This document shows, piece by piece, positions 1 to 37,193 of a stretch of DNA of 37,193 nt (positions are counted from its first letter, which is position 1; each line of letters starts with the position of its first letter). The stretch comes from Flavobacteriales bacterium (GTDB lineage: Bacteria > Bacteroidota > Bacteroidia > Flavobacteriales_F > PHOS-HE28): assembly GCA_046596155.1 (NCBI GenBank), contig JBKJNF010000254.1, forward strand, positions 1 to 37,193. Reading direction: 5' to 3'. The position numbers and the translations under genes were made by a program. The notes below the pieces were generated by a model that saw only the letters and a program-made list of their open reading frames with translations, made no database searches and was not told where the DNA came from.

Positions 1-1
1 C

Positions 2-436
2 GCAACAGCGATGCCCGTCCCCTGGCATGCAGTGGCGGTCGCCTCCGGGTTCGATCACTTCCTTGTTCTTGATGATACGGGCCAACTGTGGAGTTGGGGA
101 TCCAATGAATTCGGGCAACTCGGAACAGCGGCGCCCAGCGGAGCTGCTCCAACTCCGGTCACGAGCCTATGTACGATGACCGGCATGAAAGAGGTGGGGG
201 ACTATCAAGTGAATGTTTTTCCCGATCCGGCCTCGGAACACATTACCTTGAACATCCCGTCCTCCAACCTATTGCAGTATGAGATCCACAGCGCAACAGG
301 CCACTTGGTATGCGCGGGCACAGTGCTTTCCGGAAGTACGATCGTGAATGTCAGAGACCTGCCTTGTGGGCTGTATTCCGTAAAATGCTACGGCGTGGGG
401 CAAGGCGTTTGGATCGCACGATTCATCAAGGAATAG
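2..436 (+). CDS. RCC1-repeat protein with T9SS type A C-terminal sorting domain (5' truncated)
   Basis: Frame is open from the window edge. RCC1 motif VASGFDHFLVLDDTGQLWSWGSNEFGQLG, then a CTD-like tail VFPDPASEHITL...DLPCGLYSVK...RFIKE. Confidence 0.85.
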   Translation, partial: ATAMPVPWHAVAVASGFDHFLVLDDTGQLWSWGSNEFGQLGTAAPSGAAPTPVTSLCTMTGMKEVGDYQVNVFPDPASEHITLNIPSSNLLQYEIHSATGHLVCAGTVLSGSTIVNVRDLPCGLYSVKCYGVGQGVWIARFIKE

Positions 437-449
437 GTTGATCAACGTT

Positions 450-477
450 GAAGCCCCTCGCTGCCGAGGGGTTTCTT
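450..477 (+). terminator. Rho-independent terminator after the RCC1 gene
   Basis: GAAGCCCCTCG-ctgc-CGAGGGGTTTC stem (one G-U pair) followed by TT, 13 nt after the stop codon. Confidence 0.75.
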
Positions 478-497
478 ACGGTTCTCGCCGTACTCCG

Positions 498-627
498 GGT
501 CTTGCCTTCGCGAACCAACACACAATGCCTTCGCCCAAGAAGGCGAGGATGTCTGTGCAGATGCGATCCAAGACCACCAAACGTTACGGATGTTCCCCGT
601 CTGGCGCGAGCGTCTCTCGCTCGTGCC
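498..627. ncRNA. Candidate structured RNA or repeat element of unknown family
   Basis: Nested stems: 498-504/569-575, 508-511/563-566, 531-535/542-546 and 603-612/618-627. Lies between two terminator hairpins, with no convincing ORF. Confidence 0.3.
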
Positions 628-633
628 TTAATG

Positions 634-669
634 AAGGAAGCCCGGTTCATCATCGGGCTTCTTTGTTTT
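634..669. terminator. Probably bidirectional terminator downstream of ettA
   Basis: AAGGAAGCCCG/CGGGCTTCTTT stem with a T-rich tail on the + strand and CTTCCTTCATT on the - strand, about 20 nt from the ettA stop. Confidence 0.7.
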
Positions 670-683
670 CGTCTTCGGCCTGA

Positions 684-2375
684 CTAGCTCCTCACCAACT
701 TCCGGTATTTGATCCGGTGCGGCACGATGTCGCCTACGCGTTTCTTGTAGTTCTCCTGGTAGTCGCTGAAGCTGCCTTCGAACCAATACACGTTGCTGTC
801 GCTTTCGAAGGCGAGTATGTGCGTGCACACACGATCGAGGAACCAGCGGTCGTGGCTGATGATCACGGCGCAGCCGCTGTAGTCCTGGATGCCTTCCTCC
901 AGTGCGCGCAGCGTGTTGACGTCGAGGTCGTTGGTGGGTTCGTCCAGCAGCAGCACGTTGCTGCCGTTCTTCAGCGTCATGGCCAGGTGCAGGCGGTTGC
1001 GTTCACCGCCGGAGAGCACACCGACCTTCTTATTCTGGTCGGGACCGCTGAAGTTGAAGCGGGAGAGGTAGGCACGGCTGTTCACGAGCGTGCCGCCGAT
1101 CAACATCATCTCCTGTGCGTTGCTCAACACTTCCCACACGGTCCTCTCTGGAGAAAGGTCCTTGTGGCTTTGATCCACGTATGCTATCTGCACGGTGTCG
1201 CCGATGGTCACGGTACCAGCGTCGGACTTCTCTTCACCTTGGATCAGGCGGAACAGCGTGGTCTTACCGGCACCGTTGGGTCCGATGATGCCCACGATGC
1301 CAGCGGGAGGTAGGGCAAAGGAGAGGTTCTCGAAGAGCAACCGATCTCCGAAGCCCTTTGTCACCTTGTTGAACTCGATCACCTTGTCGCCGAGGCGCTG
1401 GCCGTTGGGGATGTAGATCTCGAGCTTCGCTTCCTTCTCCTTCACGCTTTCGCCCTGCATCTTCTCGTAATTCTGCAGGCGGGCCTTGCTCTTGGTGCGG
1501 CGCGCACTAGCATTGCTGCGTACCCATTCCAACTCCTGCTTCAACACGCGCTGGCGCTTGCTCTCGGTCTTCTCCTCCATGGCCATGCGCGCGGTCTTCT
1601 GCTCCAGCCAGTTGGTGTAGTTGCCTTTGTACGGGATGCCTTCTCCACGGTCCAGCTCGAGGATCCAGCCTGCCACGTTATCCAGGAAGTAACGATCGTG
1701 GGTGATGGCGATCACGGTGCCTTTGTAGCCGGCCAGGTACTGTTCGAGCCAGGCCACGCTCTCGGCGTCCAAGTGGTTGGTCGGCTCGTCCAAGAGCAGG
1801 ATGTCCGGGCTTTGCAACAACAGGCGGCATAGGGCCACGCGACGGCGTTCGCCACCGGAGAGCACCTTGATCGGCGTGTCGCCATCGGGTGTGCGCAAGG
1901 CGTCCATGGCCACCTCCAGCTTCTGGTCGATGTTCCACGCATCTGCGATCTCGATCTTGTCCTGCAACACGGCCTGCCGGGCGATCAGCTTATCCATCTT
2001 GTCCGGGTCGCTCATCAGTTCCTCGTCGGCGAACTTGGCGTTCACCTCCTCGTATTCCGCGAGCAGGTCGGTGATGGGCTTCACGCCTTCCTTCACAATG
2101 TCCAACACGGTCTTCGACTCGTCCAGGTCAGGTTCCTGTTCCAAGTGGCCGATGGTGTAGCCCGGACTCAGGTGCACATCACCATCGAAGCTCTTGTCCT
2201 TGCCTGCAATGATGCGCATGAGCGTGGACTTACCGCTGCCGTTGAGACCGAGGATGCCGATCTTGGCGCCGTAGTAGAACCCGAGATAGATGTCGTTGAG
2301 GATCTTCTTACCAGAAGGGAGGGTCTTCCCCACCTTCACCATATTGAAGATTATCTGTCTGCCTTCTTCTGCCAT
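684..2375 (-). CDS. ettA: Energy-dependent translational throttle ABC-F ATPase
   Basis: Two ABC domains (GLNGSGKST, LSGGERRR, LLLDEPTNHLD; GPNGAGKTT, LSGGERNR), EttA-typical GAKIG and ELEWVR motifs and the IKYRKL C-terminus; no transmembrane segments. Confidence 0.95.
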   Translation of the reverse strand: MAEEGRQIIFNMVKVGKTLPSGKKILNDIYLGFYYGAKIGILGLNGSGKSTLMRIIAGKDKSFDGDVHLSPGYTIGHLEQEPDLDESKTVLDIVKEGVKPITDLLAEYEEVNAKFADEELMSDPDKMDKLIARQAVLQDKIEIADAWNIDQKLEVAMDALRTPDGDTPIKVLSGGERRRVALCRLLLQSPDILLLDEPTNHLDAESVAWLEQYLAGYKGTVIAITHDRYFLDNVAGWILELDRGEGIPYKGNYTNWLEQKTARMAMEEKTESKRQRVLKQELEWVRSNASARRTKSKARLQNYEKMQGESVKEKEAKLEIYIPNGQRLGDKVIEFNKVTKGFGDRLLFENLSFALPPAGIVGIIGPNGAGKTTLFRLIQGEEKSDAGTVTIGDTVQIAYVDQSHKDLSPERTVWEVLSNAQEMMLIGGTLVNSRAYLSRFNFSGPDQNKKVGVLSGGERNRLHLAMTLKNGSNVLLLDEPTNDLDVNTLRALEEGIQDYSGCAVIISHDRWFLDRVCTHILAFESDSNVYWFEGSFSDYQENYKKRVGDIVPHRIKYRKLVRS

Positions 2376-2471
2376 GTGTTGGGGCGACGTGAACTTCGCC
2401 TTTGTTTTTGGTGTGGTGTTCTGCGAGATCGAATGCCAGTGGCCCGTGTTGGGTCGTGAAGGTTCACGCCC

Positions 2472-4199
2472 CTACCGGGCCGCGAATATCTCCAACCTAT
2501 TCCAATCCTTCACTTTCGCAAAGGTCGTTGTATCCAGCCGTTCCATGCCGTTGTGCTTCAGCACGGTCTCCAAGGTCTGGCCATCGGCCGGGCCCACCAA
2601 GGCGTACAAGCGCCCACCAGGCCCGGGTCCCACGTGCACGGAGCGCCGATCATTGCCGTTGGCCATCAGGTTGAACTCGAAGGCGGCCTCGTTGGGGAAC
2701 TGGGTGAGTACCCTGTCGTTGGGCCGCAGAATGCCTTGGAACCAATCGGCCGCCTCGCTGGCTTCATCTTCCCGTTGGATCCGGTCCTTGGCACCCGATA
2801 TGCCCAGCCAGCCCATGCCGACCAGGATCAGCATGCTCGCTAGTACCGTACGAAAACGCTTGGTAAAGCCCGCATACACCTTCTCCTCGATGAACTTCAG
2901 CGCGTAGAACAACGCGATCGCTGAGCTCATGTGCAAATTGAACAGGATGTACGTCCAGATCCGCGGTGGCCCCACCATGCTTTGAAGGATGGTGAACGGC
3001 ACCGCTCCTAATACCATGGCAACGAGCATGATCCGGTATTTCCCGCTGACGTATGCGGCGTAGACCAGACCCACGAAGCCCAACAGGCTTATCAGCGTGG
3101 CCGACGTGTCGTTGAAATATGCCCACAGCTCGAAGGCCTTGTCCTGATGCGTGGAAATAAAGCTTTCCCAAGTGTTCTCGCCCATGGTGGGGTGATGCAA
3201 CAACTGATCCACACTGTGCACGATCACCACTGGCGTATAGACAGCGGCCGTGAGCACGATGAAGGCCAACAAGGAGATGGTCAGTCGTACGAGCCGACGC
3301 CTCAATGAGGTGTCATAATTCGTCATCAAATAGAGCAGCAACCAGATGTAACAGGCGATCGCCGCATAGATCATGGTGGGCACCACCCACATGCCAAGTG
3401 TATTGAACACGGCTACCAAGAGCGCACCAACGATGTTGTTGCTCTTGGCGAAGTAGCGCCCGGCCAACATGGCGCACACCATGAACAGCCAGGTCAGGCT
3501 GTAACCGCGGGCCAGCGCACTGTACTCAATAAGCGCCCCGCTGGCCGCGACCAAGGCCATGGCCATCAGTCCTATGTAGCGGTTGAACATGGCGCGCACG
3601 AACACATAGAACAAAGGCATCACCGCGATCCCTGCAAGCAGGGCCGGCAGGCGAAGGCTCCAGAGGTGCACACCTAAAATGCCCGTGCTCAACTTCACCA
3701 GCACGGTATGTAAGATGTGGTTGTTCGGATAACTGTAGTTGGACAGAATGAAATGAAGTGGTTGCGTGGCGTAGTACGTGTAGGTGAACGCCTCGTCGTA
3801 GATGATGCCCAACCGCATCTGCGACATGCGGAACACGGTGCCAATGAAGATGACGACCACCACCCAACGCACATGCGCTCGGCTGGTGCGATCCACCAGT
3901 TCCGCCCAGCCCTCGCGTAGATCAACTTTGAACGTTGACCACTGTCCTGCGCGCTGTTCCGCAGCGCTGAACATCCAACGTGTGGCCAAGCTGAGGCCTG
4001 TCGCCATGGCGGCCAGCAATGCACCTAGCCATCGCAAGTTCCGCGTTATACGCCCGTGCAGGATGCGATCGAAGGTTTCCACCGATCCATCCGGCGCCTG
4101 GGCATCAACGTAGGCCTTCATGGTCGCGAAGTTCACACGCGCTGACACAAGACACAGTGCGGCCAGCAACGCCACGGCACCGATCCCCACCCACCACAT
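2472..4199 (-). CDS. GT-C fold membrane glycosyltransferase (GT39/PMT-like)
   Basis: Multi-pass hydrophobic protein with YDEAFTY, PNNHILH, SLRLP and YSALARGYS motifs. Start moved to ATG 4199 because the TTG at 4223 lies inside a TACATTTG promoter motif. Confidence 0.8.
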   Translation of the reverse strand: MWWVGIGAVALLAALCLVSARVNFATMKAYVDAQAPDGSVETFDRILHGRITRNLRWLGALLAAMATGLSLATRWMFSAAEQRAGQWSTFKVDLREGWAELVDRTSRAHVRWVVVVIFIGTVFRMSQMRLGIIYDEAFTYTYYATQPLHFILSNYSYPNNHILHTVLVKLSTGILGVHLWSLRLPALLAGIAVMPLFYVFVRAMFNRYIGLMAMALVAASGALIEYSALARGYSLTWLFMVCAMLAGRYFAKSNNIVGALLVAVFNTLGMWVVPTMIYAAIACYIWLLLYLMTNYDTSLRRRLVRLTISLLAFIVLTAAVYTPVVIVHSVDQLLHHPTMGENTWESFISTHQDKAFELWAYFNDTSATLISLLGFVGLVYAAYVSGKYRIMLVAMVLGAVPFTILQSMVGPPRIWTYILFNLHMSSAIALFYALKFIEEKVYAGFTKRFRTVLASMLILVGMGWLGISGAKDRIQREDEASEAADWFQGILRPNDRVLTQFPNEAAFEFNLMANGNDRRSVHVGPGPGGRLYALVGPADGQTLETVLKHNGMERLDTTTFAKVKDWNRLEIFAAR

Positions 4200-4220
4200 G
4201 ATCCGCCAGTTGAGCACGTC

Positions 4221-4271
4221 CAAATGTAGAAGAAGCCGCGATGCCGTTCATGCTTCCCATGCGCACCTTTG
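4221..4271. promoter_or_regulatory. Divergent Bacteroidota sigma70 -7 elements
   Basis: TACATTTG on the - strand (4221-4228) and CACCTTTG on the + strand (4264-4271), between the glycosyltransferase and murQ. Confidence 0.55.
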
Positions 4272-4304
4272 CACTGCCGGTCCGACATGGCCGGACCTTC
4301 ATCC

Positions 4305-5114
4305 ATGGAACGCATCACCGAGAGCACTTCCCGCTATACCGACCTGGAATGTATGTCCACGGCCGAACTGCTGCGCAGCATCAACACCGAGGATCGCACC
4401 GTTCCTCAGGCCGTTGAGCGTGTGCTGCCTGAAATAGAAAAGGTGGTGGACTCCGTGCATGAGCGCATGGCGCGCGGTGGCCGGTTGTTCTACCTGGGTG
4501 CCGGCACCAGCGGCCGACTGGGCATTGTGGACGCGAGCGAATGTCCGCCGACCTTCGGTGTGGCACATGGACTGGTGATCGGTCTGATCGCCGGAGGAGA
4601 TAAGGCCATCCGCAAGGCGGTGGAATTCGCCGAGGATGATGCCGAACAAGGCTGGATGGACCTGATGGAGCATCACGTAGGAGCCGATGATACCGTGGTG
4701 GGCATCGCCGCGAGCGGAACAACGCCGTATGTGATTGGCGCCTTGGAAGCCTGCAACACACGGGATATCCTGACCAGCTGTATCACCTGCAACCCGGGTA
4801 GCCCCGTGACCATCGCCGCTAAACTGCCCATCGCCGTGGCCGTGGGGCCCGAGTTCGTGACCGGCAGCACGCGCATGAAGAGTGGAACTGCACAGAAGCT
4901 CGTGCTCAACATGATCAGCACCAGTGTGATGATCAAACTCGGCCGTGTGAAGGGCAATCGCATGGTGGATATGCAGCTGAGCAACCATAAACTGATCGAC
5001 CGTGGAACACGTATGGTGATGGATAGCCTGAAGGTGAGCTACGAAGTGGCCAATGAGATGCTTCGACATTACGGCAGCGTGCGTAGGGCGATCGAGGCGG
5101 GGCATACGATGTAG
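4305..5114 (+). CDS. murQ: N-acetylmuramic acid 6-phosphate etherase
   Basis: SIS-domain motifs GAGTSGRLG, DASECPPTFG, GIAASGTTPYV, GPEFVTGSTRMKSGTAQK and GNRMVD. The ATG giving MERITE was chosen as start. Confidence 0.95.
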   Translation: MERITESTSRYTDLECMSTAELLRSINTEDRTVPQAVERVLPEIEKVVDSVHERMARGGRLFYLGAGTSGRLGIVDASECPPTFGVAHGLVIGLIAGGDKAIRKAVEFAEDDAEQGWMDLMEHHVGADDTVVGIAASGTTPYVIGALEACNTRDILTSCITCNPGSPVTIAAKLPIAVAVGPEFVTGSTRMKSGTAQKLVLNMISTSVMIKLGRVKGNRMVDMQLSNHKLIDRGTRMVMDSLKVSYEVANEMLRHYGSVRRAIEAGHTM

Positions 5115-5244
5115 ACGCCGCGAACCCGGTTTGAACGGATGGACCACACCAACGATCTAAAAGCGCAGGTGCAGGATGAGGTGCATTGACCCGATCTTTG
5201 CCCCCGCACCAGCTCCTGCGCCCGCTCCTGTCCCTGAACCAAAC

Positions 5245-5820
5245 GTGCACACCCTCGAGCCCTTCTACAACTGGCGTCACCGCTACACAGCGGAAGAGGA
5301 TGAGCGTTCGCCTTTCTTCGGCACAGAGCACAGTGAGTTCGAATTCACACATGCTGTTTATGATCACGCGATCCATCCGCAATGGGATGAATTCGGCAGT
5401 GAGACCTTGTATTTGAAAGTACTCTTTTCGGATTACGACGAAGGCGCTGTGATCATCGAGCTCATTGGCGAGTGGAACGATCTGCTCGGCAACGACGTCA
5501 TGTTCCTGAAGCGCGATATCGTTGAGCCGATGATGTCACATGGCATCAACCGTTTCATCCTCATTGGCGAGAACGTGTTGAACTTCCATGCAGGCGATGA
5601 AGAATACTACAGTGAATGGTTCGATGAGGCCAGCGACAACGATGGCTGGATCGCGCTTCTGAACTTCCGTGAACATGTGCGCGATGACATGAAGGCCGCG
5701 AACATTGACCAGTATTTTTTGATGGGAGGTCAGCTGGACCAGACCGACTGGCGCACCTTCGAGCCGGACGACCTGTTGGAGAGGATCAGTGGCTTCGTGC
5801 AGCGCCGGCTCAGCGCTTGA
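5245..5820 (+). CDS. Conserved hypothetical protein with possible STAS-like C-terminal domain
   Basis: Strong coding character; GTG start giving MHTLEPFYNWR, downstream of a GATCTTTG motif (5193-5200). Resembles a conserved Bacteroidota protein (from recollection). Confidence 0.75.
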   Translation: MHTLEPFYNWRHRYTAEEDERSPFFGTEHSEFEFTHAVYDHAIHPQWDEFGSETLYLKVLFSDYDEGAVIIELIGEWNDLLGNDVMFLKRDIVEPMMSHGINRFILIGENVLNFHAGDEEYYSEWFDEASDNDGWIALLNFREHVRDDMKAANIDQYFLMGGQLDQTDWRTFEPDDLLERISGFVQRRLSA

Positions 5821-6274
5821 GGAGCAGCTCCAGCACCACCCGATCGATCGGCAGCGTCACCTCCTCACCAGATGCGGTAGCAAGATCCAGCCAGCGGAAC
5901 GATTCTTCATCCTCCATCTGCTGCTTGAAGTTGAAGGGGACTGCGCTCACCTTCAGCGCCAGTGCATTGGCTACGCGAAACGTATAATAGATGCTGATGA
6001 TCTGCTGGCCGGCGCGGAACGCGCTTTCCTGAAAGAAATCAGTGGTATAGAAGTGCACCAGATCGAAGGCCTCCACGCCGATCTCCTCGCGCACTTCGCG
6101 GATAAGACAATCCTTTAGGCCTTCGCCGAACTCCAATCCACCACCCGGGAATTTGGTGATGCGTACCGCGGCCGTTCCTATCAAGCCGGGGACATTGATC
6201 AGCTCGTCGGCCACGAGCAAGCGACCATCGTGGACCAACAGGCCATATACACGAATATTGAAAAGTGGGTTCAT
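5810..6274 (-). CDS. NUDIX hydrolase
   Basis: Nudix box FPGGGLEFGEGLKDCLIREVREEIG. Start overlaps the stop of the upstream methyltransferase (ATGA). Confidence 0.92.
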   Translation of the reverse strand: MNPLFNIRVYGLLVHDGRLLVADELINVPGLIGTAAVRITKFPGGGLEFGEGLKDCLIREVREEIGVEAFDLVHFYTTDFFQESAFRAGQQIISIYYTFRVANALALKVSAVPFNFKQQMEDEESFRWLDLATASGEEVTLPIDRVVLELLLKR

Positions 6275-6957
6275 ATCACCAAAGGTCGCGTTGCCCGCAA
6301 CATCTGCCGCTTGCCCGGTGGACCCGGCACACGCGCCACAGTGAAACCCGCGGCGAGCATCGCCCTGCGCACATCACCCTTCGCACAATAGGTCACGAGG
6401 ATCCCGCCAGGTCGCAATGCAACAAGTATGCGGCGGAACACGTCCACGGTCCAGAGTTCGGGCTGCGTTCTTGGTGCGAAGGCATCGAAGTACACAATAT
6501 CATAGCGCTCAACTTCGTGCAACTCGAGCACGGATCCAGCAGATCGCGTGAAGGTGAACGCATCGGTCAAGTGCTGTTCCGAGGATCCTGGCGCGCACAT
6601 CATCGCCAGAAAAGGATCGCGCAATTCGGGCCTGCCGAGGGCTCCCGGATGATCGATCTGTATCAAAACATCCTGCGCCACCGGATGCGGCTCCAACGCC
6701 GTGTACCGGACCCACCTGCCATTCTCGACAGCATGGATCCAGGTGAGCAGTGCATTCAACCCCGTCCCCGATCCCACTTCCAACACATCGATCCGCGCTG
6801 CGGTCAGTTGCTTTAAGCCCATGTCGATGAACACATGCATGGACTCCTGAATGGCGCCATGCACGCTGTGGTGGAAGACATCCAGCTGCTCACTGCGCAG
6901 TGTGAATGAGCCGTCGCGTGTGCGATAGGGGCGAAAGTCCGAGGGAGGTGAATACAT
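6271..6957 (-). CDS. mnmD: Stand-alone MnmC methyltransferase-domain protein (tRNA mnm5s2U34 methyltransferase-like)
   Basis: TRDGSFTL, HSVHGAIQESMHVFI, LEVGSGTGLN, YFDAFAP, PELW, LVTYCAKG and PGPPGKRQML motifs. Confidence 0.85.
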   Translation of the reverse strand: MYSPPSDFRPYRTRDGSFTLRSEQLDVFHHSVHGAIQESMHVFIDMGLKQLTAARIDVLEVGSGTGLNALLTWIHAVENGRWVRYTALEPHPVAQDVLIQIDHPGALGRPELRDPFLAMMCAPGSSEQHLTDAFTFTRSAGSVLELHEVERYDIVYFDAFAPRTQPELWTVDVFRRILVALRPGGILVTYCAKGDVRRAMLAAGFTVARVPGPPGKRQMLRATRPLVI

Positions 6958-6979
6958 GGGCAATACCGAACGACGGGGC

Positions 6980-6987
6980 TAATTTCG
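6980..6987 (+). promoter_or_regulatory. -7 promoter element variant 4 nt before the start codon
   Basis: TAATTTCG followed by CCCA and then ATG at 6992. Confidence 0.5.
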
Positions 6988-6991
6988 CCCA

Positions 6992-9900
6992 ATGCTTCTG
7001 GATCGTTCGCTCCTGCTCGTACTGTTCACCCTCCCTTTCCATGCAAACGCTCAGCAATGGATGGAACTGATGCAGGATCCGACCGTGAATGTGCATGAGG
7101 TGCAGGCGGCCTTCAATGCCCATTGGAACGGTCGTTCCTACGAGCGCAGCAAGGGCTTCAAGATGTATAAGCGCTGGGAGTGGTGGATGGAACAGCGCAC
7201 CTACCCCACTGGTGCTAGGCCTGATGCGGGGGTGTTCAACATGGCGGTGAAGGATGCTGCGGCCATGGATCACTTGCTAGGGGCGAAAAGCAATGCCAAC
7301 TGGCAGCCGCTTGGACCGTACACCTGGACGAACGGACCCCAGGGGTACAACCCCGGCAATGGACGCGTGAATTGCACGGCTGTGGATCCGAACAATGCGG
7401 CAACGATCTACGCAGGCGCCGCCACCGGTGGACTTTGGAAGAGCACGGATAATGGCCTCACCTGGGCCGCGCTCTTCGCCGACCTGCCAACGCTCGGTGT
7501 GAGCGGCATCGCGATAGACCCCGCGAATAGCAACGTGATCTACTGCGCAACCGGCGATGGCGACGGCACAGATACGTACAGCATCGGCGTGATCAAGAGC
7601 ATTGACGGGGGTGCCAACTGGAGCAACACCGGACTCAACTGGGCTACCACGTCCGCACGCAACACGCGCATGCTTCGCATAAGCTCGGCTGATCCACAAA
7701 CACTGTTCTGCGCTGCGAACAACGGCTTATGGAAGACCGAGGATGGAGGTGGTGTCTGGGCGAAGGTGGCCGATGGTTCTTTCAACGATGTGGAGTTCAA
7801 ACCCGGCGACCCCAGTGTGGTCTTCGCCTGCGGCGATCAGTTCTTCCGGAGTGCGGATGGCGGGTCAACGTTCGTTCCAGTAGGTACAGGACTGCCGGCG
7901 GCCAACCTGGTGAACCGCATGCGTATCGCGGTATGTGCCGCCGACCCGCTCAAGGTGTACGTGCTCTGCGGACAGGAGTTGGATGGCGGTTACCTCGGTC
8001 TCTATCGCAGCAATGATGGCGGAGTGACCTTCACCCTGCGCAGCAGCTCGCCCAACATCTTTGGCTATAGCAATAACGGCAACGACAGCGGCGGGCAGAG
8101 CAATTACGATATGGCCCTCGCCGTGGATCCAGCCAATATGAACAACGTGTGGGTCGGCGGCATCAACGTATGGAAAAGCATCAACGGAGGTGCCAACTGG
8201 AGCGTGCAAAGTGATTGGGTGATCAACGGACAATCGCCTTATGTGCATGCAGACATACACAGCCTGGATGTGAGCAATGGTGCACTCTACTGCGGCAATG
8301 ATGGAGGCCTGTTCCGCAGCAACAATGCTGGAGTCACATGGAACGACCTGAGCGCTGGACTCCAGATCACCCAGTTCTATCGCCTTGGCGGCAGTGAACT
8401 GGTCCCCGACCTCATTATCGCCGGTGCACAGGACAACGGTATGAACCTATGGAACGGAACGGACTGGACGCATGTGATGGGCGCCGATGGCATGGAAGGC
8501 GCTGTGGCCCCAGACGATCCCAACATCATCTATGGCTGCTTCCAGAACGGTGGCATTAGTCGCAGCGATGACGGTGGCCAGACCTTCAACAACATCGCAT
8601 TTCCGATCACCGAAGAGGGACCGTGGGTGACACCCTACGTGATCGACCGCACCGATCCGCAGGTGGTGATCGCGGGCTTCAGGAACCTGTGGCGTTCCAC
8701 CGACCGGGGCGACAGCTGGACACAGTGGACCAACACGGGATCCACACGACCCGTGCGCGCCATCGCGATCGCGCCGTCGAACAGCAACGTGGTCTACTAC
8801 TGTAACGACAACTGGATGCGCAGGACGTTGGACAACGGTGGATCGTGGCTCACTGCAAGCACCGGCCTGCCCGATGCTGCCATTAGCTCCATCGCTGTGG
8901 ATCCCGGCCAACCATTGCACGTATTCGTATGCCTGAGCGGTTACATGCCGGGGGAGAAAGCCTATGAGAGCACGGACGGTGGCATCACGTGGACGAATAT
9001 CAGCGGGAACCTCCCGAACGTGCCCGCGAACACGATCGTGTACAAGGTGGGAAGCAATGACGGCGTGTATGTGGGTACCGACCTGGGCGTTTACTATACG
9101 GACAATACGCTCAGCAACTGGCAGCCCTTCAGCCAGGGCCTGCCACGGCTCGCGGTGACCGAACTGGAGATCAACGAGGGTGCAGGAAAGTTGCGCGCCA
9201 CCACCTACGGACGGGGACTTTGGCAAAGCGATCTGTTCCAACCGGTGACCGCTTCGCCCTCCGCTGCGTTCGCCTTCACGGCCACCGGCAATTGTGTGGG
9301 GGACACCCTCCTCTTCGCCGATGCCTCATTGAATGCTGCTCCGGGATGGACCTGGACCTTCGACGGAGGAACACCGGCCACCAGCATGGAGGCCACTCCA
9401 GCGGTGGTGTTCAACACACCCGGTGATCACCTCGTTTCACTGACCGTCGCCAACGCATCCGGCCCGGATACCTATTCTTCGGTAGTGCAGGTGAGCGCAG
9501 AACCCAACCGCCTGAACATCACCCTCACCTTCGACGATTACCCGGGAGAAACGAGTTGGACCATCACCGATGACCTGACGGCTGCGGACGTTGCCAGTGG
9601 CGGTCCTTATGCCGGCCTCAACGCTGGAGGCACCTTCACCGATCATGTCTGCCTGCCCGCCGGCTGCTACACCTTCACCATCAGCGACAGTTACGGCGAC
9701 GGCATATGCTGCGATAATGGTAACGGTTCCTTTATCGTTGGCAACCCACAGCTAGGTCAGCTCGCGAGTGGCGCCAACTTCGCTTACACACAGTCCGCTT
9801 CCTTTTGCCTCGACCTTTCCACTTCCACAGGTCAGTATGATGAAGGACCGATGCTGCGCATGCGACCACTTGAAGGTCGCGGCCTATTCCTCCTGACGCT

Positions 9901-10087
9901 GCCCGCTAACATCGGTCCCTGCACGTTGCTCGTGTTCGATGCACTGGGGCGTACAGCGCGCTCATTGACCTGCACTGATGCCAGTAGTGAAGTGGTGGTG
10001 GACCTCCGCTCCTTCGCTTCGGGTCCATACACGGTCATGCTGCAAGGCACACGTGAAGCGTTGATCACGCGGCTCGTGGTGGACTGA
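6992..10087 (+). CDS. Secreted VPS10/BNR (Asp-box) beta-propeller protein with PKD domain, DSYGDG module and T9SS CTD
   Basis: Signal peptide ending ANA-Q; many SxDGGxTW Asp-box repeats; PKD motif WTWTFDGG...VSLTVAN; GCYTFTISDSYGDG; C-terminal FDALGR...GPYTVML...RLVVD. Confidence 0.88.
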   Translation: MLLDRSLLLVLFTLPFHANAQQWMELMQDPTVNVHEVQAAFNAHWNGRSYERSKGFKMYKRWEWWMEQRTYPTGARPDAGVFNMAVKDAAAMDHLLGAKSNANWQPLGPYTWTNGPQGYNPGNGRVNCTAVDPNNAATIYAGAATGGLWKSTDNGLTWAALFADLPTLGVSGIAIDPANSNVIYCATGDGDGTDTYSIGVIKSIDGGANWSNTGLNWATTSARNTRMLRISSADPQTLFCAANNGLWKTEDGGGVWAKVADGSFNDVEFKPGDPSVVFACGDQFFRSADGGSTFVPVGTGLPAANLVNRMRIAVCAADPLKVYVLCGQELDGGYLGLYRSNDGGVTFTLRSSSPNIFGYSNNGNDSGGQSNYDMALAVDPANMNNVWVGGINVWKSINGGANWSVQSDWVINGQSPYVHADIHSLDVSNGALYCGNDGGLFRSNNAGVTWNDLSAGLQITQFYRLGGSELVPDLIIAGAQDNGMNLWNGTDWTHVMGADGMEGAVAPDDPNIIYGCFQNGGISRSDDGGQTFNNIAFPITEEGPWVTPYVIDRTDPQVVIAGFRNLWRSTDRGDSWTQWTNTGSTRPVRAIAIAPSNSNVVYYCNDNWMRRTLDNGGSWLTASTGLPDAAISSIAVDPGQPLHVFVCLSGYMPGEKAYESTDGGITWTNISGNLPNVPANTIVYKVGSNDGVYVGTDLGVYYTDNTLSNWQPFSQGLPRLAVTELEINEGAGKLRATTYGRGLWQSDLFQPVTASPSAAFAFTATGNCVGDTLLFADASLNAAPGWTWTFDGGTPATSMEATPAVVFNTPGDHLVSLTVANASGPDTYSSVVQVSAEPNRLNITLTFDDYPGETSWTITDDLTAADVASGGPYAGLNAGGTFTDHVCLPAGCYTFTISDSYGDGICCDNGNGSFIVGNPQLGQLASGANFAYTQSASFCLDLSTSTGQYDEGPMLRMRPLEGRGLFLLTLPANIGPCTLLVFDALGRTARSLTCTDASSEVVVDLRSFASGPYTVMLQGTREALITRLVVD

Positions 10088-10146
10088 GGCCCCCTTCTCG
10101 TTCAATTTAATTGAATGATCACCAGCGAGTTGAATGCGTCTAGTCC

Positions 10147-10185
10147 CTTTTTGTCTAACTTTTTATCACTTTTCTTGAACATTTT
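10147..10185. promoter_or_regulatory. Candidate repressor operator upstream of the DUF4397-like gene
   Basis: AT-rich island with imperfect inverted repeat TGTCTAA-N16-TTGAACA and C-TTTT tracts at 10147, 10159, 10169 and 10180 (CATTTT). Confidence 0.4.
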
Positions 10186-10228
10186 GGATCGACTGCTTGT
10201 TCTTTGCGCAATCAACCGACAAAAAACC

Positions 10229-12643
10229 ATGAAATACTCCCGAACCCTCGGACTTTCGGTGGCCCTCCTACTGGTGGGTGCCTCCGCCACAGCGCAGACC
10301 GCCCGTGTGCAAGTGATCCACAACTGTGCTGACGCAGCCGCCACCCAGGTGGACGTGTGGCTGGACAATTCGCTCCTGCTGGACAATTTCGCGTTCCGCA
10401 CGGCCTCGCCCTTCGTAGATGCGCCTGCCGGTGTGCAATTCACAGTAGGCATCGCCTTACCGAACAGCACGATGGCCAGTGATGCGATCTTCCAACAGCA
10501 GTTCACCCTCGCAGACGGAGGTTCGTATGTGATCGTGGCCAGCGGCATTGTCAGCGGCAGTGGTTACATGCCTGCTACTCCGTTCAGCCTGGAGGTATTC
10601 GCCGCAGCGCAGGAATCTGCCATGGTTCCAACCAACACTGATGTGCTCGTGTTCCATGGTTCTACCGACGCTCCTACTGTGGATGTATTCGAGAGTGCTG
10701 TGCTGAACGCCACCGCCGTGGACAATGCGAGCTATGGAGATTTCGCCGGCTACCTCGGCCTGCCAACGGCTGACTACACGCTGCAGGTGCGTACGGCCGA
10801 TAATTCAGCGATCGTTGCGACGTATGCCGCACCCCTCGCAACGCTCGGTCTCGACGGAGCTGCACTCGCGGTGTTGGCCAGTGGTTTCCTGAACCCAGGC
10901 ATGAACAGCAATGGCCCGGCCTTCGGCCTGTGGGTCGCGTTGCCCTCCGGCGGAGCCCTCGTAGAACTGCCACTCGTGGCCAACCCCACAGCGCGTGTTC
11001 AGGTGGTGCATAACTGCGCCGATCTCGCAGCCAGCGTGGTGGACGTGTACTTGAACGACCAACTGCTGATCGACAATTTCGCATTCCGCACCGCCTCGCC
11101 CTTCGTGGACGCCCCGGCCACGATCTCCTTCACGGTGGGTATCGCGCCCGGCTCCAGCACATCCAGCGCCGATGCGATCTACACTCAGGAGCTCACCCTC
11201 GCAGAAGGGGAGACCTACACCGTTGTCGCCAGCGGAATCGTCAGCGGCTCCGGCTACAGCCCAGCCCAACCCTTCGTGTTGAACGCGTTTGCAGGAGCAC
11301 GTGAGTCCGCGAATATGCCCTTGAACACGGATGTGCTCGTTTACCATGGCAGCACCGACGCGCCAACCGTGGATGTGTTCGAAAGCGCTGTGCTGAACGC
11401 CACCGCTGTTAATGACGCGAGCTACGGCGACTACGCCGGATACCTCGAACTGCCCACTGCCGACTACACCTTGCAGGTGCGCACTGCGGACAACAGCGCC
11501 ATTGTGGCCACCTATGCAGCACCCCTGCAGACCCTCGGTCTTCAAGGCGTTGCGCTTACCGTGTATGCCAGTGGCTTCTTGGATCCTGCGGCGAACAGTA
11601 ATGGTCCGGCCTTCGGTCTGTGGGTGGCCCTGCCTGCCGGTGGAGCCCTCGTTGAACTTCCGTTGTTGCAGAACCCAACGGCGCGCGTTCAGATAATCCA
11701 CAACAGCGCCGACCTCGCAGCTTCCACCGTGGACGTATGGTTGAACAACACGTTGCTGATCGACAACTTCGCCTTCCGAACGGCCTCGCCCTTCGTGGAT
11801 GCTCCCGCTACCATCGACTTCAACGTGGGTATCGCTCCGGCGAACAGCACCGCAAGCACCGATGCCATCGCCAACTTCACGTATAACCTCATGGAGGGTG
11901 GCACCTACATCATCACTGCCAACGGTATCGTGAGTGCGACCGGATATAGCCCTGTGCAACCGTTCGACCTCTATGTGAAGGCTGATGCCCGTGTGTCCGC
12001 GAACACGCCCGGAAATACCGATATCCTGGTGTTCCATGGAAGCACCGATGCCCCGATCGTGGACGTTGCTGAGACCGCCGTGCTCGGCGGCGCCACCGTG
12101 GTGAACGACCTGGCATATGGTAACTATACCAACTACCTCGAAGTGCCCGCTGCAGACTACGTGCTGCAAGTGCGCACGGCCGATGGCACCCCGCTGGTGA
12201 GCTACCAGGCCCCCCTGGCCACCCTCGGCCTGGCCAATGCCGCGATCACTGTTCTGGCCAGTGGCTTCCTCGACCCCACGATGAACAGCAACGGAGCATC
12301 GTTCGGTCTGTGGGTTGCACTAGCCTCCGGTGGTGCACTGGTCGAACTGCCCCTAGCTACGGGCGTAAATGAGAACGATGCCGACCTGAACGCCATCAGC
12401 GCATGGCCGAACCCCGCCAACGACCAAGTGAACATCAGCCTCGACGCAGTTCGTGACGTTCGCAGCGCCATCGCCTTAATGGACTTCACCGGTCGGGTGG
12501 CCCTCGAAGTGGGTAGCGTACAGCTTCAGCAAGGTGCTAATCGCCTTGCCATTGATGTAGCAGGCCTGAGCGCAGGTGTGTATCAGTTGAGCATCACCAA
12601 CGAGAACGGTCGCCGCATCCTGCCACTTCAGGTGGTGCGCTGA
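10229..12643 (+). CDS. DUF4397-like repeat protein with T9SS type A CTD
   Basis: Signal peptide ending ATA-Q; ARVQxxHN and HGSTDAPxVDV modules; C-terminal WPNPA...DFTGR...AGVYQL...LQVVR. A-rich leader before ATG 10229. Confidence 0.88.
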   Translation: MKYSRTLGLSVALLLVGASATAQTARVQVIHNCADAAATQVDVWLDNSLLLDNFAFRTASPFVDAPAGVQFTVGIALPNSTMASDAIFQQQFTLADGGSYVIVASGIVSGSGYMPATPFSLEVFAAAQESAMVPTNTDVLVFHGSTDAPTVDVFESAVLNATAVDNASYGDFAGYLGLPTADYTLQVRTADNSAIVATYAAPLATLGLDGAALAVLASGFLNPGMNSNGPAFGLWVALPSGGALVELPLVANPTARVQVVHNCADLAASVVDVYLNDQLLIDNFAFRTASPFVDAPATISFTVGIAPGSSTSSADAIYTQELTLAEGETYTVVASGIVSGSGYSPAQPFVLNAFAGARESANMPLNTDVLVYHGSTDAPTVDVFESAVLNATAVNDASYGDYAGYLELPTADYTLQVRTADNSAIVATYAAPLQTLGLQGVALTVYASGFLDPAANSNGPAFGLWVALPAGGALVELPLLQNPTARVQIIHNSADLAASTVDVWLNNTLLIDNFAFRTASPFVDAPATIDFNVGIAPANSTASTDAIANFTYNLMEGGTYIITANGIVSATGYSPVQPFDLYVKADARVSANTPGNTDILVFHGSTDAPIVDVAETAVLGGATVVNDLAYGNYTNYLEVPAADYVLQVRTADGTPLVSYQAPLATLGLANAAITVLASGFLDPTMNSNGASFGLWVALASGGALVELPLATGVNENDADLNAISAWPNPANDQVNISLDAVRDVRSAIALMDFTGRVALEVGSVQLQQGANRLAIDVAGLSAGVYQLSITNENGRRILPLQVVR
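10301..12370 (+). repeat. Three intragenic tandem repeats of 690 bp (230 aa)
   Basis: ARVQ codons start at 10301, 10991 and 11681; DNFAFRTASPFVDAPA and FGLWVAL recur in all three units. Confidence 0.92.
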
Positions 12644-12666
12644 ACCGCCAATTCCTAATGATGGCG

Positions 12667-12692
12667 CGGGGCCTTCCGGGAGGAGGGCCCCG
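12667..12692 (+). terminator. GC-rich hairpin after the DUF4397-like gene (weak terminator or mRNA stabiliser)
   Basis: CGGGGCCTTCC-ggga-GGAGGGCCCCG; no clear U-tract. Confidence 0.5.
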
Positions 12693-12776
12693 GGTCGTTG
12701 GGGATGGTCCGAACATAAACTACCATCGATCGTTCTTCCGTAAGACATAACACAATCCTAGCTTCGCATCCGTACG

Positions 12777-13676
12777 ATGGGTCCCTACCTCAACAGATTC
12801 AGTATTCGCGACCTCGAGGAGTTCTCCGGTGTAAAGGCCCATACTATCCGTATCTGGGAGCGTCGTTACCGCATCTTGAACCCTGATCGAACAGACACGA
12901 ACATTCGCACCTATGGACTGGACGAGCTGAAGACGATCTTGAATGTCGCCTTCCTCAATCGCTATGGCGTGAAGATCTCCCGCATAGCGGCGCTCTCCGA
13001 GAAGGAGCGTGATCGGTCGGTGAAGGAACTGGCCGAGAAACAAGGGAGCACGGATGATGCGTTGAACGCCTTGAAGCTCGCCATGGTGGGATACGATACC
13101 CAGGGCTTCGAGCGCACCTCGGCCGTCTATCTCGAACGCGAAGGATTCCGCAACATGGTGGAGCGGCTGTACGTGCCGTTGTTGGAATGTATCGGCCTGC
13201 TCTGGCAAAGCAATTCCATCTGCCCCGCACAGGAACACTTCGTGAGCAACCTAGTGCGGCAGAAATTGATCGCCGCGATAGACGGTTTGCGTCCAACAAC
13301 GGCCGGTTCGGGAACCACGCAAGTGCTGTACTTGCCCCAGGACGAGATCCATGAACTAGGCCTGCTCTACGTGCATTACCTGTTGCGGTCCCGCGGTGAG
13401 CGGGTGGTATTCCTCGGATCAAGCGTGCCAAAGGATGACCTGGTACAGGTGGTGGAACAATTCTATGGACCGGTGCGCTTCATTTCCATCTTCACAGCAT
13501 TTCCCCAGAGCGATTCAGTGGCCGCTTATTTGGCCGACTTCCGCAAGGCCATGCCCGACCAACGTGTAAGCTTTCTGGTGACCGGGTCGCGCGTGGTGGC
13601 GGCCGCATTGGAAAGTACACCTCCAGGTGTGGTGGCCAAGGCCAGTTTCAAGGAACTGGTGGCGGATCTGTTCTGA
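12777..13676 (+). CDS. CarH/LitR-like MerR-family regulator with cobalamin-binding domain
   Basis: MerR HTH FSIRDLEEFSGVKAHTIRIWERRY; Wx9EH (WQSNSICPAQEH); ExHxxG (EIHELG). TAGCTTCG -7-like motif at 12759-12766. Confidence 0.9.
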   Translation: MGPYLNRFSIRDLEEFSGVKAHTIRIWERRYRILNPDRTDTNIRTYGLDELKTILNVAFLNRYGVKISRIAALSEKERDRSVKELAEKQGSTDDALNALKLAMVGYDTQGFERTSAVYLEREGFRNMVERLYVPLLECIGLLWQSNSICPAQEHFVSNLVRQKLIAAIDGLRPTTAGSGTTQVLYLPQDEIHELGLLYVHYLLRSRGERVVFLGSSVPKDDLVQVVEQFYGPVRFISIFTAFPQSDSVAAYLADFRKAMPDQRVSFLVTGSRVVAAALESTPPGVVAKASFKELVADLF

Positions 13677-13692
13677 CCGCTAACTTCCCGCA

Positions 13693-14301
13693 GTGCGAAG
13701 CAAAACTGCATCCGTTTTCCTGATCCTGTTGTTCGCGTCATGTGGCACGCAAGTGACCACGCGACATATTCTGGACCAGCATGGTCGTGTGCGGGCGATC
13801 GTGGAGGAAAGAGCAGGGCAGAAGGATGGTCTGGTTACGCACTACACGGCCGATGGCACGGTCCGTCTGTCGGGACGATATGTGCAGGATGTCAGGGAGG
13901 GCTGGTGGACCGGGACCGATGGCGCGGGCCAACTGCTTTCAATGGTGCATTTCGTCCACGGACTGAAGGAAGGACTGCAATGCTATTGGGGCCATCGCGG
14001 AACGGTGACGCGGGTGGAAACATTCGTGCATGGCGAACCCGATGGTGCGCTGATCGATTTCCTGGAGGACGGGCGACCCGCGTTGTGGACGCACAAGGTG
14101 AAAGGCAAAGCCCACGGCGCGCATTATCATTGGTGGTTCAAGGATGGCCGCACCACGTCCGTGCTGATGGGCACCTTCAACAACGACCTATATGATGGGC
14201 GCTGGTCGGAGGCGGATACCACCGGTCACTTATTCTGGCTTGCCGATTATGACCACGGCAGGCTTGTGCGCACCCTAGTGGCCCGGCGCGAAGGCCGTTA
14301 G
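13693..14301 (+). CDS. MORN-2/YwqK-like repeat lipoprotein
   Basis: Lipobox LFASC after a hydrophobic signal; repeated GxxxG-W/Y units (GQKDGLVTHY, VREGWWT, GLKEGLQCYW, GKAHGAHYHW). Confidence 0.75.
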   Translation: MRSKTASVFLILLFASCGTQVTTRHILDQHGRVRAIVEERAGQKDGLVTHYTADGTVRLSGRYVQDVREGWWTGTDGAGQLLSMVHFVHGLKEGLQCYWGHRGTVTRVETFVHGEPDGALIDFLEDGRPALWTHKVKGKAHGAHYHWWFKDGRTTSVLMGTFNNDLYDGRWSEADTTGHLFWLADYDHGRLVRTLVARREGR

Positions 14302-15707
14302 GGCAGCACCTTGCCCGGGTTCATGATACCAAGCGGATCGAATGCTTGCTTCAATGACCGCATCAACGACAATTGTCTTCCGCTGAAGGCAATATCCATG
14401 TACGGCCGTTGAACCAGGCCGATGCCATGCTCACCGCTGAGCGTACCACCCAACGACACGGTCAGTTGGAAGATCTCGCGGATGGCCTTGGGTAGCTCGT
14501 GTTCCCAGAAGGCATCACTAAGGTCGCCCTTGATGATATTGACGTGCAGGTTGCCATCGCCCGCATGGCCGTAGCACACAGAGGTGAAACCGTAACGGGC
14601 ACCAATGGCCTTCACCCCTTCAAGCAACCGCGGCAGCTCGAAGCGGGGCACCACCGTATCTTCCTCCTTGTAGACGCTGTGGGCCTTCACACTAACGGGC
14701 ACGCTCCGGCGCAGCTTCCATAATGCGTCCTTCTCTCCAGTGGTCTCGGCGAATAACACCTCGCCTGCTCCATGCGCCTCCATCACACGGAGGATCGTTT
14801 CACAATCGCGCATCAGCACATCACCATGCCCACCATCGACCTCGATCAACAGGTACGCCCCCGGGGTGGTGCTCACCTGCGTCGGTAGTCCCTCTGTGAA
14901 GCGCATGGTCCACGCGATCGCATCGCGTTCCATGAACTCCAGCGCGCTCGGAGTGATACCGGCACGGAACACGGCACTCACTGCTTCGCAGGCACGTGTA
15001 GGGCTTTCGAAGGGCACCAACATCAGCCGCGTCTCCTTCGGTAGCGGCACCAGTCGCAAGACCGCCTTGGTGATTATCCCCAGCGTGCCTTCACTGCCTA
15101 CCATTAATCGGGTAATATCGTAGCCGGTGCTGTTCTTCAGTGTGTTCGCGCCGGTCCAGATCACCTCGCCATCGGGCAGCACCACTTCCAGGTTCAATAC
15201 CCAATCCCGGGTAACGCCGTACTTCACCGCGCGCGGACCGCCCGCGTTCTCGGCCAGGTTGCCACCGATGGTGCAACTGCCCTTGCTGCTGGGATCGGGC
15301 GGGTAGCACAGGCCCTTTCCTGCGACGGCATCCATTAGGACCTGCGTGATCACGCCGGGTTCCACCGTCACCTGCAAATTGCGTTCGTCGATATCAACGA
15401 TGGCGTTCATACGGTCCAGCGCAAGGCCAACGCCCCCATGAACGCTGAGGGCTCCGCCGCTGAGCCCGGTGCGGCCACCGATGGGGGTTACTGGCACTGC
15501 ATACTGCGCGCAGAGGCGGATGGCCAATGATACCTCCCTCGTATTCCGCGGCCGCAATACGACCTGCGGCGGGTACACCAGGTCCTCGGTTTCATCATGA
15601 CCATAGTGTGCCCGGTCGTCCTCGCCCAAGAGGACGGTATCCGTGGACAGCGCAGTGCGGAGCGCGGTTATAAAGCCTTCCGGAAGTGGTGCACAAGGGT
15701 CGACCAT
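14298..15707 (-). CDS. FAD-linked oxidase, GlcD/D-lactate dehydrogenase family
   Basis: GGRTGLSGGA, YPPDPSS, TIGGNLAENAGG, GSEGTLG, GHAGDGNLH, SGEHGIG and DPLGIMNPGK motifs. Start placed at ATG 15707, 4 nt after a CAACTTCG motif. Confidence 0.92.
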   Translation of the reverse strand: MVDPCAPLPEGFITALRTALSTDTVLLGEDDRAHYGHDETEDLVYPPQVVLRPRNTREVSLAIRLCAQYAVPVTPIGGRTGLSGGALSVHGGVGLALDRMNAIVDIDERNLQVTVEPGVITQVLMDAVAGKGLCYPPDPSSKGSCTIGGNLAENAGGPRAVKYGVTRDWVLNLEVVLPDGEVIWTGANTLKNSTGYDITRLMVGSEGTLGIITKAVLRLVPLPKETRLMLVPFESPTRACEAVSAVFRAGITPSALEFMERDAIAWTMRFTEGLPTQVSTTPGAYLLIEVDGGHGDVLMRDCETILRVMEAHGAGEVLFAETTGEKDALWKLRRSVPVSVKAHSVYKEEDTVVPRFELPRLLEGVKAIGARYGFTSVCYGHAGDGNLHVNIIKGDLSDAFWEHELPKAIREIFQLTVSLGGTLSGEHGIGLVQRPYMDIAFSGRQLSLMRSLKQAFDPLGIMNPGKVLP

Positions 15708-15874
15708 GGTGCGAAGTTGGAACCGTTGTCCATTGGCGCTCCTACGTTCGATCGATTCTTTCCCACAAGAAAGTCCCCTGATCGGGAGGAATTCATACTT
15801 TTTCAATTCATTCCGCTTGGAACGAGGCATCCCATCCAGTGAAGCGGACGTGCTATTACCTGAAAATGGCCATC

Positions 15875-17848
15875 ATGAAGACTCTCCTTCCTCTGCTTTT
15901 GGTATTCTGCCTGTGGATCCCAGCACGGGCCCAGAACATCGGCATCAATGCGGACGGTGCCACGCCCAATGCCAGCGCCTTGCTGGATATCGACGTGAGC
16001 GCCTTGCCGGCCGCTAGCAAGCGCGGGCTGCTGATCCCCCGAGTGGCGCTCACCGCGACCAACGTGGCCGCACCGATCCCCGCCCCGGCGACCTCCCTGC
16101 TGGTATACAATACGGCCACGGCCGGTGTTTCACCCACTAACGTAGTGCCGGGGTTCTATCATTGGAATGGTGCAGCATGGGTGGCGATGCTGAGCGGAAA
16201 TCCGGGCTGGACGGTCCTGGGCAATGCGGGCACATCGCCGGTCGCCAACTTCATAGGCACCACGGATGCTGCGGACTGGGTGATCAAAACAGGAGGCAGC
16301 GCCGCGCTCAACGAACGCATCCGCGTGCTGGCCGGTGGACAGACCGTGATGAACAATACAGGTCTTGGCCTGAACACGAACGATGTATTCTCAGTATATG
16401 CGACGGGCACAACCAATGGCACCACGGCCAATACGACCGCATTAGGCCTGAAGGCGGTGAGCGGTTATTGCTCCAGCACCGGAATAGGCCTCTATGGCAG
16501 CAACACCGGTACAGCGGCGAACTCCTTTGCCATCTACGGAACCGTCCCAGCCACCACCGGTGCCGCCAACGCGATCCGGGGTGAGGCCGCCAGCGTGAAC
16601 GGCGTGGCCATTACGGGCATCACCAACACCAGTGCTGGTGTGATCCCTACCGCGACCAATGCCAGAGGTGTTATTGGCCAGGTGAACGGTACACTGGCCG
16701 GCACGGCGGTAGGCATCGGCGTCCAAGGCATCGCGAACCCCACCATGACCATCGGGGATGCACGCGGCGTGCAGGGTACATCGCCCTCCGATAATGGTAC
16801 CGGGGTGCTGGGCTTTTCAACCACCTTGGCCATCACCGCCTTCCCATCCGGAGTCTACGGCCAGGCCGCCAGTGTATCCGGCACCGGGGTTACCGGGATC
16901 GCCACCTCCGCGCTCACCACGAATAACCCCACGGGGGTGTATGGTCAATCGGCCAGCACCACCGGCTTCGCGGTGGACGGGTTCAATACGACCGCGGCCG
17001 GTACAGGTGTGTTGGGGGAGGGGAACGGCATTGGCGGTACATACCTGACAGCTGGTAGTGGTGGTGCGTTCACCGGCACAGGCACCGGTACATTTTCACT
17101 GGCCACCACGGTGGCCACTGGTACCGGCTTGCTGGCCGTGGGTAACAACCTGGCGGCCTTTGGTAGTCTGGCCGCTGGCGCTGGCGTTGCCGGAAACGGA
17201 CAAAATTTCGGAGTGTATGGCGTCGCCACCAGTAACGCCGTTGGTGCTGTTAACGCACCAGCCCGGGCCGGTGGTTATTTTGTAAGCGGGACCGCCCCAG
17301 CACAATCCTTCACCTACGTGGCCTGCTATGAAGGGGGTGGAACACCGCGCAAGGTGATGGGGAACGGTACGGTCAACACCGTGGTGAAGAACGCTGATGA
17401 TCAATACGTGCTCCTCTCCGCACCCGAAGCTCCGGAGAATCTGTTCGAGGATTTCGGCACCGGCCAGCTACTCAACGGCAAAACGCATATCACCCTCGAT
17501 CCAACCCTGAGCCGGAACGTTCTCGTGAACGACCAACATCCCCTCCGCGTATTCGTTCAATTGCGCGGCGATTGCAAGGGCGTATTCGTGTCCAATGAGA
17601 CCGCTGAAGGATTCGACGTCACCGAACTGCAGGGTGGCATTTCCAATTCCCGCTTCTTCTGGACCGTGGTGGCCAACCGTGCCAACCAATCGTTCGCTGA
17701 TGGCACGAACTGGCCTTTTGCCGAAGAACGATTCGCCCACACCCAAGGTCCGCAGCCCACCATTGTGTCTGGATCAATGAAGCGGGCTCCCGAACGAGCA
17801 CCGGAGCGATCACTAGGACCGACCAGCGTTACAGGGATCGTGCCTTAA
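15875..17848 (+). CDS. Secreted Gly/Thr/Ala-rich fibre-like surface protein with GVxG repeats
   Basis: Signal peptide ending ARA-Q; N-terminal NIGIN...ASALLDI...GLLIPRV...LLVYNT...GFYHWNG module; roughly 15 (G/A)-V/I-x-G repeats; C-terminal APEAPENLFEDFG domain. Confidence 0.8.
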   Translation: MKTLLPLLLVFCLWIPARAQNIGINADGATPNASALLDIDVSALPAASKRGLLIPRVALTATNVAAPIPAPATSLLVYNTATAGVSPTNVVPGFYHWNGAAWVAMLSGNPGWTVLGNAGTSPVANFIGTTDAADWVIKTGGSAALNERIRVLAGGQTVMNNTGLGLNTNDVFSVYATGTTNGTTANTTALGLKAVSGYCSSTGIGLYGSNTGTAANSFAIYGTVPATTGAANAIRGEAASVNGVAITGITNTSAGVIPTATNARGVIGQVNGTLAGTAVGIGVQGIANPTMTIGDARGVQGTSPSDNGTGVLGFSTTLAITAFPSGVYGQAASVSGTGVTGIATSALTTNNPTGVYGQSASTTGFAVDGFNTTAAGTGVLGEGNGIGGTYLTAGSGGAFTGTGTGTFSLATTVATGTGLLAVGNNLAAFGSLAAGAGVAGNGQNFGVYGVATSNAVGAVNAPARAGGYFVSGTAPAQSFTYVACYEGGGTPRKVMGNGTVNTVVKNADDQYVLLSAPEAPENLFEDFGTGQLLNGKTHITLDPTLSRNVLVNDQHPLRVFVQLRGDCKGVFVSNETAEGFDVTELQGGISNSRFFWTVVANRANQSFADGTNWPFAEERFAHTQGPQPTIVSGSMKRAPERAPERSLGPTSVTGIVP

Positions 17849-18013
17849 GGGCAGGTCCTCATCGGGGCAGACATATTGCTCCGCTCGATGAACTGGCGTG
17901 CCTTGTTGGTATTTTCCAACCTTTCGGTATTGACTGCTGCGCCATCACATACAGCCGCAGGTCCTCGCATAGGTCGTTCCGAACGCGCGGGATCACGATC
18001 TTGCGCACCCTTC

Positions 18014-19315
18014 ATGAAGCACATCTTTCCCGGCCGATCCTTCCTGCTTGTGCTGGTGGCCGCACTCGGCTATTTCGTGGACATCTACGACCTGGTGCTG
18101 TTCAACGTGGTGAAGCGCGAAAGCCTGGAGTTCATCCTCGGCGCGGGGAACCCGAACATCAAGGACGTGGGCATCAACCTGTTCAACTGGCAAATGGTGG
18201 GCATGCTGGTGGGCGGCATCCTTTGGGGCGTGTGGGGCGACAAAAAGGGGCGTATCACGGTGCTCTTCGGGAGCATCCTGCTTTACTCCGCGGCCAACGT
18301 GGCCAACGCCTTCACCACTGACCTTACCAGCTATGCCATCGTTCGCTTCATCGCCGGTGTGGGCCTCGCGGGTGAACTGGGTGCGGGCATCACCCTGATC
18401 ACCGAAACGCTGCCGCGCGGCAAACGCGGATACGGTACCATGATCGTGGTAATGGTGGGCGCGCTCGGGGCCGTCCTCGCCTCGCTCGTCGGCGGCCATG
18501 GCGAGGGCATCGCCCGGTGGATCGAGGGGGTCGGCGGACACCATCTGATGAACTGGCAGGTGGCTTATCTGGTGGGCGGCACCATGGGACTGCTGCTGTT
18601 GGCGTTGCGCGTGGGTACATTCGAGAGCGGCCTCTTCGAGAAGTTGAAGGACCGCACCGTGAGCCAGGGCGAAATTCGCCTATTATTCAACGACCGTTCA
18701 CGTTTCCTGCGTTATCTCGGCTGCATCCTCATCGGCGTGCCGGTGTGGTACGTGATCGGCGTGCTGGTGAGCCTGTCGCAGGATGTCTTTGTACCGGCGC
18801 TCAACATCGACATTTCCGCATTGGACATGGCAGGCAGGAAGCAGATCAATGGCGATGTGATCATGTACGCCTACATCGGTCTGAGCCTCGGGGATCTGAT
18901 CAGTGGGCTCCTCAGTCAGGTGTTGCGCAGCCGCAAAAAGGTGATCATGCTCTACCTCGTCGCGAATCTTTTGCTCACCCTGATCTTCCTCTTCGGCATG
19001 CGCGGCGCCAGTATCGCCACGTACAACTGGATGTGCCTCGCCCTGGGCACCGCCACGGGCTATTGGGTGATCTTCGTGACCGTGGCCAGCGAGCAGTTCG
19101 GCACGAACATCCGCAGTACGGTGGCCACCACCACGCCCAACTTCGTGCGTGGCGCCGTGGTCCCGGTCACCAACGCATTCAAGTATCTCGCCCTGCCGCT
19201 GGGCGCTGTGACCGGCGCATTGGTCGTGGGCCTTGTGTGCATCGGCGCGGCCATCTGGGCCACCACGCGGCTGCAGGAGACCTTCAATCGCGATATGGAT
19301 TTCGTGGAAGAGTGA
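18014..19315 (+). CDS. MFS transporter
   Basis: About 12 hydrophobic segments; LGYFVDIYD, motif A GVWGDKKGR, RFIAGVGLAGELG and EQFGTNIRST. Confidence 0.9.
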   Translation: MKHIFPGRSFLLVLVAALGYFVDIYDLVLFNVVKRESLEFILGAGNPNIKDVGINLFNWQMVGMLVGGILWGVWGDKKGRITVLFGSILLYSAANVANAFTTDLTSYAIVRFIAGVGLAGELGAGITLITETLPRGKRGYGTMIVVMVGALGAVLASLVGGHGEGIARWIEGVGGHHLMNWQVAYLVGGTMGLLLLALRVGTFESGLFEKLKDRTVSQGEIRLLFNDRSRFLRYLGCILIGVPVWYVIGVLVSLSQDVFVPALNIDISALDMAGRKQINGDVIMYAYIGLSLGDLISGLLSQVLRSRKKVIMLYLVANLLLTLIFLFGMRGASIATYNWMCLALGTATGYWVIFVTVASEQFGTNIRSTVATTTPNFVRGAVVPVTNAFKYLALPLGAVTGALVVGLVCIGAAIWATTRLQETFNRDMDFVEE

Positions 19316-19316
19316 C

Positions 19317-19361
19317 GCATGGAGCATGTGCCCATTTGAATATGGGACCATGCGGCCATGC
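19317..19361. other. Imperfect intergenic hairpin after the MFS gene
   Basis: Nested arms GCATGG/CCATGC, GCATG/CATGC and CCCAT/ATGGG; no U-tract. Confidence 0.4.
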
Positions 19362-19417
19362 CTGTCCCGTCCTGAAAAAGGCTGACGGGATCCCGTAATT
19401 TCGAGACCCCTTCCCGC

Positions 19418-20104
19418 ATGTTGATGTCCAACAGGAAAACGGTCTCTCGGTCCGATATGTTCAAGGTGGGCACCCAACGGGTGGAGGCCTTGGGCGATGG
19501 GATCTTCGCGATCGCGATGACCTTGATGGTGTTGGAGCTGAAGATCCCCGAATGGCAGGACGAAGTATCCAATGAGCGCGTGTGGCACTATTTGCAGGAC
19601 CTCGCGCCGAGCCTCTTTGCCTTTGCCCTGTCCTTCATCATCCTGGGGATCTTCTGGTTCGCACACCGCTTGGAGTACATCTTCATCAGCTCCAGCAACC
19701 GCAAGCTCATCTGGCTGAACATCCTGTTCTACTTCGCCATCTGCATGATCCCGTTCAGCGCCGCCATGCTCGGCCGTTACAGTGAGGATCAGCTGGTGGA
19801 AGTGTTCTACGGCGTTAACCTGATCGTGGCCGCTGAACTGCTTCATTGGATCTGGAACTATGGCACCTCCATCCCCGAACTCTGCGAACGCGAGGTACCC
19901 AAGGAACTGCGGAAGGAGATCCAACTCCTCTTCGTGTTGGCCCCTGCGGTCTATGCTGTGGCCATCGGCATCAGCTTCGTGGAGCCCAGATGGAGCTTCT
20001 ACTTCTACCTGTTCACTCCGCTGCTCTACCTCATCCCCACGAAGTTGGATCGGTACATGCCTGCCCGCGTGCCCAAGCACCAACATGGAAGGAAAGAGCA
20101 ATGA
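19418..20104 (+). CDS. TMEM175-family (DUF1211) potassium channel-like protein
   Basis: RVEALGDGIFAIAMTLMVLEL, SFIILGIFWFAHR, WLNILF and IPFS motifs. TAATTTCG motif at 19396-19403. Confidence 0.88.
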   Translation: MLMSNRKTVSRSDMFKVGTQRVEALGDGIFAIAMTLMVLELKIPEWQDEVSNERVWHYLQDLAPSLFAFALSFIILGIFWFAHRLEYIFISSSNRKLIWLNILFYFAICMIPFSAAMLGRYSEDQLVEVFYGVNLIVAAELLHWIWNYGTSIPELCEREVPKELRKEIQLLFVLAPAVYAVAIGISFVEPRWSFYFYLFTPLLYLIPTKLDRYMPARVPKHQHGRKEQ

Positions 20105-20216
20105 CCACCCGTTCACCCCGCCGCGAACGGCATTCTAATTGACCATCCGCTCCACGGCCCGACCGGTGCGAAGTGATGCGCCGGGGTATCTTGGCCGCCC
20201 CTTGAACGTGAACCAC

Positions 20217-22469
20217 ATGATGATGCGTAACACCCTGTTCGCCGCGGGTCTGCTGATCGCGGCCTTCTCGCTCTCCGCCCAGAAACAACTCAGCAACCAG
20301 GACATCTGGTACAGTCCGGCCTTCGGTGCCGAGCGTGTGGGTGGCCTCAACAGTATGAACGATGGCCTTCGCTATACTTCACAGGAAGAGGAAGGTGGGA
20401 CGCCGGTGATCAACGTATTCGACTATCGCACGGGCAGCAAGCTGAGCACCCTGATGAATGGCAAGGATCTGATGCTGCCGGGTGCAAAAACCCCCATCGG
20501 CTTCGATGGCTACCACCTCAGCGGCGATGAGAAACTGATGATGATCGAGAGCGCCACTGAGCCCCTCTACCGCTACAGCTATTACGCTTACAACTACATC
20601 TACGACCTAAAGGGCAAGAGCTTGAAACCACTGAGCGATACCACCAAGGCCAAGCAACGTCTGGCCACGTTCAGCCCGGATGGAAGCCACGCCGCGTTCG
20701 TGCGCGATAACAACCTCTTCGTGGTGGATCTGACGACGATGCAGGAGACCGCCGTTACCCGCGATGGCCAGTGGAACAAGGTGATCAACGGGGCAACGGA
20801 CTGGGTGTACGAAGAGGAATTCGCGCTGGTGCAGGGCTACCAATGGAGCCCTGACGGCAACCGCATCATCTTCCTGCGCAGCGATGAGAGCGAGGTGAAG
20901 GAGTTCGACATCGCGATGTACAAGGACCAGTTGTACCCGAGCGGCTACCACTACAAATACCCGAAAGCAGGTGAAACGAACAGCGAAGTGAGCCTGACCG
21001 TGTACGACCTACGCGGCGGCATCAACACGCGCGTGCCACTGGGCACGGATGAAGTGGACATCTACCTCCCGCGCTTCGGCTTCACCAACAATGAAGAGAC
21101 CGTGTGGTTCATGCGCATGAACCGCCTCCAGAACGAGAAGCGCATCTACACAGTACCTGTCCCCGTGCTCAAGCAAGGCCCCGGCGCTCTTGCACCACAG
21201 GAGGTATACAACGAACAAAGCAGAACATACATCGAGGTTACGGATGACCTCTTCTTCCTGAAGGACGGAAGTGGCTTCGTGATCACCAGCGAGAGCAGCG
21301 GCTGGAACCAGATCTACTTCTGCCCAATGGGTGGCAAGGCCACCACGAAGCCCGCTACGCTTTCCGCCAGTGCCAAGCGCGCGATCACAACGGGCAGCTT
21401 CGACGTTGCCGGTGTGAAGGGCATCGACGAGGCTGGTAAGCGCGTGATCTTCACCGCCAGCATGAAGGACCCGATGCACCAAGAGGTATACGCGATGGGG
21501 CTCAACGGCAAGGGCCTGAAGGAACTTTCGCCCGTGGGCGGCAGCAGCGATGCAGAGTTCAGCACCGGCTTCAAGTACTTCATCAACACGCACAGCACGG
21601 CCAACGAACCCGAGACCATCACGCTGCACGATGGTCAGGGAAAGCTGGTGAAGACCTTGAAGGACAACGTCAAGCTGCGCAACAAGCTGAAGGAATACGA
21701 CCTGCCCCAGAAGGAGTTCATGAAGATCGCCCTGGACAACGGCACCGAGCTGAACGCGTGGATCATCAAGCCGCCCAAGTTCGACAGCCGCCAGCAGTAC
21801 CCCGTGTTCATGACGCAATACAGCGGGCCCAACAGCAATGAGGTGCTCGACCAGTGGGGCGGTCGCAACCTCCTCTGGCACCAACTGCTCGCGCAGAAGG
21901 GCTACATCGTGGTGTGCGCCGATCCCCGCGGCACGGGTCGTCGCGGGCATGACTTCCGCCACATCACCTACGGCCAGCTGGGCAAATACGAAACAGAGGA
22001 CCAGATCGGCGTGGCCAAGTGGCTCGGCGCGCAGCCCTACGTGGACAAACAGCGCATCGGCATCCAAGGCTGGAGCTATGGTGGGTACATGAGCAGCTTG
22101 TGCATCACCAAGGGCGCTGGCTTCTTCAAGGCCGCCATCGCCGTGGCACCTGTGACCAACTGGCGCTACTACGACAGCATCTACACCGAGCGCTACATGG
22201 GCCTTCCCAAGGACAACGCCACCGGCTACGATGACAATAGCCCGATCAACCACGTGGATAAGCTACGCGGCAAGTACCTGCTCATCCACGGTTTGGCCGA
22301 TGACAACGTGCACTTTCAGAACAGCGCCCAAATGCTGACCGCGCTGGTGAAGGCGAACAAGACATTCGACTTCATGGCCTACCCGGACAAGAACCATGGT
22401 ATCTATGGCGGCACCACGCGCCTCCACCTGTACGAGAAGATGACCAACTTCCTCCTTCAGAACCTTTAA
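20217..22469 (+). CDS. Dipeptidyl peptidase IV (S9B serine peptidase)
   Basis: Signal peptide ending LSA-Q; DWVYEEE double-Glu motif, YPKAG, GWSYGG nucleophile, DDNVH and KNHGI. Start could be any of three Met codons (20217-20223). Confidence 0.93.
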   Translation: MMMRNTLFAAGLLIAAFSLSAQKQLSNQDIWYSPAFGAERVGGLNSMNDGLRYTSQEEEGGTPVINVFDYRTGSKLSTLMNGKDLMLPGAKTPIGFDGYHLSGDEKLMMIESATEPLYRYSYYAYNYIYDLKGKSLKPLSDTTKAKQRLATFSPDGSHAAFVRDNNLFVVDLTTMQETAVTRDGQWNKVINGATDWVYEEEFALVQGYQWSPDGNRIIFLRSDESEVKEFDIAMYKDQLYPSGYHYKYPKAGETNSEVSLTVYDLRGGINTRVPLGTDEVDIYLPRFGFTNNEETVWFMRMNRLQNEKRIYTVPVPVLKQGPGALAPQEVYNEQSRTYIEVTDDLFFLKDGSGFVITSESSGWNQIYFCPMGGKATTKPATLSASAKRAITTGSFDVAGVKGIDEAGKRVIFTASMKDPMHQEVYAMGLNGKGLKELSPVGGSSDAEFSTGFKYFINTHSTANEPETITLHDGQGKLVKTLKDNVKLRNKLKEYDLPQKEFMKIALDNGTELNAWIIKPPKFDSRQQYPVFMTQYSGPNSNEVLDQWGGRNLLWHQLLAQKGYIVVCADPRGTGRRGHDFRHITYGQLGKYETEDQIGVAKWLGAQPYVDKQRIGIQGWSYGGYMSSLCITKGAGFFKAAIAVAPVTNWRYYDSIYTERYMGLPKDNATGYDDNSPINHVDKLRGKYLLIHGLADDNVHFQNSAQMLTALVKANKTFDFMAYPDKNHGIYGGTTRLHLYEKMTNFLLQNL

Positions 22470-22604
22470 GAGGCGAGGGACCAGGGAACGCTGGATCTGA
22501 GAAGCGGGCCAAGGGGTTCCCTTCTCCGTTTTACCCGCCCGTATTCCACGATTCCTCGGTTCTGCTACCTTCCCCGCCGATCGGACCAAAACAGACCTCC
22601 TCGC

Positions 22605-24149
22605 ATGAGCAACACGACCATCGAACAAGGCCACCCCAAGGGGCTGTACCTGCTGTTCTTCACCGAAATGTGGGAACGCTTCAGCTATTATGGCATGCGG
22701 GCGATCTTCATCCTGTTCATGACCAAGGCCCTGTTCATGGGCAACGCCGAAGCGAGCAACATCTATGGCAGCTTCACCGGCCTCGTTTACCTCACCCCGC
22801 TGCTCGGCGGCTACATCAGCGATCGCTACTGGGGCAACCGGCGCAGCATTTTCGTGGGCGGCATCCTGATGGCCATCGGTCAGTTCCTCCTCTTCTTCAG
22901 CGGTAGCTATGTAACAGAAGGGGTGCAGAGCGCAGGTGCCATCAGCACCATGTGGGCAGGCCTTACGCTGATCATCATTGGGAACGGGTTCTTCAAACCG
23001 AACATCAGCACCATGGTGGGGCAGCTGTACCCCAAGAACGACCGACGCATTGATGGGGCCTTCACCATCTTCTATATGGGCATCAACCTCGGCGCTCTTT
23101 TCGCACCGCTGATCTGTGGTGGCCTTGGCGACACCGGGAATATCTTCGACTTCAAGTGGGGATTCCTCTCGGCGGGCATCGGCATGATCGTGAGCGTGAT
23201 CTCCTTCGAGCTGATGAAGAACAAGTATCTGGTGGACGCTGCGGGCAACCACATCGGGATGCCCAAGCAGAAGATGGACATAAAGACCGTAGCCACCATC
23301 CTAGGCGCGGTGGCCCTGATGTTCGTGCTGCTCAACTTCAAGACCTGGTTCAAGGTGGACATCGACCCGATCGGCTACCTGATCTATGGGGCCATGGTGG
23401 CCATGCCCATCGTGATCTTCAGCGACAAGAGTTTGGTGCACGAAGAGAAGCAGCGCATCAGCGTGATCTTCATCCTGGCCTTCTTCGTGATCTTCTTCTG
23501 GGCCTGTTTCGAGCAGGCAGGTGCTTCGCTAACCCTCTTCGCCGATCAGCAGACCGAACGCCACATCGCGGGATGGGAGATGCCCGCGTCGTACTTCCAA
23601 AGCGTGAACCCATTCCTCATCATCATCCTAGCACCGTTGTTCAGCATGCTGTGGATCGGCTTGGGCAAGCGCGGCTGGGAGCCCTCATCACCGTTGAAAA
23701 TGGCCATCGGCCTTGCGCTTTTGGCCATCGGCTACATGGTGATCGCCTTCGGTGTACATGGCGTTGATGCCAGCGCCAAGATCAGCATGTGGTGGCTCAT
23801 AACCTTGTATGGCCTGCATACCATGGGCGAGCTCTGCCTCTCCCCGATCGGGTTGAGCATGGTGAGCAAACTTGCTCCACTACGCCTGTCATCGCTGCTC
23901 ATGGGCACCTGGTTCCTGGCCAACGCGGCAGCGAACAAGTTCGCAGGGACCTTGAGCGCTCTGATCCCCCCCGGTGCAGGGGAGAGCGCCACACCGGCCG
24001 TTGAGGTGAAGATCCCCATGCTCATGGGCATCCCCATCGACAACCTGTTCACCTTCTTCATGGTGTTCATTGTGCTCAGCGGCAGCGCGGCCGTCATCCT
24101 GGTGCTGATCCACCGCTGGCTGCAAGGCCGCATGCACGGAGTGAACTAG
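22605..24149 (+). CDS. POT/PTR proton-coupled oligopeptide transporter 1
   Basis: EMWERFSYYGMR, GNGFFKPN, FYMGINLG, FEQ, FQSVNP and GELCLSP motifs. Confidence 0.95.
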   Translation: MSNTTIEQGHPKGLYLLFFTEMWERFSYYGMRAIFILFMTKALFMGNAEASNIYGSFTGLVYLTPLLGGYISDRYWGNRRSIFVGGILMAIGQFLLFFSGSYVTEGVQSAGAISTMWAGLTLIIIGNGFFKPNISTMVGQLYPKNDRRIDGAFTIFYMGINLGALFAPLICGGLGDTGNIFDFKWGFLSAGIGMIVSVISFELMKNKYLVDAAGNHIGMPKQKMDIKTVATILGAVALMFVLLNFKTWFKVDIDPIGYLIYGAMVAMPIVIFSDKSLVHEEKQRISVIFILAFFVIFFWACFEQAGASLTLFADQQTERHIAGWEMPASYFQSVNPFLIIILAPLFSMLWIGLGKRGWEPSSPLKMAIGLALLAIGYMVIAFGVHGVDASAKISMWWLITLYGLHTMGELCLSPIGLSMVSKLAPLRLSSLLMGTWFLANAAANKFAGTLSALIPPGAGESATPAVEVKIPMLMGIPIDNLFTFFMVFIVLSGSAAVILVLIHRWLQGRMHGVN

Positions 24150-24273
24150 CCAGCAGCATTCATCGGCGCATGTTGCAGACTGCCGCACTGATGTTTCACC
24201 GGTGCCGTTCACGCGTTGTGAACATCGGCGATTCCGCCAATACGAGCGATCATCCATTCCGCCGTAGAACAGC

Positions 24274-25911
24274 ATGACCCCACAAGGCAAACACCCACGG
24301 GGCTTGCCCTTCCTGTTCCTCACCGAGATGTGGGAGCGCTTCGGGTACTACCTGATGATCGGTATCTTCCAGCTGTACCTGATGGACCCGGTGTCCACCG
24401 GCGGCATGGCCATGGACCGCAAGGATGCTGCGGATATCTACGGCACCTTCATCGCGCTGGTGTTCCTCACGCCCTTCCTCGGCGGCCTCCTCGCCGACCG
24501 TGTACTGGGATACAGCCGCGCCATCTTCCTCGGCGGCACGCTCATGGGCCTTGGCTATATCGGACTCTCGCTTCCGGGCATGACCGCCTTCTATGCATCA
24601 TTGGCGCTGATCATCATCGGCAATGGGTTCTTCAAGCCCAACATCAGCACCTTGCTGGGCAACCTGTATAGTGTTGACCACTACCGCGCCCAGAAGGACA
24701 GCGGGTACAACATCTTCTACATGGGCATCAACATCGGTGCCTGCATCTGCAACCTCTTCGCGGCCTACATGCGCAACCGCTATGGCTGGGGCTACGCCTT
24801 CGCCACGGCCGGCGTGGGCATGTTCATCGGGCTTATCGTGTTCGCCATCGGCCTGCGCCACTACCGCCACGCCGATATAAGGAAGCCGGTGCAGAAGGAG
24901 GATATGCCCTTGAGCCGCATACTTACCACCGTATTCCTACCCGCCATCATCGTGGGCATTGCTGCATGGTCGTTCCCCGGCAACTTGCTTGGCAGCGACT
25001 CCACGGATGCCTTCATCTTCGCTACCATCCCGGTGATCATCTTCTACATTGGCCTCTATCTACGCGCGTCGCTGGAGGACAAGAAGCCGCTGCTCGGCCT
25101 GCTGAGCATATTCGCCGTAAGCGTCATGTTCTGGGCGGTGTTCAAGCAGAACGGCACAGCCCTCACCACTTGGGCACAGTACTACACCGATCGTGAACTG
25201 CCTGCGGCGATCGTACCCCTGGGCGAATCGCTCTACCAAGTGGAGAAGCCCGTGAACGCGGTGGATTCCGTGGTGGCCTATGACGATGACTTCAAGGTGA
25301 TCAAGGTGGACGGCAAGGAGCAGAAGGTCCTGGGCAGGCCCGTGTACTACAAGAACATGCAGCCGGAGCTGTTCCCGCCCGAGGGACAGCCGGCCTACAT
25401 CCTGAACACCGAGCTCTTCCAGTCCGTGAACCCGCTGTGGGTGGTGATCCTCACGCCCTTCGTGGTGGGCTTCTTCGCCTTCCTGCGCAAGCGCGGGCGC
25501 GAACCCAGCACGGCCAGCAAGATCGGCTGGGGCCTGCTCGTTTCGGCCCTGTCCACCTTGGTCATGGTGTGGGCTGTGCACATCTGCCAGAACGGCGCCA
25601 TCAAGGCCTCGGCGTGGTGGCTGATCGCCAGCTACGGCGTGGTGACCGTAGGCGAACTTATGCTCAGCCCAATGGGCCTTTCGTTGGTGAGCAAAGTGAG
25701 CCCCACGCGCCTCACCGCCCTGATGATGGGCGGCTGGTTCCTTTCCACCTCCATCGGCAACAAGCTCTCCGGTATCCTCGCCAGCCTGTGGGACACCTAC
25801 GAGGACAAGAGCCACTTCTTCCTGGTGAACTTCGGCCTGCTGATGATCGCCACCATCATCATGTTCGTGATGTTGCGCTGGCTCAACCGCATCATCCCGG
25901 AAAAGAAGTAG
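24274..25911 (+). CDS. POT/PTR oligopeptide transporter 2 (atypical)
   Basis: EMWERFGYYLMI, GNGFFKPN, FYMGINIG, FKQ, long loop, FQSVNP and GELMLSP. Confidence 0.93.
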   Translation: MTPQGKHPRGLPFLFLTEMWERFGYYLMIGIFQLYLMDPVSTGGMAMDRKDAADIYGTFIALVFLTPFLGGLLADRVLGYSRAIFLGGTLMGLGYIGLSLPGMTAFYASLALIIIGNGFFKPNISTLLGNLYSVDHYRAQKDSGYNIFYMGINIGACICNLFAAYMRNRYGWGYAFATAGVGMFIGLIVFAIGLRHYRHADIRKPVQKEDMPLSRILTTVFLPAIIVGIAAWSFPGNLLGSDSTDAFIFATIPVIIFYIGLYLRASLEDKKPLLGLLSIFAVSVMFWAVFKQNGTALTTWAQYYTDRELPAAIVPLGESLYQVEKPVNAVDSVVAYDDDFKVIKVDGKEQKVLGRPVYYKNMQPELFPPEGQPAYILNTELFQSVNPLWVVILTPFVVGFFAFLRKRGREPSTASKIGWGLLVSALSTLVMVWAVHICQNGAIKASAWWLIASYGVVTVGELMLSPMGLSLVSKVSPTRLTALMMGGWFLSTSIGNKLSGILASLWDTYEDKSHFFLVNFGLLMIATIIMFVMLRWLNRIIPEKK

Positions 25912-25923
25912 ATCTTCATCCCC

Positions 25924-27408
25924 ATGAACAGCTCCCCCACCCTCGACCAGATCCGCAACTTCGAAGGGAAGTATCCCCGGCAGCTCTGGTACCTCTTCGG
26001 CACCGAGATGTGGGAGCGGTTCTGCTTCTACGGCATGCGCGGCATGCTTACTGTGTTCATGGTAACCAAGCTGGGGCTCGACGACCGCACCGCGAACCTG
26101 CAGTACGGCGCCATCCAGGCCTTCGTGTACGCCTTCACCTTCATCGGCGGCGTGTTCGCCGACAAGATCCTTGGCTTCCAGAAGTCGCTCGTGTGGGGCG
26201 CGCTGCTGATGATCCTCGGGGGACTCGTGATCGCCTTTGCACCCAACGAGCTTTTCTACATCGGCACCAGCTTCTCCATCATCGGCACGGGCTTCTTCAA
26301 GCCGAACATCAGCACCATGGTAGGCCAGCTTTACAATGACACCGACAGTCGACGTGATGCGGGCTTCAGCCTCTTCTACGCGGGCATCAACCTGGGCGCA
26401 TTGCTCGGTGGCATCATCATGGTGTACGTAGGCAAGTACTATTCCTGGAGCCTGGCCTTCGGACTGGTCTCCGTGGTGATGACGATCAGCTTGATCAACT
26501 TCTTCCTTACCCGCAGATCGCTCGGTCCCATCGGACTTTCCCCGCTCCATCCGGATACCACACCAACACGTCGTCGCTACCTGGAGATCGGTACCTACAT
26601 CGCGTCGTTGATCGCTGTGCCCATCATTCTCGCCCTCGTTACTGTGCCGCGCAACACGGACCTGTTCATGTACATCATCGGCCCGGCCACGTTGGTCTAC
26701 CTGGCCTTTGAAATGCGCAAGTTCTCCTGGGCACAGAACAAGAAGCTCCTCGCCGCGCTGGTGTTCATTTTCTTCTCCATCCTCTTCTGGGCCTTCTTCG
26801 AACAGAGCGGCGGCTCGCTCAGTCTGTTCGCATTGAACAATCTGCGGGGCACCTTCTTCGGCATCCCTATGGACCCGAACGCGGTGAACAATTCCGCCAA
26901 TTCCCTCTTCGTGATCGTCTTCGCGGCGCTGTTGGGCCTGCTGTGGGTTTGGTTGAGCAAACGGAAAATGGAGCCCAACTCCGTAGTGAAGTTCGGCCTC
27001 GGGTTCCTGTTGCTCGCCGTCGCGTTCTATGTATTCTACGCCACCATCCACTTCGCCGATTCGAACGGTGTAACGTCCCTGGAGGTCTTCACATTGGGCT
27101 ACTTCGTTATCACGTTCGGCGAGCTCTGCCTTTCGCCCATCGGCCTCTCGCTCATGACCAAGCTTTCACCGAACTCGGTGCAGGGCCTTATGATGGGCAT
27201 GTGGTTCCTGGCCAGCGCCTACGGCCAGTACGTTGCCGGCCTGCTCGGGGCCGGTATGAGCACCGCCGACCAGAACGCCCCGAACATCGAAAAGCTGCAA
27301 TCCTATACCTCGGGTTACCTGCAGCTTGGCATCTACGCGCTGATCGCGGGTGTGGTGCTCATCGCCCTGTCTCCCTTGGTGAAAAAGCTGATGGGCAACA
27401 TTCACTGA
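25924..27408 (+). CDS. POT/PTR oligopeptide transporter 3
   Basis: EMWERFCFYGMR, GTGFFKPN, FYAGINLG, FEQ and GELCLSP motifs. Confidence 0.93.
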   Translation: MNSSPTLDQIRNFEGKYPRQLWYLFGTEMWERFCFYGMRGMLTVFMVTKLGLDDRTANLQYGAIQAFVYAFTFIGGVFADKILGFQKSLVWGALLMILGGLVIAFAPNELFYIGTSFSIIGTGFFKPNISTMVGQLYNDTDSRRDAGFSLFYAGINLGALLGGIIMVYVGKYYSWSLAFGLVSVVMTISLINFFLTRRSLGPIGLSPLHPDTTPTRRRYLEIGTYIASLIAVPIILALVTVPRNTDLFMYIIGPATLVYLAFEMRKFSWAQNKKLLAALVFIFFSILFWAFFEQSGGSLSLFALNNLRGTFFGIPMDPNAVNNSANSLFVIVFAALLGLLWVWLSKRKMEPNSVVKFGLGFLLLAVAFYVFYATIHFADSNGVTSLEVFTLGYFVITFGELCLSPIGLSLMTKLSPNSVQGLMMGMWFLASAYGQYVAGLLGAGMSTADQNAPNIEKLQSYTSGYLQLGIYALIAGVVLIALSPLVKKLMGNIH

Positions 27409-27460
27409 TACGCCAACAGGCACGGTACTTGTAACTTCGGGCTAACAGAGACCCACCACC

Positions 27461-28042
27461 ATGCGCTTCCCGCTGCTCCTTTCCGCTGCACTTCCACTCT
27501 TGGCCTTTGCCCAGGACCATGGCGGTGCTGTTCCTGCCGACCATGGTGATGCCCTTGTAAAATGGGTGCCGATCGGCGAAGCCCAGAAAGCCGCCATGGC
27601 CGATGGCAAGCCGTTGATGGTGGACATGTGGACGCCTTGGTGCGGCTGGTGCAAGAAGATGGATGCCGCTACCTTCCGCGATGAACAGACCGCAGCGTAC
27701 ATCAATGCCAACTTCCATCCCGTGTCCTTCAACGCCGAAGGACCGGACACGGTGTTTTACAACGACCAGAAGTACATCAACACGGCATACGATCCCAAGC
27801 TGCAGGGCGGCCGCAACGGCACCCACCCCTGGACCCAGGCCGTGGCCGCGGCCAATGGCGGCATCGGCTACCCCACCATCGTTTACATCGCAGCGGATGG
27901 CACGCTGATCGGCCCCGACCCGGGGTTCAAGTCGCCCGAGGATATCGAATCTGTCCTGCGCTACGTGCGCGAAGGCGCCTACAAGACCATGTCCTTCGCC
28001 GATTTTCGCGCCACGTTCAAGAGCGCCCGCACCGGGAATTGA
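27461..28042 (+). CDS. Exported thioredoxin-fold protein (DUF255/thioredoxin-like)
   Basis: Signal peptide ending AFA-Q; KPLMVDMWTPWCGWCKKMD CxxC motif; cis-Pro motif GYPT. TAACTTCG at 27432-27439. Confidence 0.9.
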   Translation: MRFPLLLSAALPLLAFAQDHGGAVPADHGDALVKWVPIGEAQKAAMADGKPLMVDMWTPWCGWCKKMDAATFRDEQTAAYINANFHPVSFNAEGPDTVFYNDQKYINTAYDPKLQGGRNGTHPWTQAVAAANGGIGYPTIVYIAADGTLIGPDPGFKSPEDIESVLRYVREGAYKTMSFADFRATFKSARTGN

Positions 28043-28128
28043 CCAACACCAGCGCGTCGCGATCTCGCCAGCGCACGAGCCGGGTTGCCGCATTCCCGAA
28101 GGTCCAAGATGATACCTTAGCGCTCCGC

Positions 28129-28899
28129 ATGCGCGCACTCGTGATCGCTTTCCTGCTTTGCCCGTTCCTGCTGTTCGGACAGATCCAGAACTGGAACCCG
28201 GAGCCCTATCACACGGACAGCGCGCTGATCTTCCACGACGACCTGGATTATTACCTGAACAGCTACAGCCAGGCGGAGATCCGCAGCATGCGCAAGCAGG
28301 TGAACATCTTGCGCATGAACTTCGATAAGGTGATCAAGGCCACCATCGCCGATCTGCGGACGTATAGCGAAGGAGGTGGCATGGTGCCACGCATGCACGA
28401 CTTTGAATTGACCGACGCGCGTGATGGGCACCGCTACAAATTGAGCGAAGAGCGCGGTCGCATCCGGGCCTTCATGTTCGGCAGCATCACCAACCCACCG
28501 GCGCGTTTCCAACTGCCCCTGTGGGACCGCCTGATGGAGAAATACGCCGCCAAGCCTGTGGACCTGTTGGTGATCTACGGAAAGGAACTTCACCCCGGGG
28601 ACCATAAGAAGTTCAAGAACTACCCCGACCCAAAGAGCGAATACGAGAAGCGCGCCTACGCGCAGGAATTCGCGCAGCTTACCAAGCTGCCTGTTTTGGT
28701 GGATGGACTGGATGACTCCGCGCTCAACGCATACGGCCGCGTGCCGAATGGCGTGTATGTCTTCGACAAGAACGACAACCTGGTGTTCCGAGGAACATGG
28801 GCGGACAGCCGGAAGATCGAACAGATCATCGACACGCTTTTGAAGTGGTACGCTGACGGAAAGCCGAAGGCACCGCCCGCTAAGGTGATGACGGATTAG
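28129..28899 (+). CDS. Exported iodothyronine-deiodinase-like thioredoxin-fold protein lacking catalytic Sec/Cys
   Basis: Signal peptide ending LFG-Q; DFELTD, FGSITNPP, IYGKELHPGD and VLVDGLDDSALNAYGRVPNGVYVFD motifs. TACCTTAG at 28113-28120. Confidence 0.75.
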   Translation: MRALVIAFLLCPFLLFGQIQNWNPEPYHTDSALIFHDDLDYYLNSYSQAEIRSMRKQVNILRMNFDKVIKATIADLRTYSEGGGMVPRMHDFELTDARDGHRYKLSEERGRIRAFMFGSITNPPARFQLPLWDRLMEKYAAKPVDLLVIYGKELHPGDHKKFKNYPDPKSEYEKRAYAQEFAQLTKLPVLVDGLDDSALNAYGRVPNGVYVFDKNDNLVFRGTWADSRKIEQIIDTLLKWYADGKPKAPPAKVMTD

Positions 28900-28903
28900 G
28901 TGA

Positions 28904-30289
28904 TCACACCTTCACCAGCTTCCACTTGCCGCGCATGAAGAGCACCGCGCTCAGAACGGCCAGACCGCTCTCGCTGATGGCGATGGATACGGACACGCCG
29001 AGGGGGCCCCACCCGAGCATCTTCGCGAACACGTAGGCCAGTGGGATCTCCATCATCCAGAAGCACACCACGTTCATCCAGGTCGGAGTTAGGGAATCCC
29101 CTGCACCGTTGAAGGCCTGAGCCAGCACCATGCCGTAGCCGTAGAACATATAGCCGAGACAGATCACGCGCAGAGCCTGCACCGCATAGTCGTCCGCCGC
29201 TGTGCTCTGGTGGAAGAAGCCGACGATCCACGGGGCAGCCAGCCAGAAGAACACCGCTACAAAGGCCATGAAGGCCATGTTGTAGTGACCGCAAAGCCAG
29301 GCACTCCGCTCGGCCCGATCAGGCTGCCCTGCTCCGAGGTTCTGCCCTACCAAGGTGGCTGCCGAGTTCGCCATGCCCCACGCGGGCAACATGCTGAAGA
29401 TGATGATGCGAATAGCCACAGCGTACCCGGCCGCAGCGTCCATTCCGGAGGAAGCCACGATGCGCACCAGGAATGTCCAACTGGCGCTGGCAATGAAGAA
29501 CTGACCGATGCTGCCAGCGCTGATCTTCAACAAGCTGCCGATCACCTTCCACACGGGCCGCATGTCCGGCAACTTCAACGCGAAAGGGCCATCGGCCTTT
29601 AACAGGAAGTACAACTGCAGCAGCACACCCACGCTACGCCCCGTTGTGGTGGCCACGGCGGCACCTGTAACACCCATCGCGGGGAATGGGCCGATCCCGA
29701 AGATCAGCAGCGGGTCCAGGACGATGTTGATGAGATTCGCCAGGCCAAGGGTCCACAGCGCCATGCTCGCCAGGCCCTTTCCGCGGAATACCGCGTTCAT
29801 GGTAAAGAGCAGCATGATCACCACGTTGCTGGCGAGCATGATCCGGGCGTACGCACCGCCCACGTTCACTACGCCTTCGTCCGCACCCATCAGGCCTAGC
29901 AGCTCAGGCGCGAACCACGCGGTGGGCAGTGCAAACACCAACCCACAGGCCATTGCCATCACCAGGCTTTGCCCCGAGGCCACACGCGCTCCTTCAGCGT
30001 CCTTCTCTCCCGTTCGTCTCGCCACCAGAGCCGTGGCACCCACCCCAAGGCCCCAGGCCACGCTATACACCATCACCAGCATGCCTTCCGTAAGGCCGAT
30101 CGTGGCCGTGGCCTGCACACCAAGCCGGCTAACGAACAGGGCATCCACCAAGGCGAACAAGGCCTCCATGCCCATCTCCAGCACCATGGGTATGCTCAAC
30201 AGAACGATCGCACGGCGAACCCCCATACGGGTATAGTCGCGCTCGCCACCTTGAAAGGAGTCCCTCACTATGTCGATCAATCGACCCAT
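28904..30289 (-). CDS. MATE family efflux transporter
   Basis: LSIPMVLEM, VDALFVSRLG, NIVLDPLLIFG, MGVTGAAVAT and VGQNLGA motifs; about 12 transmembrane segments. Confidence 0.93.
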   Translation of the reverse strand: MGRLIDIVRDSFQGGERDYTRMGVRRAIVLLSIPMVLEMGMEALFALVDALFVSRLGVQATATIGLTEGMLVMVYSVAWGLGVGATALVARRTGEKDAEGARVASGQSLVMAMACGLVFALPTAWFAPELLGLMGADEGVVNVGGAYARIMLASNVVIMLLFTMNAVFRGKGLASMALWTLGLANLINIVLDPLLIFGIGPFPAMGVTGAAVATTTGRSVGVLLQLYFLLKADGPFALKLPDMRPVWKVIGSLLKISAGSIGQFFIASASWTFLVRIVASSGMDAAAGYAVAIRIIIFSMLPAWGMANSAATLVGQNLGAGQPDRAERSAWLCGHYNMAFMAFVAVFFWLAAPWIVGFFHQSTAADDYAVQALRVICLGYMFYGYGMVLAQAFNGAGDSLTPTWMNVVCFWMMEIPLAYVFAKMLGWGPLGVSVSIAISESGLAVLSAVLFMRGKWKLVKV

Positions 30290-30361
30290 GTTCCGGCAAA
30301 GGTGATCGACGCGGCCCTGTTAATGTTTTGTTGATCAGGCCCACCCCGGGAAACATGGTCC

Positions 30362-30369
30362 TACGTTTG
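30362..30369 (+). promoter_or_regulatory. Bacteroidota -7 promoter element
   Basis: TACGTTTG, a perfect TAnnTTTG match, followed by an A/C-rich leader to ATG 30402. Confidence 0.6.
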
Positions 30370-30401
30370 CGTCGTAATAACACCGAAACACAACCCTTCA
30401 C

Positions 30402-30863
30402 ATGAAAAAGCTCATCGCAACTCTCAGCCTCGGCGCACTGTTCCTCGGTGCTATGGCCCAGGACGGCAAAGTCGTTGGCGGCTCCGGCCCCATGATCTCC
30501 GTTGACAAGGAAGTCCACGACTACGGCACCATCGACCAAGGCGCGAACGGCACCTGCGAGTTCAAAGTGACCAACACCGGCGACCAGCCTCTGATCATCA
30601 GCAACTGCAAAGGCAGCTGCGGATGCACCGTGCCCAAGTGCGATACGGCACCTGTTGCTCCCGGCCAAACGACGATCGTGACGGTGAAGTATGATAGCAA
30701 CCGTGTAGGTCCTATCAACAAGAGCGTGACCATCAGCAGCAATGCAGCAAACGCTCCTGAGAAGATCGTACGCATCAAAGGCGAGATCAAGGCCAGCGCC
30801 ACCGCACCTGCCAGCCCTGTGAAGGAAGTGAGCCCGATGGCACCGACCGAAGGCGGCCACTAA
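30402..30863 (+). CDS. DUF1573 domain exported protein
   Basis: Signal peptide ending AMA-Q; HDYGTI, FKVTNTGDQPLII, GSCGCTVP and PVAPG motifs. Confidence 0.9.
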   Translation: MKKLIATLSLGALFLGAMAQDGKVVGGSGPMISVDKEVHDYGTIDQGANGTCEFKVTNTGDQPLIISNCKGSCGCTVPKCDTAPVAPGQTTIVTVKYDSNRVGPINKSVTISSNAANAPEKIVRIKGEIKASATAPASPVKEVSPMAPTEGGH

Positions 30864-30882
30864 GCCTCCAGCTACTCCGCTT

Positions 30883-30920
30883 CGAAGCCCCCTGACCTGT
30901 CGGGGGGCTTCGCCTTTCTT
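30883..30920 (+). terminator. Rho-independent terminator
   Basis: CGAAGCCCCCTGA/TCGGGGGGCTTCG stem followed by CCTTTCTT, about 20 nt after the stop. Confidence 0.8.
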
Positions 30921-30953
30921 ACCGATCTTCGCGATCTGAAAGCCCTATCCTGC

Positions 30954-32183
30954 ATGCCCACCATCTCTCAAAAAGGCCAGCACATGCCGGCCTCGCCCAT
31001 CCGCAAACTCGTGCCCTTCGCCGAAGCGGCCAAAGAACGCGGAACGCAGGTGCTTCACCTCAACATTGGTCAACCCGATATCCGCACACCACACGTGGCG
31101 CTGGATGCCATCCGGAACATGGACCTGAAGGTGGTGGAGTACAGCCACAGCGCCGGGAACGAGAGCTACCGCAAGGGCCTGGCCGTGTATTACGACCAGC
31201 ATGGGCTGCCGCTCACGCACGAACAGATCATCATCACCACCGGCGGCTCGGAGGCGTTGCTCTTCGGCATGATGGCCTGCTTTGATGAGGGTGATGAGCT
31301 CATCATCCCTGAGCCATTCTACGCCAACTACAACAGCTTCGCCCTTAGCGCAGGCGTGAAGGTGGTGCCCGTGCGTAGCGGCATCGACACCGGATTCGCC
31401 CTGCCGCCGATCACTGAGTTCGAGAAGCTCATCACCCCGCGCACCAAGGGCATCCTGATCTGCAACCCGGGCAACCCAACAGGCTACCTCTATTCCCGTA
31501 TGGAGATGGAGGCCCTGCGCGATGTGGTGAAGAAGCACGACCTCTACCTCTTCAGCGATGAGGTGTACCGCGAGTTCTGCTACGACGGCGCCGAGCATGT
31601 GAGCGCCCTCACCCTGCAGGGCCTCGAACAGAACGTGGTGCTGATCGATAGCGTGAGCAAACGGTACAGCATGTGCGGCGCGCGTATCGGAGCGTTCATC
31701 ACGCGCAACAAGGAGTTGCTCGCCACGGTCCTCAAGTTCGCCCAGGCCCGCTTGAGCCCACCCACATTCGGCCAGATCGCCGGAGAGGCCGCCTTGCGCA
31801 CCCCGCAGAGCTACTTCGATGAGGTGATCGCCGAATACCGCACGCGCCGCGACACACTGGTGGACGGGCTCAACACCATCCCCGGTGTGCGGTGTGCCAA
31901 GCCCAAGGGCGCGTTCTACTGCGTAGCCGAACTACCCATCGATGATTCGGACCGCTTCTGCCAGTGGCTCCTGGAGAACTTTGAGCACAAAGGCCATACG
32001 GTGATGATGGCGCCAGCAACAGGCTTCTATTCCGACCCGCTCCCCGGGAAAAAGCAGGTGCGTTTGGCCTACGTGCTGGAGAACCCCAAGCTGGAACTCG
32101 CCGTGGAATGCCTGCGTGAAGCTTTGCTGCGCTATCCCGGTCGAAATGCCGAGGCCGGCCGGGTGGAGGCGCTGGTCCGCTGA
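30954..32183 (+). CDS. PLP-dependent aminotransferase class I/II (aspartate aminotransferase-like)
   Basis: LNIGQPD, TTGGSEAL, NPGNPTG, SDEVY and DSVSKRYSMCGARIG (PLP lysine) motifs. Confidence 0.93.
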   Translation: MPTISQKGQHMPASPIRKLVPFAEAAKERGTQVLHLNIGQPDIRTPHVALDAIRNMDLKVVEYSHSAGNESYRKGLAVYYDQHGLPLTHEQIIITTGGSEALLFGMMACFDEGDELIIPEPFYANYNSFALSAGVKVVPVRSGIDTGFALPPITEFEKLITPRTKGILICNPGNPTGYLYSRMEMEALRDVVKKHDLYLFSDEVYREFCYDGAEHVSALTLQGLEQNVVLIDSVSKRYSMCGARIGAFITRNKELLATVLKFAQARLSPPTFGQIAGEAALRTPQSYFDEVIAEYRTRRDTLVDGLNTIPGVRCAKPKGAFYCVAELPIDDSDRFCQWLLENFEHKGHTVMMAPATGFYSDPLPGKKQVRLAYVLENPKLELAVECLREALLRYPGRNAEAGRVEALVR

Positions 32184-32223
32184 TCGCTTCTGAAAGGCAA
32201 CTTTTCCATCAGGTCACCGTCTT

Positions 32224-32256
32224 CGTGCCGATCGGTTAGCTTTACTGATCGGCATG
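32224..32256 (+). promoter_or_regulatory. 13-bp hairpin whose 3' arm contains the downstream start codon
   Basis: CGTGCCGATCGGT-tagcttt-ACTGATCGGCATG (two G-U pairs); a -7-like TAGCTTTA spans the loop. Confidence 0.5.
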
Positions 32257-32721
32257 AAAATACCCCTACCCTGTATTCGTCGTTCCTTGGTCCTGTTCTT
32301 GTTCATTCTGACCATCAGTGTTGGAGTGGATGTTCGCGCTCAGAAGCCCGTGGAGCGTACTTACATGATCGAGTTCTCTGGATTGGATGACCGCTCGGAT
32401 GAGAAGGTCGTACTCGCCGCCTTGATCGACCAGGACCCCAACGCATTGATCAGCATTGCCCTCGTCACGCACAAAGCCAAGGTGCGTACGGTCGCCGAAC
32501 TTGATCGCTCCGCTCTCCAAAACACCATCACTTCGTACGGGATCGCCGTGGTTCGATTCAACCAGTTGGTGACCGTCCCAATGGAACATCCGGACCGGCA
32601 GGCCGTGGGTCTCGATGCGCAGGGCGAAGAAGCCTATCGGCAACAGAAGCTACAATGGATGGATGAGCATCCCGGCGTGCCATTCCCTGCGACCGAACAG
32701 CAAGTACCTCATGAGCACTGA
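32254..32721 (+). CDS. Small exported hypothetical protein, cassette 1 (HMA-like fold without CxxC)
   Basis: Signal peptide ending VRA-Q; shares EKxVxxALxD, ELDR and AYxxxKxxWxxxHP with 35161-35688; overlaps the next gene by 11 nt. Confidence 0.75.
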   Translation: MKIPLPCIRRSLVLFLFILTISVGVDVRAQKPVERTYMIEFSGLDDRSDEKVVLAALIDQDPNALISIALVTHKAKVRTVAELDRSALQNTITSYGIAVVRFNQLVTVPMEHPDRQAVGLDAQGEEAYRQQKLQWMDEHPGVPFPATEQQVPHEH

Positions 32722-35008
32722 GCGCTCATATCGTCGAGAGGTCAAGACCGCATTCAGGCAGTGCCTCGTGCTGATGATCATGTTCATCTCCGGCCTAGGT
32801 GCTTCCGCCCAGTGCCTGAATAACAATACGCTGACCGGTACCGCTGTCACCGTGGCCTGTCCGGGCACCGTGACCGTGCCTTGTGTGCAAGGTGGGCAAT
32901 ATGCCTTGGTGAACGTCTCCTTGGGTAACATCTATACGTTCTCCACCTGCTCAAGTACCGCATTCGATACTGAGATATCGGTATACAACAACAGCGGAGG
33001 TCCCAGCCTCGCATACAACGATGATGGATGCGGACTGCAAAGCTCTATTGCGTGGACTTCCACCATCAGTGGGCAGGTTCGCGTGCTGGTCGACCAATTT
33101 CCGTGCGGCAGCAACACGATCTGCATCCCGCTCACTATTGCGTGTGCTGCTCCACCCCCTCCGCTTAGCAACGATAACCCATGCCAGGCCATCGCACTCA
33201 CGGTGACCACCAACTGCAGCCCTAGCACATACAGCAACATAGGAGGAACGCTTACTACAACTCCGGTCATCCCACCACCAGGTTGCAGCATCCTTGGTGC
33301 CGGATCATCCGATGTTTGGTTCTCGTTTGTAGCCCCGCCCTCCGGCATTGCCATCATCGAGAGCGGTGCGGGTAGTATGACAGATGGGGCCATGGCACTT
33401 TACACGGCCACTCCTACCTGTTCGGGCACGTATAACTTGGTCCAATGCGACGATGATAGTGGTCCCGGGTTCATGCCCTTCCTGAACTTCAACAACCTGA
33501 CGCCCGGGCAGACCTACTTCATCCGGTTCTGGGGGTTCGGCACGGCCACTGGAACGTTCACCTTGTGCGTGCACGGTCCCACCACGTTGCCCGCCACGAA
33601 CTGCTCGTATCTGCTGGAGGTCTTCGACTCGTTCGGTGATGGTTGGGGCGGTTCCTATGTTTCCGTATTCATCAATGGAAGCCCGGCGGGGGTGTTCACC
33701 TGCAACAATGCATACAACGCGTTCCTCATCGGCGTGAACATCGGACAGGTGCTTGTGCTGCAATACACCGCCGTAGGCCCCTTCGAGTTCGACAACTTGT
33801 ATACCCTGAGCTTCCAAAGCACAGGACAGACAGTGTACAACTCAGGAACTCCGCCTGCCCCGGGCATCGTGTATTCCACCACCATCACCTGCAACCCCCC
33901 ACCCGCCACGCCGGAGGATTGTGTAGGCGGAGCCACCATCTGCAACAACCTTGGCATCAACAACAACACGAACAGCACGGGCAGCGTGGCAGACCTGAAC
34001 CCCGGCAACTACGGCTGCCTGCTTGCGGCTGAGCAGCAAGGTACTTGGTACAACTTCGCCATTTCCAGCGGAGGAACCCTGGGCATGACCATCGACCCTT
34101 CCGGCAATGATGACTATGACTGGGCGATCTGGGGCCCTTATCCACCGGGTTCAACCACAACAGGTGTCTGTCCTCCGTTGGGCCCCCCCGTCCGGTGCTC
34201 CTTCGCATCCGGATCCGACTCCTTTATTACAACGGGCAGTTATAACACCGGAACCGGTACGCCCACGGCGGCCTGGGCCAGCCCACAATTCGCCCCACCG
34301 CTGCCGGCCCTCTCCGACCCGGTCGGTGGTGACGGATGGACTCCGGGTATGAACGTCAGCATCGGGCAGGTCTACCTTTTGTACATCAGCAATTTCAGCC
34401 TGTCGGGCCAGAGCTTCGCGCTGAGCTGGCAACTGGGAGCTGGTGCTTCTCTCGATTGTACTGTCCTGCCCATGGAACTTGTGCATCTGGACGCCAGCTG
34501 GGAAGATGATAAGGCCTTGGTCTCCTGGATCACAGCTTCGGAGCAGAACTCCGATTATTTCACAGTTGAGCGATCAGTGGATGGTCGGTTGTTCGAAGCG
34601 GTCGGCACGCTGCCCGCGCAAGGGAACAGCCAACAGTCCATCTCCTATCAATTGGTCGATCCAGATCCTGCGACGGGGATCAGCTATTACCGGTTGATCC
34701 AAGCTGACCTTGATGGGGCGACTTGGGTCTCTCACGTGGTTGAGCTCAAGAACGGCAATGCCGGCGCGATCGCTTTTCCATTCCCCAATCCAGCCCAGAA
34801 CGATCTGTGGGTGCCCCTCCCCAACGGTCACTCTATTGACCGCATCACCATCTACGATCTTCAGGGTCACGAACTCCGATCAACCGCTGTGCTTCGAAGT
34901 GAACACATCTCGCATATGGACCTTCAGGACCTCCCGGATGGATCTTACATGGTGGTTTCCATGGCCGCCGATGGCCTAAGCCACAGGTCGGCGGTGGTGA
35001 AGCATTGA
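32711..35008 (+). CDS. Cys-rich modular secreted protein with T9SS type A CTD, cassette 1
   Basis: Signal peptide ending ASA-Q; modules YTFSTC...NDDGCG, NDNPC...DVWFSF...YFIRFW, FDSFGDGW and EDCVG...DDYDWAIWGP; then LPMEL...W.TASEQNSDYFTVERS and FPNPA...GSYMV...VVKH. Confidence 0.88.
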   Translation: MSTERSYRREVKTAFRQCLVLMIMFISGLGASAQCLNNNTLTGTAVTVACPGTVTVPCVQGGQYALVNVSLGNIYTFSTCSSTAFDTEISVYNNSGGPSLAYNDDGCGLQSSIAWTSTISGQVRVLVDQFPCGSNTICIPLTIACAAPPPPLSNDNPCQAIALTVTTNCSPSTYSNIGGTLTTTPVIPPPGCSILGAGSSDVWFSFVAPPSGIAIIESGAGSMTDGAMALYTATPTCSGTYNLVQCDDDSGPGFMPFLNFNNLTPGQTYFIRFWGFGTATGTFTLCVHGPTTLPATNCSYLLEVFDSFGDGWGGSYVSVFINGSPAGVFTCNNAYNAFLIGVNIGQVLVLQYTAVGPFEFDNLYTLSFQSTGQTVYNSGTPPAPGIVYSTTITCNPPPATPEDCVGGATICNNLGINNNTNSTGSVADLNPGNYGCLLAAEQQGTWYNFAISSGGTLGMTIDPSGNDDYDWAIWGPYPPGSTTTGVCPPLGPPVRCSFASGSDSFITTGSYNTGTGTPTAAWASPQFAPPLPALSDPVGGDGWTPGMNVSIGQVYLLYISNFSLSGQSFALSWQLGAGASLDCTVLPMELVHLDASWEDDKALVSWITASEQNSDYFTVERSVDGRLFEAVGTLPAQGNSQQSISYQLVDPDPATGISYYRLIQADLDGATWVSHVVELKNGNAGAIAFPFPNPAQNDLWVPLPNGHSIDRITIYDLQGHELRSTAVLRSEHISHMDLQDLPDGSYMVVSMAADGLSHRSAVVKH

Positions 35009-35160
35009 GCCCTTGGAGTATTCAGGCCTGGCCAAGGTCCGGTTGGCTGTTCACCCCGGCCTGTTGAAAGACAGCGGCTTGTGCTTGGTCACTTGACCGT
35101 TCGTTCAACCCTTATTTGGGGCACCTACCATCTACTGGACGATGGTCGAAAAAGGTTCTC

Positions 35161-35688
35161 ATGCGAACACCGGTCACCGCCACCGCGATCCCATCGCGAT
35201 CGTTAGAACACTTCGTACGCGCGTTCCTGCTGATCATGCTTCCGCTAACCGCCATTCATACTGTCCGCGGTCAGGGTGAAGCACAGCATGCCTACCTGCT
35301 GACGTTGGCGGAGTGTAACTCCGATGAACGCGAGAAAGCGGTCTGGGAGGCGCTGTTGGATTGGGGCGTGTTCGTGCGTGTAGAGGTCGTGCGCGCGGAT
35401 CAGCAAGTGAAAATGCTCTCTAATAGCGAGCTCGATCGCGCTTCCGTGGAACAAGCCTTGGCCGGCACGGATGTGATCATCACCAGTATGGTGGACCTGA
35501 TGACGGGTGCGCATATGGGGCCTGATAACAACGAACTGGGTGCTTTCGTGCAACCCGGAGAACAGGGCCCCACCCATCAGGATGATCCGGCCTACACCTT
35601 GGCCAAACAGGCTTGGCTTGCCGCGCATCCCACTTGGCAGAAGGAACATCCCGATACGTCGTCCGAAGTGGATATCGAAAACGAATGA
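35161..35688 (+). CDS. Small exported hypothetical protein, cassette 2 (paralogue of 32254-32721)
   Basis: Signal peptide ending VRG-Q; EKAVWEALLD, ELDR and AYTLAKQAWLAAHP; stop overlaps the next start (ATGA). Confidence 0.75.
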   Translation: MRTPVTATAIPSRSLEHFVRAFLLIMLPLTAIHTVRGQGEAQHAYLLTLAECNSDEREKAVWEALLDWGVFVRVEVVRADQQVKMLSNSELDRASVEQALAGTDVIITSMVDLMTGAHMGPDNNELGAFVQPGEQGPTHQDDPAYTLAKQAWLAAHPTWQKEHPDTSSEVDIENE

Positions 35689-37193
35689 CCACATTCCTCA
35701 CTCTGCACTTCAGACCAGCACTGTGGCTGTCGGTCATCCTACTTGCTTCCCTACCCTCGCGCGTTTTCGCGCAGTGTCCGAATGATAATACATTGCAGGG
35801 GTCCGCATTGACGATCCCCTGTCCGGGCAGTTACAGCCCAATACCCTGTGTGCGCGGCGGGCGGTATCTGTTGGTCAACGTTTCCAACAGCCGCACCTAC
35901 ACCTTCGCCACCTGCGGCTCGGTCAATTACGATACATACATCACCCTGCTGAATAATTCAGGTGGTGCAGTGCTGGCCTTCAACGACGATGCCTGCGGAA
36001 CACAATCGTCCATCACGTGGACCGCCACGTTCACTGGACAGGTGCGCGTTCTGTTGGACCAGAGCGCCAGCTGTAACTCCACCACGAATTGCATCGCGGT
36101 GAACATCTCGTGCAATACCACAGCACCCATCAACGACCTGATCTGCAACGCTACGTCCCTGCCTGTCAACACGTCCTGTATCAATCTATCACCAAGCCCT
36201 ACCAACGTGGTGGCCACCAACACACCGGGCCCTCCTGCTCCAGGGTGTGCCAGTTATGTTGGAGGGGATATTTGGTTCAGTCTAACAGTTCCTGCGGGTG
36301 GCAACGTCACGATCACGACCAAGAGCATCAACTCAAGCGCTTTCCGTGACGCAGGCATGGCGGCTTATACATCCAGCGATAATACCTGCACCGGTACCCT
36401 CTCCTTGGTATCCTGCAACAATGACATCAATTTCCCTTTCAACCAGATGTCCTCACTTGCCCTTACCGGGCTCACGGTAGGCAACACGCTTTTCGTGCGC
36501 GTATGGGAGGCCGGAAATGATCTGTTCGGGCGCTTCAGTATCTGTGCCTTTATAACGCCACCACTTCCCGATAGCCCCTGCCTGGCGATCGCCGTACCCG
36601 TGAATTCCTCTTGCGATGGACAGAGTTTCACCAACGTGGGTGCTACCACCACGAACCCTCCTGCGGCTCCCACCTGTGGGTCGTTCGCGGGTGCCAAGGA
36701 CATTTGGTTCTCGTTCGTCGCCCCGGCGAACGGCAGCGTTGTCATCCAAACTGACAAAGGCACGATGACCGATGGGGTCATGGCCCTATACTCTTCCAGC
36801 ACCGGCCTTTGTGCTGGTGTGCTTACCCAGATCGCCTGTGATGATGATGCTGGTGCAGGCCTCATGCCTTATCTCTATCGCACCGGACTCACCCCGGGTA
36901 CCACGTATTGGATCCGCATCTTTGGTTACGGTGGCAGTTCCGGCACCTTTCTTTTATGCGTCTTTTCTCCGACCGGCACACGATTGGAAGATTGTAAGGG
37001 AGGTACCACGGTATGCGACGATCAGCATGTCGAGAATTCATCGCTTTTCACTGGTTTTGTTGCCGACCTTTCAGCTACGAACTTCGGCTGCCTTGCGAGT
37101 GCGGAGAGGCAGGGCACTTGGTACGCCTTCTCCATTGGCACCGGGGGTAATGTTGGGTTCACCCTATCGCCGTTAGCGCTGGATGATTATGAC
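35685..37193 (+). CDS. Cys-rich modular secreted protein, cassette 2 (3' truncated paralogue of 32711-35008)
   Basis: Absent from the ORF track because it has no stop in the window. Manual translation is open for 503 codons: MTTFLTLHFRPALWLSVILLASLPSRVFA-QCPNDNTLQG...YTFATC...NDDACG...DIWFS (twice)...EDCKGG...RQGTWYAF...DDYD. Confidence 0.88.
   Translation, partial: MTTFLTLHFRPALWLSVILLASLPSRVFAQCPNDNTLQGSALTIPCPGSYSPIPCVRGGRYLLVNVSNSRTYTFATCGSVNYDTYITLLNNSGGAVLAFNDDACGTQSSITWTATFTGQVRVLLDQSASCNSTTNCIAVNISCNTTAPINDLICNATSLPVNTSCINLSPSPTNVVATNTPGPPAPGCASYVGGDIWFSLTVPAGGNVTITTKSINSSAFRDAGMAAYTSSDNTCTGTLSLVSCNNDINFPFNQMSSLALTGLTVGNTLFVRVWEAGNDLFGRFSICAFITPPLPDSPCLAIAVPVNSSCDGQSFTNVGATTTNPPAAPTCGSFAGAKDIWFSFVAPANGSVVIQTDKGTMTDGVMALYSSSTGLCAGVLTQIACDDDAGAGLMPYLYRTGLTPGTTYWIRIFGYGGSSGTFLLCVFSPTGTRLEDCKGGTTVCDDQHVENSSLFTGFVADLSATNFGCLASAERQGTWYAFSIGTGGNVGFTLSPLALDDYD

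Follow-up and report, generated by a model that had tools for sequence, protein, structure and literature searches.

A candidate CarH operator shared by a predicted-secreted DUF4397 repeat-protein gene and a carotenoid–photolyase cluster in a Flavobacteriales bacterium

We found one inverted repeat, a candidate operator, both upstream of a gene for a predicted-secreted DUF4397 repeat protein, in a 37,193-nucleotide stretch of a Flavobacteriales genome (the window; Table 1), and, on a different contig (C172), at an ECF sigma-crtI-crtB-idi-photolyase-pduO cluster. Judging from sequence, the MerR protein encoded behind the DUF4397 gene is probably a CarH-type, adenosylcobalamin (AdoCbl)-dependent, light-released repressor acting on this palindrome at both loci, with the repeat protein an accessory member of its photoprotection regulon. 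The first-pass annotation had paired the regulator with a secreted protein "instead of carotenoid genes." Its statement that crt, photolyase, and B12 genes are missing holds for the window (none among the 31 open reading frames scanned against Pfam) and fails for the genome, where they lie on C172. The "instead" had to be dropped: The same operator is found at the carotenoid cluster, which in three CarH-bearing members of the genus also contains the DUF4397 gene. Because the same candidate site stands at the DUF4397 gene and at carotenoid and photorepair genes, the protein is probably part of light protection and not a replacement for it.

Table 1. Coordinates of the features discussed in the text (positions within the window)
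Feature	Position	Strand	Description
Candidate CarH operator	10152..10181	.	Inverted repeat TGTCTA-N18-TGAACA, upstream of DUF4397 gene
Candidate ECF-sigma promoter	10177..10201	+	GAACA-N16-TGTT; putative -35 element overlaps operator right arm
DUF4397-T9SS gene	10229..12643	+	804 aa: putative signal peptide, three ~230-aa DUF4397 units, T9SS type-A C-terminal domain
GC-rich hairpin between DUF4397 gene and carH	12660..12699	+	-34.6 kcal/mol, z -5.8, no U-tract
Second candidate ECF-type promoter	12711..12735	+	GAACA-N16-CGTT before carH, without operator left arm; weak
carH gene	12777..13676	+	Putative CarH/class I LitR-type MerR + adenosylcobalamin-binding regulator, 299 aa

The sensor is of a known kind. 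The regulator, which has no second close copy elsewhere in the genome, carries an N-terminal MerR winged helix (MerR_1, PF13411; 39.1 bits against a Pfam cut-off of 21.6) and a B12-binding_2 domain (29.3 bits, cut-off 23). Both motifs reported at first pass were recovered, Wx9EH, which caps the adenosyl group, at residues 143–154 (W143-x9-E153H154) and ExHxxG, the lower-ligand motif, at residues 190–195 (E190-x-H192-xx-G195), and both align with those of Thermus thermophilus CarH (5c8d/3whp; E 1e-14). Domains and motifs agree with the earlier assignment to the CarH type, and the protein is likely to be an AdoCbl-dependent, light-released repressor. The NCBIfam CarH equivalog NF052513 gave it 75.7 bits, short of the cut-off of 400; the model is narrow, since just one of 14 control genomes passes that cut-off.

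Some features would suit a B12-independent repressor of the CarA/class II LitR kind, released by an antirepressor, oxidation, or another signal, which would control the same regulon without being a photoreceptor. The distal B12 motif (x41-SxV/T-x22-27-GG) is degenerate, with S237 correctly spaced, then I-F239, and a single G270 31 residues further; B12-binding PF02310 scores 25.2 bits, below its Pfam cut-off of 32.1; in the alignment, Gln144 replaces the His adjoining the Trp in T. thermophilus CarH; a MerR-like palindrome suits a dimer; and one homolog (L033) has lost both B12 motifs. Against this, 23 of 24 Bacteroidia homologs keep Wx9EH, and 21 of 24 keep ExHxxG and likewise both motifs (strict patterns); in the available text of PMC8156234, the two motifs together define CarH, and CarA is without Wx9EH. 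We therefore regard a CarA-like repressor as very improbable.

The DUF4397 gene lies upstream of carH in the same orientation, and the first-pass description of a T9SS-type DUF4397 repeat protein stood up well. DUF4397 (PF14344) scored 176.5 bits, above the Pfam cut-off, over six stretches that make up the three units, starting at residues 24, 254, and 484. The C-terminal tail matched PF18962 (43.5 bits) and TIGR04183 (31.8 bits), both above cut-off, and a putative signal peptide was judged by eye at about residues 1–22. The genome has two above-cut-off matches to GldM/PorM, the one T9SS component searched. Translation likely starts at ATG 10229; the start chosen by the ORF caller (ATG 10115) was rejected, as the operator would then fall within the coding region, and homologs have a length of 804 aa.

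An AlphaFold2 model of unit 1 (pLDDT 95) is a double beta-sandwich whose nearest relative among the 50 fold matches listed is the extracellular domain of PepT2 (175 aligned, Z 15.2, rmsd 2.7). The PepT1/PepT2 extracellular domain (5a9h, 7nqk) has the same tandem transthyretin-like fold (Foldseek E 5e-6 for the unit against this PepT/AlgF-type fold), and the C-terminal domain of Pseudomonas aeruginosa AlgF (6d10) matches one half-unit (Z 5.2), at 9%–12% identity to the DUF4397 unit in both cases. PepT1/PepT2 extracellular domains and AlgF have docking or adaptor roles; a fold in common with them shows no function. By sequence, the repeat had no significant match among solved structures in the PDB, and the three ESM Atlas matches listed were all DUF4397 clusters. 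No carotenoprotein (cf. fasciclin AstaP) was found among the 50 fold matches listed. We found no literature joining DUF4397 with CarH, and light is not mentioned in the title or abstract start of the DUF4397 papers among the matches listed.

The operator consensus is TGTYYA-N18/19-TRRACA. Using a matrix trained on crt/ECF promoters of other genomes only (with a background that favors AT-rich DNA), we ranked 6,827,144 genome positions; the genome's own crt promoter came first and the DUF4397 promoter (10152–10181) second. Three sites exceeded 20 bits, compared with none in three local shuffles. Further matches (rank 3 or lower, the second crt site excepted; seven inspected) lay within coding sequence or close to it, and we did not count them as targets. 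The operator was present in 24 of 28 DUF4397 promoters and 26 of 27 crt/ECF promoters of kin, which are not independent of one another. A survey of the best 79 of 594 Bacteroidota loci, which overlaps with the earlier genomes and likewise includes nonindependent kin, placed it before 61 of 73 DUF4397-T9SS genes versus 17 of 624 controls. The 18/19-spaced site was found in none of 16 carH upstream regions. As for its co-occurrence with CarH, the site was missing at the crt promoter of one CarH-positive genome (G022, L103) and was seen in two genomes in which CarH was not found (G006 and G008, 73% and 85% complete).

The layout of the site is where another DNA binder could enter. Described CarH operators are 11-bp direct repeats in the available text of PMC8156234 and PMC9304148, whereas the operators spaced by 18 bp, 58 in all, were inverted repeats in which no conserved internal 11-bp repeat was found, and tandem repeats of the form nnnnTnnACAn were absent; the C172 site alone additionally has three TGT spaced 11 bp. 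Because this layout differs from every CarH operator described there, another factor could bind the palindrome, or the palindrome could be part of an ECF promoter, with DUF4397 a general ECF envelope-stress gene merely traveling with carH. The right arm does double as the putative ECF -35 element, and at four of 12 loci of other classes the DUF4397 gene ends a run of ECF sigma and probable anti-sigma genes without the operator. The site is, however, missing at the syntenic ECF gene, which stays in place, in four CarH-less kin (92%–99% complete). At 15 of 27 crt promoters, moreover, it flanks a housekeeping TAnnTTTG element, as expected for a repressor site; its half-site matches the CarH consensus TnnACA (PMC9304148, available text); and the recognition-helix residues W27-E28-R30, plus R38 and R44, are common to our regulator and T. 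thermophilus CarH. A different binder is thus quite unlikely, and we keep the CarH-type repressor as the probable one. The papers on Bacteroidota CarH regulation among the matches listed do not describe this operator, although subscription papers may already contain it.

The promoters themselves hint at a second layer of control. GAACA-N16-TGTT-type motifs occurred in 19 of 28 DUF4397 upstream regions versus two of 27 crt/ECF promoters, in eight of 16 carH upstream regions, and, in related form, before seven of the nine closest fasciclin copies (5.4% background). The matrix for this motif was unselective genome-wide (262 matches, with carH's own promoter ranked below 40). Scans for sigma-70 promoters and terminators gave nothing relevant, and the hairpin between the two genes, equaled in stability by none of 200 shuffles, was not scored as an intrinsic terminator; it is likely a partial terminator or an mRNA-stabilizing stem.

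A synteny survey, proposed at first pass, found the adjacency conserved: The DUF4397 gene directly precedes carH in 20 of the 23 CarH-bearing genus members, the remaining three being those with the gene inside the crt cluster, and of 36 genomes of the genus, one identical set of 12 has neither gene. Among the best 79 of the 594 Bacteroidota DUF4397 loci, carH lay within the locus in 33, and 48 of 50 DUF4397-bearing genomes tested encoded it somewhere. In a midpoint-rooted CarH tree of 24 rows, in which long branches meet, the in-cluster CarH of G019 and G025 grouped with proteins of other families, with no order of events given. An even draw across the phylum found the DUF4397 repeat in just four of 57 CarH-bearing Bacteroidia, with a strong site in one of the four. 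In other classes, 21 of 24 DUF4397-bearing genomes had no full-length CarH match and none of 11 scorable DUF4397 promoters reached 14 bits; with CarH and operator mostly missing there, the DUF4397 fold is not light-specific. One such gene directly precedes crtI-crtB-lycopene cyclase. PF00494, taken for crtB, occurred in 27 of 28 genomes outside the class and does not discriminate, as the family also covers squalene synthases.

The genome encodes methylmalonyl-CoA mutase and a PduO adenosyltransferase, the latter closing the crt cluster; CobS was not found (98.7% complete genome), so B12 must be imported. Import would also suit a regulator that mainly senses B12 availability, with the DUF4397 protein capturing or recycling corrinoids at the surface once AdoCbl runs short or is photolysed, a function the first-pass annotation had listed among its options. 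A nearly invariant His marks each half-unit (H9 in 71 of 73, H121 in 70 of 73), the T. brockianus homolog directly follows the cob operon, and crtB was unmatched in six of 50 DUF4397-bearing genomes (completeness not given). Corrinoid capture is nevertheless weakened because the sole cobalamin riboswitch of the genome precedes a different T9SS cargo, on C279 (itself without a sequence match to a solved B12-binding protein); Rfam had no match within the window. No B12-binding protein was found among the 50 fold matches listed, and an operator shared with carotenoid and photolyase genes is a better fit to light. We consider the corrinoid alternative unlikely, and prefer a light-released repressor.

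The closest parallel is in Thermus. The DUF4397 gene there is TTHB089/TT_P0044, about 9 kb from ldrP-carH-crtB, and P44 is said to have been light-induced in a 2014 Takano paper. According to the available text of PMC7662524, LdrP, the activator downstream of CarH, binds a site upstream of this gene (KD 3.3 nM), and expression is lower in an ldrP mutant (logFC -0.78, adjusted p 0.045). T. thermophilus CarH/LitR (5c8d, 5c8e, 5c8f, 3whp) has the same MerR, four-helix, and Rossmann architecture with both B12 motifs, at ~23% identity to our regulator, and in the accessible sources its regulon likewise holds crtB, crtI, photolyase, and a DUF4397 gene (there under LdrP). It differs in having tandem 11-bp repeats instead of a palindrome with an 18/19-bp spacer, a CRP-type activator where we find an ECF sigma, and a DUF4397 protein that consists of one 221-aa unit (pairwise E 3e-8 and 24% identity to ours), where the flavobacterial one has three and a T9SS tail; here, the candidate operator is at the DUF4397 gene itself.

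In the available text of PMC11519972, Streptomyces LitR-LitS likewise pairs an AdoB12 repressor with an ECF sigma under its control, which in turn transcribes light genes; here, by comparison, the crt genes sit behind the ECF gene under a housekeeping-type promoter, promoter motifs differ, and carH is unlinked from the crt genes in this genome. Myxococcus CarH/CarA, as far as the available text of PMC8156234 and PMC9304148 goes, has in common with our system a B12 importer with PduO-made AdoCbl and the TnnACA half-site. Dimeric CarH variants exist there, direct repeats are read even with inverted repeats present, in contrast to our palindrome, and no secreted target is described.

Under the model we propose, the repressor, charged with B12, would sit in darkness on two sites at the ECF-crt cluster, blocking its housekeeping promoter, and on one site at the DUF4397 gene, where it would mask the promoter's -35 element. 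Illumination or AdoCbl shortage would release it. The ECF sigma made as a result would read GAAC-N16/17-TGTT promoters in front of the DUF4397 gene, of fasciclin genes, and of carH; we lean slightly toward this sigma step, which would amount to a feed-forward loop that also feeds back negatively. Export of the DUF4397 protein would run through the T9SS, and the chances are about even that the protein serves the outer surface as a multivalent binder or coat, without enzymatic activity, during photo-oxidative stress, with a carotenoid or lipid as a tentative first-choice ligand. More speculatively, and with low probability, DUF4397 might be an unrecognized family, spread across phyla, of envelope proteins induced by light and binding carotenoid or another photoprotective lipid. 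In Bacteroidia, two to five tandem T9SS-exported copies would form an outer sunscreen coat under a CarH lineage that reads a palindrome as a dimer, and the bacterial unit would be structurally related to the extracellular domain of animal PepT1/2.

These results place the widespread domain DUF4397 in a testable context, a photoprotection regulon under light and B12, for which Bacteroidia and Thermus each supply separate support. They also provide a precise candidate operator for Bacteroidota CarH, whose palindromic layout, set against the direct repeats of characterized CarH, matters for understanding DNA recognition in this photoreceptor family and for its use as an optogenetic part.

A probable CarH-type repressor, predicted to respond to light and B12, is likely, on sequence grounds, to control a dispersed regulon in this genome, consisting of an ECF sigma–carotenoid (crt)–photolyase cluster and a DUF4397 protein that is predicted to be secreted. 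The first-pass annotation had described a MerR protein with both B12 motifs behind a co-oriented, T9SS-tailed DUF4397-like repeat gene, in a window with no crt, photolyase or B12 gene. This description held: W143-x9-E153H154 and E190-x-H192-xx-G195 are both present, the repeat gene has its matches and tail, and a Pfam scan found such genes among 0/31 window ORFs. The phrase "instead of carotenoid genes" has to be dropped, as another contig of the same genome (C172) holds an ECF-crtI-crtB-idi-photolyase-PduO cluster.

Coordinates of the genes, sites and loci discussed (G000, this genome; other G and L numbers, further genomes and extracted loci)
Feature	Position	Length	Remarks
CarH-type regulator (carH)	window 12777-13676 (+)	299 aa	MerR_1, B12-binding_2, sub-threshold B12-binding (Pfam)
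DUF4397-T9SS gene	window 10229-12643 (+), likely start 10229	804 aa	six DUF4397 matches, T9SS type-A tail, signal peptide judged by eye
Candidate operator	window 10152-10181		inverted repeat before DUF4397 gene
C172 cluster	L009:432-7771 (G000:C172)		ECF sigma-crtI-crtB-idi-photolyase-SRPBCC-probable crtZ-methyltransferase-PduO, all co-oriented
Riboswitch-led ORF	L228:1501-2980 (G000:C279:9279-10758)	451 aa	T9SS tail, weak kelch match
Repetitive protein, Gly/Thr/Ala-rich	window 15839-17848	669 aa	near the locus in several kin too; no Pfam or NCBIfam match
TMEM175-type potassium channel	window 19418-20104		adjoins MFS transporter
Dipeptidyl peptidase IV gene, then three tandem POT peptide transporters	window 20139-27408
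Thioredoxin-like protein, then iodothyronine-deiodinase-like protein	window 27461-28899		latter PF00837, E 1e-11
folE (GTP cyclohydrolase I)	L095:3794-4471; L097:4431-5117		separates idi from photolyase in a number of the genus's crt clusters
CarH homolog without B12 motifs	L128 (G057:C11:46313-47029)		both motifs lost, yet first in ECF-photolyase run
Two tandem fasciclin genes	L229 (G000:C198:1912-3061); L237 (G025:C121)		GAAC-N17-TGTTC upstream
Thermus brockianus pTB1 locus	L130:9324-12019		cobyric acid synthase (cob operon end), directly then DUF4397 gene, then uvsE block
DUF4397-T9SS gene ending ECF sigma/probable anti-sigma/small-protein run, other classes of phylum	L266:2698-7495; L272:3737-9452; L273:3444-8421; L264:5814-10462		CarH-type operator not found

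No second close copy of the regulator was found in the genome. Among solved structures it comes closest to T. thermophilus CarH (3whp and 5c8d; E 1e-14). CarH homologs are defined jointly by Wx9EH and ExHxxG in the relevant part of a review (PMC8156234); among 24 Bacteroidia homologs these are retained in 23 and 21, respectively. The MerR domain and both signature motifs of the regulator agree with CarH, and the operator architecture and the narrow equivalog model do not; its sequence predicts that it likely works like CarH. The L128 homolog is possibly a B12-independent variant.

The two predicted targets share a candidate operator. Upstream of DUF4397 genes, a TGTYYA-N18/19-TRRACA inverted repeat (one mismatch at most) was seen in 24 of 28 cases; upstream of ECF/crtI genes it was seen in 26 of 27, and upstream of carH in 0/16 genes of the first set. 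Scanning 6,827,144 genome positions with an operator matrix (42 sites, 25 crt/ECF promoters, all from other genomes) put the genome's own crt promoter at the top (27.8 bits), followed by window position 10149 (25.6 bits); three local shuffles gave no site above 20 bits. In a wider set of loci, at least 20 bits were reached by 61 of 73 scorable DUF4397 promoters (6/79 could not be scored) versus 17 of 624 other upstream regions of the same loci, several of the 17 being carH promoters; kin are not independent in these statistics, and the background of the matrix is biased towards AT-rich DNA, to the same extent in test and control. The layout of 58 operators is a clean palindrome whose spacer is T-rich then A-rich, with no conserved internal repeat. 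Characterised CarH proteins, as covered in parts of two papers (PMC8156234, PMC9304148), bind tandem 11-bp direct repeats; the TnnACA half-site is common to both, whereas the arrangement differs. In four CarH-less genus genomes (92%–99% complete), the syntenic ECF gene is kept with no operator site above 10 bits. Counting against the CarH link, no operator was found at the crt promoter of CarH-positive G022, and G006 and G008 (73% and 85% complete) have the operator with CarH undetected. Three further genomes (G004, G015, G027) carry it at crtI and DUF4397 and lack it at a separate ECF gene.

The pairing is also conserved in gene order. Among 36 genus genomes the regulator was found in 23 and the repeat protein in 24, with both absent from the same 12; in the sole genome with only the repeat protein, the contig ends inside the repeat gene. 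Synteny, which had been proposed as a check, placed the DUF4397 gene immediately 5' of carH in 20 of the 23 CarH-bearing genomes (in three of the 20 the crtI operon runs divergent from the pair), and the other three have the order carH-ECF-crtI-crtB-idi-phr-DUF4397. The wider set of 79 loci, from the best 80 of 594 matches in species genomes and partly overlapping the earlier genomes (titled Flavobacteriales, Bacteroidales, Crocinitomicaceae and others), had carH within the locus in 33 and crt or photolyase genes in seven; for 50 of these loci, picked mainly outside the genus, the regulator was in 48 genomes and a phytoene/squalene synthase in 44. The ECF-methyltransferase-pduO order is kept in three of four CarH-less kin examined, with crt genes lost there.

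The C172 cluster encodes a crtI-like FAD oxidoreductase, phytoene synthase, Nudix-type idi, an SRPBCC-like protein and a cobalamin adenosyltransferase; the gene we take to be crtZ, labelled by a motif, had no Pfam match. Because CobS was not found in the genome (98.7% complete), yet methylmalonyl-CoA mutase and a cobalamin riboswitch were, the cell likely imports B12 and then adenosylates it. That riboswitch, the only one of its kind in the genome, precedes a different T9SS cargo, which weakens a B12-capture role for the DUF4397 protein. The 451-aa cargo is itself a candidate secreted B12-capture protein; it presumably resembles BtuG, and a sequence search of the PDB gave no match.

Promoter elements suggest a second, less firmly supported tier. 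RAACA-N15-18-YGTT precedes 19/28 DUF4397 and 8/16 carH genes, but only 2/27 crt/ECF genes. The opposite distribution (15/27 crt/ECF versus 3/28 DUF4397 promoters) was seen for TAnnTTTG, which we take to be the Bacteroidota housekeeping consensus; two operator copies flank it in the C172 promoter, and the three DUF4397 promoters with it belong to genomes with a separate ECF gene. Of 27 fasciclin genes (2/29 loci left out), nine have a related motif upstream, among them seven of the nine closest copies, with a background of 102/1890 regions; one of these genes (G025) has a full operator arranged as in the DUF4397 promoter. A genome-wide matrix for the ECF-type motif was not selective. RAACA-N15-18-YGTT is probably the promoter read by the crt-cluster ECF sigma, whose putative role resembles that of Streptomyces LitS (PMC11519972, in part). 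A strong hairpin without a U-tract lies between the DUF4397 gene and carH.

The three ~230-aa units of the repeat protein share 54%–75% identity over their first 170 residues, and GldM/PorM was found in the genome. An AF2 model of unit 1 (73 sequences; pLDDT 95, pTM 0.90) has two beta-sandwiches. Its top fold match was the PepT2 extracellular domain (Z 15.2, rmsd 2.7, 175 aligned), followed by HGSNAT and AlgF over one half; a second fold search agreed, just 2 of 48,161 chains reached Z 8, and a sequence search found no relative among solved structures. The POT transporters near this gene, whose unit resembles the animal POT extracellular domain, are probably there by chance. Conserved polar residues are H9, N10, D13, D20, R35, H121, D125 and S196. 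Because units vary from two to five per DUF4397 protein, a multivalent binder or coat would fit better than an enzyme.

A single-unit T. thermophilus homolog (24% identity, E 3e-8, pairwise) lies ∼9 kb from ldrP-carH-crtB on pTT27, its HB8 position (79721-80386) coinciding with TTHB089. Takano's 2014 study reportedly had the TT_P0044 promoter light-induced under LitR and LdrP. In the portions of the sources covered, TT_P0044 and TTHB089 are tabulated jointly as 221-aa two-domain proteins (PMC1876623), and TTHB099/LdrP binds upstream of TTHB089 (KD 3.3 nM), which is modestly lower in the ldrP mutant (logFC −0.78, adj. p 0.045; PMC7662524).

Three elements are new, none being found described in the literature searched: the palindromic layout of the candidate Bacteroidota operator, a second tier probably run by the ECF sigma, and the predicted targeting of a T9SS cargo. 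Across 301 genomes drawn evenly from the phylum, the regulator occurred in 57 of 74 other same-class genomes and the repeat in only four, all with the regulator (operator site strong in one, marginal in one). In other classes the repeat occurred in 24 genomes, only three with a full-length CarH-like match; 0/11 scorable DUF4397 promoters reached 14 bits, at 4/12 loci the gene comes after one for an ECF sigma and one for a probable anti-sigma factor, and in one class a DUF4397 gene stands immediately 5' of crtI-crtB-lycopene cyclase. On these counts, the DUF4397-T9SS protein is likely to be an accessory target within a single subfamily, and its fold probably has wider envelope roles.
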